In this document: piece by piece, positions 1 to 64,000 of the stretch
Layout: every line of letters begins with the position of its first letter
Numbering within the stretch: position 1 is the stretch's first letter
From: Paragordius varius
Lineage: Eukaryota > Animalia > Nematomorpha
NCBI GenBank assembly: GCA_964247055.1
Contig: OZ176053.1
Location: forward strand, 2,046,001 to 2,110,000
Direction: 5' to 3'
DNA length: 64,000 bases
Notes under the pieces: generated by a model
What the model saw: the letters and a program-made list of their open reading frames with translations, nothing else
What the model was told of the DNA's origin: nothing
The model's database searches: none
Translations under genes and position numbers: made by a program

Positions 1-1
1 A

Positions 2-3000
2 CGTTATCCTGAATGTAAAGTTTGTCTATGGTTCCCTAACGCCGTTAGAAATATCATATTAGAAAATGATCCAGAACATCGATTTTGCAGAGAATGCCCT
101 GGTTTATAAACATAAATTTTTTTTTCTATTATACTGTTGAGAATTTCTTTTTTACAAATATTTATTTATCTGAGTTTCAGTGCAGAGATTTGGTTTTTTA
201 ATAAAAAAATTTATGGTTAAACCATTTTTTATAATTTTTTCAGTCATGATATAAATATATATATAACATTTACAATTCAATTTCACTCTTAAACAACTCA
301 AATTTACCCTTAAACAATTCTAATTCACCCTCAAACAACTCAAATTTACCCTAAAAATATATTATATGTTTTTTAAGATTAAAAATTATCTATATTTTTA
401 AAAAATAAAGTTTTGTTTTAAATTATAATACTGAAAAAATAATAAAATATGCCACAAAGATATATTTTATATTAATAATGAGTTATATTAGTTCGAAAAC
501 ACATAATTTATTTTTAGGGTGAATTTGAATTGTTCAAGGGTGAATTTGAATTGTTTAAGGTGAATATGAATTGTTCGAGGGTGAATTTGAACTGTTCAAG
601 GGTGTTAAATTGTTCGAGGGTGAATTTGAATTGTTCGAGGGTGATCTTGAATTGTTCAAGGGTAAATTTGAATGGTTCAAGGGTGAATTTGAACCGTAAA
701 TGGTATATATTAATTTCATTTTTTACTGTGAAATGGATGAAATTTTATCAATTATTTACCTTAATTATTTTTATAGATGAGAAATATCGCATTATTGTGC
801 TTACACTTAATCCTTTGGAGACACCGGCATATGTGCCTTCAACATATCCCATGTGCCTAGGTTGTGATAATATGTTTCTCCATGCATTCGATATTCAATA
901 TCAAAATTTAACGGGCGGAAATAGGGTCTGTACTACACCTTTGAATAGTACAAGCTCATCAATGTAAATACATTATTTTTACGTCGTTAAGCAATTGATA
1001 TACAGTAAAACTGAAATATTTTAATTACTAAACATAAAGTGTAAAAGATTTATATGATCTAAGAAAACCATATTCGCGAATTTTAATAGTGGGTTTACCA
1101 TGGAGATATAGTTTTAGTTATACATTCGATCCACATATACCATTCAAATTTTACCCTTGAACAATTTTAATTCACCCTTGAACAATTTAGATTCACCATA
1201 AAAATAATGGTTTTTGGGCTAATATAACTCATCATTCATATCTAATATATCTTTATGGCATAGTTTATTAGTTTTCCAGTCTTATATATTAAATTTAAGC
1301 AAAATTACATTTTCATTAACTGTAAAATAAGGTTTTTTAAAAAACACATAATTTATTTTTAAGGTGAATTTGAATTGTTCAAGGGTGAATTCGAATTATT
1401 TAAGGGTGTTTGAACTGTAAATGGTATATATAGATTTGGAGATTTAAGATTTAATATTATAGCTTTGTACATTAAATTAAAATTATTATGAGTTTTTATA
1501 TAAATATAAGTTGCAATCTGATCAAAAATACTTCGGACACGTCTTAGCGGAAGCGCCTTAGAAAAAAGCGCATTGATAATTGGAAAAAAGAGGCCAAAGA
1601 CCTATTTGTGGATGATAAAAAAATTTATGTCTTAAAAGGTTGACGATGAGGACGACCATCAACACATCATCAAAATTCTTGGATTACAATATTTCTTCAT
1701 TTTCTATATTATACCATTTACAATTCAAATTCACCCTTGAACAATTCAAATTCACCCTCGAACAATTCAAATTCACCCTTGAACAATTCAAATTCACCCT
1801 CGAACAATTCAAATTCACCCTCGAACAATATAACTCATATTAATTATATCTTTATGGTATAATTATTTTTTTTTTCAGTATTATTTTAATTTAAAACAAA
1901 ATTTTATTTTTTAAAAATATATAAAAATATAGGTAATTTTTAATCTTAAAAAACATGTTATTTATTTGAGGGTGAAAATTGTTCGAGGGTGAATTTGAAT
2001 TGTTCAAGGGTGAATTTGAACTGTAAATGGTATATAATATACCATTTACACTTCAATTATACCCTAAAACATTTAAATTCACCCTAATATAAATTATGTG
2101 TATTTTTGAGATTAAAAATTATTAATATTTTTTTATATTTTTTTAAAATGAAATAATACTGAAAAAAACTATGCCATATATACATATTTCATATTAACAC
2201 TTGGATACAACACACTCATTTTAGTCCTTCGATTCAAATTGGGGTAGTTGGATACCCTAGACCTGTTTAAAATTAAATACTTTGTATGAAAGCAATCGTA
2301 ACCATGGCAAAATTTTGCACTTATATAACATTATTAAACCGAAATATATAAAAAATTTTATTCAAAAATACTTGATATTACTTATTTTGAGCTAAAACTC
2401 CAAGGTAAAAATTTAGTCAACGTGACATGTGTCAAATTGTAAAATTAAAAAATATTACAAAATAAACCGCTTTTTCTATTTCTATCAATGTTAGATGTAA
2501 TTTATATAAAAAATAAGCTTTAGTTTTACCCTTAAAAATAAATGAAGGCGATATTTGCAAAATTTTTGTAAAATAAAAATGGCGTCGAAGTAGTTTGAGA
2601 TGGAACTTTTTTTTCAAAACAAAATTTTATCAAGATAAATTGGCATATTTATATAATATTTATCAGGATAGAAGCATAAATTTAAATTGGGACCGTTTTC
2701 TTCAGTAGTTTTTTAAAAATTTTAATTTAAATTTAGTCTGGGGTATTTAGATACCCCAATTTGAATCAAAGTGTTAATAATGAGTTATAATAGCCCAAAA
2801 ACATAATTTATTTTAAGGGTGAATTTGAATTGTTCGATGATGAATTTGCATAGTTCAAGGGTGAATTTGAATTGTTCGAGGGTGAATTTGAATTGTTCGA
2901 TGATGAATTTGCATTGTTCAAGGGTGAATTTTAATTGTTCCAGGGTGAATTTGAATTGTTCAAGGGTGAATTTGAATGGGTGAATTTGAATTGTTCAAGG

Positions 3001-5099
3001 GTGCATTTGAATTTTAAATGGTATATATGTGATACATCAATACTGATAATTTTTAAAACCTTTACATTAGAAACACAAATACGGTACAATTATCAAACGC
3101 CCAAGATATCATTATTGATTTAGAATCGGATCCCGAGTTAGATCAATTGCTTATAAATGGTATAATATACATCATCAATCATGTAACTAATTATTTTATT
3201 ATACAATAATTTTAACTCATGCTATTTTACTCTAAGAAGCTGTCGGTTAAAAAATTGTTTAACTTAAATGGAAAAATGTTGTTTTATTATAGATTCAAAT
3301 AGCAGTGTAGCAAAGAAATCTAATGACGTTACACATTTTCCAACCATTAATGCGCCATCGTTTACACCCTTTTTTGTTGAAACTAAAAACGTTGGTAGCG
3401 GAAAAATGGTAAAAACTCAAACTAAAAGTGTTAAACCAATTTTTACTTCAGCCGTAAAAAGATTTTCCTCCCAATCCTCAATAAATTCTTTTAGCAATAT
3501 TCTCAACAATGCTAAAAATGATAATAAGCCCATTTTGTGTAATTGTAAGAAATCACCCTTACTCCTTACAACCAAGAAGGGCCCTAACAAAGGACGCCAG
3601 TTTTATAAATGCGCTAATCCCACGGAAAATAAAAAGTGCAATTTTTTTAAATGGGCCGATGATGGAATCGGTACATATATTTATTTATCAAAAAAATTAT
3701 TTTATTAAACTGTTTTCCCTTAGAAATGAATTTGGAGTTTGTTTAATTATATTGCTGGCTAAAATAGTTACACTAATATATTTTTTAGTTTTAAGAAACC
3801 ACTATACTTTAACAATCGTTTCAAGCAGTCAAAACTTTTTCTTATTAATAAACATTTTCTTACCTAATCTAATTGTGCATACATTGGAAATCGTTGAGAA
3901 ATTAACTTTTTGAATAAGTGCCAACACGTTTAAATTGATTGGGAATAAATAAATTTAGAATATAATATTAATTTTATTTTTTTTATTTGACTCAAATTTA
4001 TTTGGCAGAAAATTCATCACCATCTGCTTCAAGGAGTGTTGGGAGCGCCCTTAATAACACAGACCCCATATTTAATGCCTCATACAACAATATAAGAAAA
4101 AATTTTAATGGTAATAACCGCTTGGAATTTCAAATATGTTAAATAAGGCATTTTACGCTATATATTTTGTTATATACATATATTTACAATATAAATTCAC
4201 CCTTGAACAATTCAATTTAGTCTTGAAATTCAAATTCACCCTAAAAATAATTTATGTGTTTTCGGACTATTATAACTCTCATTCATATGTAATATATCTT
4301 TATGGCCAAGCTTATATATAAGTTTTTCAGTATTATATTAATTTTAAGCAAAATTTTATTTTTTAAAAATATAAAACATATAAGTATATTTTAATCTAAA
4401 AAAAACAATTTATTTTTAGAGTGTTGAATTGTTCTAGGGTGAATTTGTGTAAATGTTATATTTAATTAATGGTGATTTTTAAAATTAATTTACATTATTT
4501 AGTTAAAACTAAATCTCAATCTTCTCAAGTTTTGTGTGGTTGTCAAGAACCTGCCGTTTTAAGAACCGTTGTTAAGGATGGCCCAAACAAAGGTAACTAT
4601 TTTATAGAGATTTATACATTTTAATATATCAGTCAATTTTCCTTTTTAACAGACGCTATTTTTTTAAAAAATATTTTCGAAATTTCGACATTTGTTCAAC
4701 TATTAATAATTGTCATAAAAATGCAATTAATCTTTTTTTTGCATGAAAAAAAACTACATAAAAAGTTTATATAACATAAAAAGATCTCTTCGCAATTTTT
4801 TTAATAATGTTTTTATTAATTTTTTAAGTTTGCATACGCTTTTTAATTCAATATAGTATCAAATTATTTAATTTTTCAAAAATCCGCATATAAATTTTTA
4901 ATTTAATACATATATAATTACAATTTAGTATGATTGTACATAGTTTATGAATATATTAACTTATCTAATTGATCTATTTTCATTTATGCTAAATAACCTT
5001 TATTCATAATTATCCCTAGGTAAGACATTTTATACCTGTTCAAAGCCCAGAGAAAGTCAATGCAATTTTTTTCTTTGGGGAGAAAGCGATCGGAACTAA
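2..5099 (+). CDS. TOP3A: DNA topoisomerase III alpha, 3' part (5' end lies upstream of the window)
   Basis: Phase-consistent GT-AG exons <1-101, 777-963, 3071-3159, 3293-3670, 4009-4110, 4503-4592, 5020-5099 (TAA). Translation gives YPECKVCLWFP...CRECP / YRIIVL...MCLGCD (C4 topoisomerase Zn ribbon, like human FPECRSAVWLP..CPVC..CIGGCDD), then two GRF Zn fingers: CNC..GPNKGRQFYKC..CNFFKWAD and CGC..GPNKGKTFYTC..CNFFLWGE. Confidence 0.9.
264..705. mobile_element. Foldback-like MITE family A, copy 1
   Basis: TAMCATTTAC...GTAAATGGTA ends; tandem 21-bp units AATTCAAATTCACCCTTGAAC inside both TIRs; TOP3A intron. Confidence 0.85.
1138..1426. mobile_element. MITE family A, copy 2
   Basis: Same ends and core in opposite orientation; TA on both sides. 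Confidence 0.85.
1712..2032. mobile_element. MITE family A, copy 3
   Basis: TATACCATTTAC...GTAAATGGTATA with five tandem 21-mers on the left. Confidence 0.88.
2040..3023. mobile_element. MITE family A, copy 4 (carries family B insertion 2198-2773)
   Basis: A-family left and right halves separated by a B element at the TTAA of ...ATTAATAATGAG. Confidence 0.85.
2198..2773 (+). mobile_element. piggyBac-like MITE family B (TTAA TSD)
   Basis: TTAA|CACTTGGATACAAC...GAATCAAAGTG|TTAA; the empty site is visible in other family A copies. Confidence 0.88.
4178..4460. mobile_element. MITE family A, copy 5 (eroded ends)
   Basis: 21-mer units and A-family core in TOP3A intron 4111-4502. Confidence 0.75.
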
Positions 5100-6224
5100 A
5101 CTTACAATATTAAATTTGTTGCAAACAAAATTTTTGCATATTATTTAATAAATACTACAGTCAAATAATATTTATATGGCAGATTTTAACATTAAAATGG
5201 TGATTTTATCTTAAGTTATAAATAAACTTTTTTGGATATATATTTAAGTTTTATAACTTATTCATCCAAATTAAAATTTAAAATATAAAAAAAAAAAGTT
5301 AATTTTTAAGAAAAAAAACTATCTATAATTGGCTACCATATATATATATATATAACACCACTTAATGGCTGGTTAAATGTTTGTAACACAAAGATATCTA
5401 CGGCTATTAAATAGCCAAACAGGTGGTCAAAAATTAATGCAAAAATGGCGCATATTCACAATGTCTGATTATTCTTTAACATAAGAAAACTATTTCTTAC
5501 TTTGGGAAGGGTTTTTTTATATCGAACCTTAATATAAAGGCTAACGCCATAATTTTATATGCTATAACACTATAAAATTTAAAACTATGCCTTTATCTAA
5601 TAGCATTTATATTTATTTATCCATATTTGTGACATGCGTATTACTATGTATCTTTAAATTTCATAATGGGATTTGTGTTTCTTTACAAATATATATATAT
5701 ATATATATAATAAAAATAATGACATAGAGAATAAAATTATTCGGAACTTGTTTTGTTGAAAAATCTGTAAAATATATAAAAAAGATATTATTACATGTAA
5801 TAATCTTCTTAAACTTCTCATATTTTTATATTTTTACGCCTATATTTAAATAAATTAGAAATCATGAAATTGATAAATTTATTTAGATTCCAATGTTCCA
5901 TTCAAGGAATTATAATTCTTGACTACGGCACCAGGATATTTTTATTAAAAATAATGAAAATCTTTATATTCTTATCTTATATTGTCGTTTTATTATTTTT
6001 ATATTTAATTGATTAATTTTAATTTCGGCCATAAAAAGCTCTATGTAAGGAATTTTCTTATAATTATACCTAAAATTATAAAAAAGAGATAAAATTTTCA
6101 TCATAAATTTGATTTTATTCTTAAAATTTTTATTGGAGAAAGATATTATTTAAATTAATTATGCCATTTATGAAGTTCTGAAAAATAATTTTTATTATAA
6201 TATAATTACCGGATACATTTATTT

Positions 6225-9200
6225 TCAAGATTTGACAATTTGAGAGATAAAGGTGAACCAAGATATATTAGGTTTATCCCATTTCATAATACAACTCGAC
6301 AATTCCATATATAAAGGATCGATTTTTTCGAATTTCTAATGTAATTAATTTATTTATCTATAATATGTTTGAACAAAGTAATTTGTAAATTTTAAAAATG
6401 AAATTATCTAATATATTGAAAATCAATAAAAAAATAAGTTTATACACATCTTTATTAATTAACTTTTAAAATTAAACACGAATTTTTATTTATACAATTT
6501 TAATAATTTTATTAAAACACTATATATATAGTGTGGCAAATTTAGGGTCAGAAATGTGATTTTTAATATTTGTATTTTTGGATAAAGAAATTCTTTAGAG
6601 CGTTCAGAATCGGGAAAAAAATTAGGAATCACTTTCAGGAAACTCATTAACTGGCTATGGACAAAATATTTAAATATTTGTCTTAATTAAAAATATAATT
6701 TTAGGTAAATAATTTAATAGCATATCCTGCCTTTATTTATATGTTAAAGATTTGACATAAGATATTGGCATCGTATCAGAAGTAATATATATATCTTTAA
6801 AAACACTTTTATAAGTATAATCTGCTTATTTTTTTATTTAAAAGTTAACCAAAAGCTAATATTAATAATTTAGGGGAACCATTATATACATTAATACCCT
6901 TAGAGTATAACATTCAATAAAGTTTAAGAAAAAAATTGTGTAATCAGATTTTACTTTTTATTTCATTGGACGTAATATTTTATATAAAATGTAAAGTTTT
7001 AAACATATATAAATGATTAATTGCTCTATAGTACAAAAAATTAGAGGATAACTTTTTTAACTATCAAGTAAAGCGAAATATTCGGTACCTAGTTGCTTAT
7101 ACCTATCAATAATAACACCCTTGAACATTCAAATCGAACAAATCAAATCTACCCTTGAATTTAAATTCACCCTAAAAATAAATGCGTTTTTGAGCTGATA
7201 TAACTCATTATTAATATTTAATATATCTTTATGGCTTAGTTTATATTTTTCAGTATGATTTTAATTTTAAACAATAAAAATACAGGTAATTTTTAATCTT
7301 AAAAAACACAATTTATTTTAGGGTGAATTTGAATTGTTCAAGGGTGAATTCGAAGTGTAAATGGTATATTTATATAATGAATAGGCACAAACAATGTAAT
7401 GGAAAAGTAAAACCTTTTCCATAGTTTCTTTGTCATTAATTTTGGAAAAAATTGGATGGTTATCATTAATATACAAGTAGTCATAACTCTGACGGTTTAA
7501 TTTCCTTTCTGACGATGTTAAATGGCGATATAAATCATCTTGGTGCAAAATTTTCAATAATAATTTACTATCAACAAATGGTAAGAGGGCGACCCCTAAA
7601 TGAATAAACATTGTAGATATTATTAGATATTGTAATTATTATAAAGATTAAAAATAGAAATATAAAACTTGGATACAACAAATTCATTTCCAATTCAAAT
7701 TGGGGTCTTTGAGCCCGCCAGGCTTGTTTAAAATTAAATATTTATTTAAAAATATGGAACAAATTAATAAGTGCAAATGTTTGCACTTATATAACATTGA
7801 TGCACGGAAATATAAGAAAAATATTTGAAAAAACTTTATATTGTTTATTTTAACACAACAAAATTAGTAAACATAACAGATCTGCTTTAGCCAACTATAA
7901 GATGCAAAATACACCACTTTATTTTATTTATATCAATAATTGGTGTAAATAAAAAATTAATTTTAGCGTTTAAATTAAGTAAATTTGATATTTTGCAAAA
8001 ATGTTGTAAAATAAAAATGGGGTTGAAGTAGTTTTATATGAAACGTTTTTTCCAAAACTAGCTTGGCTTGTTTTTATACAGTAGTTTTGAAAATTGTCAA
8101 CTTATACACCCCAATTTGAGTCGAAGGGTCATACTTCAAATAATTTTAAGCTCCACTAATATTTAAAAAATTTAAACAGGTATATTAACATCCGGCCCTC
8201 AATTTGAATATTTATCAAATATAATAACATTTCATAATATGTCTAAAATAGTAAAATTGATATTTCAATGAATTTTCATATAAGTCTTTCCAAATTAATT
8301 ATTTCCTATTACAGTTTTAAATTTGAAATCTAATAAAATTAATGTTCATATATTTTTCAAAATTTTTGAGTCAAAAATGCGGCTAGCGAAGCCATTTGTG
8401 TTGGGCACCCCGACCCATGGTTTAGACAAAAATTATTAGTAAAGAAAACCATATTCATATTTTTTATAATTTTTTTTTTAATGTAACCTTTCGTTTTGGG
8501 TTATGGAATAAGGAAAGCGATTAATACACATGGTAACTTACGTTTAATGATGTGTCTTTATAGATAAAAGTTTTTAAAATAATCAGGCTTCAACACTAAA
8601 TTTTAAGCCAATATAGTTAAGTGTATGTTATTAAGACATGACATACTTTGTGAAACGTATTTGGCGTTGTTGATATCAATCTTATATTTCGTTGGATATA
8701 AATGCTTTATGGGTGAATCTTTGTTTGTCATAAGTTCTCCCCATTTTTCTGGGAGGTAGTCTACATTCAAAGGCGGTAAAATAGCCATAAGTTGTTCAAA
8801 TGGGAGACACTACAATACAAATTATTTGGTCATAAACAGATTTAAGTTTTTTACACATTTGATTGGAAAATTCATAGAATGTTATGTGTATTTTGCTTGC
8901 TTTTCTCAAAAGGTTTTATGTTTTACAAAAATTGTACCGTTTTTAAGATTGCTGAATCGTTACCGTTTTTAAATATAATGTTGGTAAAAAAATTTGAAGT
9001 TTCTACGGTAGATAAAAAAATTTCAAAAACCAAATTTAAAGTATAAATTAGTTTAATATCGATAATAATATATGTAAATTTCATACAGGTCGTGTATTTG
9101 GCTCAAACGTGTAAGCGGCTCGATGATTGATATAGCGAAAATCTGAGGCAAATGGTGCATAGTAATATGGGTAATACCATGTCCAGCAGGGACAACCTTG

Positions 9201-12090
9201 AAAGTATAATAGGAGGACCCAGCAAAGACCTTTAGTGTAAGCTTCGGCCTAGTCATATAAACATGCCATTTAAATTATAATCTTTCTTAAATATATCCAA
9301 ATTTGAGTGGGTAACGACGAGGGTTTGTAATGTAAATGATATTAAAATCGTCGTATAATTTTTTATAAAAAAATGCACATTTGGTTATTTTATATAACAA
9401 CGGTTTAGTTATGATCCTTCTTTCATTTGTCCACTAACGGTTCTTTTGTGATTTTTTCCTATATAAATAGTATCAACCATGAATTTGTTCATTTTTTAAT
9501 TAAATTTTTTATCTTATATTATATATATTTTTATTAACTAATCTCCTGATGCCTATGCAGAAAATTTAAGAATTAATAAATTTATATTTCCTTTTTAGGT
9601 TATTTTACGACGATTTTAACATCATTTATATTCAAATTATTTAATTTGCCGTGTATAATATTAAAAACATAAAACATGCATAGTTTTACTTAATAATGGT
9701 AACTAAATTGTATTATGACTTACAACTTTTGCATTTAAGCTATCTTTGCAGAGTCCTTCAAATTTTTGGGAATAATAACGTTCCTTATAATTCGGGGCCC
9801 AAAATCTACAAAATTACAATTTTCATATGTTAGATATAAGTATAAATATTTATGTAAAAAAGATGGCTTTATATAGCATTTTCAAATTGTTAGAATTTTA
9901 AATCTAAAAATATCAGAGGTACTTTATAGCTATAAAATGATTTTTACGGTAAAAATATGGCAAATATATATATATATATATATATATATTTGAAATAAAA
10001 GCCTATAAATCATATATGTATTTCTCCACGCCAACAAGTTTAATCGTATGTTTTTTTGTCTCCTTTACCGTAGTAATGTTAAAAGTTAATAACAATGGTT
10101 ATTAAATCTTCACAATCGAAAAAAGTTTTGAAAATAATGCGTTTTAAAAATCAACTTTGGAGTTTTATCGCTCTAAATGAAACGTGCCGCCGGTTTATTT
10201 TTCAATATTGGTTTAAAAAACCATAATTTTTATAAATTAAATACGAACCCATGTTTGGCGCTCTATTCAAGTAGTAATTACAAATATATCAACCAACAAA
10301 ACGTATAAAATAAAAGACAAATATTTTTTTGAAGTGACAACCATACTTTTAAACCTTGATATTTTCCATATAAACTATATAATTAAATTTTGGAATTATT
10401 TCTCTATTTTAATGGGCGACCCATAAAGAAAAATTATATTTAAAAGAATTAGGGTTTATATGATAGTCTTTTGGAAAAAAAGGTCTAATTTTTACATTTC
10501 GTCCGTATAATTTCAATTTTACTCTTTTATATATATACATTACCTAACATCATATTTGGGATTGATTTCTGTCAAATCTTCCTTTCGTTTAACCAATATT
10601 TGTTTCAGTTTTCCCGAATAATAAGGCTCATTATTATTACTCCCTTTTTTCTATATTTACAAAGATGTTAGTTAAAAATATGTTGTTAAAAATTAAACGA
10701 ATAAATTTGTCCGTATAAAAACAAAATATCTATTTTGTAATAATTTACATTAGCTGAGGTATATTCATCGTTTCCACTGTTTAGAAATTTTCTTGGTTCT
10801 TTAATCGTCATTGAAGTAAAAGATTCCAATAATGGTAGAAACTCTTGCTCTCCACCGCTCATAATTCTTTCACTGCAAAAGTTACGTTTCAAAATATAAA
10901 GAAATATTCATTAATTATATTTGAAATATTATCAATATAACAATTAATACGAAATGATAATTTTGTATAAGTATCATTACTTCGGTATTTAAATGACTAA
11001 AAGTCTGTATATTTACATGTCTATTCACATTTATGAAATTTTTTAATTTTATTAGTTAAAGAATAGATTGTGATTGTGAATAAAAAAATATAATGGCGCT
11101 TGTTTGCATAGTATTAATTTAACACTTCAATACCTTTTCATTTTTTTGTCCTCGTTTACTTGGGGTAATTTTATATTCCAGAAGAGCTCAAATATTAAAA
11201 GAAGTTATTTTAGTTAAAATTTCTTTTTCAAACATTCTTCTTATCTATTAGATAAAAAAAGTTTATTTCAGTTTTATGACTTCTAGAGTCTAAAATTTGG
11301 CAAATCAAAATGATTGAAACATATAGCTGATATTAAAATTGAAAAAATATCAAGTTTTTGCTGGTAAAATGTAACCTAAAAGCTTTTTAGATTTAATTAT
11401 TTACATTATACGTTTATTTTCAATTGTTTTAGTGTTAGAGCTTATATATTAAGTTTAAAAATTCACAAACTCTCATATTGTGCTAAATATTTTTGATAGA
11501 TACTAAATTTTAAAATTTAAATAATTATTTTCATTTGGGTGTTAGACAATGTTTATTATTTTTATCTTCTAAACCCATTTTTGCTATTTATAAAAGGTAT
11601 GTCATTTTTATAATAAACTGTAATGTGAAAAGAATCAACATTTTAAATAAAAAAATCATCAATCAAACTTTTGGACTATGTTTTTATTGTTGTATCTTAT
11701 TTCACGATTGTGCCTTTGCTCAAAGATCTTATCTTCCATGTATCCAAATTTAATGAGAATGCCGCGCATAAAATATACATCTAAAACGCCATTATGTGTT
11801 AAATATCCAGCCTATATATTAATTAAAAAAATTAAATTAGCTAAATTTAAATGGTTACAGTATATATATTTGTCGAAATAATCCTTAAACCCGATTCGTA
11901 ACGTCGTCAGAGGTGTGTTATCAGTAAATGATTATATATTTTATTCATAGCCATTAAAGTTAAAATACTAAATGCAATTTGTGATTATATCCGACTATGT
12001 TTTATAATAGTAAAGTGTTAACCCGAGTATCTAAGATTTTCAGGTATATGTTGACTAATTTATCCAATGCATTCTCCCTAAATAAAATTT

Positions 12091-12129
<39 letters not shown>

Positions 12130-15100
12130 AGTTTTTAATGCAAAATCCATATAATGACAATGTACTTTATTTCCATTGAAGGTATTTGGGGTAGATAATT
12201 GTTCCCAACAATTATAAACAGAGCAATCCAATCATCTATTAATCTAAATTTTATATGATTAAAATTTAAGATAATGTATTAATGGTCAGAGAGAGACAAA
12301 AAATTATTAATATTCAGCAGATAAAAAATTCAATTCTTTTGCTTAAAGGAGATTTTGGCTAAAACCTTTTAACTGGCAGATGGAGAATGTTTGTTGGATA
12401 TACCATTTTTCAGTAAAAAGCAATATTTTTCAAGCATATGCAACATTTTTTCACTAAATGCAACATTTTCAACCTAAAGCAAAATTTTTCATCCAAACGG
12501 AACTAAAAAAGTGGCGATGGCTCAAAAAATGTTCTGTTTGTTTGAAAAATTGCGTTTGGTTGAAAAAAGTGTTGTTTTTGATTGGAAAATGGTATACTTA
12601 CATATGAGGCATATTTTTCTATGCGCCAAGGACAGTTTAAACTAAAAACATGACGCTTTACTGTAATAAAACAAAAGAATGGAAAGAAAAGCGTGAATCA
12701 AAGTTTCAAACTTATTTAAAAGTATATCTCTTTTACACGGTATTTTTTAAAAAAAAGTCAGTCATGTTTTTCCCCCAATCAAGCCATAATATGGTTTTTT
12801 GCTTGTAATTTTTTTACTTTTTTCCTAGAAATCAATATAAGTGGAAAAGTTAATTAATTTTTTGGCGTGGGCGAAACTAAATATATAAATTACCGACTTT
12901 TGCTTTCAAAAAAATATTAAATGCATATTATATTTATAAGTGGGATAATTTTATCTTCAATCCATCATTTTTGTAATCAAACAATGTCGGGCATACAAAT
13001 TTAAATTCAACCTTTCGCTTTTATCATCAGGGCCTGCCATTGAAAGCGTTTCATGGATGTGCTGATTGAATTTACGATTAGTAGAGTTGACATTATAATG
13101 AATATTTGATAAATCAAACAATAAATCACGTTTTAAGATTCGGCGTAAAACATCCAATTGAATGAATATAAACTCGGTTTTATCGGCTTTTGCTATTAAA
13201 ACAAAATATATTGCCAAATATTTAAAAGCAAAATAACAAAGAACAAATCGAACAAAAGAAAACCTTCTTGATATGAATTATTTAGGCTACTGATAGTTCT
13301 CAAATCATTTTTATCTTTAATCTTCTTCATTAATTGAATCGGTATACACAATAACTTCACCATTACAGCCATCTCGGTTATGATCTATTATGTATATTTT
13401 AAAATTATATGCATAGATAGATCAGTGTCCATAAAAAATGATACAGTAGGCACACTTATGCTGGCCCATTCACATTATTGTTGGCCATCATTTAGTATTA
13501 CTCTAGCGTCTCCAATAAAGCCACATTTATCCACAATTAGCTAAACAAATTAACGTTGTAAGATAGGAAAGAAATTGTTTAATTTCACCAATTTTGGCTT
13601 TTATTCATACACTTCTGTGCCAATCGACCAACATAATGTGAATAAGTTAACATAAAGGTGCATACTTATCATAAAGGGAGTAGGACTCCATATTCACAGT
13701 TTTCGTACCACGAAGTAATTCATAACTTCCTAATATATATACTTCATGGTAATTTGAGGCGATTTTTTTAGGTAACACATGCCTTTATACACAACTAATA
13801 ATTTTACCGATCATTGAATTTAATTTCATTTTACAACATATTTCAGTGCCTGAGATTTTTGCCTTTTTTAGATTGCTTTGAGATAAAGAAAATTAAAAAA
13901 ATGCGCCTATTTAACCAAACCAAAACTTGATGTTTATACAAAATGCTTTTTTAAAACTTAAGATATACATAATTTAGTATTTTTGCTTAGATTTTACTCA
14001 AGAAGCGTAAATATTGTTTCGCCTTCAAACGGGTTAATCACATTTATTTATACCTAATACAGTGTGCTAAAATTAGCGTTTCACGGCCAAAATGATAAAG
14101 TTAGTAGTAAATTTTTACATTAAAAAACCTCCATACACACTTTACAAAATTGATATACCACTGTATTGCATTCAAATATATCAAATTTTTGCATTTAAGA
14201 TGCTTAACTTCATAATTTCGTTTCAAACACAAGGGTATAAAATTATGTATTTTATATCTTTAAATTTGCCCTATTTTAGCCATTTTGTGTTATAAATCAA
14301 AATTTTATAACACAAGAGTTCCACAACAAAAGGAATTATAATTAGTTTTTATTTTCTTTATAGGCAATGTGAACCACCATTTTTTGGATTTTGAAACCAG
14401 TTGAAGTATGCGAAAATACGAAATTAAAAACTACATTATTTGACCATAAACTCGGCACATTATGATAAATTATAATACTTTGGTCTCCACATAATTCACA
14501 AGGTGGATTGTATGATTTAGCCTCTTCGCGCATTATAGTTATACGGGGTTCGTGTGTTGCTAAGCCCAATAAAATTGCATCAAAGTAAACGCAATGATTT
14601 GTTTTTTGTTTTGAGATTGTTTCTACCATTACATAAAATTGTTGTTAATATAATTGATAATAATGTTTAGACAACTATGAATAACTATAAAAATAGTCAT
14701 ATCAATGATTTTTTCTGATTTTCTGTCTCACTTTAAAATTTATAGCCAAATTTACTCATACTTATCGGGTGTATTTATAAGATTTTACCGGTTTTTGGTA
14801 AAATACCTTACTTTGAAAGGGAAGGATTTATTTATTTTATTCAAAATATTCTACATCGGCTTCTATTTTTGCTCATATCTTAGGTAAAACTTGAATGCCG
14901 AGCCAGAAAAGCCGATTGACCTTTGCGGCTAACTATTCGTCGACATTTTCCAACGTCTTCGGAATTACTTAAAAGATGCTCTGCGAGGGTATGCCCCAGC
15001 AAACTTTCATTAGTCAGATGGCGCCAATTCAGGAAATTTAAGCTGTTGGCAAAGAATTTTATATTGAAGACATTTCAATGTGACTTTCACTGTTGCTGTG

Positions 15101-18100
15101 TGAGACGGAGCATTGTAATGTAGCACAATAACTTTGCCATGTCATCTGATTATTTCCGGTAGTTTTTCAATTAATGCATGGTTTAACCTATTTGTTGGCG
15201 ATAATGTGCTGTATTAATGGTTTCACCGGGTTTCAAATGTTCATAATACATAATATTGCTCTGGTCACCAGACACAAATCATGATCTTACGAAGCGATTT
15301 GGCTTTGGTGTTAATGGACTGACTTGGCAAGAGTTAAGATTTTCTCGCATTGGGAACACTAGATAAAGCTATTTAACACCCGTTTCGGATGCAAAAACGA
15401 TTTCTTTTCTAGACGCTTAATCAGGATTTTAGAATTCGCTTTACAATTTTTAATTGACGTTCATTTAAATTGTGTGAAACACATTATATTGATCTTTCCC
15501 ATTGTTCATAGATTAATTGATTTTTCGATATATTGATGCTTATTTGTTTTTTTTAGTATGAGTTGGGTTATCCTCCAATAATTCTTGCACTTTATTGTCT
15601 TAGCAGTTATGTAGTGTACCAGAGCTCCCATACCCTTTCACAGGAAATCACAACATTTAATATTACGAAACCATGTTTCACAGTTATAATCGATGAGACA
15701 TGTCTGCCATATATTTCACAGTAAGCGATAACTATCAACAGTTTTTTTCTTCTAATTGAGTAATAAAAGTAATGCGTGCCACAAATTTTCCTTTTCAGGC
15801 ATAAACATGATTGCTGAATGATAAAAAAGACGCTACCTTTTCGAAAACTTTTGCGCATTTGTCGTTTGATCTTAGATAAATAGTGTGTGTATTAAAATGA
15901 TCGTCTGCGTACTTTTCGCTGATATCTATTTAAACGGGTACTTTTGATTACACCTGATATAGTAAATATAAACAAGATAATTTCTCAAATTTGAATAATT
16001 AATTTGTTTTAAACTATATAATGCTTTAGCTATAGTATAATTTAAAAAAAAACTTATTGCAGTTTGTTTGCGGATAAAATCCATTATTTTATGTAATCCT
16101 TCTCCGGGCACATAAACGTCTGAAAAAATTACTTTAAGATTTTTCCATTTAATATCGTTTGAAAGACGATCTTTGATGTAATGTCTCATGCGATCACACA
16201 GAATATCCATGAATAAGGTTCCCTAAATATTTCATTAATTAAAACGCAAAAAAACTTATTTGGTATTTACCCAAATTGCACTTATAAATGGTAACAAGTT
16301 TTTACCGGTGTTATTTGATTTGTCAAAATTTTTTTCGTTATCATTTAAAACTGTGCGACCCTGAGCATGGAAATCTTGCTTAACTCCTTCAAAAAAATCT
16401 TTCCGTTCCCGACTTTCTTTAGCAATTCGAAAACGTCGACAACGTTGATTAAACCAATTTTCACATGGTGACTAAAATATTAGAAAAAATATTAGTGTTT
16501 TTTTGAGTTTTGTATCATATATAATATAATTGGGAGTATGAGTAATAAAACATAACCAGATTTTATAAATTATTGTCAGATAGCATCAGGGGTGTTACAC
16601 AAATGGCTTAGCGGGCCCTAAAAATACATGAGCATTTATAAATATTTTATTAGCCAATAAAACTAAATATTAAGAACCGAATATTATTTAGAGTAGGGGT
16701 GTCTAACACAAATAGCTTTGCAGACCGCATTCAAAAAATATATGGGCATTAAATAATTATATAGATTTCAATATACTTCAAAAAGAAAATGGAATTCAAC
16801 AATTTTTCTCGTTCTTGCTATTTGAAAAATTAAGAATATCAATTTTACCAAGATTTTGTGACATGTTTTTGCAAATTATGGATTCCAAATATTTCGCAGG
16901 CCGCACAAAAAGTATCGGAGGGCCTTAAGTTGGCCACCCCTGATTTTATGTGTACATATTTATGGCCGGATCACGCTTAAGTTGTCAATTGGCAATATAT
17001 TAGTACAGGTGAGCAACCATTTTGAAAGTGAGCCGTTTTTAAAATAGAAAATTTTAGGCGAGCCCTACGCTTGAAATAATTGAAATAGACCTCTATATTA
17101 ATATAATAGTAAATTAATAAAACGGAAATTTATCCTTAACATTACATGCTACATAAAAATAATAATGTGACTATGATTAAGCAATTTTGCCCTCCTTTCT
17201 AATTAAAATCTAAAAATTATTAATTTTTCTAAATGCTTTGGGGAGCCATATAACACACGGCAAGCGAAGTTTAACTCGCGAGCCCTAGGTTTCCGACCCT
17301 GCATTAGTGTATAGAAAAAAAAAACAATTTTGTTTTTTTCCCTGTGTCGCCAATTGACAACTGTGTGAATTAGCCAGCATTAAAATGCATACTGTATTTA
17401 ACATTTTGCTATTTTGTTGCCGAAATTTGGAAAGATCCATTCTGAAAATTTGCATGAGAAATACAGAAGGATCCTTATTATATAGGCCATATTTGTATTT
17501 TATAGGGCTAAAAGGGTATTTAATATGCCTGTGCCATATATGATGTTTTTCATTTTATTGGTTACATATTTAACACCTCATGACCTTTTCATTTTTTATC
17601 CGCGATGACATATTGGGGTAATGTTTAGTATCCCAGTGTTCAATCTTGTAAACAAATTACTCTTTTAAAATTTTAGTTAAAATTTAATTATCAAACATTG
17701 TTCTGCTGTATTAGATTTTGTAACTTCAAGAGCAAGGGTGTCCAACGGCTTTGGAGGCCGCTCGGGATCAAAAAAATCGACGGGCCCCATTTGCAAAATA
17801 TATGGGCACTAAAAAATATTTTATACTTATATTAAGATTTTTGCGTTTATTTCCGAAAAGCGCAAAGACTTATTAAAACATTTGGTTAAAAAATCAATTT
17901 TACTTGCCAATATTTTTATTTAAAAAGTCTTAAGACGATAATTTAGGTCTCGTTAGTTTAAGATTATAGAAGTAGCCTATTTAGCAAATTTCTTAATTGA
18001 AAGTCGCGGGCTGAAAATATGTCGGAGGGGCGTGTTAAACCATTGAGAGTTAGACCAATATAAGTATAAGCAAAGCAGCGACAACAAAACATATCTTTCT

Positions 18101-18778
18101 ATGCACCAACTTTAAGCAATCAGACTTGAAAGTATATACGGCAACATGAAAAAGTAGCAAAGTATATCTACTCATATAATTGATTTTCGGTAGCCTATTT
18201 AAATTAATTATATTGTACAATTTAGAGTCTCTTTTTTTAATTTTTTATAAAGTGTAAGGATTTGTATTGTACTCGGATATGTAAAGGCTTTAACAATCGC
18301 CTACCCAGGGATGACAGTGATGATGGAAAAAGTGATTAGTTTGAAGGCTGAACTTTGGCACACAGTGTAAAAGTCCGCCCTACCTACTATACCATTACGT
18401 TTCTATTTAAATTAATTATATTATTAGCAATAAATAATCTCAATATACCACTCCACTCACAGCAATGTAGACAAGTTTTTGAGGATTCAAAATTTGAATT
18501 AATTGGTCGATATAGGAATATATTTCAATTATTAAATCGTCCAGCTTGCTTTCTGAATACGGAGTACTTTTGTATTTATCATGGAAAAATTGATGAATAA
18601 TTCCATTCATATCCAAATAAACATGATCATATTTATAATGTGAACCATTGTGAAATAGATATGAAGGAAATTTCATCGGAAAACTTAATTCATCCTAAAT
18701 ATTATATTAAAGTAAAACTTTATCAATACATGAAGGGTATTTACGACGAAGCCAACGGAAAAATCCAGGACGACCCAT
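6225..18778 (-). CDS. 5'-3' exoribonuclease XRN2/Rat1-like protein with degenerate active site (~765 aa, 18 exons; 3' end tentative)
   Basis: Exons in transcription order: 18778-18719, 18694-18449, 16471-16271, 16222-16054, 14622-14479, 13384-13356, 13324-13264, 13192-13012, 12243-12166, 12077-12023, 11811-11669, 10872-10749, 10650-10544, 9805-9724, 9248-9087, 8809-8647, 7595-7414, 6335-6225 (last exon and the 13325-13355 intron are tentative). Motifs: [35 protein letters not shown] knuckle [53 protein letters not shown]. These fit XRN2 better than XRN1. Confidence 0.88.
7115..7366. mobile_element. MITE family A, copy 6 (left end truncated)
   Basis: A core and right TIR ...GTGTAAATGGTATA. 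Confidence 0.78.
7667..8127 (+). mobile_element. Family B, degenerate copy
   Basis: ACTTGGATACAAC...CCCCAATTTGAGTCGAAG with diverged B core. Confidence 0.65.
11130..11410 (+). repeat. Diverged dispersed repeat, second copy about 23530-23810
   Basis: Collinear shared blocks AGAGCTCAA, AAGTTATTTTAGTT, GACTTCTA.AGTCTAA, ATGATTGAA, AAGTTTTTGCTG.TAAA. Confidence 0.55.
12401..12594. mobile_element. Small TACCATTT-ended MITE with 19-20 bp degenerate internal repeats
   Basis: TA|TACCATTTTTCAG...GGAAAATGGTA|TA; repeats of the type TTTTCA..AAATGCAACA on both arms; XRN2-like intron. Confidence 0.7.
14765..15957 (-). mobile_element. Decayed full-length mariner (mauritiana-subfamily-like) in an XRN2-like intron
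   Basis: TA flanks at 14763-14764 and 15958-15959; imperfect TIRs TCRGGTGTA...TACC.GTTT. The frameshifted, stop-ridden transposase reads [74 protein letters not shown] (Mos1/Mboumar-like). Confidence 0.9.
16587..16942. mobile_element. hAT-type MITE(s), two left ends (16587, 16694) and one right end
   Basis: CAGGGGTGTTACAC and TAGGGGTGTCTAACAC...GTTGGCCACCCCTG. Confidence 0.65.
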
Positions 18779-19329
18779 TAGTAAAAGATTTATAAAATTA
18801 TAATCTGGAACCAATTTAATTTTCTTCTTCTCAAGAATTAACGCACTTTAATATTAAGGAGATTATTGGAGAGAAATTGTTAAAAGATTTTCTTATTCCT
18901 CCTATTAGTTTAATTAAACAACAATACTAATGGTTATTAGGAGGGGTTGCTTTGTTTTTCTTTCATATATGATTAATCAAAAAAACAAAAAATGTAATTG
19001 TTTACACATTTTATTTTTTCACTATAAAAAATATATACCCATATCTACTTTTTTGTTTTAAAAAAACAAATGCAAAATACAATAAAATTTAAGGCATAAC
19101 TTTCAATTTTTTTCATGGAGAATAATTAAATTTTGGGTGGGATGGATAAAAATTTTGACGGCAATTAAGATTTTCCAACATTTATACAACACAAATATGG
19201 TTGTTTGGATAAAAAGTTAAAAAGTGCAATAAAAAACGTATCGTTTTACAATATCAAAATTGTAAAATATTTTTTTATTTGATACTACCTATTCACACAA
19301 TATTTATATATTAACAATTTGCCCATGGA

Positions 19330-21929
19330 TACGGTGACCAGACGTCCCGCTTTTGGCGAGACAGTCCCGCTTTTTCACACTTTGTCCCGCGTCCCGCTGC
19401 GTTTTTGAAATGTCCCGCTTTTTCACGATTATATAAAAAAAAATTTTAAATACATCTAAATTTTTTATAAAAAATTTATTTTTTTTATCGTTTAAATTTT
19501 TTTATCATTAGTTATCTTTAAAATCTGTATCAATTTTAAATTAAAGTTTTTTATTTTTAAATTAAAAATATTTATTTTTTTTCAAATTTATATCATATGA
19601 TTATACACTTTGCTTCCTAATCCTACTGCCAACATTATCAAAAAGACAAATTAATATAACAAATCGGTAGCTTATACGTTTACTCCAGAAAATTAAGGTA
19701 ATATAATATTTTTGTATATTAATACTAGCGTAAATCTCGTGCTGCTACGCAGCCCGAGGAAGTCCTTCGGACTTCTGGGGGGAGGGCTATTTGAAATAAG
19801 GGACAATAAAATGATCCACATATGTGGATTATTTCGAAACATTATTTAATAGATATGATTTTATAGGAATTTTAAAACGGAGCATTCCTACTAATATATT
19901 GTTTAATAGTGCGAAAAATAGATTTAAAAAATTATTTTTGTGGACTTTGTTTTTTTGAAAAAAATGGCATTTTACGAGAGCGGGTAAAAAGAGGGACTAA
20001 ATCAAAAAGGCGCAATCGAAAATAAGTAAACAAAAATCATATTTGAAATTGAATCCAACACGTTCTCCAGAAAATTGTCTCAAAGACACGATTTTTGTGC
20101 ACTTATGTTTTCAAAAAAACCCGTTTTTCACACGGGGTGGGCCCGAACTGGGGGCCTTTTTCAAAAAAGGCGAAGCTATTGTCGGAGCATTCATTAATGA
20201 TTATTTTTCGAAGTTTGGATTTGAATGGGTCTACCGGTTTTCCGGTACCAAATCACACAGCATTTTCTATTTTTAATATAGACTAGTTTAAAATATGAGT
20301 ACAAAAAGCGGTTGTAGATTTAACGATGATTTAATGAAAGAATTTCCTTTTATCAAAAAAACGACGAATGAATCATTTGTCAAATGCTTTATGTTAGGGG
20401 GTCACCCTACCACATGGCGGTAAGCATGATATTACAAAGCATATGGAAACACAGAAACATAAAAAATGTTTAGATATGGTGGCATCATCTTACAAAATGA
20501 GCGATTTTTATCGTAAAACCGCTTTTGGAGAGGAAGAAAAGAATTTGGCACCAGCCCAAGGCGTTTTATCTTTTCACGCGTTAATCACAATCATTCCTTC
20601 AGATCTATGGATTGTACCTCACATGTTATTCGTGCCCGTACAAAGGCTGAAGCCATTGTATGCATTGTCCTTTCGCCACATGCATTTTCTGAATACAAAA
20701 AGATTTGCTGAAAATTAATTTCATATCGCCATACTCTAATGTATCAAATCAGGAAACAAAAATATTTCCCACGTTAATAAAATATTTTGGTCCAGAAACC
20801 GAAGTAAAATTAAAATTTTAAATTTTATTTCTCTACCCTGCTAATTCCGACATAATTTTACTAGGAAAAAATAATTTAAAAGACAACATTGCATATTGCG
20901 GTGACAACACCAATACGAACTTCGGTGGAAAACAAGGAGGGGAACAAAAAATAAGTTTCAGTAATTAGCAGATAATCTTAATCCATTTATTGACGTTGGG
21001 TGTGTAGCGCATATAACACACAACGCTATTCAAACAATGGTTGATTTGTTACCCGTAGATGTGGAAAATGAAGTTGTTAAGGTATATTCCTATTTTTATA
21101 TACACGGTACGCGTTGAAACGCTTAAGAAATTCTGTGCAAATGCAGAAGTTCAATATTAAAAATGCTTGGATATTGTAAAACTCGTTGGTTTGATCTTCT
21201 GCCAGCTATCGAAGGAATTTTAAAAAAGATCCTTTAAAATCTTATTTTTTTATCACAGGACAAATGTCCTACAACTTTGGAAAAGTTTTTTGAAAGTGAT
21301 TCTTCAATATGGTTAGATTTCCTACATAATCAAGCTCTCTTTCAAAATGTTATCAAATTGATAGAAAGTGACAAAACTTCGGCAATCGAAGTAGCCAATG
21401 AAGTAAGTAACCTAAAATTCCAATGTCAAGAAAGGTTATAAAATAATTTATACCAGTAACCATCCGCAATATTATAAATAATTTAGAAAAACAAGGTTTA
21501 ATAAATCGCCAAGATATGCTGTACCATTAAAAATGTTTTATACAAACTGTAAAGATTATTGGAAGACTGGACGGTGCAATTTAATGAAATTGATTATGTT
21601 CATTGGATAACATTAAAACCAGAATTTAATTGGTGTGATGTTCAAAAATCATTTCTGCATCTCCCAAAAATTTCCAAAAAGTAACCTTTCAGAAAATATC
21701 ATTTTTCTTAAATATCATTAGTCATAAAATATATTAATAAAAAAATTAAATTATGGACAACAGAAAAAAATACAAAATGGTTAGAAATATTTCATCATTT
21801 TGAAACAAACTATGTTCCATACAATATTTTAAAAATTGTAGAATTTGCATTATCTTTATGTGGAACCAACGCTGCTACTGAGCGCGTTTTTTCCACCGTA
21901 AATCAGATGTGCATAATCTGGTCACCTTA
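19330..21929 (+). mobile_element. Decayed hAT (Blackjack-like) transposon, 2.6 kb
   Basis: Exact 8-bp TSD CCCATGGA (19322-19329, 21930-21937); TIRs TACGGTGACCAGA / TCTGGTCACCTTA; GTCCCG subterminal repeats at the left end. Transposase remnants: CGDNTNTNFGG, VGCVAHITHN, TRWFDLLPAIE, GTNAATERVFS. Confidence 0.88.
19721..20286. mobile_element. Possible Helitron-like non-autonomous insertion inside the hAT
   Basis: Bounded by ATACTAG (about 19721) and ATAGACTAG (about 20286); GC-rich hairpins GCTGCTACGCAGC and GAAGTCCTTCGGACTTC near the left end and ACCGGTTTTCCGGT near the right end. No TSD seen. Confidence 0.35.
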
Positions 21930-22144
21930 CCCATGGATGTGGATTAAGCAGTTTTTGCTCGACTCGATTTGTGACAAAATTATATATTTCACACTAAGCA
22001 TTTGAATTGGTTATTGCTTTTATCCGACTCATTCGCCTGCATTGCTGCTAATACAGTGACCAGCATAATTATAGGTATTTTATATGGCTAAAAGGGTGTT
22101 TAATTTAATCCTTTGAATTAAAAGGATATGGGAAATATTTAAAG

Positions 22145-22421
22145 TAGATATGTCCAACACGCGGGCCGCATGGAACCTTCCTGAATTTCACAGCCCGCAA
22201 TAAATATAAAATTTTACAAAACTTAGTAAAATTGATTTTCTTAAACAGATTATTTGAATAACTCCTTCCGAATTTGGCAACTAGCGAAACTGTAAAAATA
22301 AATAGTAATTTTTACCATCCAATAAAATATTCTTTAATTCCCATATATTTGTAAATGCGGCCCATTAGATTTTTTGATCGAAAAATGCGGCCAGCGTAGC
22401 CATTTTTGTTGGAAACCCCTG
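22145..22421. mobile_element. hAT-type MITE with 8-bp TSD ATTTAAAG
   Basis: TAGATATGTCCAACACGCGGGCCGC...GTTGGAAACCCCTG; identical 8-mer on both sides. Confidence 0.8.
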
Positions 22422-22921
22422 ATTTAAAGCTCATAGATTTATAATAATAAATGAGAAAAAACAACATTATGTTTAATGGAATGAAGAAAATTAAAATCAT
22501 TGCGGTATGCTGACTAGCGCTGAAAATCGAATTCCACATTAGAAGACAATGGAATATCAGAAAAATATACGCTAACGTGATCTGTTATTGGCCATTTCGG
22601 TTTATTTTAACGGGTAAAAGAGGCTTTTGTATGTATGTTGGTATATGATTTTTCATTTTTATCAGTTGGAAATTTAATTGATGGAGAAATACAGTGGCGC
22701 ATGTTCTCAAAAAATATGTTAGCAATAATTATAATGTAAGTATAAAAATGAAAAATCTTATCATGCTAATAGGCATATAAATTGAACACCCATTTAAAAT
22801 ACAGAAATGGCCAATAAAAGCTCTCGCTATTGCACAAATACTTTGACACCTAAATTTTTTGCAAAGGCCCGTATTTCATCTGCACGGACTCGCCAATGAC
22901 AGAAAAAATAATTTCCAAATA

Positions 22922-23201
22922 TACCATTTACAGTTCAAATTCACCCTTGAACAATTCAAATTCACCCAAAAAGTAAATTATGTGTTTTCAAGTTAATATA
23001 ACTCATTATTATGAAATATATCTTTATGGCATAGTTTATTATTTTTAGTATTATTTTAATATTATAAAAAAAATTTATTTTTTAAAAATATATAAAAATA
23101 TAGGTTATTTTTAATCTTAAAAAACATATATTTTTGAGTGTGACTTTGAATTGTCCGAGGAATTTGAATTGTTCAAGAGTGAATTTGATTTGTAAATGGT
23201 A
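22922..23201. mobile_element. MITE family A, copy 7 (intergenic)
   Basis: Both TIRs intact with TA flanks. Confidence 0.85.
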
Positions 23202-25418
23202 TATTCAATTTCCCCATAAACTCAAATTTTTACCTATAAATAATTTCGATTTATACATTAAACAAATATGCAACATCAAAAAGGTCTTGTCAAACCGCCA
23301 AAGATTCTAACATACACCGAAACATCACTTGTTTAACTGGGCTTATTAAAAAAAATAAAAGGGGTCGACCCCAAAACGACTAGGTAGGTACAAAAAAACA
23401 ATTGTCGAGAATATCTATAAAGACCAGCTTCATGAAAAAGAGATTCAATATATCATACAAAATATTTATATTAAACATTAAATTAATGCTTCGTTTTTAG
23501 AATGTTTAAAACCATTTTTGCTTTAAAGTGTTTTGACTTTTTGTCCTAGTAGGTGACATATTGGATTAATATCCTAGAGCTCAATTTTGTGAATAAACAT
23601 ATTTTGAAAGTTATTTTAGTTGAAATTTTATTATTAAACATTGTTCTCATGTTTTAGATAACAAAGCTTATATGTTTACATTCCGACTTCTATAGTCTAA
23701 TATTGGGACAGCTTTAAAACATGATTGAACTAAGTTGCTTATTTTATATAAAGTTTTTGCTGATAAATGTAGCCTAGCTTTTTTAAGTTAATATTTACAT
23801 TTTCCCATAATATACATTTATTTGCCACATTAGCTATTTAAAAAAATTAAAGAAAAAATGACGGCGATAATGTTTGAGGGTTTTTTTCAATTTTTTGAAT
23901 TTTTTTCTGTATAATGCGCTTAAAAGGCTAAAGAAGCACTTAAATTCGGCTTAGTACCTTAAATACTTTTTAAAATAATATTCAAATTTCAAATCGCTCT
24001 GGGATATAAAACTACTCCGAAAGGTCATAGAGTCTTAATAGATAAATTCTGATCATTATGCATTTTCCTCATTATAAAATGAGGTCTGATACAAGCTGTA
24101 GAAGTTAAATATAACTCCCTCAACTACCTAATTTATAGGTTTTGACCTCATTTATATTACACACATTTGTCGCGATTTTTTTGAGGTCATCCAAGAATAG
24201 CTATCAAAAGACTCAACCAACACTTAAAATGATACATATAATTACTTTACAGATTAGAGTGACTTGTCAACACCATTTTAAAAATATATTTTAAGATAAA
24301 AAAATACAAAAATAATTTCAAACAAAAGACGACGGGTTACTGAATAAATACAGGTATTAATATTTTTCATGTAAAATATCAATAGGATTTTGACTATTAT
24401 ATTCAGCTTTATGTTTTTAGTAGTTGTTATGATATATTTTTGTTCTCAAAATTTTAAAACAAGATTTCACAAGCGTTGATAAAAGCTTTTTTCAAATTTT
24501 CCCATCTTGAAATGGTTTTTTGTTTCGGACCAAGATTTCCGCTACTTTAAATGACGCAATCGTAACATTTTTATAGTCCATGTTTTATTTAAACATGCTA
24601 TTACTTTAACCTTGCGTGCCTTAGATTTTAATGGGTAGATTTTGGCATAATTTTGATAAAGACTCAAAAATCTTTTTATTATTTGGCTTTTTAGGCAGAG
24701 AAAACAGTAATGTCGCATATTAGAATGTATGTCTCATTTATTATTGCAAAAAAAATGTTCTTCCCATTCAATGTAAAGCGATATATTTTAACTATTTTCT
24801 GGCATATTCTTAAGTATGATATTAAAAAACCTGCTTCTGTTTTTAAAAGGCATTACTCAAAGTTTAATGACTATATTTCAGAGAAATAACTGATTTTGCG
24901 TTTAAATGCTCCAAAACGTATGCATCCTAATTAAAAAAATAATTATTACTACGCCTTTAACCAACAATCCAAAAAAAATTAATTAACTGTTAAATATTTT
25001 TTTAAAAAAATTTCAGGTATTTTTTAAGTTGCCGCGGCGAAGTCGCCTGCGGTCACTTTAAACACCCCGGTATACCATTAGAAAATTATTTCATATTGGT
25101 AATTTTTTTAAACATCAAGTTATAAATAAAAAAAACAATTTTTAAGTTTTTTGTAAAAAGCGGTGACATGATATGGATAATAAGCCGTGTAATTTTACCA
25201 CAATCAGAGTATTAATAGAAGAAAGTAAATATATATAAATAATGATATGATCTTATAAAAATATTTACTTCAAAAACGACGGATATAGTTAATAATTCCC
25301 TAACGTTCAAAAGACGTATCTCATTTTTTAAAAATGTGTCGTAATTTTTAAAAATTTATTTTACATAAAGTCCCCACGCATACATAATTTAAAAAGAAAA
25401 ATAGAAATATAACATAAT

Positions 25419-28400
25419 TTATTCTATGCCATCATATTGTGAGTTCGCAAACAATTTGTGGTGGAGCTTTTTTAGCTTTTTAAATTTGTTTTCATCAAAC
25501 TCTTCCAAAATGTCTGGTGTTTTCTAATTAATATACAATAAAAATTTATATAAATCGATGCATATAATGTACATATTAAAGTTTAATACCTTTAATTTCT
25601 TTTCCAATTTTACTTTTTTGGTAGGATTAGATAAATTCTCTACCGTTTTTCTCTTTGTTGTACCTTTAGCAATTTTCTTGACTTTGGGTACCTTGACCGT
25701 TTTGATTTGTTTCGAATAATTAACTTTGGAAAAATCTTTTTGTCTTTCTTGAGTTTGCTATATTAACGGACAGTTTTAACATAACGTTTAGGAAAAAGTT
25801 TTTAAAAAATAAACATAACATTTAGGAAAACGTTAAAAAATAATAAATTTACTTTGGCATTATTAATACGTGATTCTCTGGCTTTTAAAGCTAATTTGTT
25901 GGATATGGCAAATTGCACTATAGGTCTTCGTTGGTTTATACAATAAAATGTAATTAAAATTATCATTGCTTTTAATTAGTCTAAAAATTTAAATTTATAT
26001 ATAATGATAAAAAAATGCATCAAAATCACATGTAACCCAAAAACAATGTAATTGAAACCCGAAAAAAATTTTTTTTAATTAAAAACAAATCAAACAAACC
26101 TAATATGATTTGATTTTTTCGATTTTTTATCAACTGACACAGGTTTACGCAGACAATCATAGGCTTTTGGATTATTATCTAAATTTCTTAGGGCTTGCAG
26201 GGCATGTTTATGTTCCGTGAATTCAACAAAACCATAACACAGGGAAGAAAAATTCTTTTTATTCGGCCTTTTATGAGTGTTTGCATCTTTATCATTTTTA
26301 TTGGCTGGTGTTTTATTTCCTTCAGAATCTGTAATGATTGAACGGTCAAACATGACACGTGCCTATGTTAATATAAATAAATTTTCCCAATGATATTGAT
26401 AATTAAAAAATTAATATCTACCCTAGAAACTATGGTCTTTAATCAAATCTTGATATCGAAAGTTATTTTGAAAAATCTCATCTACAATAAGTATAATCAA
26501 AAACATCCTTAATGGTTTAAATCAAAAAATATAAAAGATATATATAATTATAGGTAAATTGTGGATATTTAGCCAGATTATATAAAATATAATTTTGTAT
26601 TATGGTTATTATTGTAATGATTCAATATAGTAAAATTAATAATAATTTTCAAAATTTGATCCCGTATTTAACATAGAATTTATTACTTCAACAATTTTGG
26701 CATTGGAGGATGGACCACCGACGGCATGTAAAAACGCCTTTTTGAGATCTTTGTTATCGACCCATTTAGGTAAATTGTGTATGGTTAACCGAACAGGGTT
26801 AACAAAAAATTGTAAGAGTTTCAATTTAATCTATATAAATATATAACATATTTTTTCTATAAAAAAGGCAATTATAACTTGAATAAAGGGTAATTAATTA
26901 CCTTATTTATATGTAAAATTAAAAAAAGAGATTAAAACATAAAAAATTAATAAATTTAAAAACATTTAAAATTTTACCTTACTCGATGCCATTAATTTTG
27001 AACGTTTATCCAAATCGGCTTGTGATAAGGCACCATATCGTTTTGAGCATTTTTTTACGGCTAAAAAGTATAAAAATACTAAATTAAAAAAAATTTGGAT
27101 TTTTTTTAAGTTTAATTTCGAAATCAAGAAATAAAACAAAGATTATTTGGGTGGATATTATCAAAAAATCAAATCAGATATACAGCTTTCTTCCAACAAA
27201 TGCAAATTTCGTTTATCCAGAGGTTTGCCTTCGCCATCATTCATTGTATCGGTAGCGTATCTATTTTACAATAATTTTATAACAATTATTTATTGATATT
27301 AACACTAACATATTGATATTAATTTAAAATAATTAGAGTAATTAAAAAATGTTAAAGCCGTAAAAGAAAAAACGATCAAACAACGTTGTACTTTAAAAAA
27401 TGTATATATTATGCATTAGCTAAACTCCTCTTAAAATGGCCTAAAGATCATAAAACTTATTAACTCATGCTAATATCCATGCAGCTTTTAAAATTCAAAT
27501 ATATTTTTCTACAAACTTTTTTTGTAGGTAATTAGCCTTAATATTATATATTGAAAAAAAGACAACAAACTATTATCTATATTTGAGTAATTTTATTTCA
27601 CAAAAAGAGACTTTATGCGGCGTATCTTTTCCATTAGAGTCAGTGTACTGGGAATTTACTTTAGTTTGAATATTGTATTATTAATTACGCATTATAAATT
27701 AGAATATATAATTTTATTATTTATCATTAATATAGGTTAATTAACAATTAAATCAAATACTTGCGTTTATGGAGTTCCCTTTCTTTCAATAGCTTGGGTA
27801 TTTCATCTCGACTAAGGGCCCATGTAATACTTAATTGTTGCCCATTTATTACAAATGAATTATCTAAAAATATAAAATCAATTTATTTTAACATATATAT
27901 ACTTATGGTATCAGAATGGATTTATAAAGCTTTAAATTATAATGTAGTAAATTCCACAAACTTTTTATTGGTTTTTAAGTCAGAAAAAAGCTTTATTTTT
28001 TAGGAAAAATTTAAATAGCAATGAAATCATTGGAAACATTGCTAAAAAATTAAACAAACTTAATATTTAAAACAAACGGGTTTCATGAACAAATAGCATA
28101 CCCATAACATAACTGGAAACATTTTAAATAATATGTATATTTTCATTTATTTTTTACCCTGTTTTCCCAACATTATTTTGCCAGTCTTTTTTTCGGTTTC
28201 AGTTAAACTAATTGTACGTTTACTGCCGTCCTCCTCTATAATGGAAAAGGGAATTTCCTCTCCAACTAATTTTAGGGAATCAAACAAGGAAGATTGAAGT
28301 GATTTGGATTTTTGTGCATGATTTGTATTTTCAAGTGGCATATTTCTAAAAATGGCATTTTTTAGATAAAAATAAGGGGTAAAAAATATTATATTTTGAT

Positions 28401-28672
28401 TTTTAGAACATAAAAGATATAAAAGCTTAAAAATACTTTTTATGATTAGACTTTATAGATTTTTGGGATTGAGAAGCTTGTAAGGCAGAGGTGTAAGCAT
28501 CAAAACAGTTTTGGCAATCTTGACACTCTCGAAATTTGACAAATCCGGTTCCTGAAAAATGAGTGAATAGAGATTTACATAATTACATAAAAAAAACATT
28601 GTTAATTAAATGCTAAAAAATTAATATACATATATATATATATATAAGTCTTTTTGTTTTGACTACTCAACT

Positions 28673-28707
<35 letters not shown>

Positions 28708-31492
28708 TTGCAAATATGGAGATTATGCAAGTGTAAATTATCTCTTAATATATATAATTCAAGTGTAATCCAATATTACTATTTTTTGAAGAAAAGGTTC
28801 TAACCGTTGTAAGCGTTAATATTTTATTATCATGTAATTCGTAAATATTTAAATTTTACGTGCGGTTGCGGTAGGGGACTCTTTAGATTATTTTTTCAAT
28901 AAACCGGACAGCCAAACAAAATATTAACTTTTTCTCGGTTTTCATCCTAGTTTTTAAGTTAAGATTGTTTAAAAGTGTTTTTTTCACAAACTCTCAACTA
29001 TGCTTAAAAAAGGGATCATATAACGGATCTAAGCCGCCATATGTTTCCCACAATCGGTTATAGGAGGAACTTTGGGTTATATTTAAGGAATTACTTAATC
29101 AAAAATGTTTTTTGTATGTGTTGAGCGAAGTGATGTTCTCTTGATAAATAGTATAGTTTGAAAAATAATGGGATATTATGTATGCAAACGTGATTAGTAT
29201 GCAAATTAAAAATCAAGGATACTAAATTCTTATTTAATCAAACTTTTAAAAAACACGATTAGATTCATATCATTATATTTTTGGCCATATGCAGCCATTT
29301 TTTAACAATATGGCAAAAATAATTATTATAATAAAATAAACTATAAGAGATTATTGCTTTTCTTAACGACAAATTTGAAATATATATATCGGCTTTTGCT
29401 AAAAATAAATTACAGACCCTTATGTAGAGTGGTGTTTATTCGGACAAATAGCAAATATTCAAGTGGTCCAAAAGCTTCAAACATTGGTTTTATATCATCC
29501 TCTTTCACTGTTAATGGAATATTTCTAATGCATAAATGTTTGTAAAAAGGGATATAAAACTTTATTAAAAAATTTTGATATCATTAATTTATACCTCAAT
29601 CAATTCAAAAAAAACGAAAGCTTGACGTATTTAAAAATTTGCAGGCTTATGGCCTTTTACAATAAAAATTATGATAATAATCTAATCTACTCCGTTATTT
29701 TGGGTCTTTTTTTTATATTTTTTAAAATCCATGATATCAAAGTTTGAAACCTTAAGGAAAACTGAAATTCAAAAGATAATATATAATATAATATATCTAA
29801 GATAAAATAACGTTTATAATTTATCAAAAGTACAAAATAAATATCAGAAATTTGATATACTTGATAAACAAAGTTTTCTTTTCCGTAACATCATCCACAT
29901 GATTTAAAGAAACTCTTTCTGTTTTTGCTTTTTTTGATTTTTCCAATTTTTCTCCTTCAGAGTTTTTATTGTCAGTGTTCTCAGCTTTTTTCGGTTCCTG
30001 TGTTTTGTCCGTTAATTTGGCGCTTATTGGTTTAATGTGCTTTTCTTTTTTATTGCTATGGGTAGACTCACTAAAATATTATTGAAATTAGAGTAAAAAT
30101 AAAATTATTAAAACAAAACATAAAATAAAGTAAATTTAATAATTTTTTTCATTTAATCCATCTCTGATTGGTAAAATTTAAACGTTAAAAAATGGTTTAA
30201 AAAAATATAAGTCCGTAATTTTAACGTTTTTTTATTTCTAATTAGTAATATAATTTACCTATTTTTAGAGATGGAATCCAATAATTTATCAATATTTTGC
30301 CCCTTAAGATTTGTGTTTTCATATTTACATTTGGGTTGGGACCAATCTACGGCCAATGTTCTCCCTAAATATAATAATTAGTTTTACAATTTATTTTATG
30401 ATAAAATATTCCATATTATATCAATTTATATAAAATTTCCATGAATTGTCTGTGTAATCATTTCTGGTTATAACCGAGACGCTTAGTCGTAAACATTTAA
30501 AGCATTTTTATGTATATATAAATCTCACCAAAAAAAATATCCTAAAATATTTAAAAAATGCAAATTACTTCTTGATTAAACTGTTATTTCAAAAATATAA
30601 CTAATATTACATTAACACAAAAATTTTTTTCTTAAATATCTTTAAAATATAAAAAGGCACAAATTTTACCATTTAATTTATGGCCATTAAACTTTTCTAT
30701 AGCGGATTTCGCATCATTTTCATGCGTGTATTGAACGAAAGCAAACCCCTTACATGTTTTACTTTGATCATGAGGCACTTGTAAATCAACCACTAAGCCG
30801 CATTGCTTAAACAAGCCTAAAATATCTTCTTTACTACTCTACATTTATATATACATTGCATTAATATTATATTTAAATATATAAAGTAAATAGTGCACTA
30901 GATATAAACGTAAAAACTAGACAAAACTAATAAAAAACCACACTTTATTTAAACCTGGATTCAATCTACATATCACAATAATAATAATTGTTGGAGCAGT
31001 TTACATCTATATTCCTTAGTTTGCAACTCAAAAAGATAAGTTACATTTAGTAATCATGGTTGGCTTTTTAAAAAAATAGTTATCAATATTACAATTTTGA
31101 CTGTATATTACATTAAATGGCAAATTTCGAATGATTAAACGATATTTTCGAGTTTTTATAACGTCATTAAGGGCGTTATTGCCTTTGCGGATCCCAAACT
31201 CGGGCGAAACATCAAACGATCGTATCTTATTTTGTGATAAAGCTTCCTGTGCATTTTCACTAAAATAAAGTTTGCGCTTAAAATTTATACCTATTGAGAA
31301 ATGTAACATATCCCGTATTATGATTCTTCCCATCTAAATTGTTAATATAATAATCTTACTTAATATATAACTTCTTTTCAAAGGTCCATATACACTAAAA
31401 GTTGCTTCGATATCGCCTTCATTTATATTAGGATTTAAATTCCTTAAAATTATAGTTTTGGGCTGTGTAGGAGCTAAATACAATGGGCTCAT
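25419..31492 (-). CDS. RBM28: RNA-binding protein 28 / Nop4 (4 RRM nucleolar protein), 17 exons, 739 aa
   Basis: Exons 31492-31360, 31333-31291, 31259-31112, 30838-30670, 30364-30259, 30070-29861, 29524-29418, 28551-28452, 28345-28158, 27863-27761, 27260-27184, 27060-26978, 26830-26687, 26362-26100, 25925-25853, 25757-25590, 25523-25419; total 2220 nt in frame. Motifs RLIIRNLPF, KGFAFVQY, GRTLAVDW, RLTIHNLPK, YGFVEFTEHKHALQALR.LDNNP and RPIVQFAI match RBM28. Confidence 0.92.
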
Positions 31493-31537
31493 GCTTTTAT
31501 CAACTCAAAACGGTATATCATATGATAATATTAAAAA

Positions 31538-31547
31538 GCGCCATCTT
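31538..31547 (-). promoter_or_regulatory. YY1/Pho-like motif AAGATGGCGC about 45 nt upstream of the RBM28 ATG
   Basis: Sequence match to the YY1 core (AAGATGGCG), commonly found near housekeeping TSSs; single occurrence, function unproven. Confidence 0.3.
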
Positions 31548-31647
31548 TAATTGTAATTTTGGTAATATAATTATTTTATCTAATCATTTGCCGACATTTC
31601 CCTTTTTTATTAATTTGTTATGAGATTTTTTTCTTTGTATGTTTGGT

Positions 31648-32875
31648 TTACTGTTTTTCTGTAGCAGTGTTAATCATGTTTGATAGATTGGAAAATGTCA
31701 GATTTAATGCATAATTTATAAGGCCAACATTTGATGGTATGCCTGAGATAATATTCTCAAACTCATCCAAATAATCCTTGATAAATGAGGAATATCTATC
31801 TTTTTGAAATTGCGATTGATTAATCTTGTTCATAATAATTTCATTGAATAAACTTTCAATAATTTGTTGCATGGATTGTGTAACAAAAAATAAGGGATAA
31901 GCGTTTTGCATAGGCTCAAGTATAAATTGTTTTTCAATATGGTACTCTTTACAACGCTTAATATTATATGTTTGATAATTTTCACAGGTAATTTTATATG
32001 AATCAATTATTTTTTGGAGCGTTTCAATCAATTTTACCAAAGTTGATATGGAAACGTTCCAATTATATTGGCTACTCTCATCCTCTTGGGTGTATCGCGA
32101 CAAATATGTCAAATAGTTACAACACCATTTTTGTTTATGAATCTATTATTTTATAAGATCTGTCGTAATACTGTTGTGTAGTTTTGACATGCTTTAATGA
32201 CAAAGTCAATTATTTTTGATTTAAGTGACCGAACCTCTTGCCTTAAAAGAGCTTGTGGACTAATTATAATATTTTTTGAAATTTGTCCATTGTCTCTTGT
32301 AACATGATCTATAATTTTAATTATGCGTTTAAGCCATCTGTCGGTTAATACAAATTTTTCGTCCTAAATATACATGATGTTATGGAAAAAAATACAAACA
32401 TCGGTTGTAAAATAAAAATGTATATTTTCCCATGCGAAATTAATGTTTTCCAAGAAAATATTTAACTTTGCATCACTGTTCACATTGTCATAATTTTCTA
32501 ATATGTATGCTAATTTTAAGATCTCTTGATAAAACATATCTTGTTTGTTAACTCTTATGGAAGATAACGAGATTGTTTGATGCGTATCCTCAAACATATC
32601 CAAAACTAGTAGGTTTTATAAAATAAATTACTTTGCATATTTGATCTCTCATTATTTTGCGAATTACAATTTAATCTTGTCATGGCGTCTATGGCGGAAT
32701 CCAAATTTATTTGAAATATTTTAGGGAAATTAGGGGATTTTTGTGCATCGTATTTATTTTTCAGTTCACCCAAGAATTCAGAAACTGTTTGATGACATGG
32801 TTTTATCCTTATAATAGCTAAGGCAAATGCAATTTTATAACGCAAGACATAGGACTCAATAATTGTGTTATCCAT
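31648..32875 (-). CDS. MEI4: Meiotic double-strand-break formation protein MEI4/Rec24-like, 4 exons, 378 aa
   Basis: Three ORF-track fragments join through 26, 36 and 29 nt introns (exons 32875-32632, 32605-32400, 32363-32172, 32142-31648; 1137 nt). The N-terminus YVLRYKIAFALAIIRIKP matches the MEI4 signature (human WYLRTSKLALALAIIRSKP), and the length is close to vertebrate MEI4 (~385 aa). Confidence 0.75.
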
Positions 32876-33800
32876 ATCACAAATTATTATTGTGACAAAG
32901 CAGACGATAAATATTTTTGCCGTTAAAATATTTTTTATAATAACAGAATTTTAAAAATTAAATACTTTAAAAACCTATTATTCTAATTATATTTCTCAGA
33001 TATGTTAATGAAATCCCAACTGGTTAATTCAAGATGTTACAGATATTCCTGAGGGATTTTGCTTAGAATATATGTCTAAAAAATGTAAGATTCAAAATTT
33101 TAATGCCATAAATTTTAATAGAGTACTTTGTATTTTAGCTATAACTAAAAAATCATGACTGTATCCTAAATTTTTTAATAATTTTTCTTATATAATAAAA
33201 AAAATATTTTTATCTGTAATTTTAACTCTTTTTGTCTTATTATATAAGTTATAAGAGGTCCCTAGTTTTTTCATCTTATATCTGTTAGTAATTAATCCCT
33301 GGTAACATATTTTGTAAAATGTAATGCTTTCTATAATATTAAAAATTTTAAAACAATTTTCCCTTATCTCCCAATCCAATCCTTTGTTCAAAATTGTTTT
33401 TCTCTACGCTATACATGTATATCACAGTTTTAAGAGTTAATTTAATTTATATTAATTTAATTTTTATTAAGTCTTTTATTCTTTTACACCTTACATTGTA
33501 TCTTTTTTCCGACCATGAATCCAATAAATAAATTTTAACCATATTATATTAAATATTAATTTTACCATGTAGATTATTTAAAAATTGTAAAATCAGACAT
33601 AACATATTAAACATATAACCATTTGCAACATTGTATATTGATTTCTATGATTTATTTTAAACATACTAATAAAAATTTGTGAAAATATTTATTTTTCGAA
33701 ACCTCGCAAACGATCAATTATTAATCCGCACATATTTAAATTTTATTGGTTTTTCTATAAAACCAAAAATATATATTGTGATAAATAATAAAATTACCCG

Positions 33801-49316
<15,516 letters not shown>

Positions 49317-49885
49317 TTGTCAAAAAATCTCATATGAAATGACTCAATTGCTTTTATCGCATAATTAATTGTATATTGCATGGCAAACATTTATATTTTA
49401 TATTATATCAAAATAAATTTTTTATCTAAATTATTTAGTTAATGAAGCTCTCAACTAAGGTAGATGATATTATGACTATAATATAACAAAACAGGGTCTC
49501 GAAAGCGCCCCCTTTAACACATTAGGTGCGGCCTGCGACAAATTTGGTATAGATTTCTGATTAAAAGGATTCGCCTTATTTCCTTTTCATTTTTGTAAAG
49601 ACGATTACATTTTGTAATTTATATTTCAGAGTATTTTTAGTAAACTGCTGTTTTCATAGTTGTTCTGGCTCAAAATTATTTACCAAAATTTTTCTGTGTT
49701 TTAGAAATAAAACTTATAGTTTTAGTTTTTCAACTTCGAGACCGATTTCAGATAGCTTCAAAACCTGATGATGAGTGAAACAAATAGCCATGTAAGTCTT
49801 TTTGTGATATGCATAAAATTTTCTCAAGTTTATTATCATTTTAACCATAATATACATTTATTTGCCTGTTATATAAACTATTTAA

Positions 49886-51023
49886 CACTTCGATTCAAAT
49901 TGGGGTATCTAAATACCTCAGATTAAATTTGAATTTATATTTTTAAAAAATTACTGAAGGAAACGGTCCCAATTTAAATTTATGCTTCTATCCTGATAAA
50001 AACTATATAAATAAGCCAAAATATCTTGATAAAATTTTGTTTTGAAAAAAAAGTTCCATCTCAAACTACTTCGACGCCATTTTTATTTCGCAAAATTTTT
50101 GAAAAATATCGTCTTCATTTAACACTTGGATACAACACACTCATTTTAGTCCTTCGATTCAAATTGGCCTGTTTAAAATCAAATGCTTTAAAAAGTATGG
50201 AAGCAATCAAAACCATGGCAAAATTTTGCACTATAACATTAATAAACTGAAATATATAAAAATTTTTATTCAAAAATACTTGATATTACTTATTTTGAGC
50301 TAAAACTGAAAGGTAAAATTTAGTCAACGTGACATGTGTCAAATTGTAAAATTAAAAAATAATACAAAATAAACCGCTTTTTCTATTTTTATTAATGTTA
50401 GATGTAATTATTATAAAAAATAAGCTTTAGTTTTACCCTTAAAATTAAATGAAGACGATATTTTGCAAAATTTTTGTAAAATAAAAATGTCGTCGAAGTA
50501 GTTTGAGATCGATTATTTTTTTTTTTAAAAAAAAAATTAATCAAGATATTTTGGCATATTTATATAATATTTATCAGGATAGAAGCATAAATTTAAATTG
50601 GGACCGTTTCCTTCAGTAGTTTTTTAAAAAATTTAATTTAAATTTAGTCTGGGGTGTTTAGATACCCCAATTCGAATCTAAGTGTTAATTTTAAGGGTAA
50701 AACTAAAGCTAACTATTTATATAAATTACATCTAACATTGATAGAAATAGAAAAAGCGGTGTTTTTTATATTATTTCTTAATTTTAAAATTTGACACATG
50801 GTACGTTGACCAGATTTTTATCTTTCGGTTTTAGCTTAAAATAAGTAATATCAAGTAATTTTTTATATATTTAGGTTTATTAATGTTTTATAAGTGCAAA
50901 ATTTTGCCATGGTTTCGATTCCTTCCATACTTTTTAAAGTATATGATTTTAAACAGGCCTGGGGTATACAACTACATCCCATTTTGAATTCAAGGACTAA
51001 AATGAGTGTGTTATATCCAAGTG
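49886..51023 (-). mobile_element. Family B outer copy with a family B copy (50123-50684, opposite orientation) nested inside
   Basis: TTAA on both sides of both copies; the empty site CTTCATTTAATTTTAAGGG is seen in the copy at 51670. Confidence 0.9.
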
Positions 51024-51669
51024 TTAAATAAAATTTATGGAGGCGAAGAATGCCCCTAATAAGCTAAAGAAATCATTTGCCCAATAAAATGAATACAATT
51101 TAAAATATTTAAATTTTCATCGTTCTGGGACAAACTATCCCAAAAGGTAATGAAGTGATAAACTAATAGAGACAAACAAATGTTTTAATGTATTCTAATT
51201 TTGCATCAAGGTATATAATTTTTAATTATGGTAAATGGTTGTTGGGGCATTCTTCAAAATGTTTGACGCATGATAAAAACTTTACTAAAATATTTTAAAA
51301 AATTTAAAACCATTTATTTATATCGATGATGCTAAACATTTCTATCATCTCAGAATTTAATTAAAAGAGTTGATGGTTTATAATATAAACTACCTTTCCA
51401 CTAAAATTCCGGTTAAATTCAAAGGACAAATATTTAGAGAAAATTGTGGGTTCATAAACATTTAACGCCATTTAATTGCATAATAAGTATTTATAAATTC
51501 TTGAAGTACTTTTACTATATGTTAAAATACAAACCTTTAACGATTTCCAAACGTATTTTTTTTAACTCATCAATATATTTTTTTCGCATTAATGCATATA
51601 ATATACTTTATCGCAGAGTGTCGGCATATTTGGCTAATATTTAAAACTAGTTTATCATTAGATAATTAA

Positions 51670-52238
51670 CACTTCGATTTAAATTGGGGTGTTTAAATAC
51701 TCAGACTAAATTTAAATTAAAATTTTTAAAAAACTACTGAAGGAAACGGTCCCAATTTAAATTTATGCTTCTATCCTGATAAATATTATATAAATAAGCC
51801 AAAATATCTTGATAAAATTTTATTTGAAAAAAAAGTTCCATCTCAATCTACTTCGACGCCATTTTTATTTTACAAAAATTTTGCAAAATATCGTCTTCAT
51901 TTAATTTTAAGGGTAAAACTAAAGCTAACTATTTATATAAATTACATTTAACATTGATAGAAATAGAAAAAGCGGTTTATTTTGTATTTTTTTTTAAATT
52001 TACAATTTGACACATGTCACGTTAAATTTTTACCTTTCAGTTTTAGCTCAAACTAATATCAAGTATTTTTGAATAAATTTTTTTATATATTCTGGTTTAT
52101 TAATGTTTTATAAGTGCAAAATTTTGCCATGGTTTCGATTCCTTCCATACCTTGAGTATATGATTTTAAACAGGCCTGGGGTATACAACTACCCCAAGTT
52201 GAATCGAAGGACTAAAATGATTGTGTTGTATCCAAGTG
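51670..52238 (-). mobile_element. Family B, complete copy
   Basis: TTAA|CACTTCGATT...ATCCAAGTG|TTAA. Confidence 0.9.
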
Positions 52239-52481
52239 TTAAGAGACTTTCGAACCTCATGCCCAATAAAAATATTGAAAAGTATTGAAATCTTAAATAG
52301 ATTTTATGATGCATTTTGTAATATTTTTTATAAATTAAACGCCTCAATAAAAGGACATCCTAATTATTGATAATTTAGACAGCTTTTTGATGAATTATAA
52401 AAACGTATTGAAAGGGTTTTTCAACTACATGCTTATATCGTCAGCGTTACACTTTTATGCACGCCCTTCAAAATTTTTACC

Positions 52482-55400
52482 ATGATTTTAAGGCAATTTA
52501 AAAATCTAAATGCAATTCGCAAAAATTTTTCCCATATACCGCAGCCGAGAAAAGGATTTGTCAACGAGTTGTTCGATTCCATCAAGGATGAATTAACAAA
52601 GAATAAAGAGATGAATGTAATATTATAATATAATATTTAGGAAAATTTGCGAAAGTTCAGAGAAGAAGCATCCAAACTTGAAAACTCAGATGCTCTCAAT
52701 CAAGTTAGGCAAAAATATCAAAAACTTGAAAAAGAAACGCTTGATAGCTCTAGTCAATTACGGGAACAGTTGGAATCTTTAAGGTCACGTTTAAGAGAAA
52801 CTTTAAATGACTCACAAAAATCAGAATTCACTAAAAAAGCTATTGAGCTTTCCGAAGAAATAGCCAAACAAGCTAAATCCGCTGCAGAATTAGCAAGTAA
52901 GGCGGGCCAATCGCTTGGCTCAACGGAAGTTTACAAGGCCTTAACCGAAGTATAAATTTTTTTCTTTAATTTGACTTGATTTTGCTGTCCAATTCATTCA
53001 AATATTAAATTAATGCCAGAATTATATGTATTTAACCCAGTTACACCCGAATAGATTCAACATTTATATTGAATATATTATTTAAATTAGTTAAGGTGCT
53101 TTTCTATGTTACAAAATCTGAGCTTATAGTTAATTCCACATTTTAATTGTAATAAATTAAATATAAGAGCTAAAAATTTAATATGATGTAATTTTATGAT
53201 AAATTTATAGCTATGTATAATACATTTAGCTCATTTATATCAATAGTTAACTCAAATCAATAATGATTTAAATACACCAATTTTAATTTTTTTGTCTATC
53301 TATTAACATTTTATATATTTATGTTTTTTGCATCTTTTTAAAGCATAATTTTGTAGGCTTATAGTTCTCTCCATAATTTTCTATTTGCAAGAGGGGTACA
53401 CTATTAATCACATGAATAATTCAAAGAGTTGCTCAATTAGATTGGCGATTTTTTAATTATCCATTGTTAAATTTGGCCTTCATAATTTTTTTTTGTATAA
53501 ACGATATCTTTCATGGTTGACACTGATATGAATAATTAATTAAAAAGGCAAACATTTTGCATAGAATTAATTAAATTGTTTTTTATTACAATATTAAAAT
53601 CAAAGTGTATTGTATTTCAGTTTTTGTCCATAATTCTACTGATCACTATTAGAGTTTAAAATATGGGCTAATATCTTTAAGCATATCTATAATTTACAAT
53701 ATATAAAATCAACTTTAAGATAATCATAATTTCTCATTTATTTTCTTTTTAGAGTGTCAAACTTTTGAAAGACGAAATAGAAAACCAAACTTCCATGCAT
53801 AATATGCATTACACACCGCTAACTAAATTACGGAAACGCAAAGAGGATCTCGCTGATGAACAACGTATCATTCCCACTAATACGTATGTATTAACTTTTT
53901 TTTGACAAAAAAATATAATAATATGTTTATTACTTTATGTTTAAATTTTTTTAAATAATTTATCAAATAAGGTTGAAACATACAGTAATAGTCATGTAGC
54001 CTTTATTTTATTAAGTTGAATGGGTATAAATATCTGTAAAAGAATAAAAAATACAAGAGCTCTATGGTTTAACAATATCATATTCATCAAAAAAGTAAAA
54101 GAGGTGTGGGGAGAAAAGGCTTCAGCAATCTTATATGGTAAATTCCATACTCTTTTAACATTAATTTTAAGATGAAGAGTTAGTCTATTTCCATTAGCTT
54201 AAACATCATTACCATATAAAGATTATCACGCCTTCCCCCTGAACTTCTTTTATTTTTTTAATGAAATGATATATTAATCACCATAGAGCTCTTGTAAATT
54301 CTATTCTTTAACGCATATTTATACCCATTTAACGAAAAAAAATAAATTTTTGATAAAATAAATACACGACTGTAGTATTTTTAAAACGGATAACTCGGAT
54401 TTTAAACGGCTACAAAAATATGATTTTTTATATTTTTTTGAGGGGGGGGGGATATACTATTAACACATTTCTTATTTTTTATCGTTCAATGATTCAATAT
54501 ATTAAAAAGGTTATATTTTTGTTGGTTATTTATATGTGTTTAAAATATGGGGTTATTTGATTTAAAAATAAGCAACCAAAAAAACTTTGCCAAATATGGA
54601 AGGAAACCCACAATCTTTTATACTTTGGAGCAAAATTATTCATAATTAATTAATTTTAAACTTACTTAATGAATAGCAAACAAGTTCATTCCTCCTCCTT
54701 ATTTCCATAATATCTAACTAATGCAAAATATCATTTATTACAATACTATTCTAGAATAATCTGAGAATTTTTTGGGGTTATATGTTAAAAAACTGTAAAA
54801 CTTAATTTTAGCTAAAAAAATGTATTCAATGTTTTTTTTAGCGACGCCACCGATGTTGTAATGCACAAAGAATCTCGTTGGTATCAAAGTTGGCAAAATT
54901 GGAAAGATAATAATCCCTACATAAATAGTACGTTGATTTTTAACATTATTAACTATTTTATAAGAAAAGTTTTTTATGGTATTATAAATTATATTATTAC
55001 AAATGTTTGCTTTGTTAGAAATGTTTGATTTAAAGGCGAAATACGATGAAAGTGATAGCATTTTGATTAGGGCTTCACGCTTTATAACAGACAAAGTTTC
55101 AAATGCCGTAGGTATAAAATTAATAAATTTTATATACATATACAGTCATACCTCTTTTTTATAAGGTTTAAATTATTAATTTTTTTGTGTAATTATGCTA
55201 TAATTTTAATATTTATTCTTGATAATATGATATTCTTAGTGTCAAAATTTAGGCTTTATTTTGAATTTGTTGCAAAGATAACAATTTGCAATTTATTTTA
55301 ACGCTAACCTTTTTTTGAATGAAATTAAATTTTTAATAATAATTATATAATAGTATACCATTTCCCAGCCTAAATAAACGTTTTCCCAGTCAATCGAAAC

Positions 55401-58400
55401 ATTTTCCCAGTCAATCAAAACGTTTTCCCAGTCAATCGAAACATTTTCCCAGTCAATCGAAACAATTTCTCAGTCAATAAAAACGTTTTCCCAGTCGATA
55501 AAAACGGTTTTATTCTTGATGATAAGTATCAAAACAAGATAGAAAAATAACTTTTAACCATTATCAGCGTAATATTAGGATATTATTTTTTATAAAATCA
55601 CAATTATTTAATGACAATATTTCCTATATATTCTAATACACAATCATTAATAATTTATTATTTAAAAGCTATATTTTATTAACTGGAAGAATATTTTATG
55701 GTTTTTAAGTATTTTTAAGAAAATATTTAATAATTTTTTTATTTTATCGATGCTTCGCATTAATATTCGAGGCTAACTTTTAAAGTCTATAGTTACGGAT
55801 AATAAAATTTATAAAAATATACCATTTTATCTCAAATTGGTCATTTAACACTTCATATTGGGTCTTAAACATATATTTTACCCTATTTTTAATATTTATC
55901 ATTTGGTTCATCGCCTAAGGCGGCCTCCCGAATCTTTGTGCGGCCCGCGAAAAATTTGGAAATCCAATGCAAAAATTTGCCAACAAGATCTTAGTAAAAT
56001 TCATATTTTTTACGCTATTATTCTAAATGAGTCTATAAAATTGACAACGAATTAAAAAATTCTTATGTTTAAGATCGAATAAATTATTTATGAATGTCCT
56101 TATATAATACGAATTCGCAACGCCGTGCTTTTTGAGTTAAAAATGCGACCCGCAAAGCCATTGTGTTAGAATATCCTTTTTTATAAAATAATTTTAAATG
56201 AAAAACAGATATAAAACCATGTTTTGTTCAAACTTTTTTCCGACAGTATTTTTTACACAATTCGACATGTTTATGATCCAATTTGAAGTGTTAAATGACC
56301 AATTTGAGATAAAATGGTATATTTTTATAAATTTTATTATCCGTAACTATAGACTTTAAAAGTTAGCCTCGAATATTAATGCGAACCATCGATAAAATAA
56401 AAAAATTATTAAATATTTTCTTAAAAATACTTAAAAACCATAAAATATTCTTCCAGTTAATAAAATATAGCTTTTAAAGAATAAATTATTAATGATTGTG
56501 TATTAAAATATATAGGAAATATTGTCATTAAATAATTGTGATTTTATAAAAAATAATATCCTAATATTACGCTGATAATGGTTAAATGTTATTTTTCTAT
56601 CTTGTTTTGATACTTATCAGCAAAAATAAAACCGTTTTTATTGACTGGGAAAACGTTTTTATTGATTGAGAAAATGTTCTTATTGACTGGGAAATTGTTT
56701 CGATTGACTGGGAAAATGTTTCGATTGACTGGGAAAACGTTTCGATTGACTGGGAAAACGTTTCGATTGACTGGGAAAACGTTTTGATTCACTGGGAAAA
56801 TGTTTCGATTGACTGGGAAAACGTTTATTTAGACTGGGAAATGGTATATTTTAACAATTCAAGTCGTTTTTTTGTGGAACGACTTTATATTTTATTTTGA
56901 AAGTAACACTATCTGAATTGACACTGTATACATGTTGTTTTTTTGAAAAGGCGGTATATTTAGCAACACAGAGCTTTCGGATGTCTTAACAGAAATTACT
57001 AAAATGGATCCTTTGTTTGATAAGGAAACATTTTTGCGAGATTGTAGGACAGATATTGTTCCAAATATTTTAGAGGTAAAAAAATATGAAATTTTTTATT
57101 TTTTCGTTTTTGTGAGCTTGATTATTTGAATAACTTACTGCTAAATAGTATTTGTTAAAAATTATATATCGTTTTTTATGGTAAAAACCATAAAATTTTA
57201 AACGGATTTGTGTCACTCCTTTTTTGGAGTCTAAAAATAGACTATTAAATAAAATTAAAGTGAAAGATACTTTTAAGAGATAATGAAAATTATTTTTCGC
57301 GAAAGACCGTGTTTTTTTATACATTCCTACAAATTTGGTTTTTTATATTTTTGTTTGATTATAATTTATGCTTCAACCAAATTCTTTGCATATTGTATGA
57401 ATCAGAATATATATAAAGTGAGATATTACATTTTTGTTTAAAACTTAACTTTTTTTATTTGGATTTATATTTAAATTAGGCCAAGTATATTCATGTAATT
57501 GAGAATTTTAGTTTTTTTAAATGTCCATATTTTTAATGTTTCCATTTTATATCTATATGTATGTAATTTTTTATTAAAGGCAATGTTACAAGGCAATCTC
57601 GAAATCCTTAATGATTGGTGTCATGAAGCGGTATATCATCTGTGTTTAAATAGTTTTCATTTCCTCTATTTTACCCAATTTTTTTTAATTTAAATTTTTT
57701 TTCGTAAATATTTTATGGTTTAATTTTGAAAATTATATAGTGTTTTACACACGCAGATACAAGTAATAGGATGAATTTTATTGATTTATACTCAAATGTG
57801 GTGAACATAAATTTTATATCTTGCTAAATTATAATTGGTCCATTATAACTTATTTTTATGAAATATTTATCGATTAATACTAATATTTTTAAAAAGCATT
57901 TTTCATAGATGTATAATTTTGAATCCATTTATTAAGAAACCTTTTAATTCTTATAAATCAACTTTTTGATTTTGTATTTTTAACGTTTTATGCTCCATAA
58001 ATTCAAAAAATCATAATTTTTTGATATTTTATTCTGTTTTTTAATAAAAACATCACCCACATTCCAAATTTAGCCATACAATGTATTATCTACACCAATT
58101 AAACAAGCCTATGGCCTAGGTTATCATTTTGAATCTAAACTCATCGATATTTCACCCATTGAACTTTCTTCAGGAAAAATATTAGAACAAGGGCCTGTCC
58201 TCGTTATCCATTTTAATACACAACAAATCATGTGTATTAAAGATAGCAAGGGCAATGTTATTGAAGGTGATCCGGTAAAGATTAATGATTTATTTTACTC
58301 TAGTTGTTAAGTGTATTTTTGTTTGAAAAAAAATATATCGATATAGATTAAATTGCAAAAAGTCTTGCAAATGTTTTTATATATCTTAAATTCATAAAAT

Positions 58401-59262
58401 TTTCATAATTTTTGGTTTACTATATAACTTTTAAGGCCTGTTTGATATGAAAAAGATATAACTTAATAATTTTGCATATAAAAGCAAATTTTTTATCAAT
58501 TATTATATATTTTATAAAGTGTCGAACGAGTAAACTTGAATGGACTAGTCATCCGCGCTTTTCATAATAGTTAATTTAAAATGTTTATAGTAGATATGTT
58601 TCAAAATTTTTTTTAGTAAAATAAAATGTGATTTAAAATATCTAAATTATGATTAATTTAATTAAATATATTTAAAACCGATATTGCATGAGATGCAAAT
58701 AAAATAAGCTTCCTATTTTCAACACAACTTGCGTATAAAGCATTGGGTCTAAATCAGGGGTGACCCAAATGGCTTCGACGGGCCGCATTCGTAAAATACA
58801 TAGGAATCGACAAATATTTTTTTACATTTTTAACACAAGCTTGTAAACACTACTTATATATCTTAACAATTTTTGCTAGTTCATTGCCAAATTCGGCACG
58901 TATTCAGAAAATTGGTTTAAGAAAATCAATTTTACATAGATTTGATAAAATTCTGTATTGAAAATTTTAGCAGGCCGCGTGTTGGCCACCGTTGGTCTAC
59001 ACCAATACTAAAAAACATATGCCTATTTGAGAGAATTAAAAAAACCTATTTCCATATAAAAATGAACTTAATATAGCTGTTTTTGTACCAAAATTTAATT
59101 TAAATTAACTTTTTAATCATATATATATATATATATATATAGGATAAAGTTATGAGAATGCAATATGTTTGGATCCTTTGTAAAGATATGACTGAATTAA
59201 ACCCAAAAGCTTCTTGGAAGCTACTTGATTTATCTATTCAAGCCTTTAATCAATGGGCCTAA
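52482..59262 (+). CDS. TIMM44: Mitochondrial import inner membrane translocase subunit TIM44, 9 exons, 416 aa
   Basis: Exons 52482-52616, 52641-52949, 53753-53883, 54842-54927, 55019-55111, 56951-57075, 57580-57630, 58074-58274, 59143-59262; 1251 nt in frame. Basic presequence-like N-terminus; motifs KGF...KNKEM, KLRKRKE, HKESRWYQSW, KYDESD, LNDWCHEA, QGPVLVI, WKLLDL. Confidence 0.95.
54015..54333. repeat. Hairpin MITE with ~130-bp imperfect inverted arms
   Basis: GTTGAATGGGTATAAATAT..ACAAGAGCTCTATGGT.. mirrored by ..ACCATAGAGCTCTTGT..ATATTTATACCCATTTAAC; TIMM44 intron 3. Confidence 0.8.
55356..56846. mobile_element. Large foldback/palindromic element (TACCATTT ends, 21-bp TTTTCCCAGTCAATCGAAACR repeats)
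   Basis: Arms 55356-55844 and 56295-56846 are near-perfect reverse complements, with 7 versus 10 tandem 21-mers; TA flanks; TIMM44 intron 5. Confidence 0.9.
55849..56290. mobile_element. TTAA-flanked 442-bp insert at the palindrome axis
   Basis: TTAA|CACTTCATATTGGGTC...GATCCAATTTGAAGTG|TTAA; about 24-bp imperfect TIR resembling family B ends; contains an hAT-MITE-like GCGGCCCGCG remnant. Confidence 0.55.
58755..58994. mobile_element. hAT-type MITE
   Basis: CAGGGGTGACCCAA...GTTGGCCACCGTTG; near-identical flanks GTCTAAAT / GTCTACAC. Confidence 0.75.
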
Positions 59263-59362
59263 AATGTGTGTGATAAATTATATTTTACCCACTATTGCAA
59301 TCAACATATTCCAACAAATTTTTATATTTTGTATAAAAAATTTATTAGATAAATATCATTCA

Positions 59363-59850
59363 TTATATGGTCACAATCATTTTGAATTTTTCATATTCAT
59401 TTTTTAAATTGTTTGGTACGTCTAATCTTGAATTACAACAAGCATAAAAGCATCTTTCTTTAAGGGTGTATACTAAATATGTTTACAAACAATGTTATAC
59501 TTGGTAGCGTAAGAGACACTAATTTACGGACTAATTGATTAGTTATATGGTGGTAGTATAATTTAGGTTTAAATACAAGTTTCTTGTTTGCTAGTATACG
59601 TTTATCTGTAAAGAATATAAAAATATATTTTTACTCGAATGAGTTTCTTGAAATATCCATGGATGACCAACAAAAGTTATCACATCAAGGAGTTGGGATG
59701 GCATCAAAGTTTTATATTTTATTTCTAATTATTGTATATTATAATACTTTTTCCTTGATAATCAATCCAGAATACATCAACAGGCAGAGCTGTATCGTTT
59801 CTAAAGCAAACGAACGTTTCGTGCTTAGAAGGGGCCGACTTGATAACCAT
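59363..59850 (-). CDS. VHL: von Hippel-Lindau protein, compact form (~135 aa), 4 exons
   Basis: Exons 59850-59748, 59724-59635, 59605-59501, 59472-59363, joined by 23, 29 and 28 nt introns. VDVFWIDYQG..KY.TL....ITFVGHPWIF keeps the equivalents of W88, Y98, S/T111, H115 and W117 (hydroxyproline pocket); BC-box LPIYTLKERC is present. The start codon is uncertain (an in-frame ATG also lies at 59937). Confidence 0.88.
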
Positions 59851-60361
59851 ACCATAATAACTTTTCCTTATGATATAAAATATTTTTTGCAATATAAAAA
59901 TACCTATTAATTTGGAAAAAAATCGGATGAAATTCATAAAATCCAAACAAAAAATGTGTATAAACTCTCACTCATAACATTGCAAACAACATATTAAAGT
60001 TTCTGATATATATATTCTGGATAAATGTATCAGGATTTGCATAGTGCTTTTGGTTTTCGGAGAGTGATATTAAATAGATATCTCATGGGTTGCGCGAATA
60101 GCTAAATCTTTATTCGTATTATATCTTTTTTTTTAGAAGTGACCTCCAATGTTTGTTCCCCTGTAAAATTGGCTAATTTTAAATAATCGAAATATTCAGA
60201 CTGTGATATAGCTGCTAGATTTATGGCATTGAAGAGGAACTTTTTGACAAAAATGTCAAATTTGTTCAAAAATTCAATTTTAAGCCGAATTTTGTGGTGG
60301 TATATAGTATCTCACTTGAAATCTTGGTAATAATGGTGAAAATGTTATAAGATAATATTAA

Positions 60362-60932
60362 CACTTCCATTCAAATTGGGGTATCTAAATACCCCAGACT
60401 AAATTTGAGTTAATATTTTTAAAAAACTATTGAAGGAAACGGTCCCAATTTAAATTTATGCTTCTATTCTGATAAAAATTATATAAATATGCCAAAATAT
60501 CTAAAAAAAACTTGTTTTGAAAATAAAGTTTTATCTCAAACTACTTCAACGTTATTTTTATTTTGCAAAATTTTTGCAAAATATTGTCTTCAATTAATTT
60601 TAAGAGTAAAATTAAAGCTAATTTTATATTTAAATTACATCTAATATTGGTAGAAATAGAAAGAGCAGTTTATTTTGTATTATTTTTCAATTTCACCATT
60701 GCACACATGTCATGTTGACTAAATTTTTACCTTTCGTAGCTTAAAATAAGTATTATCAAGTATTTTTGAATAAATATTTTTATATATTTCGGTTTATTAA
60801 TGTTATATAAGTGCAAAATTTTGCAATGGTTTATTCCTTCTATATTTTGTAAAGAAATTAATTTTGAAGACTGGGGTATTTAACTACCCCATTTGAATCG
60901 AAGGACTAAAATGAAAGTGTTGTATCCAAGTG
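60362..60932 (-). mobile_element. Family B, complete copy
   Basis: TTAA flanks; same core. Confidence 0.88.
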
Positions 60933-61374
60933 TTAATATAAAAACCCGTTTATACCTTATATGACAGGAAGTAGACATCTCATTTCGCCAAAATTAAATT
61001 TTATTTTTGGTGTGCATAAATTTTTTAAATGTAAAAATTTACCATTTATTAAATATGCTCATCGCAAATTCTTGGCTGGTTTGCGTTTTTTAAAAATTAG
61101 TCTATGTTGGGGGGCACCTAATCGAGAATTCGGAAGCACATCTAAGAATGATTTCATAATAATATTATTTTGCTCATAAAAAATGTATATGAAATATTTC
61201 TTATGATGTGGGAATCAGGCGTTTATACGAAAAAGTTGTATTTCGCATAATCTGCCCAAATTTTTTGATATAGGGCGATTAAGTGTGAATTTTTTACTTA
61301 TATCACTGAAAAGGCTCAAAATTAAACCAATAATTCTGATATATTTATCCATAATATATACAGTATGCACTTAT

Positions 61375-61758
61375 GAAACTTTTATTTGAATTGGGATGCT
61401 TAAGACCCCAGACCATATTTAAATAAAAAAATGTCTATATCAAACTGCTGGACGCCATTTTCTAACATAATTTTAGCAAATTTTAATAAAATTACATCTT
61501 ACATTTATATAAATGTAAAAAGTTGTTTATTTTGCATATTTTTTTAGTTAACTAATAATGCATATATGTCATGGTGGCAATTTTTATCTTCGAGGTTCCA
61601 TAAAATAAATATTACCAGGTTTTTTAAATGAATAATTTTTTATATTTCGGTGAATCAATATTATATAGATGCAAACTTTTACAATGGTTTTAATTTGTTC
61701 CATATTGGAATATTTGATTTATCGGAGTAGACTTTGATAAATGAGTTGTATCTAAGTG
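61375..61758 (-). mobile_element. Family B, degenerate copy
   Basis: Diverged core ending GTTGTATCTAAGTG|TTAA. Confidence 0.6.
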
Positions 61759-64000
61759 TTAATAGTTGCTTAATTTATACTATAGTTGGTCAATTTGCAA
61801 CATAGTATTCAATAAAAAATCAACAAAATATTAAATAAACAATTTTCTTTCTAACTTCTTTACTTTATTCAATTATAGGTTGTTTTTTTCCATACACTGC
61901 TCTGTTGCAAATTGCTCAACTATAGTGTGAAATAAGTAACCACAAAAATGTATATGTATTTTATCTAGATATTTTTGTGTGCACTACTTATTTAATCAAA
62001 TAGTTAATGAACTACTTTTATTCTACAATTTTGAACCTAATATAGTAATACGAGGTTTATAGAAAACCGGTAAAAAATTATATATTATATTATGTTTGCA
62101 AGATGGAACATATTCAGGCTATAAAAAAGACTTGGCCAAAAATGTATGTTACTGATGAGTAGGTAACACAAAAACTAGCATAAAATTTTTAGGTCGGCCC
62201 GTTAACAAATCATGCCCCTATAAGTTTAACATAGCTTTAAGAATATTTGTTTGGATTTTAGTTTCGCAAGCAAATTTAAAGTTGTATTTATTAAAAAATG
62301 TCCGGTCTATTTTTAAATATAATATTACCTAAAGGAAATCAGTCGCCCTTGACATATATATTTTGGACGATTTTATTTGGAATTTATATGGGGTGGCATT
62401 GAAATATTGCTTTCACACCTAGTCACTTTTCCAACCGCTTCACATATTCGGGGTAAATTTATATCCAGCAATAAATTACAGTTTGAAAGTTATTGAGTTC
62501 AAATTTAATTATCGAGCATTGTACCATGGATAGAAAATGCTTATATTTTTAGCAGTTGGTAACTTCTATCTCTTTTCATTCATCCTCAACTTTATCTTTA
62601 GAAGTCATTTTTTGGGATGCTACAGCATACAATTTATTCAAAAAAAAACCTATTAACACTTATCACAAAAATTACAGATATTAAAAAATACGTTGGAATA
62701 ATATTGTTTTATGAATTTTACGTTTGATCATCTCAAGAGTTTCAGTTTTTCCGTGGATCAAAGTGTTTCAATTTTATATATTTGTCTTTAGTTAGATTTT
62801 GGGCGTGCATTACTTAGGAATTTATCAATCGATAAAGCATCTTTAAAAGTAATACTTGATCATTACACTAGACAGCATTTCCTGCCACTAAGTTTTTTTG
62901 CATTTTTTAATATTTACCATCATTTTAACAGTGCTGAAATAAAAATTATATTTTCACCTAAGAATTTTCGATAATTTGATTTTTATGATTATGCCCCCTA
63001 TTTATCATTTTTTTAAAAAAAAGTTTTATTCAATAATATACAACAAATTCGTTGTAAAATATCATTCTAAAGAGTAAAAACTCTATAAAATGCATACAAA
63101 TATGTTTTACATCGATTGTTAATATATATTGGTCACAGGAAGCAACAAACGCGCGAAACTAGAGAGCTTTTCTTAACATACTTTTAAAACTAATGGATGA
63201 AAATAACTCAAACTTTGTGAGATGGCAATGAACGTCTAACACAAGAAAGTTTTTTTGATTTAAACACTTAATTATGGCTATGTCATTTAAAAGAGCCATT
63301 TTTAGTTTTAAAATATTAACATCATATCATTATTTATTATTTCTTTAAAAGGCTTATAATTTCAAACATTAAAAATATAGTTTGAGGTATATTTATTATT
63401 TTATAGCCATTATGTGATAAATTTATAGTTATAACTATGCATTTTAGTGTCAACTAGGTAAAATAATTATGATAATAATAATTTTTATTTATAAAAAAAC
63501 CAAAAGCTTATTCAAGGTTTTTTTAAAATTTTATACTAATGTAACCCTAACAATTGCAATAAAATAATTTATATGATTTTTAAATTAATTTGTCTGTGAA
63601 AATTTTTAATTAATTCAAGGGTCGAAAATTTTGACCATATAAAGCAAAATAACATTTACATCAGATTGAATTAAATGACTAACTACCATGCGAAAGATTC
63701 AGTCTTTCGCGCTCTATAAAAAATATATGGCACTATATCTAAACTTTTAATTATAAAAGTTTCGAGTTTAATGTCAAATCGGGGCCATAAATTTTCGATA
63801 AACCATAATAAACAACTTGAGTGTTTGACCATTTTTTTAGATATATAATGAAATAAGATTTAAATTTACAAGAATGACACTTAAATAATGAAATATTTGT
63901 TGTCTAGTGTTATCATACGTTTTAAATATTGTATTGTAAATAATCCACATTTTTTAGGTTTACTTTTGTGGTATTTATTTATGGGGAAATTAATTTAATA

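Follow-up and report, generated by a model that had tools for sequence, protein, structure and literature searches.

A spliced, uninterrupted XRN2 homolog with a dismantled active site in the hairworm Paragordius varius: a candidate pseudo-exoribonuclease

Canonical XRN2/Rat1 is a nuclear 5'-3' exoribonuclease with solved structures (5fir, 3fqd, 7opk), and the substitution E178Q in Xrn1 and its equivalent E207Q in Rat1 each render the enzyme catalytically inactive (PMC8850482). Two kinds of RNA-decay relative come closest to the gene described here. Fungal Ssd1-type proteins, derived from RNase II/Dis3L2, are expressed RNA-binding proteins that have lost catalytic residues, have kept the fold and the reading frame, and persist beside the canonical enzyme (PMC8097288). 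Drosophila Cutoff, a member of the Rhino-Deadlock-Cutoff complex and homologous to Rai1/DXO, is a fast-evolving relative of a 5'-end RNA-processing factor in the XRN2/Rat1 pathway and presumably binds instead of cutting (PMC3243597, PMC7061269). The hairworm gene resembles the Ssd1 type in its lost catalytic residues, its intact reading frame and probable fold, and the presence of a canonical enzyme beside it, although the fold is that of a 5'-3' XRN and not of a 3'-5' RNase II; with Cutoff it shares fast evolution and a putative binding role, but Cutoff belongs to the family of an XRN2 partner whereas the hairworm gene belongs to that of XRN2. A full-text literature search found no report of a dead XRN-family protein.

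The window, a stretch of 64,000 nucleotides of Paragordius varius contig OZ176053.1, carries on its minus strand, from 18778 to about 7414, an XRN2 homolog of 15 exons and 663 codons. The model contains no stop and no frameshift and all 14 introns are GT-AG, provided that a 24-nt segment near the 5' end is spliced. The exon pieces match XRN_N and then XRN_M in colinear order, with XRN_N (PF03159) covered at profile positions 29-95, 150-203 and 209-241 (E 2e-15, 2e-18 and 3e-4) and XRN_M (PF17846) at positions 7-356 of 443. As in XRN2/Rat1, the domain order is accompanied by an MG.P.FFRWL N-terminus, DMNGIIH, the RRF helix, GLATHEP, a CCHC knuckle, YAPFASDF and VALLPF. The knuckle is of XRN2 type (C-x2-C-x4-H-x4-C), follows GLATHEP and is split between two exons; by these sequence features the gene appears to descend from XRN2 and not from XRN1. 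A tree places it inside metazoan XRN2, with Intoshia, Trichuris and Neoechinorhynchus, a position to which long-branch attraction may contribute, as its terminal branch measures 1.48 against a median of 0.62 (2.4 times the median). With exon 2 as query, a search of 1.84 billion representative proteins returned canonical XRNs only and no ortholog or annotated copy; the best match had 48% identity over this one exon, and Asp86 was present in every match.

The N-terminal domain is encoded by the first four exons. Exon 1 (18719-18778) provides the start codon and the conserved XRN N-terminal segment, with about 12 of 16 residues equal to canonical MGVPAFFRWLSRKYPS, and is identical to the window in independent contigs of X1 and X5, two other public runs. 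It is followed by the 24-nt GT..AG mini-intron in phase 0 (18695-18718) and by exon 2 (18449-18694), which runs from DMNGIIH to IAVSGV, gives the XRN_N match at E 2e-15, and retains D35 and H41 with D86 replaced by serine. Exon 3 (16271-16471) has asparagine in place of K93 (16459-16457) and keeps Q97, R100 and R101; it continues with FDKSNNTG and an 11-residue insertion. Exon 4 (16054-16222; XRN_N, E 2e-18) reads GTLFMD...PGEGLHK, in which E176 is kept and E178 is leucine, and does not differ in the X1 and X5 contigs. A segment reading LFIFTISGV...RRRSF at 15975-15835 was considered as an XRN exon and rejected as a chance look-alike (tblastn E 12).

Exon 5 (14479-14622) covers the DxD motif region and the beginning of the CCHC knuckle, the remainder of which lies in exon 6 (13361-13384). 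Exon 7 (13012-13192) encodes a lineage-specific insert, ending ..SER ahead of LIDDW, within an open frame of 106 codons and with an alternative donor at 13120. The XRN_M match includes exon 8 (12166-12243), where D291/D288 is asparagine, and is followed by XRN2 similarity in exon 9 (12023-12077) and a profile match in exon 10 (11677-11811; alternative donor 11669). Exon 10b (10544-10650) ends in ...EINPKYDVR at a consensus AG|GTAATG donor, its junction residues having been compared with canonical NVRLWEEGWKERYY; its acceptor is ambiguous between 10650, 10643 and 10639. XRN similarity continues in exon 11 (9724-9805), the structural core is encoded by exon 12 (9087-9248; XRN_M, E 1.8e-19), with YAPFASDF at 9161-9138, and exon 13 (8647-8809; E 2.9e-14) carries serine in place of W540.

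XRN similarity ends with exon 14 (7414-7595), whose donor is uncertain and which takes the XRN_M match to profile position 356. The final 87 XRN_M positions were absent from every open frame downstream in a profile search of the window, in which no C-terminal region of the paralog is recognizable. An earlier sequence-only reading had proposed about 730 codons over 17 exons, and the in-frame chain with GT-AG ends stands for the 15 exons and 663 codons given here; the last two or three exons of the earlier model have no homology behind them. These candidate C-terminal exons (6225-7260; open frames 7260-7132, 7128-7060, 6686-6489 and 6335-6228) showed no XRN similarity, and the stretch downstream of exon 14 allows many splice combinations.

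Active-site residues were numbered by mapping the paralog onto solved Xrn1 chains, where D291 of K. lactis corresponds to D288 of Drosophila. The mapping agrees with the numbering used in the sequence-only reading (D35, H41, D86, E176, E178, D206, D208 and D291/D288), and the substitutions it listed, D86S, E178L, D288N, K93N and W540S, are borne out by the codons themselves: AGT at 18457-18455 within AVSGV for D86, TTA at 16096-16094 within PGEGLHK for E178, AAT at 12200-12198 within GNNYLPQ for D291, and TCA at 8653-8651 within KYVSQ for W540. D86 is lost with either donor of exon 2, as had been proposed, the alternative donor at 18461 giving no Asp either. The other motifs quoted at that stage also lie on the minus strand at the positions given for them, with one exception in homology: FISAIW-GT is probably not the counterpart of FDSNCITPGT, since a better alignment is obtained with FDKSNNTG, which lies a few codons upstream and precedes the 11-residue insertion. 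Contigs of X1 and X5 carry the same codons at D86 and E178 and the same 24-nt segment, so none of these is an assembly error.

Three of the seven acidic metal ligands (D86S, E178L, D291N) are thus replaced in all sequences seen, and the window and X1 versions alike retain D35, E176 and D208. The DxD motif (about 14596-14561) differs between the two. The window is three codons short and lacks D206, making a fourth missing ligand in this allele; the X1 contig, from the same species, is longer by nine bases behind 14586 and there encodes SSDFD, which includes D206 as well as D208. The proposal that one Asp of the DAD motif was lost therefore holds for the window allele or assembly and not for X1. 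In the 5'-phosphate pocket Q97, R100 and R101 are kept and K93 is asparagine; of the stacking residues H41 is kept and W540 is serine.

Relative to XRN2/Rat1, 35 of 125 near-invariant XRN columns (28%) are changed or lost and 90 are kept. Changes affect about 37% of near-invariant positions within the active-site motifs as against about 21% elsewhere, where they are mostly conservative, so that the proposed concentration of loss in catalytic residues is true only in a mild form. The fold-defining blocks, the CCHC knuckle, H41, Q97, R100 and R101 are present, in keeping with the proposal that the fold is retained. With E178 as leucine, accompanied by D86S and D291N, the description of a spliced, unbroken XRN2 homolog with a dismantled site is supported. 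Because both E178 and D86 are gone, the two-metal site should be unable to form and RNA would be left uncut; we accordingly predict that 5'-3' exonuclease activity on 5'-monophosphate RNA is absent. To judge by its sequence, the product would combine a homologous fold with the lack of essential catalytic residues, as a pseudonuclease does.

We read the locus, with a probability of roughly 0.55, as a maintained non-catalytic XRN2 paralog, or 'pseudo-exoribonuclease': a lineage-specific, fast-evolving metazoan XRN2 paralog in an AT-rich and transposon-rich genome, whose exonuclease chemistry would have been lost long ago and whose protein-coding gene would have been retained. The state of the frame speaks for this reading. 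In the paralog's own introns 7.4% of codons are stops; among the 663 exonic codons there is none, and 6.1% of all possible substitutions would create one. Fully neutral drift of the frame is thereby limited to about 1.1-1.6% (95% level). The five changed functional codons (D86, E178, D291, K93 and W540) required at least eight base changes, and since the unbroken frame allows no more than about 1.6% of drift, it must have long outlived catalysis. The gene was therefore maintained as a coding gene after catalysis was lost, and constraint at the present day is uncertain.

The most serious alternative is that this is a young unprocessed pseudogene, a long-diverged non-catalytic paralog that is now silent and has not yet acquired a disabling mutation. 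We regard this as less likely, though several observations fit it. Canonical XRN2 motifs are encoded by an RNA contig of depth 78 that bears the same species label; a canonical XRN2 thus exists, contrary to the earlier suggestion that the genome might have none. No contig of the paralog was found in the RNA-labelled runs X6 and X8; exons 12-13 were likewise absent from every RNA run reached. These runs are few and small, however, and absence from them is weak evidence. Between individuals, the core exons show three non-synonymous differences and no synonymous one; two non-synonymous differences in exon 6 of X1 (13384 and 13369) fall at non-ligand positions. In the exon 7 insert, a second X1 haplotype has six non-synonymous differences and one synonymous difference at 13012-13119, with none listed in 13088-13195. 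This non-synonymous excess looks like weak present-day constraint. The X5 contigs are of low coverage and nearly identical to the window, and a dN/dS comparison with them has no power. The nine-nt deletion in the reference that removes the D206 position, the 28% of near-invariant positions changed or lost, and the unrecognizable C-terminal part also fit a silent copy. Against these stand the 663 codons without a stop or frameshift and the bound that they and the 14 GT-AG introns place on neutral decay. Moreover, the sole exonic indel seen between individuals is the nine-nt one, in frame, whereas those listed in introns are of 1-2 nt.

The maintained paralog also depends on the 24-nt segment being an intron, and a second, much less probable alternative denies this. 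By that account the gene is an old, decaying pseudogene, the exon chain is a construct, the segment is not spliced, and the TAA and TAG at 18709-18695 are real lesions. Both stops are in frame within what is by tblastn a continuous first exon of canonical XRN2, and in nearly every animal introns are longer than 24 nt. However, the two stops fall exactly inside the GT..AG segment 18718-18695 that must be removed for the frame to stay open, the rest of the gene is open, and identity to canonical XRN2 remains at about 75% over the 20 codons that precede the segment. The last 15 nt of the segment, TAATATAATATTTAG, are found only there and in another 24-nt GT..AG segment, at 52617-52640, which joins two long open frames of a TIM44 gene in the same window. 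The C-terminal Tim44 domain of that gene was confirmed, and checks of its N-terminal pieces against the PDB and the ESM Atlas were uninformative; their alignment is with what we take to be the human TIM44 sequence. Further frame-bridging mini-intron candidates lie at 32631-32606 and 32171-32143, in a gene at about 32 kb with no Pfam match, and GT..AG ends are enriched about 2.8-fold among 18-35-nt segments that bridge two long open frames. A genetic code in which TAA and TAG specify Gln was also considered and dropped, given that TGA ends other frames, the introns resemble those of animals, and both stops lie within a GT..AG unit.

That the gene encodes an active nuclease we consider scarcely credible, whether it were to work through its remaining acidic residues (D35, E176 and D208 in both versions, D206 in X1) and a 5'-phosphate pocket that is three-quarters intact, or to regain the lost residues from other exons or alleles. 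A change of E178 alone kills activity (PMC8850482), D86 and D291 are gone too, and the Ser and Leu codons recur in X1 and X5. Nor did a further XRN-like exon emerge when all open segments of at least eight codons, on either strand of the window, were scanned with profiles.

The reading of the locus as a maintained non-catalytic paralog has its own weak points: a transcript and an ortholog were not found in the searches described above, differences between individuals are mostly non-synonymous, the C-terminus is undetectable, and splicing of the 24-nt segment is deduced from the DNA. With the N-terminal segment, His41, Gln97, Arg100, Arg101 and the helical core kept, folding in the manner of XRN2 may still be possible. 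The protein may then dock onto the 5'-monophosphate end of RNA, or onto XRN2 partners, and hold or shield the RNA where the enzyme would degrade it, probably in a stage or tissue outside those sampled by RNA-seq. A fuller version of this proposal, to which we give somewhat less than an even chance, is that the XRN family here has its first pseudo-exoribonuclease, kept by selection beside canonical XRN2 for a long time after loss of the metal site and holding 5'-monophosphate ends or partners, possibly at a parasitic stage or in the germline.

The gene is a test case for gene finding where very short introns escape standard pipelines. Dead RNA-decay paralogs such as Ssd1 and Cutoff have proved to act as regulators, binding what the ancestral enzymes would have cleaved. 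If expressed, the hairworm paralog would be a natural separation-of-function XRN2, with the fold and the 5'-end pocket but without the chemistry, and would allow one to ask what XRN2 achieves through binding alone.

Colinear XRN-like blocks are recovered on the minus strand from 18778 to ∼7400 by tblastn with canonical XRN2 queries and by a profile of 34 full-length XRN proteins (references taken from a representative-protein search), in the Pfam order XRN_N, then XRN_M to profile position 356 of 443. Enumeration of in-frame GT-AG junctions gave one consistent chain, 15 exons long and free of stops over 663 codons (minus strand; exon 1, 18778-18719; 2, 18694-18449; 3, 16471-16271; 4, 16222-16054; 5, 14622-14479; 6, 13384-13361; 7, 13192-13012; 8, 12243-12166; 9, 12077-12023; 10, 11811-11677; 10b, 10650-10544; 11, 9805-9724; 12, 9248-9087; 13, 8809-8647; 14, 7595-7414). 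Exon 10b, which ends in DVR with an AG/GTAATG donor and whose junction with the next exon matches canonical NVRLWEEGWKERYY, is an addition to the sequence-only reading, which had proposed ∼730 codons in 17 exons. All of the motifs that reading quoted were found at the coordinates it gave, and its frame stands over the 663 codons, but its last two or three exons are no more than candidates, since none of the candidate frames in the window downstream of 7414 resembles XRN proteins by profile or family comparison and many splice combinations are possible there. The exon 14 frame continues beyond its likely donor because of a dispersed repeat, the coding-looking tail ..SPLNNSNSP, which closes three unrelated open frames (minus strand; 7321-7350, 1362-1400 and 517-560).

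Residues were placed on solved Xrn1 chains (K. lactis numbering), the alignment being ungapped except in the DxD loop. D35, H41, Q97, R100, R101, E176 and D208 are kept; D86 is Ser (codon AGT), K93 is Asn, E178 is Leu (TTA), D291 is Asn (AAT) and W540 is Ser (TCA), which bears out the five replacements originally proposed. Xrn1 E178Q and S. pombe Rat1 E207Q are in use as catalytically inactive proteins (PMC8850482), so with Leu at E178 the loss of exonuclease chemistry is a safe prediction. The Ser86 and Leu178 codons, as well as the 24 bases between exons 1 and 2, are identical to the window in contigs from X1, a sequencing run under the same species label, and X5, a run labelled B. The loss of one Asp from the DAD motif, also claimed earlier, is true of the window but not of X1, in which a full-depth contig (14436-16796, depth 103) has 9 extra bases behind 14586; this version retains both DxD Asp and aligns residue-for-residue to canonical HCLCGADADLIMLGL. 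The window's 3-residue gap therefore reflects either an assembly error or an allele with a derived deletion.

The gene is highly diverged, with 38-42% identity to XRN references and a terminal branch of 1.48 against a median of 0.62; it keeps 90 of 125 near-invariant XRN columns, differs at 32 and has gaps at 3. Stops make up 7.4% of codons in its own introns, compared with 663 open codons in its exons. With 6.1% of possible substitutions creating a stop (630-codon model, without exon 10b), the unbroken frame caps fully neutral evolution at ∼1.1-1.6% divergence (95% level, indels allowed for). The five altered functional codons require at least 8 base changes within 15 bases, so the active site had been lost well before constraint could have been relaxed, and selection kept the frame open after that event. 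The case for a long-lived non-catalytic protein rests chiefly on this, and a pseudo-enzyme is the best supported reading, to which we assign a probability of roughly 0.55.

The main rival, a young silent pseudogene, we consider less likely. Present-day function is counted against by the missing RNA evidence, by an excess of non-synonymous differences and by the deletion allele at what was once the active site. No contigs of the paralog were recovered from the RNA-labelled runs X6 and X8, and words from exons 1-5 and 12-13 occur in no RNA run, these runs being few and small. X6 does yield a single 1607-base contig (depth 78) that matches the stretch at its two most conserved motifs only (18592-18633, 86%, and 14545-14569, with 530 other letters between) and whose loose ends, read as protein, give LLEDNPNGI.. 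and ..FTIIREEFK, as in canonical XRN2. Canonical XRN2 is therefore expressed in the species, which disposes of the possibility that the genome has none. At 12910-13226 there are two X1 contigs, each at about half depth, one being the window sequence and the other differing over 317 nt by 21 substitutions and 7 gap letters, so that the haplotypes are probably very divergent. Among the differences listed for the second, which end at 13087, short of the conserved part of exon 7, those in the exon 7 insert are 6 non-synonymous and 1 synonymous. Elsewhere in the exons, X5 differs by S to N at 18684, and X1 by N to S and G to A within the CCHC knuckle. The X5 contigs are nearly identical to the window wherever covered; their word share of 0.49 reflects depth rather than divergence, and X5 thus has no dN/dS power.

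Exons 1 and 2 share a reading frame and stand 24 bases apart (18718-18695). This segment begins with GT, ends with AG and contains both TAA and TAG, and since the tblastn alignment with canonical XRN2 runs uninterrupted across it, the choice is between two lesions and a very short intron. Were the stops two lesions that are not spliced out, the ∼75% identity of the preceding 20 codons to canonical XRN2 would be unexpected, as these would then be untranslated DNA; we take the segment as a mini-intron, for which its GT..AG ends enclosing both stops, a twin elsewhere and an excess of similar segments also argue. Its last 15 bases, TAATATAATATTTAG, occur only twice in the whole window, the other copy closing a 24-nt GT..AG unit (52617-52640, plus strand, phase 0) that also contains TAA and TAG and connects a 72-codon open frame to one of 104 codons. 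The downstream exon of that gene (58074-58307) matches the Tim44 domain, and the KNKEMN/ENLRKFREEA junction at the unit appears to match human TIM44 (KNKEMKESIKKFRDEA) gap-free. Frame-bridging GT..AG segments (18-35 bases between two open frames of at least 40 codons each) were found at 11 loci in the window, against ∼4 expected from dinucleotide frequencies. These include two candidate ultra-short introns on the minus strand, 32631-32606 (26 nt) and 32171-32143 (29 nt), connecting three long open frames of 114, 83 and 164 codons in a gene for which no Pfam family was found.

Summed X1 contig depth reaches ∼17,000 at 17651-17850 and ∼12,000 at 18251-18450, with single-copy parts at ∼100; intron 2 of the paralog thus carries short, MITE-like repeats present in very many copies. 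Open frames in intron 4 (∼15013-15370, minus strand) have, by eye, the look of a putative mariner/Tc1-like transposase remnant (..HTATVKVTL.., ..ELAPSD..). The window is 26.2% G+C, and a published hairworm genome, with 26.93% G+C and 63.8% repeats (10.1101/2023.06.26.546503), is in keeping with it. Elsewhere, open frames at ∼40231-48281 (plus strand) show by eye hallmarks of ionotropic glutamate receptors, including ..GYGIATP.., and suggest a candidate multi-exon iGluR gene; a 146-codon open frame at 3268-3705 (plus strand) has a putative GRF-type zinc-finger-like end motif (..GRQFYKC....CNFFKWAD..).

The core of the sequence-only reading is thus confirmed, albeit with corrections. Full-text literature searches found no description of a catalytically dead XRN paralog; the closest known counterparts are fungal pseudonucleases derived from Dis3L2 (PMC8097288) and the fly piRNA-pathway protein Cutoff, a Rai1/DXO homolog (PMC3243597, PMC7061269). 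Shielding of 5' ends, service as a partner decoy or a link to transposons may be the roles of the hairworm protein, which belongs to the XRN2 family by descent and yet falls outside its catalytic definition.
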